A DNA stretch of 44,479 nt. Origin: Hydrurus foetidus (taxonomy: Eukaryota). The stretch covers positions 1 through 44,479 of the forward strand of contig UYFQ01000679.1 of assembly GCA_900617105.1 (NCBI GenBank), given 5' to 3'. Under the pieces are notes generated by a model. That model saw only the letters and a program-made list of their open reading frames with translations. It was not told the origin of the DNA and made no database searches. Position 1 is the first letter of the stretch; each line of letters opens with the position of its first letter. The position numbers and the translations under genes are program-made. Positions 1 to 44,479 of this stretch are shown here, in pieces.

Positions 1-58
1 AACATCATAATATCATCACATGATAGTATAGCATAACACCACTTGATAACATCTCCAG

Positions 59-5706
<5,648 letters not shown>

Positions 5707-6684
5707 GAGATAACTTGTAATCCACCTCAAAACAATATTTACGTGCATCAAAATATAAACTTGATAAATCATGTTTTAATGCGACCAATTGAAGGACTCC
5801 TTACCGTCAACAAATCGTCATCTTTTCCTCTCAATTGTTTGTCGAGAAATCAACATCTACTCTTTATGATGAATCTAAATTATTCACAGATCTCGTGTGT
5901 AACATTTTTGTGATCGTTTCGGTAACTCTTTCTATCCTCATTTCTGGTTTTAGTGATTTCTTAACTTTTTTTCCTTTTTCTTTCTGTTCCTGAAAGTGTT
6001 TTTCTTCTGTAAGTGTTCTTATCTATGTGGCGTTTATCAGTATTCTATTTTTATTAGTATTTGACGAATTCGGCTCACAGTTGTGTGCAGTGAAAACAAT
6101 CAAAAGTTATACTTCCTAGGAAATGTGTGACGTCACTATTCCCGAAGAGATGTAGACATTTTATCTGCCTTGATAGCAGTGAAGATGATCAAGAAGATAA
6201 GAAGAAGAATGAATACAATGACGTACTTCTAAGATGGACTAGATTCTTGTTTTCATTTGATACTACGTCCCGGCTATTTCCGGATAATTTATGATGAGGC
6301 GTACTGTAAATGTACAGACGGACATTTGAATAAGCGTGATGCGATGAATGACGCTGACAAAGATTTTACCCGCCAGCACATAATTGTACATCCCGCAGTC
6401 ACTTTTGAATCGATGGGATGGAACGTCTCCGGTCAATGAGTCCAGTTTCATTACAGGTAGTTTTTGTATACCGGAACCCAACAGCATTTCACCGTAAAAC
6501 CTAGAACCCTCGGCGCTTGAAAACTACAAATGAAGTGTAGCGCCCACTCAATCGTAATGCAGCGGTTGGGTCACTATCATCTACCATCTTATAGGTCGCA
6601 AATGAATTCAGCGATGGAATCAAACCATTGGTGCATCGAGAGTAATGTGGACGAATTGATAGTGACGAAGTATCCCAGTCTACA

Positions 6685-7890
6685 ATGTGGCGGCGTCGAA
6701 ATGCCCGTCTGAACAATCGCACTGGTAACTCTCATATCGGAGATTTATCATCCACATCAACAACCAATGAGGAACTTGACAGCAACGATGAAGAAGAAAC
6801 ATGCGGGGACCTCGAAATCTCAAGCTCCAAAGTTCTCATCATGGCGAAGTCACCTCAAACTCAATTTCACAGTCATGAGGCTCAGACAGCGAATATGAAA
6901 GACACAATCAAGTACCTGCAGCACCAGCTTGACATGGCGACAGATAAAATCGCTAGCCTTATGTTGGATAGAGGTGATCATCCTATCGTCCAGAGAAGAG
7001 CGAATGCGGATGGCACCGATGATCTGAATGAAACTGTCGAACGAAAGTTGAGGGAAGTTCAATTTAAGAATAATCTTGAGACTGCGTTGCGGAATGTGAC
7101 TGCACAAGCTGCAGTAATGCTCGCCGAAAGGAGAGACTTGCATAGAGAGCTACAGCTTACAAAATCCATCACTCTAGCAACGGAAGCTAGGATGGATGAG
7201 CAGGTAGCATCAACACTGAATCAGAAGAAGAACATTCTGTCAAAGCTGAAGGCCATCAAATCGACAATAGTGTTCGAGGACAGGGCTGCTGTTGATGACG
7301 ATGAAGATCTTGACATCAATTCAGATGATCCGAAGAATAGCAGTGGCAGATGTTTTTGTTTACCGCCTATGTTTCGCTGTTGGCCGTTCACACCTGACAT
7401 TCCTCCCGACAAAAAAGAGATATCGAAGACTGAGAAAGAGAGACAAATAGCAATAAGCGACAATGAAATCTTAGACGAGATGAATAGGTTATACCTATCA
7501 ATAACCCGCAAGCTAGAAGAGTGCAGCAATAATGCAACCATGGACATCAATGAGATAGAGACTTTAAGAGGGGTGATAAACGATAATAACACTAAAATCG
7601 CGAAAAGGGGCCACGAAATAGAGTTATTACGAGGACAACTAAAAGACACAAAAGCACAAACAAACCTAATGATAAAGCAACAAGCGGAACTGAGCGCTTA
7701 TCGCGTAAAAGACAAGTACGACTCACAGTCTATCATTGGTGATGCGAAATCTTCATTAAATTCGACTGATATGAATTCTGCTGAGCAATCCGATTATCAC
7801 ACCGATTTTGACTACAATAATAATTTCGAAAATAAACATCGGAAAAATGTTTTATCAAGAGGCAGCAATGGCGATCGAAAAGAATCTTAG
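6685..7890 (+). CDS. Hypothetical coiled-coil protein (may have upstream exons)
   Basis: 401-aa ORF with heptad-like charged helices interrupted by a Cys/Pro/Trp segment (RCFCLPPMFRCWPF). No recognisable family. Confidence 0.6.
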   Translation: MWRRRNARLNNRTGNSHIGDLSSTSTTNEELDSNDEEETCGDLEISSSKVLIMAKSPQTQFHSHEAQTANMKDTIKYLQHQLDMATDKIASLMLDRGDHPIVQRRANADGTDDLNETVERKLREVQFKNNLETALRNVTAQAAVMLAERRDLHRELQLTKSITLATEARMDEQVASTLNQKKNILSKLKAIKSTIVFEDRAAVDDDEDLDINSDDPKNSSGRCFCLPPMFRCWPFTPDIPPDKKEISKTEKERQIAISDNEILDEMNRLYLSITRKLEECSNNATMDINEIETLRGVINDNNTKIAKRGHEIELLRGQLKDTKAQTNLMIKQQAELSAYRVKDKYDSQSIIGDAKSSLNSTDMNSAEQSDYHTDFDYNNNFENKHRKNVLSRGSNGDRKES

Positions 7891-9000
7891 CTTTCAGTTG
7901 ATAAAATTAATCAAAGACTAATAGAAATAGAGCCAACATCTCTTAATCTTTTTATTTTCACAAATCACTAACGCATGTCGGAAGTGTTTCAGTTAGTAAG
8001 AAAAAAGAAATACATGCTGACTTCCGTACATTTACGTACGTAACGTACGCAAAGAAATAATTCGGGCAGTGTTGATCTGTCCCATGACCTTATCCTCATC
8101 TTAGGAACCGCATGACATTACGTCTCTTCTGCAAAACGTCACTCTCGAAGTCGTGAACACATTTCTTACGAACAGGATTGACTCTCATCTGTTAGCATCA
8201 TCGCGACAATTACAGCGCTCCTTGCTATGCCATATGCCACCAGTAAATCAAAACAAATTAAATGAAATTGGATTCCGCTGTGTTCCCCGGAATTGATGAT
8301 TATTTCAAAATACGGATTACAATGCTTCAGGCTAAAAAAGCAAAACCTAACCTCATAAGGGTGCGCGTCAATTCAATTCTCTGGATCTACGATTAATTTT
8401 GTTTCCCGGTTATCGATGACATCAGTTGCCTCGTCACGCATCGAGCGAAGAAGACCCACCACTCCCTTCTCTCCCTCGCTATACTCTTACGGTACTAGCG
8501 ACAGGATTGCACAAGATGTAAAATTCAAAAATCACACTGTCCGGCATCAGCAACGAACGTACGTACAGTACGCAGAGCATACGGGGACTACATGCCGTGG
8601 AAACGAAGCGGCGTGTCTACTCCAGTGGAGAGTTCAGAGTCCCATTTCGGTCTACAGCGCATTGTGAAGAGGCAGGCGTACTTCAAAGATCATCGCATCA
8701 ACAATTTTGAATGTCAGCAGCCGTACACAATGGTTCTACTCGAGGCAGCGCCAGAGATAAAACTTTTCTGATTCTTCTATAACGGAGCAAGCGAGCTCCT
8801 GATGTCAGTGACGTACGGTAATGTGGAAGTTTATGCAGTCGATCTCAGCTTTTCTTAGACGGTCTCTTGATATGGCAACCTATAAAAGGTTTCACGCGGT
8901 GCGATCTTTGGTTTCCAATGGATGAGTAGTATCCGGTCGAGGCCTCTAATACGTGATCTCTACTCTCGGCAAGATAATCCAGAGCGAAAAGAGTGTCAGG

Positions 9001-9700
9001 TTATGATGCGTGATCCTCGTTCAGTTGCACCATGACGCAGTCCTCGATAAAAACTATATCTGGCATTTCGTTTTTCACCAGGGACTGTTGGGAATGGGTC
9101 ATATAGATTGAGAGGGACAGATTGAAGTCATAAAAGACAAATGTTGTCGTGCTAACAGATTGTGATGTTAAGATAAATGACGAATTGAAGCGAGAATAAA
9201 CTTGTGATCACCTCAATTGCATCATCTACTGTGCCAGGCTGACAGAAGAAGTTTCGTATGCCAAGATCATAGCCTTGCTTAATGAATGAAAGCGTCACAC
9301 CAGGTGGAGTTATCAAGTTCATCCCAACTTGTGACATTGGTACCGATGGATTTAGAGTTGACAAGCGATCAACGAATGTTGCCATACTGTCAACCGTCAG
9401 CAAACCCTCAATTTCGGGCAATCTTTTGTTGAATGGAATACAGTTTTTCTTGTGAGAAACCATGCAACGCAAGACCTTATTACCAAATTTGCTACGATCT
9501 TCCGTCGCCCCGATGATGATGAAGACAGATAAGTCGAAATAATTCATTAGCTTCTCGGTTTTAAAAGTGACTCCACCGCTCTGGAAGTTGTGGGGAGGTT
9601 TCAACGCCTGACGGAGAGGAAATTTAGAACTCGTGAGACGGAAACCTCCGACCATCCCAAGAATTAAGACGCAAGTGAAGAAGAGAGATTTCAAGGACAT
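9001..9700 (-). CDS. CoA-binding domain protein (YccU/CoA_binding_2-like), predicted plastid-targeted; 2 exons (9700-9212, 9084-9001)
   Basis: Family motifs IIGATEDRSKFGNKVLR, ITPPGVT, LGIRNFFCQPG. Exon 2, read manually as SLVKNEMPDIVFIEDCVMVQL..., supplies the typical C-terminal DCxxV. N-terminus is a hydrophobic signal ending VGG-F followed by an S/K/R-rich stretch. Confidence 0.85.
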
Positions 9701-10113
9701 GATGGATCAATTGATCTTAACAACAAATCCGAAACGCAACTTTTCACCACACTGGCAGAGGCGTAACTGTGACGAAATCTAGTGACGCCAACATAGAGCT
9801 ATTCAGCATTGAACGAGTCGAAGAGAGCTGTGTTTTCTGAACTCCGAACCTCCTCATGAATCGATTGACAACGATCTGCAACATCGTTCATCGTTCAAGC
9901 TTTTTCATTTATTTTCAAGTTTTACATGAAATTTTCATGCCACCCATCTGATTTTACGAAATGACGCGACACTATAAACTAGATACTCATCTGTTGAAGA
10001 TGTCAATTCAAAATGTCACATGACGAGGAATTTCAGTTAAGGCGGTCAGTGTGGATTGCGTTCACGAACATCGACAGTGCGTGACGATTCTCGTGTGACT
10101 AGAAATAGTTGGG

Positions 10114-11589
10114 ATGTTGTTGCTCTGCTTTTGCATCATACCTATTGTATTCTCCGCGGCAAGGGACATACCTATCGGGATTAATAGTGTCGACCAAACG
10201 TAAGTCGTCAAAATATTCTCTCTACCTCACTTCTTCAATAGTAGACTCATCGCGCGACCAATGAACATCTTCATAGGTCACAGGATGGCGAACAACCTGC
10301 GAAAAGCAATCATAAGTTGCGAGGCAGAAAAGGTGACGAATCGAAACCTTCAACATCACTCTTCTCTCCAACTACCGATGGTTCGGCAATTCAAAATTGG
10401 CAAAATTTAATAAATCGCAGAGGTGCAAGTGAGCAGCGAGGATTTGACACCAATAAGATTCATTGGTGCGGGATCATTTGGATGCACATTTAAGCCTTCC
10501 ATACCTTGCCTAACAGAGCGAGCAAATTTCTCTGGACCTGGTTATTTGAGCAAAGTAGTCAACATCGAGAAATATTCTAACGATGCTGAAGTTAGAATTG
10601 GAGAAATGATCACACGTATCCCAGATTTTGAGTCGTACTTCGCTCCAATACTGCAAGTATGCGTTATGGACTCGTCTTTCCTATTACCGGATGTGATAGA
10701 GCAGTGCTCAATGATGGCCGCCTCCACTGACCTCTCCATCTTCGTATCCAATTTGATGCGGTATGTTGGCACAGATTCTCTTAGGATGTATCTCTATGAA
10801 CAAACCACAAAAAGTGAAACACTCGGAATACAGGCTACTTTCAAAACGCACTATCACCTCTTACGAGCATTGACAAGTTTACAAACCCTCTCGAATCCAA
10901 TAGTGCATTTCGATCTAAAAGAGAACAATGTGCTTCTTGATGATACTACCGGTTCTCCTATCGTAATAGATTTTGGATTCTCTTTCACAAAAGAAAAGTT
11001 AATGCTGACAACACGGGATAAAAATGTGTTGAACGAATTGTTCTGGTCATACGATGGAGTGGCTAGTGGGCAAGCAAATGACTGGTGTCTTGAAGTGGAT
11101 CTGTTGAGCTACATTTCACAGATTCCTTTTAAACATCACAATGTTGAGTATAGTTCAATCATTGGTGGAACAGATATCCGTGAATTGGAAAATACCGTAG
11201 ACAGTTATATCACGAAAATGGAATTTACAAATTCTGGAATATTTCCTCCGGAAGAAGTGGAGACCTTTAGGGATGCACATAAGAAAAACTTGGGTCGATT
11301 CCTAAATTATACTTGGGGTCAATTAATAGAATACTTAATTTCTACGTGGAGTTCGTGGGACAATTTTTCTCTTTCATTGATTTACTGTACGTTTTTTGGA
11401 CGTAAACAAAGAGTGCATAATCGGTTAAATATCTTCGGTGACAGTGAATTAAATTGGATTGTCACACCGCAGACAAATCCGCTAATGTTGAAATATACGG
11501 ATATGATTACAAAAACCGTTTTGGCTCATCCAGGAAATATACAAGATCCGATTAAAACGATGAAAAATTTGGTCGCACTTTTGGTATGA
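10114..11589 (+). CDS. Protein kinase-like enzyme with N-terminal signal peptide; 3 exons (10114-10199, 10277-10332, 10421-11589)
   Basis: Kinase motifs GAGSFG, SKV lysine, alphaC Glu (AEVRIG), HFDLKENN, IDFG. The long ORF has no ATG start (GTG just after an in-frame TAA), but two phase-compatible GT-AG introns join it to MLLLCFCIIPIVFSAARDIPIG...NHKLRGRKEVQ. Confidence 0.8.
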
Positions 11590-12140
11590 GTAAAACATTT
11601 TAAGTTTTGATTTTACACGATAATTTGATGTTAATCTTCGTGACTTAATAATGTGCGTGTAAATTTAAAAAAATCGAAGAATTAGTGAATTTAATTTCAT
11701 GCTGCAATAAGATTTGGTAAAAGGTTCCAACATAAAAGAAATGTAGAGTGAAATAAAAATTAAGAATAAGGCGAACGACTTCAATGTCGTATCTTGTCTT
11801 AATGACATCATCTTGTGATGCAATCCTTTTTTTCCTCTATCATATCATATCGCGTCCAATGATTCTACATGTATTGGAATCAAGAGGTATCACCGAACTT
11901 TGAAGAAGTTGAAGCTCTAATAAGGAAAATTAAAATAACAATTATGCAAGAACACTTTATTTAATTACAAAATATATTCACAACACTGAGTAAAAAAACA
12001 CATTTATTCAAAATATAGATCAAAATCAGACTATGTCTCCTATTTCATGACATCGAAATCTATTTATTTATTATTTATTTCCTACAGGGAAAATTACAGA
12101 AGTATCTATGTAAGCGAATTTGATTTTTAATTTTTCGTTT

Positions 12141-15100
12141 TCATATTTTCGAAACTACGTATGCATACCAGTACGTAACAAAAAAATCTTGGAAATAACG
12201 ATGTACAAGATAGCACAGCAATGTCAAAAAAAATACGGCGAAAAATTTAGCTATAGTTGGTAGTGTTTCAAACCAGTTATTAACACCATCCCTGACTAGA
12301 TCAAAATGACCATCTTTTATGCCGTAGTAGAAAAAAGGAAGCCAAAATGTTAGCATTATCCTCTGAAACAAATACATTGCGTATGACGTATATCCCAGTG
12401 TTGTTATCGGCAAACTTTCTAAAAAAAATCGGGAATAATTGTATCGAGCTGAACCAGTCTGTAACATACTAACAAGAATTAAAATTAAAAATGCAAACGG
12501 TACAATAACAAACCATAACACAAATTTAATTTCTTCTTTATTTAAATCACCTAAAGTGCTCATTAGAAAGCCAATTCCTATCGCAGTAAAATCTGGAAAA
12601 AATCGCCAAATGTAGCAGCACAGAGTAAAAAAAGTGGAATCCCTTTGGGGGTGATTGTCCGTTTCATCTCCGGATAAGGAAGGACCCCTGGACCCGTTAC
12701 TGGAATTATCTAGGGACTCGGACATTTTTCTGGAGGTACCTCTTAGGGGTGAATATGTCGCTAAAATAGGGCTATTATGCTCGATATTTACCATTTCTGA
12801 TATTGATGCGGAGGGGTAGAAGTAGGAGAGAAGCCAATTACGATGTACCCACGGCCAAACAGGCTTAGTATCGGTGTGATTGTACACTCTATAGGCGAAG
12901 TCAATTACACCGATTGCCCTCAACCCCTCCATCTCCCCATCGTGACTCCTGCCCCAGTGCCAGAATGCGAAGTGTACGTTCTCTAGTACGCACGCGGCTA
13001 TTGCACCAGCAACGAAATAAGCGATAAACGTAAATGCGTTCTGTAAGGTGTAAAGTGAAATATTTTCAATATTTTCATTACTATTATTATTGGTGACTTT
13101 TCAATAAGACATGAGAAGTTGAGTACGTGAGAAGATATGTAGATGAGTGAGTAAACAATATGCGTGCAGTAAATTGAATTGTGTGTAATACAGAATGACA
13201 GAGATATTGATCTATTCTGCGATTCGTAATTTTTATGTCGACTGAAGAAAAAATTTTAGATTCATCGATAATGATGAAAACATAATGTGCTTGAGAACAC
13301 TAGAAATGGATGAAAATGAGAAAAATTTAACAGTTGTAGACAAGAAGGGGACATTGTTGATGTGAACATGTAGAGGTTAAAATGTGTGGTGACAAAAAGA
13401 AGAGAAACGGATGCGAATGAGAAAAAAATCATGAATCGAATATGAAGAAAAGAAAGAAAGAAAGAAAAAAGATCTCACCTTGGCAAATGTGTTGTATAAC
13501 ATAAACGTGAAGAGACCCAAAACAACCAAAATCCAAAAAGATACCATGACCAGCATAGTGCTCATATCAGTCCTATTATAGGCCAAAAGTACCGCTTTAT
13601 CCCCTACCCACTGTTTCCAAGTGCGACTTCTTCGTATTCTTCTAGGGGGTCTAAGAGTGAGCGGGGAAAGTTCTTCTGACGCATACGTCATTAAACGATT
13701 CTGCAACGTCATCAGAATCATTCTGCCGATACCGTATAAAATAAAGCAGTTAAGTATGATACTGGCGTAGAGGAGATTGTTCGGACCGTATAAGTGGCAG
13801 GTGGGACGATACCAAGACTGCATCCCTATCACGTACAGAACAGAGCACACAGCCTTCTGAGTGTTGTTTACTTTGTCGTCATTTACGTGCACATTGATCC
13901 AAGGAGGAATATTGAGCAGTAAAGCTACCCATAATATCGGATATAACCCGACACATCTCGAGACTATAAAAGATCGAATGTTAAATGATTTGCGGGGTAA
14001 AAGTTTTAGGCCGGCCGGACCGGTACCCCCCTTTACTGACACACTAAACCACTCCGCCCTCCCGACAGTCGGACTAGTTGAAGTGAACAACCCCTGAGAG
14101 TCTTCGGTGATTGAACTTTTTCTCACTCTGCCTATAACAGCCTCTCTTTCGTTTCTTTCGTTTCTGGGTGAGTCCATTGCACTGTTGTGATCATTGTGAC
14201 TGTGATTATTACTATTATTATTCTGGTTGTTGTGAGTGTTTTGTGTGTCATCGTTTAGTATGGGATTCAGTTGAATTTCACACACGTCATCCGGCTCAAC
14301 ATGTACGAATTGAGCAGTCTCTCTCAACTGTAAAGCTGTCGTAAACCCAGATATCATCACGAACAAGTACGTATCAGCGCTGAATGAAGATGATATCGCA
14401 TTGTGTGGGTTGTGAAAATGGTCATATAGAACTAAGAACGTAAAGATTCCTCTGACGCCTTCTATCAGCGCTCTATTAGTGGCGAGTAAATCTTCAAAGG
14501 AATTCTCTAATTTCTGCAAATCACCGGCCCCTTTAAACATCTCCCCTCCCTCTTCTTCCCCCTCCCCCATTACCTCGCAATCATAGGCTGTAGACTCATT
14601 TGTATTTGGTATTGAATTCTGATTCTCATTTTGATTTTCTATTTCACCGTATTTCCCTAGAAACGGTTTTGAAGATCCGCTTTCTAAGTCGAATTGAGAA
14701 TCTTGCGCATCTATTCTATCAGTGATACCTATTGAATGTGGAATGTTGACATTAATGTAAGATATATTAAGTCATATATTGAGGAGAATACTGTATTTGG
14801 AAGATGGAATACACTTACATAGATACATATATACTTACATACATACTTATCATGTTAGAACACACATAAATTCACACCCAAGCACACCCACACATGTATA
14901 TATAATCAATAATATACGCGCACATAATATACACATACATACATACACACACACAAATACATACATGCACATACCCAGATTTATCAAAGCCTCAGGTTTC
15001 TCTTTCTCTAAACGAATTAATAAGGACTCTGAAAAAGACCGGATAGTTACTCCCGGTGCATAGATTTTAGCCGGTTCTAGCCGTATTCCACCGAGAGAAT

Positions 15101-18100
15101 CAGATAGATATTTAATAAACATTACAGCCCCTAAAGAGTCCACACCAATTGAAGCGAAAGAGGAGTTAGTGGACGGCCTTCTTCCTCTCAACTCTTCTAT
15201 CATGTCACACACATGTCTCATCATTATCGTCACAGCTTTTGTATTTTTTAATTTACTTTTATTCATATTACGTACGGATCTTGGATCTGTAGATTCCGAA
15301 CTCTTCAAACGGACGTATCCTGGACCTTCTTCTACTTTTGTTTTTGATTGGGTATTAGGATAGGAAGATAAAGTTGTATGCTCATCCACATCGATTTTCA
15401 AGTGCATTCTTTCCCTTTCCTCCTCCTCCTCTTTTTCTCCTTCTTCCTCTTCTTCATTCAATACGTTGTTTCCATCTAGTACTTCACTATTTAAATCCGA
15501 AGTAGCATCTAATTCGCCCACACAGAGATCGCTTACGGTAGGATCCGGTAGAGCTTTACGGTCTAGTTTGCCGTTAGCCGTTTCAGGAAACACACTTATT
15601 TGCACAATGCTCCTACAAAAAGAATATTAGATGCAAATAAAATTTATGTTTGACGATCTGCTATTTGCGTTATTTTGAAATTGTCAAAATAGTGACTCAC
15701 TGCATCACGATACCGGATAATAATATTCGGCCAAATTTAACCGGATGAAGCATTAAAAATACCAAAACTGCTCACGGAGAATAATCATCAAAATAAGATA
15801 ATTGATGTAAAATATGATTTTCAGGAGCAACTTCAACTTCAAGTTGAAGCTGTACGTACTTGGGCATCATGTAGTACGTCAGTGATCTTCCCGCGTGGAT
15901 TTGGATTTCTTTTATTTGAGCTTTTGAAAGTGTAACACTTGTAACTCCTTTTATGTACAATGCTAACTTTCCGTCTTTGACAACAGCCACTTATATAAAC
16001 AATAAAAAGTGGAAAAATTAATGGTTGAAGAAAAGAGCTGTAAAAGTCTGATAGAGAAATTCAAAAATTGATATTCCGTTCGTAGATATTACATACATTG
16101 CATGTATAGAAAATCACTGCGATAAAATGCAATACATGGAGTGGGATGTGTCACGTATCCGCAGTCACTGTGGTGATGCTCAATATGAGGATGAGCTTTA
16201 GATAGATATCTGACGCACTGAAAGATACGTAATTGAAATCTCATCTTTCTTCACCTGTGCAGTACGTACTGTGGGTTGTGCGTATTAGTTATATATGATA
16301 AAACAGTGTATACTCTACAGAGAGCCGTGAAAAATAAAATATTACAAATGTAAATGAATATTTTAAGTACACGATTATAAGGTAGAAACGGTGTTTTTCT
16401 CCGCGACCAAATAAAAATTTCAATTTGGAAATAATAAATCATCTTTTCTGTCCCTAGAGTAAGTTACCTGTTTTTTCTACAAGATTATGAGAACTAAATA
16501 CGGTTTCTATTTCCGCTAATTCAATTCGAAAACCGTCAATTTTAACTTGGTCGTCCATTCTTCTCACGAAAATATATTTCCCTTGTCCTCCCTAGTCATC
16601 CAAATACACAGGGGCAAAGTGAACACTCAAATAGATGCGATGAAGGATGCAATAAGACTTCGTCAAATTTTGTGTGTGTCATAAATATGACTTTCACACT
16701 GCGCACTATGTGATGGAGGCCAAATGAACTAAACTAAACTAAACTAAACTAAACTAAATACATTCACAATTCAATAAAAGAAAATAAATCAGGAAACACA
16801 CATGGAGAAATTAATAATATTCAAAACCCCTTGACAATAATTTTGAAATTACTGGCACCTCTAATCTGGTAACAATATCTCCTGTGCGATAGACGGAACC
16901 TGGACCGAACGGATTCCTGAAGAATTTCTGACGAAATAAATCATATTCATAAATCGTAATATATCAGATAATAGGAGGAGAGACATTGCGTTTGAAGTGT
17001 GACTTCTCAAAAAGCGTTATAGACGATAAAATAGCAATGTTTCATTTGATGTAGTGAATGATTGACATATACAAAGCAATACAAAATAAAACAATAAAAT
17101 TATAATAATCTACTTTTCAGTGAATAGTGAAGAATTACAAAAAGTGAGATACGTACTTCTTTTGTGAGTTCAGGTGCATTTAGATAGCCTTTTGCCACTC
17201 CTACTCCTCCTATCCACAGTTCTCCTTCTTTATCAGGAGGCATTATTGTTTTTGGTAATATTTCGTCCTCAGATACGATGTAGAAAACCGTCTAAAATTA
17301 ATTAAATTAGAATTTAGTATTCTTCATATAGTTAGTTGTATGCATTATTTAAGTTTGTATTTTACATGAGTCATATAAATACATTGTACGTTACACATTC
17401 TCAAATATGTTTTGGCCTTATACCCTACTGCCCATTACATTGAAGACTTACAAAGCGCAACACTGAAACCAATAAAAGGAATATCCAACACATACTTTAT
17501 TTCATCACATCAATAACAATCGTAGTCATACAACAAAATATGAAATACTGCAAATCATAAACGATACCAGTAACAAAAAACATAATATAAAAGCAATCAC
17601 AATAAACAATAACATATAACACAGCAATACAAACGCACCTACCTCACTGATTGGCATTCCAATCGGTATGAGCGGTACTCCATTGCTGTATTGCAGTGTT
17701 GACACGTCTTTAGGAAGAGTGTAAGAACTCGACCAAATAGTGGTCTCAGTAGGACCATCTAGAATAAATCATAAATGTAATAAATCCGTTAAAAGGTGTG
17801 CTTTCATTTAAAATTTCCGTATTTTGTATTTGCATCTTTTACTCCACAATATAACATATCAAACTATTTGAAAACAGTTTCATTTTTCAACAACTCAAGC
17901 CAACAATCCCGTATACAATTAGTCCTTCATTATTCTGTACATGTCACGAAATGCCACTGATTATCTAATTTAATATAAACACATGTTTCACGTTTTTCTC
18001 TTTTCCCTGGATTCTTAAAAGTTGCACCATGTATTGCGCATTTAGTAAGAAAAAAATAAAAAATAAAAAGAATGCAAAGTAGTACTTACATACGTTACGA

Positions 18101-19689
18101 AGACTTCTGCTTGATTTTGCCAGTGGTAAAATACTAGCTCTGAACGCTTCGCCACCCACCTATAAAAGACGTACCGTAAAATGAAAATAATATAGGTGAA
18201 CAGTAATTTGCTTAAAAATAGTGAGCGAAAAATAAAGAAATATTGCGATATTGAAAATGAATGCAAAAGCTTTAATCCATTATGCAGCCAGACAATGAGT
18301 GTTTTAAAGATAAGAAATAGTTTGAAATTAGTCTGTGTAACATTTCGTCAATATAATGTATAGTGGAATAGAATACATAGAAAAAAAAGGAATTATTAGA
18401 AAAGAAAAAATGTATAATTGTGTTTTTATGATAAGAAAGGCAATGCTAAGATTACCAGAAAATCGATAGATGTGTCTCCCGTCCATCCCGTAGCGAAGAG
18501 CATCTATGTCGCGAAGAGCAGGATTACACGCATTGGATCAGCTTTTGTAAAATGCATATGTGCGTTCTTACTTTTATTATATACACGATTTTTTTGATGT
18601 CAACTCGTTATTTTTGCTATGAGAACCTCATTTATATTTAACAACTTCAACACACCTCAAAAGTAGTTGGTGTAGCTTGTATAACTGTGACTGCACAATC
18701 TCTGACAACATCAAGGAGATGAAAAGGGTCTTTCTGTGAACTCTGATTCACCATGACCAGAGATGCTCCGCGAAATAAAGGTAGAAACATCTCGAGAACA
18801 CTGTAAGTACAATGAAGTACGTATTAGGATTAGGATTCATTGTAATACAGTTAAGCACGTATTATGCAGTCATTGTAAGTAGAGGCATATCAATAGTTTG
18901 AGTTAGACTTACAGTACATTTGAGGAATAGAGTGCGAGTAATAGTTGATAAATGACAGCACTTTCTATACCTTATATCAAAACAGAATGTTGTCAGTCCA
19001 AGTACCCTGCTATTGCTGTCTAGATTAAGCTCGTCAGCGAACCAGTTTACAATATTCACTACTCCTGCCTGCTTGAGCATGACTCCTTTTGGTTTCCCAG
19101 TAGACCCCGAAGTGTAAAGAACGTAAGCAAGTCCGCCATCTTCTCGGTTAGAAACTTTTTCACGAGCGATAGACAAAATGGCAACTTTATTCAAATTGTT
19201 GAATGCAGGCAGGTGCAGAGTTCTCTTCACAATAGTACTAACTGTAATATCTGCATCTACCAGAGGTATGGCGGAATTTATAACGAGAGTGGGAGGCACT
19301 ATCACGCCAAGAGAGAGCGCGAGTTCAAGGCTCTCTTCGTCAGTTATCAACATTTTACATTTTGAGTGAGCAAAAATGTGAGTTTGCCTGTCCGGAGGGA
19401 ATGCTGGATCAACTGGTACATAAGCTGCTCCTGCCTTTAATATGCCTAGAATAGCCGACACGAGGCCGATTCCTCGTGTCATCATCACTGCTACAAGAGG
19501 CGTTTCAGAATCATCCTCGTTTATAGCAGCACTCTCCACGGCGCATGCTAACTCCTTGCCAATGCATGTTGCGATCTCGTCTACTTGCTGATAGCTGTAT
19601 GTCCTCCCATCTTCCAAACAGACACATGTTGATTGACCACTTTTGGCGACGGCACCTTCGAAGATATCGATTAGGCTTACCCCTTGCAT
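12141..19689 (-). CDS. NRPS-like protein: adenylation + peptidyl carrier + membrane acyltransferase-3 domain; 12 exons, ~1,450 aa
   Basis: Phase-consistent exons approx. 19689-18971, 18800-18656, 18503-18456, 18159-18090, 17758-17643, 17291-17157, 16927-16859, 16591-16468, 15989-15860, 15612-14975, 14728-13479, 13040-12141. A-domain cores: LKAGAAYVPVDP, YTSGSTGKPKG, FDISV, GGE, NVYGPTE, GELWIGGVGVAKGYL, YRTGD, RMDDQVKIDGFRIEL, YMMP, NGKLDR. Carrier motif GVDSL. AT3 motifs: IEGVRG(x)9H, FVMISGF, FIVSRCVGLYP, LGYTSYAMYLFQ, with many TM-like segments. Confidence 0.9.
16727..16758. repeat. (AAACT)n pentanucleotide microsatellite (intronic)
   Basis: About 6 tandem aacta units. Confidence 0.85.
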
Positions 19690-21516
19690 CTTGCTCTTGC
19701 AAAAAAGGAAATCAGACACTTCTTGTTCGCAGGGTATTTAATTCGTACGCAGTTTTGCAGCAGAGTTGACGGCCATTAAAGATTAAAGATGAACGGTTTT
19801 GGAATTGTTAGGAAGTGTCGTTGAGTTAGGAAGTGTTAGTAGTGCTTCCACTTCGAACTTCGACATCGGATCAATCCCGAATCCGATCCACTTTCAGAAA
19901 ATTATTGAAAATTCAAAAGCACCTTCAGGAGAAGTACGAAGTACGGTATTTACGGTAATATACTGTAGACGTACAGATTTGATGTCGTTGTTGCAGACTG
20001 AAGACAGCAGAGGGACACAGCAGGGACAGCAGGGGGCAAGGAGGCCTTGCAGGGTGTGTGTGCTGCTGGGTGCTATATACTCTACACAGCTCTCTCGCAT
20101 CATCTTGGGTCCTCATGATCACGAAATCAAATTTGAACTTGAGCCAGAAGTGCCTCGAAGATTCTGGGAAAGGAATTTTTATTAGCCGCAGAAAAGTCAC
20201 AGCAGTTGTGCAATTGTAGTAGTCGTCGAGGATAAGGTTACGTTTTTCAAATCAGTTATTTGCCATTTAAAAATTATGTCTGCCTTCATCTAACGAACAA
20301 TTGTAAAAAAAAACTGACGAGATTTAAATCGTTGACTGTCACTAGACGGATGATATTTGTCAATGTTACAGAAGCAGAATTAGGCTATTTAAAAGCGCTT
20401 TGTAAGATAAGGCAGCTATTGACGAGCAACGTCGATGCCAACTCAATGACAGGGTGTGCTGGTCTGCTCTATTGCCTATTTGATGGGTGACACCATAAAG
20501 TCCCAATTGTCTTGAAGATTGCTACCGAATGTGATTCGTGTAAGATGAGAGGATCTGATCCACTGTGCGAATCAGACACTGCCTTTTGATGATTGAAAGT
20601 TAGAGGGTAGCATTGCAACAACTTTCCTTCCAACGTTGGTATCACAGGACAGAAAAGTGCAACTGCAGTGTACCGTGCGTGACTATGGGTCCAGCTCCAG
20701 GCTCCTCGTTTATTACAGATCCACGTTTAGTCTTAACCCACCCCTATACACGACAATTAGTTGCAACGTACTGTTTTCAGTACGCTACATTTTATTGTCG
20801 TGTATAGAAATGGGTCGATCTCTAATAAACGAGGAGCCTTGAGCTGAGCTAGGATGGCTGATAAGAACAACTCACCGTATTGCGGTCCAATTCGGCCAAT
20901 GCGATGCGCGGCTACAGTGAAATCGAAAAAGAGAAGGCGAAGTAGTATCGAACGTAATTTATAAATACAATGTAATCATGTTATTGTTGAGCGCAATACG
21001 TACAAAATAATAAACGTATGTAGCTGCACATATTTTATAGCGAAATACATATGTGTCAGCAAAAATCAAATAAATTCAAATGATCTTGTACTTACAGGTG
21101 CGAACCAGAACTTTGATTCCATCTATATAAGGAGAATCTAAGAGGTAGTAATTTTCATGCCGGGATAGAACTAAGTATGATCGAGAAATCCTTATTGCTT
21201 GACTCTAACAATGCATTGAATTTCGTTAAAAGGAGTCAGGATATGGGAGGGTGAGATGAAAAAATAAGGGACAGATGAGGCAATTAGATGAGGAGAAAGG
21301 GTGATAGAGGGTGAGAAATGGATAGAGTGAGAGTGAGGAAGGTAGTCGAAGGTGAATCAGTGAAAAGGAGAGTAAACAACAGTGAGAAAGAGAGATTCAG
21401 AGAAAAAAGAATGTTGAAACAAAATCGAGACAGAAAGAAACAGAATAAGAAGTATAAGCGAATTAACCCAAAATTGGTGATACAGACTCATATCCATCTG
21501 TCATAAGTGTAACACT

Positions 21517-23112
21517 CTAAAATATCTTAGGCCACCACGTACTGTCACTATTAGCGCTATCCGGAGTTTTTAAGTGTTTATTTACTCCCCCTCTTCCATG
21601 TGGCCTTACTATTGGTGCCGTTATCTTTCCCTTGTCATCATTATTCATGGCATTTAATATCGCTAGATTTTCAGCTGTAATAGCTGAGCCGCCATTGGAG
21701 CGATTTTTGGAGTTTTTTTGAACTTTTTCACCATCGACATTTCTAAACCATGACATGGAAAGGGAAGCAGAAGACTTTACGCTGCGATGCGTGCTCACAG
21801 AAGATATGACACTCTCCGTTTCGTCTCTCTCCATGGCCTGTTTTCCTCTTCTTTTTCCAGGACTCATCGACAATAATCGTCTACTCTGATTGCTGCGTAT
21901 GCTTCTAGGACCCCCTCGGGCACTTCCTGACCGACCCAACCCAAGAGACGAATCGCCCCTAAACTCGTGCTCTATTTCTTCTGACAAACGCGCCTGCGAC
22001 TCCATAGCCTTTAATGCAGCAGCGTCAAGAAAATCAGGTTTTCTCTGATCATCAAACTCGCTCCCACTGTTTCTGTTGGCGTTGGCTCCAGCTGACTGTG
22101 ATGACTCATCCATGCTCGAAACCTTCGGGGGCTTCGTATTCTTCATGATATCTTCTAGTCTCTGTCGTACAATGCATCAATTAAGATAGTTTCTTAGCAT
22201 TCACACTTTGTCACGAAATAGTTAGTCATTTCAAGAACGGAAATGATATTGCTGTTTCTTAAAGAACTTTCTCAAGTATCTTCAATTCTTGACACCAATC
22301 AAATCTATGAATTCTTCGTCAGTTTTTCATCTTTAACGTACCTTCATAAGTGCGTCACTTTTATGCAGTCCACTGTCACCGATAGCATCTAATATCTGCG
22401 TCTCCATTTTGGCTCTGCAGGAATGGGCTGATCTTTCTGATTCCAAATAGCGCTGAATTTTTCTTGACAGCAATGTTCGATCGCTGGAGTATTGCCTTTG
22501 AAGAGAATCGATCTCCTCTGACAGCTCGAGGACATTCTAAATTTTGTGGCAAATTAAGTGCGTCAACGATTTGAATTTGATGAGCACACAGCGTGGTAGC
22601 TTCCACACCGATATTCAGAGATTTATGATGAGTTACCTCAACAAGATGGATTTTCTCATTTTTTAGCTGCTCACTTAATTTCGCATGGCTCTCTTTTTCC
22701 TTCACCAAATCTTGAAATGTCTTCAGTCGTGAGCTGTGGAGTTTCATTAACAGAAATTTCAGACACAAAATTTTGGATGGATGACGAGCATGTTTTGATA
22801 TATTCTCACCTTGCGTCGGATAGGTACACAACTTGTTTCCTCAAAGTGGAATTCTCAGCGTAAAGTTTCTCATTCTCTAAGTTCAGAATCCTTATTCGCT
22901 TTTGCAACTGTAGAATGACGACTGTTGAGGCCTCGCCACCATCCCTTTCGCGATTGGACATATCAGGGGACCTTCAGCAAAATTTCGCAGATTTATCTCC
23001 AGATCACTCCAAGATAGACACACCGAGAGCAGCAGCGCAGACGAGAATTCGCCCCATCCGAATCTATCTTGTGTCCTGAGGTGATAAGCTCCCGCATCAA
23101 CTCTCTCACATC
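21517..23112 (-). CDS. Multi-exon hypothetical coiled-coil protein with disordered Ser/Arg-rich C-terminus (5' end uncertain)
   Basis: Short exons read manually: LQKRIRILNLENEKLYAENSTLRKQ, SRLKTFQDLVKEKESHAKLSEQLKNEKIHLVE, NVLELSEEIDSLQR, AKMETQILDAIGDSGLHKSDALMK. The last of these splices in frame via RLEDI into the 209-aa terminal ORF ending WWPKIF. The upstream joins are less certain. Confidence 0.55.
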
Positions 23113-24030
23113 TGAAAAAGAAAACTGGGAACAGTATTGAATATTGAAATATGCATCTAAAAATCTTGAAAAGCAGTTTTTGTCATGGTTTCGTCAATTG
23201 CCAACACACCATTCTGACCCGACAATTTCTTTTCATCGATTATTCTAATAGGGAAATCAAATTGTTTACCGATCGGAGAATGGAGATTCAGATTTGGCTC
23301 AAATTTTATCACTGTTATCAAACTGTGATAATAGATTAATAAACGCGGCATTTACGATGGATGACCCGGCTAAAGAACACAGAATATTTCACTCTGGTGT
23401 GATTCTCCGAAAAGACAAATGAAGTCACTGCATATCCATATCCATACCGGATAAGAATGATTAAAACCATTTATCTAGCATTCGGTTTGATAAGATGAGC
23501 GACTTCTTGCGATCCATTTACCGTTCTGTACTACATACTATTTACAGTAACGTAGAGACCGGTTTATTTATAATCATCTGTTCATTTATTTAAAATAAAA
23601 TCATCAGAGGCAGTCCGGCTAGATCCATAGTAAATTTTTCTCAATTATACCGATCACTCTGGAATAGATTGCCTGCCCAACTATTTGAGATTTTTTAGAA
23701 TATTTTAGGTATACTGCCAAATAGCTGAATAAACTTTCAGCATTTTTCTGAATATATTTCAGATCGAGTGATGATAATCAGCCCCCCACACCTTTAAAAA
23801 AAAGTAGCAAAATCCACACCATCAGCATCATGGCTTGGGGCAATTGATTTATCATCAGTTCATCTAATTTTTTCGGAGAAAAGTGGGCACTTTATTCTAC
23901 TACAGTACATGATAATAATTAGTGCTAGTATGGAATTCACTTTTTTCAAACCACCGGTGAAGATCGTTTCGTGTCATAAAAGTCACCCGATTATGACGAT
24001 TATGAACAAACCGGTCTCCACGTTACTGTA

Positions 24031-24816
24031 CCAGTGCCGGTAATAACGCGGTTTCGGTAAAAATGCGGTTATTCGACCCGGCAGCCGGCAGGTCCGATAT
24101 CTCTCCAAACTCTTCATGAAAAAGTTTTTGTCAAATATTCTGAGAGGTAATTCGATAGTTTTACATCCGTTTCGATTATTAAAATTTTCTAAAATTGATG
24201 ATTTCATCACGAGATCGACATTAGTCACTTTTGGCGACTCATCAATGTCGGATATAGATGAAGCAAGAGTATGAGTTAGGTATTCTATCTTGTAGGCAGC
24301 AGCCATATTAGTATGGATCCGCGAGGATTTCGTACAAATCACGATAGTCACTGAGATGCATCAGTTTCAGAGACCAAAAATGTGCCTTTTTAACGTATTC
24401 GGGATGCGGTTTCCCAATATTTCAACGAAAAAGGCACATTTTTGGTCTCTGAAACTGATGCATCTCAGTGACTATCGTGATTTGTACGAAATCCTCGCGG
24501 ATCCGATTTGTACGAAATCCTCGCGGATCCATACTAATATGGCTGCTGCCTACAAGATAGAATACCTAACTCATACTCTTGCTTCATCTATATCCGACAT
24601 TGATGAGTCGCCAAAAGTGACTAATGTCGATCTCGTGATGAAATCATCAATTTTAGAAAATTTTAATAATCGAAACGGATGTAAAACTATCGAATTACCT
24701 CTCAGAATATTTGACAAAAACTTTTTCATGAAGAGTTTGGAGAGATATCGGACCTGCCGGCTGCCGGGTCGAATAACCGCATTTTTACCGAAACCGCGTT
24801 ATATTACCGGCACTGG
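24031..24816. mobile_element. Foldback/MITE-like long palindrome
   Basis: Arms 24031-24391 and 24428-24816 are near-perfect reverse complements around a 36-bp spacer. Ends are CCAGTG...CACTGG, flanked on both sides by TGTA (24027-24030, 24817-24820). Confidence 0.7.
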
Positions 24817-25085
24817 TGTACGGTATGGCGGGGTACGGTGAACGGTGATACCGTTCAGTAAGGACAAAAATTGGCGATGAAAAGCTTTCACGGTTTTACA
24901 CAGAGGTGATATCCAAACTCTCTCTCTCTCACCCTCCCTCCTCTACACACACAGCACCTGTGGCACGGCGCGCGCTGCATCTTCTGAAGAACGCATTGTC
25001 CTTCCAGCGGCGAACAAATTTCATTTCAAAGTTGCGCTGAAAAAAATACTGATTTAAAAGAAATCAGCGTTTTCAAAAGGTTTGA

Positions 25086-27299
25086 ATGGAGGTTGTTAAT
25101 GAAGCAGCAATTCTACCGAGGGAATCGCCTTCGAAACGAGATGAAATTGCAGCTCGAGCTGAGGAGAAGAAGCGGCAAGTGACCGAAAACTGCACATTTC
25201 AGCCAACGTTACTTGCTCGACAGAGCAAGGCAAATCAAATACCTGTGAGTAATGGCGGGAGTCGTTTTGATCGACTTTATGACGATGCGATGAAACGGCA
25301 GTCATCAGATCCAAAACCTAAGATTGAGAGCAATACCGTAAAAAGACCGAATTCAGCTCTTAAATTGAGGTCATCATCAGTTGATACTAGAGCAGATGAA
25401 AATAGTGGTTGCGCGAGAAAGAGCGCTAACTTCGACAAGAATTTTGTGAAGGAACCATCGAAAGAACCAAGCAATACAGTGAATCCAAAGCGCCCTAATC
25501 CCGCCTTTAGATCTCCATCTGTTTCTGCCATGACTGCCCGTCAGAATGTAGCCAAAAATAGTCAAAACAACGGAGGCGATGAGAATAAAGGGACCTCGTT
25601 GAAATCTCCCAATTTAATAAAGCCAACATCACAAACAGTCACTTCAACAGCACCGGCAGATGGCATGATCTTTATGGAAAATCCCATGAATGCAAGATCC
25701 ACATCTGCTATTCACCGGAAGCGCTTAGACGCGGAGAATCTCAAGAGTCAAGATAATGAGAACGGACATGTAGACGATGAGGGCTTAGAGGGACTAACAC
25801 CGCGAGCCAACGGTACGACCCAAATAGATGCCCCCGTAGTGTCTGTGGCAGCAAGAGTGAATAGTGAGAGAGGGCGAGATAAGGTGGTTAAAGAAGTCTC
25901 AGGAAGTCGTTTTGATACTCTGTACAAAGATGCGAAAAAACGCAAAGATAGCGAACCAGCATTGAAAGCAAAGAACGAGGTTGCTGCGACATTGAAGCCG
26001 GCAATTTCACAGAAAGCAAGATCAATCTCACGAGATCGTCCAACTGGTGATCAGGTTGACAGATTAAACAACGCATCTGGTGCTGGAAGAACATCATCCA
26101 AGGCTGCTCCTAACGACACGAATTCTTGTAAACCAACCATTTCTAAACGGGCGAATTCTCTCGACAGAGAAAATGTAAATATCAGTAATAGGTTAAATGC
26201 ATTAAAAGGACGAAAAGGCGATCAAGTGGAAAGACCAAAGCAAGAGGTGCAGACGAAGGAACTTGGAAAGTGTACATTCAAACCAGATCTATCATCATCC
26301 AATAAGCCATCTGCAAGTCAACTATCTATGTTGGACATGTCCGTCACAAGTACTGAAAGTGTCGGTGATAGACTGCATGAATATGGGAAAGAAAAAATGA
26401 GAAAAAAGCGCGATGATGTGAATAAGGATAGTGAGGAGAAGGTTCCGGATATCTGCACATCACCAACAGGATCCGACAGTCCCAAGAAAATCAAAACGGT
26501 GCCATTTTCGCCGACTGAACTTCATTTTGATCACATATTTAATGCCGCTGTGAAGAGAGCTGAAGAGGTGTCGCATGTTCCATCGAAAGGGATGTCAAGC
26601 GTTAAAACGAACGGACGTACGAGCACTCCAAATAGCCGTGTACGAACTTCAGCTGACCGTGCGGGCACTCCGAGTAACCGTCCAAGTACTCCAAATAGCC
26701 GTATAAGCACTCCAAATAACCATATGAGCACACCACGTAGCCGTAACGTAGAGCCATCAAGAGAGCGCCCTAAAAGATCGCTAGAAGTGAACAAAACACC
26801 AACACCGGACAGCAGCAGTAAGACTCGAGGAACGAGTCCGAAACCCACTCCTCCATTTCAATCCCCTGGGATGAGGGCGCGGTCAAGCTCAACGGACAAC
26901 AGAAGGTGGAGTGTTACCAGCAACGGTACTAGCAATGGCAGCGATAACGGCAGTAATCTATACCCTCTCACAAGTGCAAGTATATCCAGCCGAATCTCGG
27001 ATACTAAATTAGAAGAGATAAAAAGAATAAAGGCGGAGGAAGAAAGCATCCGAGCGCGCATTAAAGCCCAGAAGGCAGAACGTTCTTCGTCTTCTTCCAA
27101 CGTTCTCAAGGGAGGCACCGCCTTTGCTATGCCTCCTTCTATGGACGATGTTTCCTATGCTGACGGTGAACTCACGCCGCCCCCGTCATGCACACCGGAT
27201 GTGGCCGCATCTCCCGCCAGAAGTGAGTCAGCGATTAGGAGGAGCGCTGACCTCACGCCACCCTCACAACCAGGCATGCCATTCGGGAGATGCGTGTAG
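25086..27299 (+). CDS. Intronless low-complexity Ser/Pro/Lys-rich protein with CTFxP and RFDxLY repeats (putative cytoskeleton-associated)
   Basis: 737-aa ORF. Repeats NCTFQP, KCTFKP, SRFDRLYDDAMKR, SRFDTLYKDAKKR, and STPN(S/N)(R/H) tandem units near 26620-26740. Confidence 0.75.
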   Translation: MEVVNEAAILPRESPSKRDEIAARAEEKKRQVTENCTFQPTLLARQSKANQIPVSNGGSRFDRLYDDAMKRQSSDPKPKIESNTVKRPNSALKLRSSSVDTRADENSGCARKSANFDKNFVKEPSKEPSNTVNPKRPNPAFRSPSVSAMTARQNVAKNSQNNGGDENKGTSLKSPNLIKPTSQTVTSTAPADGMIFMENPMNARSTSAIHRKRLDAENLKSQDNENGHVDDEGLEGLTPRANGTTQIDAPVVSVAARVNSERGRDKVVKEVSGSRFDTLYKDAKKRKDSEPALKAKNEVAATLKPAISQKARSISRDRPTGDQVDRLNNASGAGRTSSKAAPNDTNSCKPTISKRANSLDRENVNISNRLNALKGRKGDQVERPKQEVQTKELGKCTFKPDLSSSNKPSASQLSMLDMSVTSTESVGDRLHEYGKEKMRKKRDDVNKDSEEKVPDICTSPTGSDSPKKIKTVPFSPTELHFDHIFNAAVKRAEEVSHVPSKGMSSVKTNGRTSTPNSRVRTSADRAGTPSNRPSTPNSRISTPNNHMSTPRSRNVEPSRERPKRSLEVNKTPTPDSSSKTRGTSPKPTPPFQSPGMRARSSSTDNRRWSVTSNGTSNGSDNGSNLYPLTSASISSRISDTKLEEIKRIKAEEESIRARIKAQKAERSSSSSNVLKGGTAFAMPPSMDDVSYADGELTPPPSCTPDVAASPARSESAIRRSADLTPPSQPGMPFGRCV

Positions 27300-28273
27300 A
27301 GGCAGTCGCACTGCATCTCTCCACCTATTCTATTACCATATCAAAGATTAAGTGGTCACTTCCTTGACCGCCTATTTCAATGAACACGCGACGACCTGTC
27401 TTCACATAGAGTAGCATCACCCCATCTTGTTATAGTTCTATTTCACTCCTCACTTTTCATGCAATAACTTCTCGTACGGTTCTATTTCGTTGCTTCCCAA
27501 CGACTCGTTGTACATGGATGAATATATAGACTCATGACTAGTCGAATATTAAATGAACATGAGCGCATTTTAATTATTCAATATATATTCATAACTTATC
27601 AAGATTTCCGAAACAATGGAATCTATTTTATAATATAATCTCAGCCGTAATATAATTTGAAGTCTCACATATCTCAATTCAGATTATTTGGTACATATAT
27701 GAATAGACAGATGTTTTTGTTTTGGTTGAAATTAGTTACAGTTATGAACACCATCTTATTTTATCAATTACTGCCGACGCAACCGTTGTTAGGGTGTCTG
27801 CAATTATGTTGTCTCCGGTGGGGGATTAATGCACAACATGTACGACGAAAGATGAAACCGCCGGAGCCACAGAACCCCATATGCATGATGGTCCCCCCCC
27901 CGCACCAGTTCAAAGTACGTACGGTATACGGAGTACAGAGTACAGTTTTTTAGGAGCGCTCCACACGTGGCGCCTACGACTGCATTTTCTAGGAGAGGGT
28001 TGCTTCGGTTGAAGAATATACCGTCATCGAAAGACTGAACATCACGAAAATATACGCATGCATGACTGAGGAGATGTGAGATGGTACATCGATTTGTCCA
28101 ACCGTCGTTTTACTCCGCATACAGTACAGTACTTGTATTGACATGCAGTTGCGGAGAAGAGCATTCATCAGTTCATGATAGTATCTGAATTTGACGCCGG
28201 CACAAATGAACTGACTTGACTCTTTGTGCATCCCACTGCAGTTCTGTCATCTAGACGCCTTCATCATAAGTTG

Positions 28274-31200
28274 ATGATGGACGCGTACTCGAGGACTTGG
28301 ACTCTGCGGGAGGAGATCGCTCTGAAACGTAGAACGAGGAATAGTCGTGAGGCAGCTCACTGTACCTTTCAACCGGTGCTGATATCACGGCAAGAAAGGA
28401 GTACAACGGGAAAATCTATTGGGTGCCGCTTTATTCGATTGTACGACGATGCTATCAGGCGCATGACCGACAAAACAGGATCTTTGATCTCGGGAGGAGT
28501 CGCTGACGATCCGATTAAGATAGTTTCGTCAGTAGAGGATTGCGATCAGCAAGTGTTTCTTGATTCTATGGTGGGAACGTCTGGGTCCGTAGCATTAAAC
28601 TTGAACGGAACCAGCTCAGAGCCACATGGTTTTCAGCTCAATAAAACGAAATGGGGGAGTAACATTACCAAGTCAACAACACTAACGGCGAAGAATTTGC
28701 ACTTTCTAGAGTCTAGGCAGCGACGTCAGTGCCTACTGGGGAAATATAAAAGTGCAGCAAATGTGCGACTTCCTGGAAATTGCACATTTACACCTGAAAT
28801 GTCAGGTATGCGATCGTCATTTTGCTCAAAGTCGATTGCATCCACTCACGTGTCAGTGGAAAGTCGTCTTCTAGAATATGGAGTGATAAAGAAAAAACGG
28901 TTAGAGTGGAAACAAAGCCTCAAAGCGAAAGAAATGGTTGCAGATTTAACTTTCATTCCAACTATCAACCGATCCAAGGTGTCAACTGCATCACCTTTGC
29001 AACAAGAGAGAACTGACGTATACAGACGCCTTTCAAGTCCAGCTGATAAGAAAAATCAAGCACTTTTGGCTGAACTTGATTCTGAGTTAACTTTCCAGCC
29101 AAAATTAAGAAGGGCAAGTATAGCTTCAGTACAAGGGGGTGAAGTCGTCAATGACAGATTATTTAGAGAGGCAGAACAAAGAAGAAAAGAATTTGAAGAA
29201 CAGGTTTGACTATTCACATCATCTGATTCTTAGGATAGTCGAATTATTAGCAATCCTATGTGCATGTTTAGAATATTCTTTTAAGTTTTTCTACGGAATG
29301 TTCTTTGAACTTTACAGATGCACGTTCTGAGATCAGCAGAACATGCGAAGTATTCCTATATTCCGACCATTCCGCAGTACAGTGGAGGAAATCAAAATGA
29401 AGAAGCATCAGTAGACAGTCAAGGCACACCGGTGTACGAAAGATTGTACGGAAGCCAGAAACATATGTATAGCATATTTGAGGAGGTACTGTACTGTAGC
29501 ATAGGAAAATGAAAAAGGAGCTTGATCATTGATTATAGCCCCAATTCTGAGCATTCATCTGATACTGTAACTCCACACTTTTCTGCTTCGTAAACTTCTC
29601 TAAATCCGTATTTCTTGATTTTACCGTTTAGATCCGTCACGATCTTGAAATGAGTCAATGTACGTTTCAACCGAACCTCACGGCTATGGGAAGAAACGCA
29701 ACAAGAAGGTGATGATTAACAGAATAGCCTGTAGCAGTACATACGTTCAGACAGATTTCGTGTCAGGGTCATGATTGTGTGTAAAATGTAGTTACGACAT
29801 ATCCAACATGTTTGATACCTATATTTGAATTCATAGCATACTAACAGTATACAAAACACGCATTGATTTTCTGTATTGCTATTTTCAATCTCAAAGATGA
29901 TAACTGTTCTAAAAATCTCATTTAAATTGTGCACATAGGGCGAGTGAAGGTCCAGTTCATGAAAGGCTCGATAAAGACGCACAACTTAAAAGAAAAGAAT
30001 CCGAAAGAAGACTACAAGACAGACATGATGCGGAATTGCTGATATTTACATTTCAACCTCATTTCGAAACAAATTCCAAAAAAAATCCAAGAAGAAAGAA
30101 CTCGGACCCAGAAAATTCCAGAAATGAAATTAGGCGTCATTCTGACATGCAGAGAAGAAGACTTAGCATGCCAAATATGATATCCACAAGTTCTCTTGTA
30201 GTATCTTCCGACTCTTCAGTCCGCAGAATTGACTCCATTCATTCTATTCAAGAAAATCAATCAAGCACTAAAAAGTAAGAATCCGATACCAAACGATTCA
30301 ATGCTTAGATTTAAAATTTGATTTCTTGATGGTATTACGTGTATCTATCATGTTAAAAGTTTAAATCATTTCGTGTACGCACACGACTTCAATGCATCAC
30401 CAATATCTGTATACTAAAATCTCATTTCATTTCTTTTCTTTTCATTTGTTTTCATTTGTTTTCATTTCTTTTCATTCGCTACACATCGCAGGGCAAGTGA
30501 AGATCTCACTATTCCAGAAATCGCAATGGTGGATTCAGACAGCACTGGGGACTCTCAAGAAATAGTCGGTCATTCACATCTGGATCTTGGACCTGTACAA
30601 GAACCGGAATTTCAACGTACATTGGAACCAAAACCACAATCTGGAACTAAATCCGAATTGAACTGTGCAGCAATTGAAACACAGTATCCGTTTAGTTTAT
30701 CTGAAACTAGTAGTGACGTCATCCCTGATGGCAATCAGATCTCGAAATTGGTCACACCTACTAATGAAAGAGAGTGCTGCGATGATCCGTCTACAGCGCA
30801 CCTGTGCACATCTCCTGTGAGGAGACCCTTCTACTCGTGTGGTGATGAGAGTAATTGTTCGAGCCCTCTGGGAGAGAAGAATGGACATCTCACTTTGATG
30901 TCCCCTCGTTCAATGTACGTACTGTACTGTACTGAACTGTATAATGTACTGTATACTGTACTGCACTGTACTGAACTGAACTGTACTGTACTGAACTGTA
31001 CTGTACTGTACTACACTGTACTGTACTGTACTGTACAACACTGTACTGTACTGTGCTGTACTGTACTGTACGATACTACACTGTACTGTACTATACAACA
31101 CTGTACTATACTGTACTGTACTATACTGTACTGTACTATACTGAACTGTACTGTGCTGAACTGTACTATAGAACAATTATTCGCAATCATCCTCCTTTCC

Positions 31201-31459
31201 TCCTACCAAATCATTTCTATCAATAATGCCTCACTATTCCTTTCATATCAATTTTCCATTTTCAAATATCTTTTTGAGAAGCTGCAATTCGTTGTCCCCA
31301 CCTAATCCAAATTGGCACCATGATAAAGACGGAAATTATGCTCTCTCAACTTCAACATCTCGGGTCTTGGACTTTGGGGGTACGAACTTGGATCTACCCC
31401 CTAAAAATTCCACGGATGAAAAACAGCCAATCGGCTTTGATAAAATCGCGTGGGCATGA
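28274..31459 (+). CDS. Multi-exon paralog of the 25086-27299 protein (CTFxP/RLY repeats)
   Basis: Exon 1 (28274-29203) has HCTFQP...RFIRLYDDAIRR, NCTFTP, LTFIP, LTFQP. Later exons near 29318-29484, 29632-29708 (QCTFQP), 29939-30274 (FTFQP), 30491-30914 and 31281-31459. Confidence 0.65.
30917..31170. repeat. Degenerate (CTGTA)n pentanucleotide satellite (intronic)
   Basis: About 50 ctgta/ctgaa/ctata units; explains the YCTVL and QYSTV repeat ORFs. Confidence 0.92.
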
Positions 31460-32509
31460 TCTTGACATTTGATGACGTGATAGCATTAATCATTTAGGAT
31501 GTTTTGAATAGCAAATAGTCTTAATAGTAGATAGGTGAATGTACGATATTGTACAGTAGCGAAAGAAAGTACGCGTATAAACGTTTTATAACTATTACTC
31601 ATATAGGAATTGTAACAATTCAGTCACGAAAATTAAAATGAAATAGCTGAAACTTGTATTGATATTAGATACTGTATAAGCATTAAACGAGCAACCTATT
31701 GTGTATTGCGTGTTATCAGGTTGGTATCCATCTTCATTAGCACTTTCATTTCTCAAATCTTTTATTTGCAGTTTGCATTTCTGCAGCATCAAAATAGTAT
31801 TTTTTTTCTTTTCGTTTCCAGGAAATCATGCATTTTATTTTCGTTTTTTTTCCACCTGGAGCCCATGCTTACAATTTTTATTGTCTCACATTTCATTTTT
31901 CAACTTTTTCCCACGTAAATAATGCGTTCCAAAAATTATGCAGTCTATCGATAGACTCCATAAACGATTTAATAAAGCTGAATTTTAACCGTTTCACTTT
32001 GTCTTGATTGTGTTCGCTTTCGGCAATATTGATCAACGGCAGGCAGAGTACCGGAAGGAGATGTTTCTACTGTGTCCTTCAGTGTCAATAACCCACTGAC
32101 CATATGCATCACTAACTGTGCATTCTTGCATCCAAAATGCTACAGTGTTCCAGCAAAATTAACACCCTCTAGAGTAGTTCTAACAACTCTGGAAAGAAAA
32201 TTCGCATTGCTGCACTTGCACTGGAAAAAATTGAAATTTCACTTCATAACTATCTTGGCTAGGAATGTTCGATTAAACGGTTAAATTTAGCCGGATTAAG
32301 CTGCAAATTACTGAAATTGCAACGACAAAAATACCACCACATATATTCACTAATCGATCACATCCGTGATGTTGCGGTCATACAAATAGAAAGAAAAAGA
32401 ACAATATAGTCTGTTAAAGAAAGGAATCATTGAGTGGTGACAATGAAATAAATAAGCAAAAAAGAAATAAATAAAATCGGTTATTAGTGACAAATTAATA
32501 GAGCAGTAA

Positions 32510-33528
32510 CTATCCTAAGTTGTTCAAGCCCGCGCTTTTGTACTCCTCAAATTGCCGAGTAATTTCACCTGCTAACGAAATAACTTTTCAGCTCTTGACA
32601 CAGCCATAATAGGAATTGAAGTGTCAGAAGCGAAGCGCTAAATGTAGGAGTTCTCGCCGATGCAAGATTGGAGAGTCATAATGGTTTCTGGGGATAGTGG
32701 GGGTCGCTTTCTGGGGGCAACATCGGATGCATCCGACAGCTTTCGTACCGGGAGTACTATCGAGAGATCGGAGTTCGATCTGTCTTTGCCATTTGGTGTG
32801 TCCGATATTCCTGTTATGCTGCCATTCGTGCTGCCGCACATAGTATTCCGAGTTGAATTGGATCTTGAAAGTTGATTTTCAAGGTCACATTTTTCTTGTA
32901 GAGCTTTGTGGAGCTTCTTGAACAAGTTATTCGACAGCAATTCTTGCTCAGCTTCCACTTTCCGTGCCATCTATTCCGAGTGAAATAGAGAGCAGGTAAC
33001 AAACATCAATTATAATTGATAATACGTGTCAATCAGTGGTCCAACAAGATGAAAGTACCTGTTCTTGCTCACACCTCATCTTCTCAACTTGTTTCTTCAG
33101 ATCCTCGACTTCTTGATCCATTTGATCTTTTTCACATCTTAAGATAGTCAGCTGCCGCTGAAGTTTGTTAGTCAGCCCTTCCTCCTCCCTTTCGAGATCA
33201 ATAGCTAATTTCTCTTTCTCGAGTTTCGCTTTCTCAATCTTGCAAATAAGCTGAGCGATGGGGAAGTGGTATGATAGTCACTGGGAATGATTGTTTTAAA
33301 CGTCAATGACGATCCTCGATGCGGAACATGCACAGTCTCCTTCAGTACCTTGTTAACAATGAACTCCTCGGACATTTCGCAGTTGCAGGCGAGAGTTTCA
33401 TGAATCTTTCGGAGTTGTTGTAAACTGTCTTCAGTTTTCAGCCGAAGAAGTTTCTCATCATCGTAGGATGATTGCAGCGCGATGGATTTCTGCTTCTCCG
33501 AGTTGAATTCTCGTTGGAGGGCCTCCAT
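32510..33528 (-). CDS. CCDC6/DUF2046-like coiled-coil protein; exons 33528-33349, 33250-33059, 32970-32658, 32568-32510
   Basis: Repeated E-x-EEE-x-L-x-N-x-L motifs (EMSEEFIVNKL, EREEEGLTNKLQRQL, EAEQELLSNNLFKKL) as in CCDC6. The last exon requires a GC-AG intron; otherwise the CDS stops at 32638. Confidence 0.7.
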
Positions 33529-33674
33529 TCTTGAGCGCTTTGTTTTTGTCTAAGCGCTAGGGTCGATAAATTGTGAGTAAGATGTTGTCGTGGTGATAAT
33601 GTGCCTAGATCCTAGATGTGTACCATGTTTTTGTGTGAGGAAGTTCAATGAGGTCCCATCTTTAGAAACCGGAT

Positions 33675-33867
33675 GCGTACGGTGCCCTATTATTTGTTCG
33701 TTTTGCGTTTTGTGGTATTTATTACGATTCAATTTTTGATAGTCAAAATGACGGAAACAGAAATTTTACCGAAAAATTTATCTGCATAGCGTCAGTGTTT
33801 CATCAAAATCTGATCACAGATTCGGATTCAGCGTTTAAGCTAGACTGCTTATGCAGATATTTTCTAA
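33675..33867. mobile_element. Degenerate partial copy of the adjacent MITE end, in inverted orientation
   Basis: Aligns by eye, with indels, to the reverse complement of about 34132-34314. Confidence 0.7.
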
Positions 33868-33887
33868 TATTTCGACATTCTGAAATA

Positions 33888-34314
33888 CCGTCCGGTGCCC
33901 TATTATTAGTATTTTCAATTTCCGAAATATCATTATTTTTGGACTTCCTGAGCGCAATTATGATGCCGCTCTAGAGAGCTGTCGAGATTCAAACTAATAA
34001 TGAGCCGCTGCAAATTAAACTGTATGACAGTTATTGCGAAATGTTTCTAGTTTTTTTCCTATATTTCATTAAAGTGTGATTTTTTGACTTCTCGGTACCG
34101 GGGGATCGAATTATATCAAAATCTGGGAACGTTAGAAAATATCTGAATAAGCAGACTCGCTTAAAAAAGTGTGCTGAATCCGAAACTGTGATCAGATTTC
34201 GATGAAACACTGACGCCATTGAGATAAAATTTCCGTTTTCGTCATTTTGAGTGTAAAAAGTGAATCATAAAATCGTAATACCACAAAACGAACAAATAAT
34301 AGGGCACCGGACGG
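33888..34314. mobile_element. Tc1/mariner-type MITE (427 bp)
   Basis: Perfect 20-bp TIRs CCGTCCGGTGCCCTATTATT ... AATAATAGGGCACCGGACGG, flanked by TA at 33886-33887 and 34315-34316. No transposase ORF. Confidence 0.8.
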
Positions 34315-34941
34315 TAGATCCACAAGATGGTATACCCTGCTTGCTGAGTCAGGAATTGGGAATCTGAGTCCGGAGTCTTGAGTCCAGAGTCTAGGATCGT
34401 TGCGGGACATCAGCTATGTGATCTTCCTGGGGCGAAGAGCTGTGGAAAAATGGTTCAAGAAAGAAAGGATTTGAGTATCGTTTACATGTTCTGTGTTGGA
34501 GCTACTGCACAGGAGCCTTGGAAAAGTTGTAGTCCAGTAGGAGGTAGAAAAGAACGACGAGAGTGAGCAATGGTAGTAGCTTTGGTTACAGCGGCAGGAA
34601 CTAGGGCTAAATTCTACGTTAATTAGTTGAGTAGCGATTGCAACGTTGGCCGGAGACTTGAGACCTTGTAGAATGATATCATCTGTCCAATATCTTGCTG
34701 ACTATTACCACTGCGCCCCCGCCGCTGTCAACCGGCACCATAACTGGTCTGTCCACCATAACGCACTAATAAGATACAGACAGTACACTCATTGGATAAA
34801 TTGTTTGGAGAAGTGAAATGACTGTCCCCTTATTTTGGTTTTGGTAGGAAACCAGATACAGACGTGTAATTGGTCGATAATTTGTACTCTGTATTTTGTT
34901 CCAAAGATGATGTACGATGTACGTATAGAACAGGGTGACAC

Positions 34942-35306
34942 TGTCGGAATAACTAATGAGCTAAGTAACCGTATAAGTTATTACGTATGTACATTTGATG
35001 ACGTTTCGTACGTCGTGTGCTGTGTGGTGGTCGCTACTCCACCGGTCCAGGTTCCTTTAACCCAGGAACATCAAAATGATGAAAGTGCACCATGTTTGAC
35101 TGTGCGGGACAGCGCGATCTTTTCGCCTGTCTCCATGAACGATGTAAGCGATGTTGCATCGTTAGTTACCTTAATACTCACACCAGCAGAGCTTTCGCCT
35201 TGAGCCCGGGAAAGTTGCTAGCGCACGTGTTGAACCTGCAGAAGGAGCGCGTACCCAGGAAGGATATAGTCTTCCATTCAGTGGAAACTGATCCTTAGTT
35301 ACGACA
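34942..35306 (+). repeat. 5' LTR (365 bp)
   Basis: Direct repeat of 40936-41299 with TG...CA ends. Confidence 0.97.
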
Positions 35307-35343
35307 TAATTAACGAGTTGCTTTCGTTGCAACCAGTTGCAAC

Positions 35344-36453
35344 ATGAAAGGCAGAGGCCGAGGCCGAGAACACAATACCGCAGGCGGTCGAGCAAACCCT
35401 GCCAACGGTGGCAGAGGGAATGCTGGCCGCGGTGCGAAGCCTCCACCAAGAACAGGAACGGTAGCCGCGATTGGCGCATTCCTGGATCTTGGAAGAGAGA
35501 TGAACCATGGTAGCGTAAGCGCATGGATGAGGAAGTTCCGCGAGTACACTCGCGCGAACTACAAGTCCGATATCTCTGAGATATTCGGCAACGAGGGCAT
35601 ACCGGGTGATTACCCGCAATATGTCGCTCCAGCGGACATAGCAGCCGATGCGAACTTTATGGTATCAACAAAATGGAAGCGAGCATTGGAGCTATACGAC
35701 AGAAACGTCCTTACTCTGAGAGAGGACCGAAAGCAAGTCTTCGGACTAATGCTAGGTCAAATTAGCGAAGCGTCGAAAGCGACAATTCGAGAAGCTGAAA
35801 CCGGACTTGCAGCGATGACTGCAGAGGACCCGCTGCTACTGTTGAGAGCCATCATATTGACTCACCTATCGGATCCGAGGCTGGGAGCAGATCAGAACCT
35901 GCTGAGAGTCCGAATGGCGTATGAGACAGTCAAAATGGAGCAGAACGATGTGCTAAAGTACTACTATCAACGCTTTAAAGCGTTGAAATCTGGATACGAG
36001 GACACGATGCGGGCGTTAGGAGTCATGCCCGAGTTCAACGAGGCCATGACCGCCCACAACGAAGTACTCACTGGGATGAAATTTATGAACGGATTGAACT
36101 CCGGATACCGTCATTACGTGGAGTACTACGAGCACAGGCTCAAAGACTGGCCAGACACCCTCGAGGACGCGTACCTCGAGATGGCCAAGGTCACCCCGAA
36201 GAAGTCAGCAGCAGCAACACCACCCAACCAGACCAATGTTTTCGCTACGAAAACGGCTGGCGGTGAGAAACCAGCTGGGACAGAGAAAGGGAAAGCTAAT
36301 GGGAACGGGGGCAGAGGGAAGGGTGGGCGTACGTCGTACGGCACCCGTCCCGGCAACTGTAATAAATGCGGTGAACTTGGGCACTACTCATACGAGTGTA
36401 CAGCGGAAAGCCAAGCGGGTGCACCAGCACCCAGTGGAAAATCGGTAAACTAA
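35344..36453 (+). CDS. gag: Copia Gag with CCHC zinc knuckle
   Basis: 369-aa ORF with RGG-rich N-terminus and CNKCGELGHYSYEC knuckle. Confidence 0.92.
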   Translation: MKGRGRGREHNTAGGRANPANGGRGNAGRGAKPPPRTGTVAAIGAFLDLGREMNHGSVSAWMRKFREYTRANYKSDISEIFGNEGIPGDYPQYVAPADIAADANFMVSTKWKRALELYDRNVLTLREDRKQVFGLMLGQISEASKATIREAETGLAAMTAEDPLLLLRAIILTHLSDPRLGADQNLLRVRMAYETVKMEQNDVLKYYYQRFKALKSGYEDTMRALGVMPEFNEAMTAHNEVLTGMKFMNGLNSGYRHYVEYYEHRLKDWPDTLEDAYLEMAKVTPKKSAAATPPNQTNVFATKTAGGEKPAGTEKGKANGNGGRGKGGRTSYGTRPGNCNKCGELGHYSYECTAESQAGAPAPSGKSVN

Positions 36454-36636
36454 GTAAGATACATTATTCTCCACCCGTACACTCACCCACACCTACACCT
36501 GTACATACACCCGCACTTACATTTACACACACACCCATACACACCGATCCTCCATGTTTGGCTGATTCCACTAGCGGAATTGAAACATGTGATCATATTG
36601 TTTTTAGTGCCAATACATGCAATATATATAACATGA

Positions 36637-39600
36637 TTAGAAGTAGACACATGTGCTGGTGAGTCGGTTTTCAACGACTCATCCCTGCTGTATAATGTCG
36701 AACACGCACCCACACCTATGATTGTTAGCGGGGTGAATCCGAAAGGAAAACCGCTGATAATCAAGAAACGTGGGGTGTCGGCGTTCGGCAACGTGTATTA
36801 TAGCCCTGACTGTGCTGGTAATATATTGTCTTTTGGTAATGCTGTACGTGACTGTACTGATGTTAAGTACTTACATGACTATGATTGTTACATAGTGCAA
36901 GACGTCAGTGGAAAATATTTTTATAGATTCTCACGAGATGAGACTATGAATATATACCAATGTAATCTTGACACTATGGTAACAGAATGCATGCCAATGT
37001 TAGTTACGACAGTAGAGCAGAATAAGAAGAAGTATACAGTAAGAGAAGTCAGAGACGCGTCGTTAGCTAGAGACTATCAGCGTAGACTAGGATACGCTAG
37101 CGCAGCACAGACTATTAAGTTGATATCCCAAGGGAATTTGACTAATAGCAAAGTGACTGCGCGAGACGTACATAGAGCCATTGATATATGGGGACCGGAC
37201 GTGGGATCCCTTAAGGGGAAGACCACCAGTCACCAGGCCAAGTTAGAAGAGAAGCTACCACTGATAGGTATTGAGTACAAGACAGAACAGATTATGTATG
37301 TAGATATAATGTTTGTCAACCAAGTACCATATCTAGTATCAGTAGTGCAGCCCATCGAGTTCCTATACGTTAGCAAGTTAGCTAACCGAGAGCACAAGAG
37401 CATATGGAACAGCCTAAAGACTTCATTAGCAAGCATGGTAAAGTACAGATTCAGAGTTAAGATGATCCGAGTAGACGGCGAGGGTGCAATCAATACAGAA
37501 TGGTTTCACAACAAAGTCGGCTTAAGAGGTATAGTACTAGACGTTACCGGAGCCGGAGAAGCCGTAGCCGTAGTCGAGCGTAAGATACGACACATAAAGG
37601 AGAGAGTAAGATCAGTAGTCAATTCTCTACCGTTCTCATTGAATGAGAAATTAGAAGTGTGGTTAGTTAAGTATGCAGTCAGTAGAATTGTATTAGCACC
37701 CACACGTAACTCACTTAATCACATCAGTCCACGAGAGAAATTAACTGGAAGAAAGTTAGACGTAGATAAGGAGATTAAACATGGTTTTGGTGATTATGTC
37801 CAAGTGCATAATGATGTCATTGATAACTCTACCAAACCAAGAACAGCCGGGGCCATAGCACTTATGAGCTCCGGTAATCTAGAAGGTTCATGGTACTACA
37901 TGCTGTTAGCTAACGAACGTATTGTTAAACGTACTAAAGCGACTGTACTACCTATGCCTGATGAAGTGATATTACACTTGAATGTATTAGCTTCAAAGAG
38001 AAAAACTGCCAATGTTAAACAGCCTGTATTTGAGAATAGTAGTCACATTGTATTCGATGATGATGACGATGTTGAAGATGATAGTGCTTACATTGGTGAT
38101 GTTGAATATGAAACTGTCGATGAAAATGCTAACGCAGATTACACCGATGAGATTATTGAAGATAACGATCACAATGATAACGAAACACATCTTGAATCAC
38201 AACTCGATATGTCTGATGAAAATCACCCACCCACATTAGATGAGTATGTAGATGACACACTATATGTGAGTGACACTACATACGACAATGACGAACTATA
38301 TTATGATGACACACATGATGACACACATGTACCCCAACCTAAATATGATCAAGCACTGATAGATGACATATTTGGCATAAGTGATGATGAAGATGACTTT
38401 GCTGATGTAACTGTACACACTGAAGTATTCACACCACCTGCCACCATAATTGAAACCGCATATGACCCACCCGTTGTAAACTCACCCGTGTTACGTAGAA
38501 GTGGTAGAAATCACCAACTTGGTAAATGGGATAAGAAATATGTTGGTAATCTGTTCTACAACCACACTCACCTGTACAAAATGACTGTTAATGAGGGAAT
38601 TAATAAGTTAGGGGTGATAGCTGTTGATTCCATTACATCTGAATTGAAACAAATGTGTGATAAGAATGTTTGGGAAGGTGTAACTTACGAATCCCTCACC
38701 CCACAACAAAAACGCACCATTATACCTAGTAGCATGTTCTTGAAAGAAAAGTATACTGCTGATGGTATGTTTGAAAAACTGAAATCTAGACTAGTAGCCG
38801 GTGGGCACTTACAAGATAGAGATGTTTATAACAATGGCGCCTCACCTACTGCTAGCACATCTAGTGTATTCATGCTGACTGCAATTGCTGCTAGACAGAA
38901 GCGTGCTGTCGCCACTGTTGACTTTCCCGGTGCATTCCTGAATAGTGATATGCCGCTGACCGGCGACCATGTTGTATACATGCGTCTGAATAAACAACTG
39001 ACTGCTGCACTAATTAAGATTGATGCAACATATAACAAATACATGAATAACAATGGAACATGTATTGTTAAACTTAAGAAAGCTTTATATGGATGCGTTG
39101 AATCTGCTAAACTATGGTATGATAAACTATCCAGTGATTTGATCAAATTCAATTATACTGCTAATGAATATGACATATGCGTATTCAACCGAACTGAATC
39201 GGATAACACACAAACATCACTCGTAATTCATGTTGATGATATGATAATCACTGCTTCAAATGAATCTCGCGTTGATGATGTTATAAAACAAATTGAAACT
39301 ATATATCCCGGTCTAACGAAACATAGAGGAAAAGTTTTAAATTACATAGGCATGACTTTCGACTTCAGCAAGGAAGGCTGCGTTAAGATGACTATGGAGG
39401 GCTTCGTGCAAGACCTCATTGAGGGGTGTAAGGATATGCCGGGCACGGCAAACACACCTGCACGAGCCAATCTATTCACTATACCTGATGAATCTGACTC
39501 ACCCTTACCTGATAATCTGCGTGAGCGTTTTCACTCTATTACAGCGAAGCTACTCTACCTGAGTAAGAGGACGAGGCCAGACATTCTGACTGCCGTAGCG

Positions 39601-40301
39601 TTCCTGACAAAGAGAGTGCTGAGGCCCCAAAGGGACGACTACGACAAGCTGACCCGTACGATACAGTACATACGGGGTAGTCAGCATACGGGTATAACAT
39701 TTGAAGTATATGAACCTATTCATGTTATTGCATATATCGATGCATCCTTTGCCATACATCCCGATATGAAAAGTCACACAGGCAGCGTAATCACCCTTGG
39801 GAAGGGAGCGATCTACGCCAAGAGCGGTACTCAGCGCCTGATGACAAAGTCCAGCACGGAGGCCGAGCTAGTCGCACTCAGCGACGCTGCCAACCAAGTT
39901 CTGTGGACCAGGAACTTCCTGGAGTGCCAGGGACACCCTCAACCTCCCGCCTTAGTGTATCAAGACAATCAGTCTACGATACAGCTCATACGTAACGGTC
40001 GCTCGAACAGCGAACGTACGCGGCACGTTGATATACGGTATTTTTCCTGCACGACAGAATCAGTACAGGCGATGTAGACATTGTGTACCTACCTACTACT
40101 GACATGATTGCAGACATTCTAACCAAGCCACTGCAGGGTGAATTGTTCAAGAAGCTCAGGAAGGAGCTGCTCAACACTTCACCACCTACCCTCACGTACG
40201 CAGATGGATGCAAGACTGAGGACCGTACGGACTCCGCGCCGACACCCGTACGCACCAAATTCAACCCACGATTTCCATACCCTACGTCCAAGAAGAACTA
40301 A
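36637..40301 (+). CDS. pol: Copia Pol (protease, integrase, reverse transcriptase, RNase H) with apparent 1-bp frameshifts
   Basis: Protease VDTCAGES (upstream of the listed ATG). Integrase DDE: YVDIMF, RVDGEG, VVERKIR. RT: KSRLVAGG, DFPGAFLN, KALYG, HVDD. RNase H: YIDAS, STEAEL, QDNQ, and ADILTKPL in a shifted frame after about 40045. Confidence 0.92.
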
Positions 40302-40380
40302 TACCTACCGACGAAGAATCCATCCGACATGCTACCCCCCTCCATCTTACCCTTCTACAACGCCGCTGTCCGCTTCAGCT

Positions 40381-40517
40381 GAAGACTGAACACTCAAGAC
40401 CCCAAGACTCCGTCATTCCTACTGCCCCCACATCCGACTCTACTACCCCATCAGCGCGCGTCATGACGAAGACTGACCACTCAAGACACCAAGACTCCAT
40501 CATTCCTGCTACCCCCC
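40381..40517 (+). repeat. Imperfect ~50-bp direct repeat in the Copia 3' untranslated region
   Basis: gaagactga(a/c)cactcaagac(c/a)ccaagactcc(g/a)tcattcct at about 40381 and about 40468. Confidence 0.75.
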
Positions 40518-40935
40518 TCCATCATTTTCTTCTACCCCATCAAGTGCGACTCAAGAAAACCCTGACAGAGACATAAAGAGCGAGGACCGTGGAGACCCGA
40601 CCCAGACCCAAGACCCGATTCCGGAATCAGATAGTATAACAAGTCAGAAAATTATTTTAAGTGTAATCTTTTGCGTGTTACATAAAGTCTTTTTAGAATT
40701 GTTTAACTCTATGCTCATTCGGATCAGTCAGACCTTATGATACTAATATTACCCTGCATGCAATAAATTATCTAACGTCACAATTAAGGTCAACCCCACC
40801 ATTACCCTACTTCCCTACAATATAAAATCATGTTATGATACACCATTTGTGAAGCTTCAAGTAAACGGAGCATTTTTGAATTCTATTGCGTTTTCATTCG
40901 CGTACACCAACCCGACGACTCACGCCATAGGGGTG

Positions 40936-41299
40936 TGTCGGAATAACTAATGAGCTAAGTAACCGTATAAGTTATTACGTATGTACATTTGATGACGTTT
41001 CGTACGTCGTGTGCTGTGTGGTGGTCGCTACTCCACCGGTCCAGGTTCCTTTAACCCAGGAACATCAAAATGATGAAAGTGCACCATGTTTGACTGTGCG
41101 GGACAGCGCGATCTTTTCGCCTGTCTCCATGAACGATGTAAGCGATGTTGCATCGTTAATTACCTTAATACTCACACCAGCAGAGCTTTCGCCTTGAGCC
41201 CGGGAAAGTTGCTAGCGCACGTGTTGAACCTGCAGAAGGAGCGCGTACCCAGGAAGGATATAGTTTCCATTCAGTGGAAACTGATCCTTAGTTACGACA
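40936..41299 (+). repeat. 3' LTR (364 bp)
   Basis: Differs from the 5' LTR by one substitution and one 1-bp indel, as read by eye. Confidence 0.97.
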
Positions 41300-41621
41300 G
41301 ACACATCATCACGCACGCATCATGCATCGTGCACGTACCACGTACACACACGTCACTCAACTCTCATTGTCTGATAATATTATCAACAAGCACTGTTACT
41401 GGCAATTCGAATTGGGCATCCATAATCCATATGGTAGTTTTGATGCATTCACCCAGTTAAGTAATGAATCCTGACCAGCAGATGCAACTTCGTCCAATCG
41501 GTTATTTCTGCAGTATGGTAGCTGAATCAGCACTTTAAAAAAAAAGTCGAATTCCCCTCATCCGTCACTGCGACAGCTGGGTGTAAATTACAAACTCTCT
41601 GAAACGTCTGGACTCGTCAGA

Positions 41622-42494
41622 ATGCAGCACCACTTCAGTATGACCCTACAAGGGCTTCGAGCAGCTGTAATCCTAATTTGTTTCAGCTGCTCGAGTAACT
41701 CCTCGCCAATATTCGCGAAAGCATTGCTGAAAACGTTACTTTCTCCCCTGTTACTGAATACATTTGAAGTACCTCAGGTTAATATTCCAACGGCGATCAC
41801 AACATTGCACCCTCTGCCACAAGAGGAGTTAGTCACCAGTTACAATAGAGGAAATTCATATCTAGTCATGGGAAAGTTCGAAGATGCTCTTGTTGAATTC
41901 AATCAAGCTGCAGAGCTAGCCCCGAATTCTGCCGATGTGTTCCTGTCAAGAGGCATCGTAGAGGAGAAATTACTCAAGTGGGATGATGCCATAGCAGATT
42001 ACAACAGAGCAAATGCCATCTACAAGAAGAGACCTTTTTCGGGTGACGATCCGACAGTGATATCGAATATCGCGAACGCAGAAACGGGATTGCTGCATTG
42101 GGAGGATGCATTAAGAGATTTCACGAAAGCTGCACAATTGAAGTCGGATTTTCTTGCCCCCCAAATTGGTAGAGCATTAGTATTGTATCAATTAGATCGA
42201 CCTGAAGAGACATTTCAGTACTTCAAGACTCTCGCTGTGAAGTATCCATACTTTCCTGACGGACAAGCTGTGCTAGCTGCAATATATTTCGAGAAGGGCG
42301 ATATGAAGTCTGCCACTGATTGCTGGGAAAATGCTTTGGAGGAAGACTCGCGGTACGAAGACATTGACTGGGTGTTGAATATTTATGGTCTCCCAAGTTG
42401 TCACGACCCTTGTTTAAACAAGATCAATTCAGTGCGTCATTATCAACGGATACTAAATCGAAGCACAATAGGCCGATGCATAATTCTATTCTAA
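41622..42494 (+). CDS. Tetratricopeptide repeat protein, cyanobacterial/plastid-type, with N-terminal targeting-like sequence
   Basis: TPR consensus (YNRGNSYLVMGKFEDALVEFNQAAELAP; FLSRGIVEEKLLKWDDAIADYNRA; NIANAETGLLHWEDALRDFTKA), followed by KYPYFPD and DSRYEDIDWV. Confidence 0.85.
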   Translation: MQHHFSMTLQGLRAAVILICFSCSSNSSPIFAKALLKTLLSPLLLNTFEVPQVNIPTAITTLHPLPQEELVTSYNRGNSYLVMGKFEDALVEFNQAAELAPNSADVFLSRGIVEEKLLKWDDAIADYNRANAIYKKRPFSGDDPTVISNIANAETGLLHWEDALRDFTKAAQLKSDFLAPQIGRALVLYQLDRPEETFQYFKTLAVKYPYFPDGQAVLAAIYFEKGDMKSATDCWENALEEDSRYEDIDWVLNIYGLPSCHDPCLNKINSVRHYQRILNRSTIGRCIILF

Positions 42495-42706
42495 TTTACT
42501 TATTTATTCATTAATTAATGATTGATTTGTACAGAAGTAAGTGACTGATGAGAATTGCCAAAAATGATAGCCGAACGAAAACAATTCATCATCATCCTAA
42601 TCGAAATTTGCATAATACTGTCCGTGAAATGACGCCTGAGTACAATGTACATTTCTGCCTTAAGTAGCAGGGCACAAAATTCTATCACGTAAATTATTGG
42701 CATTGT

Positions 42707-44479
42707 CTAATATACATCTATATCGACCCATGAAATATTCCATTCTCGCATGTAAAAGGGAAACATAGGAAGTTCATCGTGTTGGAATCGGTCCATGTGT
42801 TTGACATCCCCATAGTAAGTGGAGTAGTCGTGATATCCCAGATATCCTCTCATTCTCGTAATATACCCTGAAAAAGTGGAAAACCAAGTACCGACGAAAA
42901 TGTGTCCTCTCGTGCATACGATTTGGTCGATCATTCCTAGGTAATTAGGGTTAATATCTCTCAGTCCAGCGATGTCCATATAATCATCCAAATATCGAAC
43001 CACTGGAAATCTGTCATGAAAAGCATCGAAGAAAGACTTGTTTCTTTCATCGGTCGCGACAAACACTAATTCGTTCCTGGGAATGTGATGTCCGACATTC
43101 GTCATCATTTCTGCAGCAGAAATCTTAACCGCTTTGTACTGGAAGTCCCCCCTAAATTGATTGAATAAACAGGACATTAGCGTTGACATATTTTAGAAGT
43201 AATCGAATGTTAGATCAATGTATGAAAGAGATATCATTTTCGACAACGCATATCCAGCATTGAGTGGCATATATTGCCACATCATTCGAATCATGCAAAA
43301 GCTCTGAGAGAACAGAGAACAGATTCTAGTCTGCTGTAATCGCACATACATCAGTCTATGACATTCAGCTATCTGTGTACATACGCACCTTCTTATGTGA
43401 AACGCAGAATATTCCCCCTTTCCCTCTTCTTTCAATTTGTTGATAATAATTGCTGCTTTGCAAAATATAGTATCCGTATAGTGCACGAAATCTCTTACAA
43501 ATCGTTTGTAGTATCTGTCCATAAAGGGGTCTTGAAAATGTATGAATGTGTAGAAATGTTCGAGTAATCGGAAGCCAGTTAGAGGATTTGATTCAAAATG
43601 AACAACTTTTTGTGCCTGCCAACTTTCATTGTAGTAATGAGGTGTTCTTGATGCTGCAAATGTTTTGAGCCGTTCCGCATATTTATCAGCATCAGGCCTG
43701 AGAGAAACATCAACACCCGGAGCGACAGGAATAATGATGAATTCTTTCATGCATTTCCATGTTGGACAAGCGCTCACATGGCGTAAGTATCTCCACATAG
43801 CTCTCCTATCATCCCTCAGTGTTCCGATAAACTCCGTCTGATTGTTAGGAGGATAAGATACTTCGTTGTTTGAGATGTTTTTTAGTCTTCCAGTAACGGC
43901 TTCCCTTTCCATGAATTCTGTCATTGTGATGACAGGTACTCTTTTATTGATCAATTCAAACGGAAAAAAATCTGCAAAGGAATGTGCGGTCTGGTGTCCC
44001 TTTCCAGCATTCAGAAGATACATTGGCTGATCAGGAGGAAGCACTAATGTTCTGGAGGTGGCCGCAGCAAAAACAACTACAGTCTCCATCTGCATCCTAA
44101 TGTTATTCCACCCTCCCACATCTGGATGATGAATCATTTGAAAAAATAATGTAGATGAAGATTTGTGTCTATCTGAAATTATGATCTCGACTGTTATTTT
44201 GAGCAGGTTCAAATATTATAAATCACAAATGGATCACTGAAGATACCTGGCTCGAATGTGACGTATCTAGTGTCAGCTCCTTCAATGTAATAAGGAGATA
44301 CATAAGCCAAGTCTTCTGCTGTAGCTGGCTTCCAAAACTGTATCAAGTCAGCGTGAGGGCATAGCAGCTCGTGATGGACCACTGATGGTGCTGCTATCAC
44401 CTCAGTTGGAGGTTCAGTCTCTGGTCCTTTCACAACAACTTCGATAGAAGGAATTTCTCTAATAGGTCGTGCTAACTGT
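42707..44479 (-). CDS. GDP-fucose protein O-fucosyltransferase family (POFUT2/O-FucT-like); 5' end outside window
   Basis: Spliced motifs YVTFEP-DVGGWNNIRM, RTLVLPP, AFHIRR-GDFQY, FVATDE, IDQIVC, FVGTWFSTFSGYITRMRG. Exons approx. 44479-44248, 44122-43389, 43152-42707. Confidence 0.9.

What the first reader, a model, noticed from the sequence alone, without database searches (positions are those of the whole stretch)
12141..19689. Single-protein A-T-acyltransferase-3 machine: candidate eukaryotic Dlt/Alm-like aminoacylation system
Seen: scattered ORF fragments splice in phase over 12 exons into one protein with a complete adenylation domain, a phosphopantetheine carrier (GVDSL) and a multi-pass membrane AT3 (OafA/Acyl_transf_3-like) domain. 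There is no C, TE or R domain. Established: AT3 proteins transfer acyl groups from cytoplasmic thioester donors to extracytoplasmic glycans. DltA/C/B and AlmE/F/G use separate A, carrier and transferase proteins (not AT3) to aminoacylate bacterial surface polymers. Inference: this protein activates an amino acid and passes it across a membrane onto an algal wall, scale or mucilage glycan, or a lipid. I know of no characterised eukaryotic example.
Basis: partly seen in the sequence, partly recalled or inferred. Interest (0 to 1): 0.92.

Follow-up and report, generated by a model that had tools for sequence, protein, structure and literature searches.

The report
Algal glycine-loading membrane acyltransferase fusion
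A spliced, transcribed gene, likely from a golden alga, joins in one protein an enzyme predicted to activate glycine, a carrier arm and a ten-helix membrane acyltransferase-type domain, and so would likely attach glycine to a sugar or glycolipid across a membrane, a job known from multi-protein bacterial envelope systems.

Summary
It holds an adenylation (A) domain, a carrier (Ser678) and a divergent AT3/TmAT domain. Pfam misses the AT3 part here, but profile, language-model and structure comparisons (HGSNAT, GWT1) place it. It belongs to a family of about 220 clusters; its named members are chrysophytes. The A-domain code DILQLGVIWK (18 of 22) predicts glycine, so Alm is a closer parallel than Dlt. 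The second Arg of the RxxR motif, modelled on CoA's 3'-phosphate in OafB, is Gly in 102 of 103, fitting a carrier-tethered donor; the catalytic-site His stays (100 of 101). The acceptor is not identified. This scan noted A-T-AT3 fusions before, in bacteria; the one checked here has an unrelated A domain, so it likely arose separately. No characterised example turned up in six literature searches.

The parts
12141..19689 (-). Whole gene, 12 exons, 1447-aa A-T-AT3 protein
15540..19689 (-). Adenylation domain, residues 1-543 (exons 1-10); specificity code DILQLGVIWK, predicted glycine; catalytic Lys534
   Evidence: Pfam; TIGR01733 over cut-off in full-length relatives P0002 and P0155; code
14994..15236 (-). 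Carrier (T) domain, about residues 645-725
   Evidence: PP-binding 24.2 bits over cut-off 20.8
15135..15137 (-). Ser678 of GVDSL, predicted phosphopantetheine site
   Evidence: sequence; G.DS. motif in 65 stored proteins
14729..14974 (-). Intron 10, joins carrier exon to membrane exon
   Evidence: X5 contig record 10
12162..14474 (-). AT3/TmAT membrane domain, about residues 817-1441, ten helices, N-terminus cytosolic (predicted), two long low-complexity cytosolic loops
14418..14453 (-). TMH1 R824-x10-H835 motif
   Evidence: R 91 of 92, H 100 of 101
13947..13958 (-). TMH3 motif R989-x-x-G992 in place of RxxR
   Evidence: R/K 104 of 104, G 102 of 103; bacterial AT3 control R/K 21 of 22
13041..13478 (-). 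Intron 11, within the membrane domain after TMH5
   Evidence: X5 contig record 9
12372..12386 (-). TMH9 S1367-x3-Y1371 motif
   Evidence: S 85 of 89, Y 78 of 83

Best explanation
This transcribed gene encodes one protein with an adenylation domain, a carrier domain and an AT3/TmAT-fold membrane domain that is predicted to activate glycine, would hold it as a thioester on Ser678, and likely passes it through the membrane pore onto a glycan or glycolipid on the luminal or outer side. Shown: gene structure, domain content, fold and motif conservation. Predicted: glycine, from the pocket code. Inferred: a separate phosphopantetheinyl transferase arms the carrier; the pantetheine arm enters the channel that acyl-CoA uses in other TmAT proteins; His835 at the far end of TMH1 helps transfer to a hydroxyl or amine; with no SGNH partner domain the membrane domain does the transfer alone. 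A free glycyl amine would add positive charge to an anionic surface molecule, as in Alm and Dlt. The A domain appears to descend once from a bacterial peptide-synthetase glycine module.
For: One transcript frame. Of 154 family proteins, 99 hit TMH1-2; 60 of those have more than 130 residues upstream and 59 of the 60 carry the carrier; 11 carry all parts in one chain, 9 of them from the A-domain start. Code DILQLGVIWK in 18 of 22, DILQLG in 22 of 22; DILQLGMIWK is reported for glycine-activating domains (PMC12283262); the best-scoring solved stretches include LgrA, DhbF 5U89 and AB3403, all linked to glycine in PMC10510592. AT3 fold: HHalign 98.3% over TMH1-10 to 22 bacterial AT3; 30 of 30 Atlas hits PF01757, score 0.95; model of relative P0026 (pLDDT 83.5) matches HGSNAT Z 11.9 and 11.1 and GWT1 Z 9.7, next 5.6; P0032 and P0160 pass the PF01757 cut-off. 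Five of the six TmAT positions of PMC12423673 are conserved and the TMH1 Asp is mostly Glu. Of four basic residues modelled on CoA's 3'-phosphate in OafB (R14, R74, K279, R338; PMC9833829), the R74 site is Gly in 102 of 103, and by motif offset the K279 site is basic in 16 of 88 and the R338 site in 0 of 76, against 21, 15 and 22 of 22 in bacterial AT3. Basic loops after TMH2, 4 and 6 put A-T in the cytosol, and a conserved Cys pair (89 of 94, 85 of 86) lies in the predicted luminal loop. The 28 family A domains form one branch (SH-aLRT 100) among bacterial NRPS A domains (quick tree).
Against: No biochemistry. No acceptor is indicated: neighbours are not a cluster (kinase, retroelement, O-fucosyltransferase 23 kb away). 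PF01757 is missed in the window's exons, and passes in only 1 of 28 relatives and 0 of 7. Foldseek found nothing at E<=0.001 for either model; Z 10-12 with rmsd 5.5-6.7 is within the range the tool warns about for helical bundles, though it stands clear of rank 4. Both models are of relatives, not of this protein. Characterised AT3 proteins use acyl-CoA, not carriers, and InterPro classes them as transferring non-aminoacyl groups (PMC9558356). R14 and the first RxxR Arg are kept. The K279 and R338 mappings rest on motif offsets, not on an OafB alignment. Code positions were placed by recalled motif offsets. Some AT3 proteins acylate small natural products (PMC12423673).
Confidence: 0.65

Rival explanations
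1. Same chemistry, but the AT3 domain is a release step that puts glycine on a small metabolite or simple lipid rather than on a surface or secretory glycan.
For: Streptomyces and fungal AT3 proteins act in natural-product pathways (PMC12423673). The A domain is of NRPS type. Standalone AT3 genes lie near glycine-code NRPS genes in 2 of 75 bacterial loci (L008, L042).
Against: No pathway cluster around the gene; wide retention with paralogues (L003 and L004 in one assembly; an expressed paralogue in this organism) suits a housekeeping modification, but this is weak.
Confidence: 0.2
2. The AT3 domain still takes acyl-CoA and acylates the carrier-bound glycine, making an N-acyl-glycine.
For: All characterised AT3 donors are acyl-CoA; R824 and R989 are kept.
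Against: Three of four predicted CoA-phosphate contacts are lost; donor and acceptor would both come from the cytosolic face; no release domain is present.
Confidence: 0.06
3. The carried unit is not glycine but another small amino acid such as alanine or sarcosine.
For: Codes are only predictive; PMC12283262 notes overlap between Ala, Ser and Gly signatures.
Against: Nine of ten positions match a reported glycine code and the code is near-invariant; nearest bacterial A domains mostly share DILQLG (55 of 124 hits, including 1 family member).
Confidence: 0.06
4. The membrane domain is catalytically dead and serves as an anchor or channel.
For: RxxR is broken and Pfam scores are low.
Against: His 100 of 101, FxxxxG 103-104 of 104, TMH6 Gly 58 of 61 and SxxxY are held across about 30% identity.
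Confidence: 0.03

Closest known systems
AlmEFG glycine modification of lipid A (Vibrio cholerae; PMC4278540 passages)
   Same: Glycine adenylation, phosphopantetheine carrier, then a membrane-associated transferase onto an envelope glycolipid.
   Different: Three separate proteins; AlmG has a lysophospholipid acyltransferase domain (PMC3783018), not AT3. Here one chain, TmAT fold, eukaryote, acceptor unknown.
Dlt D-alanylation of teichoic acids (PMC3783018 passages)
   Same: A enzyme, carrier, multi-pass membrane acyltransferase; transfer across the membrane.
   Different: DltB is MBOAT, structurally distinct from TmAT (PMC12423673); needs DltD and DltX; D-Ala. DltA models score far below cut-off on relatives (about 200-235 against 476-560 bits).
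AT3 (PF01757) and TmAT superfamily: OafB, OatA, HGSNAT, GWT1
   Same: Ten-helix fold, R-x10-H, FxxxxG, TMH3 Arg, TMH6 Gly, SxxxY.
   Different: RxxG instead of RxxR; fused A and T; predicted aminoacyl-carrier donor instead of acyl-CoA; no SGNH domain.
Uncharacterised bacterial A-T-AT3 fusions (L103:4485-7037, 851 aa; Atlas cluster of 147, Actinomycetota)
   Same: Same domain order (Pfam).
   Different: A domain is acyl-CoA-ligase-like and far outside the family in the tree (long branch, placement unsure); its AT3 part is not recognised by the family profile. Likely a separate fusion.
Poly-epsilon-lysine synthetase type (A-T-membrane) enzymes (PMC10510592 passage)
   Same: Single-module A-T fused to a membrane part.
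   Different: Those use condensation-like domains to make homopolymers; none is found here.

Membership tests
AT3 / PF01757 | Pfam score over the curated cut-off (31 bits) | tested here: inconclusive
   No hit on window exons 11 and 12 scanned apart; the joined protein was not scanned. Relatives: 0 of 7 (one at 16.9 bits), 1 of 28 (40.4), 1 of 9 (38.8, same cluster).
AT3 / PF01757 | R-x10-H in TMH1 | tested here: met
   R824 91 of 92, H835 100 of 101
AT3 / PF01757 | RxxR in TMH3 | tested here: not met
   First Arg kept (99 R, 5 K of 104); second is Gly in 102 of 103, never Arg
AT3 / PF01757 | Acyl-CoA donor, non-aminoacyl group | not testable with these tools
   Sequence argues against
TmAT superfamily | Ten-helix TmAT fold | tested here: met
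   On relative P0026: HGSNAT Z 11.9 (rmsd 5.5, 285 aligned), 11.1, GWT1 9.7, next 5.6 of 48161 chains; HHalign 98.3%; nine hydrophobic segments plus the broken TMH9. Foldseek blank.
TmAT superfamily | Six conserved positions (TMH1 Asp and Arg, TMH2 Phe and Gly, TMH3 Arg, TMH6 Gly, TMH9 Tyr as listed in PMC12423673) | tested here: met
   E/D 76 of 91, R 91 of 92, F 103 of 104, G 104 of 104, R/K 104 of 104, G 58 of 61, Y 78 of 83
NRPS amino-acid adenylation domain | TIGR01733 over cut-off, Asp235 and Lys517 equivalents | tested here: met
   P0002 339.7 and P0155 351.7 over 317.4; P0030 279.7 below; D238 and K534 present
Canonical NRPS module | Condensation, thioesterase or reductase domain | tested here: not met
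   None in Pfam scans of full-length relatives
Dlt system | DltA equivalog and MBOAT transferase | tested here: not met
   DltA models below cut-off; membrane part is TmAT
Alm system | Glycine activation and carrier | tested here: inconclusive
   Predicted from code only
Alm system | LPLAT-type transferase acting on lipid A | tested here: not met
   No such domain in scans; eukaryotic host

The most novel reading that the evidence does not exclude
Chrysophytes carry a eukaryotic counterpart of Alm/Dlt envelope aminoacylation: a single-chain enzyme, built from a captured bacterial NRPS glycine module and an AT3 pore rewired from CoA to a protein carrier, that glycylates surface or secretory glycans or glycolipids and tunes their charge. 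It would be a TmAT protein that transfers an amino acid and uses a carrier donor, neither of which the papers read here describe.
Probability: 0.45. Interest if true: 0.88.

Novelty: new variant of a known kind. Interest (0 to 1): 0.74.

Why it matters
It would extend the TmAT superfamily from acyl-CoA to carrier-borne amino acids, and show the bacterial activate-carry-transfer logic for envelope aminoacylation in a eukaryote. It predicts a glycine modification in a major group of freshwater bacterivorous algae, and gives a single-polypeptide system for asking how a donor threads the AT3 pore: the RxxR to RxxG change is a directly testable switch.

Tried and rejected
No genome is held for the window, so the phosphopantetheinyl transferase and paralogue count were not checked. 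Pattern scans for the membrane domain found no relative in viral contigs (19 candidates) or prokaryote species genomes (66 candidates); tblastn of plasmids was blank; these are insensitive. The family profile over 401 Pseudomonadota and 5 other genomes gave 22 weak matches; 21 were scanned (L093 left out, wrong frame picked): 18 PF01757 over cut-off, 1 below, 2 fragments with no hit, none fused to A-T. None of 75 bacterial loci with similar A domains had a fused AT3. The two top Atlas clusters for full-length P0160 (about 930 aa, Pseudomonadota, score 0.98) list only A and T families, so their C-terminal part is unresolved: they may be A-T-TE or a bacterial amino-acid A-T-AT3. Foldseek was blank twice; the VIA search was run only on the second model. 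Carrier-to-membrane-domain complex prediction gave no verdict (score 0.01, alignment not used). Alignment A3 misplaced exon 12 and was not used. The third word-index search returned only the query. The careful tree did not finish; the quick tree is quoted and test_one_clade was not run. Runs X1 and X2 are small-share holders and are not used for habitat. A search for algal glycyl glycans returned nothing relevant in the listing.

Full report
Gene structure. The minus strand between 19689 and 12141 gives 12 GT-AG exons and a 1447-residue protein without internal stops. Stranded oligo-dT reads from run X7 show 8 of the 11 introns (7 with 7-20 reads, intron 1 with 2 reads and an X1 contig), including the unusual AAG acceptor at 15989. 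The library kind of X5 is not on record, and its two contigs overlap by only 17 bases, so no single molecule spans the gene. Intron 5 was not seen. In relative L004 one 937-residue stop-free frame holds A, T and TMH1-5. Listed strain differences are 48 synonymous of 60.

Family. Exon 11 found 7 longer proteins, and a full search with P0012 found 220 clusters at E<=0.001, of which 150 were listed. Of 154 proteins then held, 99 hit TMH1-2, 60 had over 130 residues upstream, and 59 of those carried the carrier; 11 carried all parts. Of 30 clusters looked up, two had organism names, Chlorochromonas (Ochromonas) danica and Epipyxis sp., and none listed an NCBI or UniRef source; P0012 is also from Ochromonas danica. 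The range is therefore only partly known; chrysophyte for the window is an inference. Paralogues occur (L003 and L004; loose ends at 15859 and 15897 in DNA and RNA). The 13 full-length relatives inspected start directly with the A domain (by eye).

A and T domains. Pfam finds AMP-binding and PP-binding in the window; 2 of 3 full-length relatives pass the amino-acid adenylation model TIGR01733 and none passes DltA. The ten-residue pocket code, placed by recalled motif offsets, is DILQLGVIWK in 18 of 22 sequences and starts DILQLG in all 22. PMC12283262 (passages; its tables were not visible) reports DILQLGMIWK for glycine-activating domains. Top solved relatives include LgrA, DhbF 5U89 and AB3403, tied to glycine in PMC10510592 (passages). 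In a quick tree of 88 A domains the 28 family rows form one branch (SH-aLRT 100) among bacterial NRPS domains of 33-38% identity; no donor is resolved and the bacterial sample came from one capped pattern scan.

Membrane domain. Pfam misses it in this copy and in most relatives, but P0032 and P0160 pass PF01757 and exon 11 aligns to P0032 (E 1e-20). All 30 Atlas hits for the P0032 domain are PF01757 clusters. The family profile aligns to 22 bacterial AT3 proteins over TMH1-10 at 98.3%, and its weak hits in bacterial genomes are AT3 genes (19 of 21 scanned). AlphaFold models of two relatives are confident (pLDDT 80.9 and 83.5). Foldseek found nothing, but a full structural search ranked HGSNAT (Z 11.9, 11.1) and GWT1 (9.7) above all else (next 5.6); PMC12423673 (parts 1-4 of 7 read) gives Z 13.2 for OafB against HGSNAT.

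Motifs. On 159 sequences aligned to the family profile (near-duplicates included), R-x10-H, FxxxxG, the TMH3 Arg, TMH6 Gly and SxxxY are conserved, while the second Arg of RxxR is Gly in 102 of 103. PMC9833829 (passages) models R14, R74, K279 and R338 of OafB on the 3'-phosphate of CoA. The R74 site is this Gly; by motif offset the K279 site is basic in 16 of 88 and the R338 site in 0 of 76, against 21, 15 and 22 of 22 in the bacterial set (the last two mappings are inferred). A carrier-bound pantetheine lacks that phosphate, so the losses fit a carrier donor. Basic residues cluster in the loops after TMH2, 4 and 6, placing A-T in the cytosol and His835 and a conserved Cys pair on the far side.

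Mechanism. Most likely: glycine is adenylated, loaded on Ser678, threaded into the pore and transferred to a luminal or external hydroxyl or amine. The acceptor is open. The neighbourhood is not a pathway cluster. From recall, C. danica is a naked cell, so a wall or scale cannot be the universal acceptor; a glycolipid, glycoprotein or mucilage is more plausible. A chitinous lorica is reported for one chrysophyte (PMC2109911, abstract only), so an amino-sugar acceptor is possible.

Comparison and novelty. It works like AlmEFG (PMC4278540, passages) and Dlt (PMC3783018, passages; that paper swaps the AlmE and AlmF roles) but belongs to neither. It is a TmAT-fold protein and a divergent AT3 that fails the RxxR feature. 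PMC9558356 (passages) states that AT3 donors are acyl-CoA rather than carrier proteins. Searches showed no description of an A-T-AT3 protein in their listings; subscription papers are not covered and no supplements were read, so fusion tables in AT3 reviews may list the architecture. Earlier notes of this scan report bacterial A-T-AT3 fusions; I confirmed one (L103) and an Atlas cluster. Its A domain is of a different type and its AT3 part is not recognised by the family profile, which points to separate origins.

Verdict. Observation confirmed, interpretation supported and sharpened to glycine. New variant of a known kind; interest 0.74; best mechanism 0.65.

Noticed in passing
window 10414-11589 (+): Intron-less protein kinase frame (Pkinase 31.5 bits) with 9 relatives at 25-28% identity in giant-virus metagenome contigs; possibly virus-derived.
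   Followed up: partly
window 34942-41299: Copia-type retroelement: 365-bp terminal repeats 99.5% identical, zinc knuckle and RVT_2 frames; looks recent.
   Followed up: partly
window 24030-24817: About 790-bp inverted duplication, 90% identical; frames 23983-24360 (-) and 24296-24841 (+) share a peptide, no Pfam hit on the latter.
   Followed up: no
window 15859-15897: Reads and contigs from an expressed paralogue with the same intron position match only this 39-bp stretch.
   Followed up: no
window 42707-44215 (-): O-fucosyltransferase family gene pieces.
   Followed up: no
L004:12746-14710 (-): Glycosyltransferase 61 family gene about 1 kb from the A-T-AT3 relative (29.2 bits); not seen beside the window's gene.
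   Followed up: no
L008:1542-10100: Acidocella locus with a standalone AT3 gene, a phosphopantetheinyl-transferase-like frame (by eye), and a glycine-code A-T-TE gene.
   Followed up: partly
Atlas result: A 1430-aa cluster with AMP-binding, Acyl_transf_3 (85%) and FSH1 hydrolase (85%), a further A-AT3 layout.
   Followed up: no

Follow-up and report, generated by a model that had tools for sequence, protein, structure and literature searches.

A Hydrurus foetidus gene predicted to encode a glycine-type adenylation domain, a carrier domain and an AT3-like membrane domain in a single chain

Known aminoacyl transfer systems and organisation of the gene

In the Dlt system, D-Ala is activated by DltA, carried by DltC and moved across the membrane by DltB to teichoic acid, with DltD as a further separate protein. 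Single-module NRPS-like enzymes include A-T-R and A-T-TE proteins, Ebony and epsilon-poly-L-lysine synthetase. AlmG of the Alm system belongs with the lipid A late acyltransferases and not with the acyltransferase-3 (AT3) proteins. In Vibrio cholerae, AlmE, AlmF and AlmG glycylate lipid A by a three-step logic with glycine (PMC4278540). DltB is an MBOAT (PMC9558356). In the same source, AT3 donors are given as acyl-CoAs and not ACP, the family is defined as moving non-aminoacyl groups, most characterised acceptors are extracytoplasmic sugars, and the targets of eukaryotic AT3 proteins are called unknown (PMC9558356).

The window analysed here is a stretch of 44,479 nucleotides from H. foetidus (GenBank assembly GCA_900617105.1, contig UYFQ01000679.1). 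Its minus strand carries, from 19689 to 12141, a gene of 12 exons and 4344 coding nt for a protein of 1447 aa, in which an adenylation (A) domain is followed by a carrier (T) domain and an AT3-like membrane domain. The protein begins directly with the A domain, as do its relatives. The features are as follows.

12141..19689, minus strand: whole gene for the A-T-AT3-like protein (exon model, tiling on P0002, RNA reads)
18971..19689, minus strand: exon 1, with start codon, N-terminal part of the A domain, A3 loop and pocket residues D235 and I236 (Pfam AMP-binding, E 3e-33)
18656..18800, minus strand: exon 2, pocket L239 and Q278 (best PDB match 5u89, DhbF, E 7e-7; RNA joints)
18456..18503, minus strand: exon 3 (48 nt), pocket L299 (exon model, RNA joints, column reading)
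18090..18159, minus strand: exon 4, pocket G301 and V322 (exon model, RNA joints, column reading)
17643..17758, minus strand: exon 5, pocket I330 and W331 (exon model, RNA joints, column reading)
17157..17291, minus strand: exon 6, A6 region (exon model, RNA joints)
16859..16927, minus strand: exon 7, A7 region (exon model, tiling on P0002, RNA joints)
16468..16591, minus strand: exon 8, A8 hinge region (exon model, tiling on P0002, RNA joints)
15860..15989, minus strand: exon 9, small A subdomain (exon model, tiling on P0002, RNA joints)
14975..15612, minus strand: exon 10, predicted catalytic K517 (15567-15569), acidic linker and T domain (exon model, column reading)
15027..15212, minus strand: carrier (T/PCP) domain, motif GVDSL, serine codon 15135-15137 (Pfam PP-binding, conserved Ser)
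13479..14728, minus strand: exon 11, N-terminal half of the AT3-like domain, with R-X10-H (14418-14453), SGF motif and R-x-x-G (13947-13958) (motifs, Atlas)
12141..13040, minus strand: exon 12, C-terminal half of the AT3-like domain, with SXXXY (12372-12386) and stop codon (tiling on P0002, motifs)

The protein resembles the single-module NRPS-like enzymes in its A-T start and single terminal domain, which here is AT3-like. Like AlmE/F/G, it would place a glycine ligase, a phosphopantetheine carrier and a membrane transferase in series, but in one eukaryotic chain with an NRPS Gly-type pocket rather than in three separate bacterial proteins. As in DltA/C/B, an amino acid is proposed to be activated, carried and moved across the membrane to a surface polymer; unlike in Dlt, the amino acid is predicted to be glycine and not D-Ala, the membrane domain is AT3-like and not an MBOAT, and one chain replaces separate proteins. 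By this analogy the enzyme likely works like both systems while being a member of neither. The homologue P0002 scored 200–210 bits on the DltA models, far under their cut-offs of 476–560, which rules out a DltA orthologue, and no MBOAT (DltB) or AlmG-type match from Pfam/NCBIfam was seen in the window and the relatives scanned. Pfam/NCBIfam scans of the window and of 38 relatives detected no C, TE or R domain, and their absence likewise rules out a classical NRPS module.

The exon model includes no internal stops. All 11 introns are GT-AG, measure 152–478 nt and have a GC content of 0.26–0.34, against 0.35–0.50 for the exons. Across the A domain, the exons tile the intron-free homologue P0002 without gaps at 33–68% identity. 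Two poly-A RNA runs from one sample were used, of each of which about 6 in 100 was read. The reads map to the exons with the strandedness expected of minus-strand transcription, and for introns 1–9 (9 of the 11 splice joints) RNA joints lie exactly at the modelled sites, with 2–20 reads per joint and run. Introns 10 and 11 gave no joint row, rows beside repeats having been dropped, yet read depth inside them is about zero (0 over 13064-13427 and near 0 over 14793-14974), and intron-free relatives continue across both junctions. The gene is expressed and spliced. We infer the fusion of the T exon to the AT3 exon, the joint of which lies outside the RNA joints observed directly. A pseudogene or mis-read exons are ruled out by the open frames and the spliced minus-strand RNA.

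Adenylation pocket, carrier domain and ancestry

The pocket motifs, all on the minus strand, run from D235 (18976-18978) to K517 (15567-15569). P0002 served to fix the pocket columns, and a single alignment of 251 A domains was then read in them; the numbering follows GrsA and was checked only through the calibrator domains of DhbF, ClbJ and EntF. Read column by column from the exon rows, the ten pocket residues are D, I, L, Q, L, G, V, I, W and K. The first-pass annotation had derived the same code, DILQLGVIWK, by hand from six motifs, all of which were found where it had placed them.

In the same columns, the Gly-activating domains Bacillus DhbF module 1 (dhb operon) and E. coli ClbJ A1 both read DILQLGLIWK, while DhbF module 2 reads DFWNVGMVHK and ClbJ A2 reads DLYNLSLIWK. 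EntF read DVWHFSLVWK, one position off the expected D331, and position 331 can slip for distant domains. The Cys paragraph of PMC12283262 includes the ClbJ A2 code. The same source gives DILQLGMIWK as a Gly code and has Gly codes differing at positions 299, 322 and 330 (PMC12283262). Position 322 varies between M, L, V and F among the bacterial domains. The annotation's remark that the code is one residue from that of DhbF module 1 is true and understates the match, since 14 of 236 bacterial domains, a set chosen by similarity to P0002, have the identical code. The window code fits the Gly type DILQLG-x-[IV]WK, and glycine is very probably the substrate of the A domain, a prediction already made in the annotation and now well supported by the calibrator columns and the published Gly codes (PMC12283262). 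Taken alone, such a predicted glycine code is ordinary and unremarkable.

The assignment to NRPS A domains comes from the homologues P0002 and P0006, which score 339.7 and 341.2 bits on TIGR01733 (NRPS amino-acid adenylation; cut-off 317.4), together with D235 and K517 in the window exons. In comparisons with the PDB, exon 2 alone has DhbF (5u89) as its top match, whereas exon 5 alone found no A domain. With the family profile, 5u89 and AB3403, the structure of which (4zxi) was solved with glycine according to its title, are the best single-module matches and rank above TycA and GrsA. The pocket is 9/10 identical to those of DhbF module 1 and ClbJ A1, and the family shares about 40–45% identity over the domain with Gly-activating A domains including AB3403; unlike DhbF, ClbJ and AB3403, the protein has no condensation domain, is encoded with introns and has a membrane C-terminus. 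Among 32 complete pockets in the family, 22 have the same nine residues as the window, another 9 are close variants, and only DVSHLAATYK in P0162 is clearly different. The modal residue has a frequency of 0.92 at the code columns, compared with 0.69 at other A4–A5 columns.

The carrier domain in exon 10 was recognised by a Pfam PP-binding match of 23.5 bits (cut-off 20.8) together with its serine, which is kept in 84/84 family members that have the region, among the matches listed for a set of 157.

The nearest proteins outside the family are bacterial NRPSs. Ancestry was assessed in FastTree trees rooted on ClbH A2, in which relatives represent the whole protein of the window; five near-copies of P0004, short rows and fungal and animal A domains were left out, so that the trees name no donor. 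The family forms one clade (support 0.99–1.0) on a long stem of 0.39–0.73. When the pocket region was included, it was sister to a Gly-type bacterial clade (159/166) with support of 0.78–0.84, or of 0.78–0.90 for descent from glycine domains. Without that region the placement was unstable, with support of 0.40 for 10 members, or of 0.78 with a mixed four-domain group for 32 members, and the identity to Gly-type domains (0.407) was practically equal to that to the other domains (0.402). Thus the bacterial NRPS origin proposed in the annotation is plausible for the A domain, in line with the TIGR01733 scores and the nearest outsiders, whereas its proposed comparison with bacterial Gly A domains places the family beside them only through the pocket region, and the sequence outside that region gives weak support to descent from glycine domains specifically.

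The annotation had further supposed a later gain of many introns. Intron-poor relatives lie on contigs of 9.9, 20.5 and 37 kb, and the finding of intron-free relatives on long contigs makes a gain of introns 1–8 in this lineage plausible. For introns 9 and 11 the supposition holds less well: among the matches listed, 18 of 157 fragments begin near intron 9 and 32 of 157 end near intron 11, which suggests that these two are old and shared with many relatives. The sample of relatives favours intron-poor genes by construction, so that intron-rich relatives are under-sampled.

The AT3-like domain and its protein family

PF01757 was above cut-off in 4 of 38 family members scanned, and exons 11 and 12 of the window gave no Pfam match to it. 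Atlas placed residues 690–1215 of P0002 among PF01757 clusters at 0.96 (190 shared features) and exon 11 at 0.91 (157 shared features). The AT3 motifs R-X10-H, RXXR and SXXXY are named in PMC9833829. R-X10-H (TMH1) is present in exon 11 of the window and aligns in the family with WecH; its R is kept in 105/107 and its H in 109/110 members, among the matches listed for the set of 157. An SGF-type motif (TMH2) and SXXXY (TMH9) are also present in the window, the latter with S in 70/73 and Y in 65/69 members (matches listed). At the RXXR site (TMH3) the first Arg is found in 102/109 members, and the second position is Gly in the window and in 104/108 members (matches listed); in register, phage Oac has RARRIFP and the window RCVGLYP.

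The second Arg of RXXR (Arg74 of OafB) has been modelled on the CoA 3'-phosphate (PMC9833829). Since carrier-bound phosphopantetheine has no 3'-phosphate, a Gly at this position would fit a carrier-bound donor better than acyl-CoA. Against this argument, Arg14, modelled on the same 3'-phosphate, is kept in the family, and WecH also has no strict RXXR; hence the loss of the second Arg is suggestive only.

Other comparisons indicate how divergent the domain is. The family profile misses Oac, WecH and OpgC; a direct comparison with WecH reached only 30% probability, and that with OpgC was empty (3%). A weak structure model of P0003 (pLDDT 54.5) matched HGSNAT (Z 11.1, 305 aligned, rmsd 5.7) and GWT1 (Z 9.6, 306 aligned, rmsd 6.0), Z values that are common for helical bundles. 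Hydropathy of exons 11 and 12 gave only six clear segments, compared with the ten helices of the AT3 fold. As judged from its sequence, the membrane domain is best described as AT3-like, a divergent relative of AT3. It shares R-X10-H, SGF, SXXXY and a multi-pass membrane organisation with the PF01757 proteins OafB, OatA, Oac and WecH. Known members use acyl-CoA and stand alone or are fused to SGNH or racemase domains, whereas here the domain follows A-T and RXXR is replaced by RXXG.

A search with exon 11 yielded seven longer relatives. When 50% clusters were searched with a T-plus-membrane profile, E-value limits of 0.001, 1e-10 and 1e-30 gave 2071, 418 and 122 matching proteins, respectively. 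The family set of 157 comprises the 150 matches listed, minus P0283, a protein of 6027 aa that matches only in the A subdomain, plus eight from earlier searches. Within this set (matches listed), a single ORF runs from the A domain through TMH9 in 15 members, and T lies in the same ORF as TMH1 in 81 of the 107 members having TMH1; among the remaining 26, 25 have <140 residues ahead of TMH1 and P0007 has a T-like motif. Among 27 members looked up, the two that carry a species name come from Chrysophyceae, namely Epipyxis sp. PR26KG and Chlorochromonas (Ochromonas) danica, which points to a chrysophyte as the likely source of the window; another member is a EukProt entry.

No bacterial or viral A-T-AT3 fusion was found within the databases searched. 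AT3 patterns were confirmed in 0 of 120 stretches from genome_contigs, and P0003 in 0 of 1 from viral_contigs. Plasmid records covering 80% of a family protein numbered 0 of 272 and 0 of 2661, and the phage search returned only four weak A-domain matches. The best 80 of 604 bacterial loci included none with a family-type AT3 match, although the profile misses Oac, WecH and OpgC and ordinary AT3 neighbours are possible. A literature search for the A-T-AT3 architecture found none; its coverage was partial, with few subscription journals, so that absence from print is not implied. PMC9833829 mentions unspecified eukaryotic fusions among Pfam architectures, and the A-T-AT3 order may therefore already sit in databases.

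Proposed role in glycylation

The reading that we prefer, with a probability of roughly 0.55, is that of a single-chain A-T-AT3-like enzyme that glycylates a sugar on a glycan or glycolipid of the cell surface or the secretory pathway. The A domain is predicted to convert Gly and ATP to Gly-AMP, after which glycine would be bound as a thioester to the phosphopantetheinylated serine of T. Other AT3 proteins hold acyl-CoA in a cytosolic cavity, which the carrier arm would then enter in place of CoA. With the conserved His of R-X10-H aiding the transfer, glycine would be handed to an acceptor at the opposite side of the membrane, and the free amine so added would alter the charge of that acceptor. 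The N-terminus of Oac AT3 is cytosolic (PMC9833829), and the N-terminal position of the A domain fits a cytosolic A-T ahead of such a domain. A glycan or glycolipid is the likeliest acceptor because most AT3 acceptors are extracytoplasmic sugars (PMC9558356). Glycylation, predicted in the first-pass annotation from the code, fits this scheme; its basis, however, lies in the fused T and AT3-like domains, which that annotation left undescribed.

Glycine or diglycine might instead be offloaded on a lipid or small molecule, the AT3-like domain serving as a release domain for a glycine-containing metabolite. The protein has no other release domain, ansamitocin and a mycolate are examples of non-sugars acylated by AT3 proteins (PMC9558356), and AlmG glycylates a lipid (PMC4278540). 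The predominance of extracytoplasmic sugars among characterised AT3 acceptors (PMC9558356) and the lack of flanking tailoring genes, none of which was seen in the window, make this rather unlikely. That the domain still takes acyl-CoA and N-acylates the tethered glycine to an N-acylglycine, in the manner of a membrane-bound starter condensation domain, is improbable. CmmA, TmaT and OatA have been proven to use acyl-CoA as donor (PMC9558356), and R14, H25 and the first RXXR Arg are kept, but the second Arg is lost in 104/108 members (matches listed), a thioesterase or reductase for product release is absent, and AT3 catalysis has been modelled at the face opposite the carrier (PMC9833829).

It is very improbable that the mechanism is as preferred and only the substrate differs, being Ala, sarcosine or a similar small amino acid. 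Bacterially trained codes can fail on a eukaryotic branch as long as the family stem (0.39–0.73), variant pockets such as that of P0162 exist, and some Ala-domain codes also accept Ser, Abu or Gly (PMC12283262). Against these points, 14 bacterial domains share the code exactly, and position 322, the one place where it departs from DhbF and ClbJ, is variable among Gly codes.

A self-loading A-T-AT3 chain would mean that a carrier protein can feed the AT3 fold with an amino acid. Such a chain would offer assays of a eukaryotic AT3 a defined substrate and would predict an undescribed glycine decoration in common freshwater algae; since Ochromonas/Chlorochromonas danica is a cultured species, the prediction is directly testable. 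The known bacterial cases need three separate proteins for the job proposed here for one chain. The wider reading, which we put forward tentatively and at somewhat less than even odds, is that golden algae have a widespread one-chain family in which NRPS chemistry glycylates extracellular glycans or glycolipids, and in which variant pockets deliver other amino acids. If true, the family would represent the first AT3 that moves an aminoacyl group and is fed by a carrier, and would be a eukaryotic counterpart of the surface-charge tuning by Dlt and Alm, possibly shaping scales, loricae, cysts or mucilage.

A probable second expressed copy, from reads at exon 9

At positions 15859-15897, approximately 20 reads per RNA run match the A-T-AT3-like gene through just 38 nt of exon 9, which encodes part of the small A subdomain. 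On both sides of this stretch the letters of the reads differ from those of the gene, and the flanks were judged by eye to be A-domain-like. A second, expressed paralogue of the gene is likely. The DNA run at 15859-15897 departs from the gene near the same point as the RNA reads, with other letters, which suggests that intron 9, adjoining this exon, is common to the paralogue and the gene. Spliced RNA marks the window as eukaryotic DNA.

Other features of the window

9152-9706, - strand: short CoA_binding_2 ORF (PF13380)
10414-11589, + strand: intron-free kinase-like ORF of 391 aa, ~550 nt beyond the stop codon of the A-T-AT3-like gene
23983-24841: tandem pair, a ~520-nt stretch present twice, giving duplicate ORFs
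35314-40301, + strand: Copia-type retrotransposon ORFs (RVT_2 match)
42707-44215, - strand: GDP-fucose protein O-fucosyltransferase pieces (PF10250)

The kinase-like ORF has nine relatives (25-28% identity) on giant-virus MAG contigs and is possibly of viral origin. On either side of the Copia-type ORFs lie near-identical, LTR-like stretches (~34817-35298 and ~40931-41460), and the tandem pair is either a duplication or an assembly artefact. The O-fucosyltransferase pieces lie 23 kb from the A-T-AT3-like gene, and a cluster with it is not indicated.

Variant members of the A-T-AT3 family

In P0006, a full-length homologue, the His of the AT3 motif in the first membrane helix, otherwise conserved in the family, is replaced by Arg. 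Three further full-length members have altered specificity pockets, namely P0162 (DVSHLAATYK), P0257 (DIVQIGGIYK) and P0164 (DILQLGAIYK), and are candidates for the activation of substrates other than the usual one of the family.

What the first reader, a model, noticed from the sequence alone, without database searches (positions are those of the whole stretch)
35151..35346. Copia element without a tRNA PBS: primer site is complementary to its own LTR (possible self-priming)
Seen: the bases after the 5' LTR are TAATTAACGA (35307-35316), not TGG.... Their reverse complement TCGTTAATTA occurs exactly in the 3' LTR (41153-41162) and as TCGTTAGTTA in the 5' LTR (35159-35168). The single inter-LTR substitution I found falls here and leaves a G-U wobble. 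The adjacent ATGTTGCA (35151-35158) can also pair with TGCAACAT over the gag start (35338-35345). Established: Tf1-type Ty3/gypsy elements self-prime with about 11 nt of the transcript 5' end. Inference: this Copia lineage does likewise, which would be unusual for Ty1/Copia.
Basis: partly seen in the sequence, partly recalled or inferred. Interest (0 to 1): 0.78.

Follow-up and report, generated by a model that had tools for sequence, protein, structure and literature searches.

The report
Self-priming Copia retrotransposon, freshwater algal lineage
This jumping gene has no tRNA-binding site; the ten bases after its left repeat match a piece of that repeat, and most testable relatives keep such a match with different letters, so the lineage likely starts copying itself with the front end of its own RNA, as shown for fission-yeast Tf1 and predicted for one plant Copia group.

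Summary
Core observation confirmed. The element is a young Copia (LTRs 34942-35306 and 40936-41299, 5-bp target duplication). The 10 nt after the 5' LTR complement LTR bases 41153-41162 (5 of 20,000 shuffles). In a blind scan, 29 of 42 elements had a perfect own-LTR complement of 10-33 nt starting right after a CA, against 2.4% for other elements' LTRs; one of the 29 is not at the LTR end. In a curated set of 30, all primer sites differ, none starts TGG, and 17 have the complement's 5' edge on an initiator-like C|A (5% background). Tf1-like self-priming is the best reading (0.85); no start site or cleavage was shown. Corrections: the 'G-U wobble' base is private to this copy; there is a second LTR difference; the ATGTTGCA helix is not conserved and lies upstream of the predicted start. 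Self-priming is already predicted for plant Copia TAR, so it is not unprecedented for Copia. Unlike Tf1, duplex length varies and no flanking 'pretzel' helices were detected. This scan reported the same trait before on other DNA (32 notes, at least 6 genomes; most of the eight shown are called diatom). This host is probably a golden alga (weak evidence).

The parts
34937..34941 (+). 5-bp target-site duplication, left copy (GACAC)
34942..35306 (+). 5' LTR, 365 nt, TGTCG...CGACA
35138..35163 (+). 10-bp hairpin straddling the predicted start; would mask the primer only in RNA that includes U3. Compensatory change in host variants; not lineage-wide
35158..35159 (+). predicted transcription start (initiator-like CA|T)
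   Evidence: inferred; not measured
35159..35168 (+). predicted self-primer (G at 35165 private to this copy; A in the family)
35307..35316 (+). primer-binding site TAATTAACGA, no spacer after the LTR
35345..36453 (+). gag with CCHC zinc knuckle
36637..40077 (+). pol reading frame (protease, DDE integrase, RT, RNase H in Copia order); frame broken just upstream of the protease motif (about 36640) and near the RNase H end (about 40045)
40928..40935 (+). polypurine tract ending GGGGTG
   Evidence: same ending in relatives
40936..41299 (+). 3' LTR, 364 nt
41153..41162 (+). 3' LTR copy of the primer segment, exact complement of the PBS
41300..41304 (+). target-site duplication, right copy

Best explanation
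The ten bases after the 5' LTR complement a segment of the element's own LTR, and this Copia lineage likely primes reverse transcription with the 5' end of its own RNA instead of a host tRNA. Inferred steps: transcription starts at the initiator-like CA at 35158-35159; the first 10-11 nt fold back over a 138-nt loop onto the PBS; a cut after 35168, by the element's RNase H if it works like Tf1, frees a 3'-OH that sits exactly at the LTR edge; RT copies U5 and R and jumps to the 3' R. Primer and PBS would then change together, by selection and perhaps because plus-strand synthesis copies the attached primer back into the PBS. This particular copy has two frame breaks in pol and may be inactive.
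For: Own-LTR perfect complement of at least 10 nt anchored right after a CA in 29 of 42 elements, against 2.4% with other elements' LTRs and 1.5% with shuffles; at least 12 nt in 16 of 42 against 0.2%. Relatives are 43-58% identical in RT/RNase H. 30 of 30 PBS 10-mers differ, 0 of 30 have TGG within 8 nt; close sisters show 1-4 matched changes on both sides. The duplex never extends onto the LTR's terminal CA (0 of 30). Its 5' edge is C|A in 17 of 30, within one base in 23 of 30, background 5.2%. RNA folded from 35158 has this duplex as outer helix in both MFE and centroid; pairing probability above 0.5 in 23 of 26 relatives. Host variants C35160T and G35315A hit the two sides of one pair (phase not shown). 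Tf1 precedent.
Against: No start site, cleavage or cDNA intermediate was observed; all runs were contigs. 13 of 42 failed the blind cut-off, and one pass (L068) was at a CA inside the LTR end. L032 has a full LTR and no match; L054, L030/L060 and L031 are unexplained. LTR ends of relatives are inferred from collapsed contigs. No TATA box upstream. Tf1's two flanking duplexes were not detected. Host tRNAs could not be searched. The relatives share ancestry, so counts are not independent.
Confidence: 0.85

Rival explanations
1. The pairing is a structural element (packaging, dimerisation or translation control) and priming uses another RNA or site.
For: Duplex length varies 10-33 nt, more than a fixed cut needs. 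Fungal GalEa carry a conserved non-tRNA hairpin at the PBS position, in some families with the same TAATTA core.
Against: The duplex ends exactly at the LTR edge in all 30 curated elements and occupies the one place where a primer must sit; no partner hairpin downstream as in GalEa.
Confidence: 0.07
2. The 3' end of the transcript (or a piece cut from the 3' R copy at 41153-41162) is the primer, not the 5' end.
For: The same segment exists in the 3' LTR, where this copy's match is perfect.
Against: The complement stops at an initiator-like CA on its 5' side, expected only if the RNA begins there. With U3 attached, a hairpin hides the segment in this element.
Confidence: 0.04
3. A host tRNA or tRNA fragment primes, and the LTR match is incidental.
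For: Half-tRNA primers exist in Copia (Osser, Bryco, Bianca). PBS starts are biased to YAAT. Host tRNAs were not available.
Against: 30 different PBS 10-mers, each matched by its own LTR and not by others'; no TGG.
Confidence: 0.03
4. Chance match in AT-rich sequence.
For: The PBS is short and AT-rich; under the permissive blind statistic this copy alone is reached by 6% of shuffles.
Against: 5 of 20,000 shuffles at the true LTR end; lineage-wide excess over both controls.
Confidence: 0.01

Closest known systems
Tf1/Tf2 of Schizosaccharomyces pombe and the Tf1/sushi group (Ty3/gypsy chromoviruses)
   Same: PBS directly after the LTR, complementary to the RNA's predicted 5' end; about 11 nt; no tRNA (passages of PMC7175516 and bioRxiv 10.1101/2022.12.06.519325).
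   Different: Copia domain order; duplex 10-33 nt across relatives; no flanking 'pretzel' duplexes detected; no TATA box; mechanism untested here.
Plant Ty1/copia TAR lineage (Houba, Osr-1, Fourf)
   Same: Copia superfamily, 5-bp TSD, predicted self-priming by the same criterion (at least 10 bp, 0-5 nt after the LTR); 89% of 203 elements (PMC6317226).
   Different: Non-plant host; weak RVT_2 score and no integrase Pfam hit in 34 of 34 relatives; integrase lacks HHCC. No TAR sequence was available, so the relationship is untested.
GalEa clade (metazoan tRNA-Met PBS; fungal Conserved Hairpin Site)
   Same: Motifs KxRLVA, HVDD, TRPDI; fungal members lack a tRNA PBS and some start with a TAATTA-containing palindrome (PMC5445492).
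   Different: Fungal CHS is nearly invariant, pairs downstream, and the authors found no LTR complement; here the site is variable and pairs with the LTR. DFPGAF replaces DVKAAY/DITQAY.
CoDi1-7 diatom Copia elements (Maumus et al. 2009)
   Same: Copia from aquatic microalgae; the resemblance of the pol sequence is recalled, not tested.
   Different: The paper's main text has no mention of tRNA or priming; its supplements were unreadable; no reference sequence could be fetched.

Membership tests
Ty1/copia superfamily | PR-IN-RT-RH order, Copia-type RT | tested here: met
   RVT_2 hit; invariant D, D, E upstream of RT in 34 of 34; protease motif first, RNase H last
Ty1/copia superfamily | TG...CA LTRs, 5-bp TSD, PPT | tested here: met
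Ty1/copia superfamily | HHCC zinc finger in integrase | tested here: not met
   no HHCC in the aligned region of 34 sequences; a lineage trait, does not undo the RT and domain-order call
Self-primed LTR elements (Tf1 mechanism) | no tRNA-type PBS; PBS complementary to own LTR, abutting the LTR end | tested here: met
Self-primed LTR elements (Tf1 mechanism) | complement lies at the 5' end of the RNA | tested here: inconclusive
   initiator-like edge in 17 of 30; only contigs available, no start mapped
Self-primed LTR elements (Tf1 mechanism) | RNase H cut releases the primer | not testable with these tools
   needs biochemistry
Self-primed LTR elements (Tf1 mechanism) | three-duplex 'pretzel' structure | tested here: not met
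   mean z -0.24 to -0.31 in 27 elements; U5-leader mean z -0.08 in 30; short or bulged helices could be missed
Tf1/sushi group | Ty3/gypsy order and chromodomain | tested here: not met
   Copia order; no chromodomain hit
TAR lineage | clusters with TAR in RT/RH/INT trees | not testable with these tools
   reference files too large to read; indirect signs against
Fungal GalEa | invariant CHSeq1 with downstream CHSeq2 hairpin; QTDD and CQPEA motifs | tested here: not met
   variable PBS; HVDD/YVDD and RPD motifs against the paper's tables
CoDi groups | RT clusters with a CoDi reference | not testable with these tools
   no named CoDi among hits; supplements unavailable

The most novel reading that the evidence does not exclude
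A large Copia lineage of stramenopile algae evolved tRNA-free priming independently of Tf1/sushi and of plant TAR, in a minimal form: one duplex of 10-33 nt set by the start site and the LTR edge, with no fixed sequence beyond YAAT and no pretzel scaffold, cut by a Copia RNase H. Primer choice would then be far more switchable than the Copia tRNA-Met rule suggests.
Probability: 0.55. Interest if true: 0.72.

Novelty: new variant of a known kind. Interest (0 to 1): 0.56.

Why it matters
Self-priming has been shown experimentally for a Ty3/gypsy element and predicted for one plant Copia lineage. A third, deeply branched lineage with dozens of natural compensatory variants gives testable rules (start at CA, cut at the LTR edge, free duplex length) and asks whether a Copia RNase H can cut an RNA-RNA duplex. 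It also means tRNA-based PBS filters will miss or mis-score these abundant algal elements. Six literature searches listed no paper that, by title, abstract start or the passages read, reports it for algal Copia; subscription journals and GyDB pages were not searchable.

Tried and rejected
No host genome held, so no tRNA search; no tRNA gene in the window; no Rfam hit in the element. Viral-contig scan: no relatives. An automatic terminal-inverted-repeat rule for LTR ends was noisy (34 loci called, many with several ends) and was replaced by the blind all-CA scan. Second helix, U5-leader helix, pretzel helices and a lineage-wide U3 masking hairpin all showed no excess. No TATA box. Depth profiles and contig ends of the RNA-labelled runs X17, X19, X20 were not used: contigs cannot show starts, and X19/X20 hold small shares. 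No PDB relative. Cluster members gave no organism names. Two primary Tf1 papers were not held. The tree is the quick search, midpoint-rooted, without reference lineages. No earlier scan note matched by sequence or by chrysophyte words.

Full report
Anatomy. The finding lies in a complete LTR element: LTRs at 34942-35306 and 40936-41299, TGTCG...CGACA, flanked by GACAC on both sides, with a purine tract before the 3' LTR. The LTRs differ by one substitution (35165) and one 1-nt indel (near 35271), so the insertion is young. Gag has a CCHC knuckle; pol has protease, DDE integrase, RT (RVT_2, E 3.5e-22) and RNase H in Copia order. The pol frame of this copy is broken just upstream of the protease motif and near the RNase H end, by mutation or assembly error. 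The family is repetitive in an organism held in freshwater, sediment and glacier runs. One flanking gene's best named eukaryote hit is Ochromonas danica at 43%, a weak pointer to a golden alga.

Observation. The 10 nt after the 5' LTR are exactly complementary to 41153-41162; 5 of 20,000 doublet shuffles of that LTR reach 10. At 35165 the whole depth reads A in 7 of 8 runs laid and 10,600 of 10,642 in X4. The G is therefore private to this copy or an error, and the family duplex is perfect.

Relatives. A metagenome scan kept the best 80 of 520 matches, 78 loci. 37 lacked the gag-side region and were skipped; 41 plus the window were tested. For every CA within 200 nt of the gag start I took the longest following stretch with a perfect complement in the element's own upstream or 3' sequence, and repeated this with other elements' sequence and with shuffles. 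At least 10 nt: 29 of 42 own, 2.4% cross, 1.5% shuffled. At least 12 nt: 16 of 42, 0.2%, 0.1%. Lengths reach 33. One pass (L068) is at a CA inside the LTR end; at its true end it pairs 11 nt with one mismatch. Of 13 failures, L029 and L072 had gag mis-called and pair 10 and 14 nt at the LTR end; L051 pairs 11 with one mismatch, L041 and L052 pair 9; L012, L039 and L064 have little LTR sequence; L032 has a full LTR and no match; L054, L030/L060 and L031 are unexplained. The curated set of 30 is the 28 true passes plus L029 and L072. Many contigs are collapsed single-LTR assemblies, so LTR ends rest on the terminal inverted repeat with the LTR start. RT/RNase H identity to the window is 43-58%, and the trait is spread over the whole tree.

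Covariation and geometry. All 30 PBS 10-mers differ; none has TGG; only the first four bases (YAAT) are biased. Close sisters differ at 1-4 of the first 10 PBS positions with matching LTR changes (for example L004/L005, L022/L076, L049/L057/L065, L050/L056); the match is built into the selection, the differences are not. In 0 of 30 does pairing run on over the LTR's terminal CA, so the partner's 3' end abuts the LTR edge, as a primer must. On the other side the complement begins at C|A in 17 of 30 and within one base of it in 23 of 30, against 5.2% per position. A CA-centred initiator, TCAH(+1)W, is proposed for diatom genes (passages of PMC4686930). No TATA box is seen. In the window the edge is GCA|TCG, so the start would be 35158 or 35159. 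RNA folded from 35158 closes with this duplex (z -2.5); from 35120 it does not. In the host's own variants, C35160T and G35315A fall on the two sides of one pair; they are not phased and their shares differ.

What did not hold. The ATGTTGCA/TGCAACAT helix shows no excess in 30 elements, lies upstream of the predicted start, and a host variant changes 35152 with no listed change at 35344. Those bases instead belong to a local hairpin, 35138-35163; one X19 contig appears to carry G35141A with C35160T plus three loop changes (equal depth). This hairpin is not lineage-wide (4 of 30 with z below -2). Tf1's two flanking duplexes were not detected in 27 elements.

Mechanism. Shown: no tRNA-type PBS, a covarying duplex, exact register with the LTR edge, an initiator-like 5' edge. 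Inferred by analogy with Tf1, whose first 11 nt pair with the PBS and are cut off by RNase H (passages of PMC7175516): start at the CA, fold-back, cut, extension. Confidence 0.85.

Comparison. Neumann et al. 2019 (PMC6317226; passages and supplementary table 5) predict self-priming for Copia TAR (89% of 203) and cite Houba and Osr-1, so self-priming Copia is not new. Donnart et al. 2017 (PMC5445492; passages, section 10, two supplementary tables) describe fungal GalEa with a non-tRNA hairpin site and no LTR complement. Maumus et al. 2009 (PMC2806351; passages and section 6) do not discuss priming; supplements unseen and may bear on this. Passages of PMC3601003, PMC5776459 and PMC3587641 added nothing on algal priming. 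No TAR or CoDi reference could be placed in the tree, so independent origin is an inference from the host, the weak RVT_2 score with no integrase hit in 34 of 34 and the missing HHCC. Earlier notes of this scan report the same trait in at least 6 other genomes; they are unchecked and are not counted as support.

Verdict. A real, well-supported new variant of a known mechanism, unreported for algal Copia in the six searches run, and awaiting a start-site map. Interest 0.56.

Noticed in passing
window 37078-37220 (pol residues about 148-195); alignment A2: The integrase N-terminal region lacks the HHCC zinc finger in all 34 aligned relatives and has a conserved G..L..LKG(K/M)T motif instead, while D, D and E stay invariant.
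   Followed up: partly
window 36422-36660: Pol appears to begin in another frame overlapping the gag end, which suggests frameshift expression in this subclade; most of the 25 relatives listed have gag open in frame up to the pol match.
   Followed up: partly
window 35138-35163: Hairpin across the predicted start with a compensatory G-C to A-U change and loop-only changes in host variants; could hide the 3' copy of the primer.
   Followed up: partly
window 24043-24802: Perfect 298-nt inverted repeat with a nested 77-nt perfect inverted repeat and a 26-nt tandem duplication: fold-back element or assembly artefact.
   Followed up: no
window 33676-34316: Nested imperfect inverted repeats, MITE-like, about 600 nt upstream of the 5' LTR.
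   Followed up: no
window 9152-19737, minus strand: Exons with CoA-binding, phosphopantetheine-attachment and AMP-binding domains: an NRPS-like gene.
   Followed up: no
L016, L036, L046 (after the 5' LTR): Very long perfect LTR-PBS complements of 33, 25 and 21 nt.
   Followed up: no
L032: Full LTR but no complement to the post-LTR sequence: possible exception or mis-called LTR end.
   Followed up: partly
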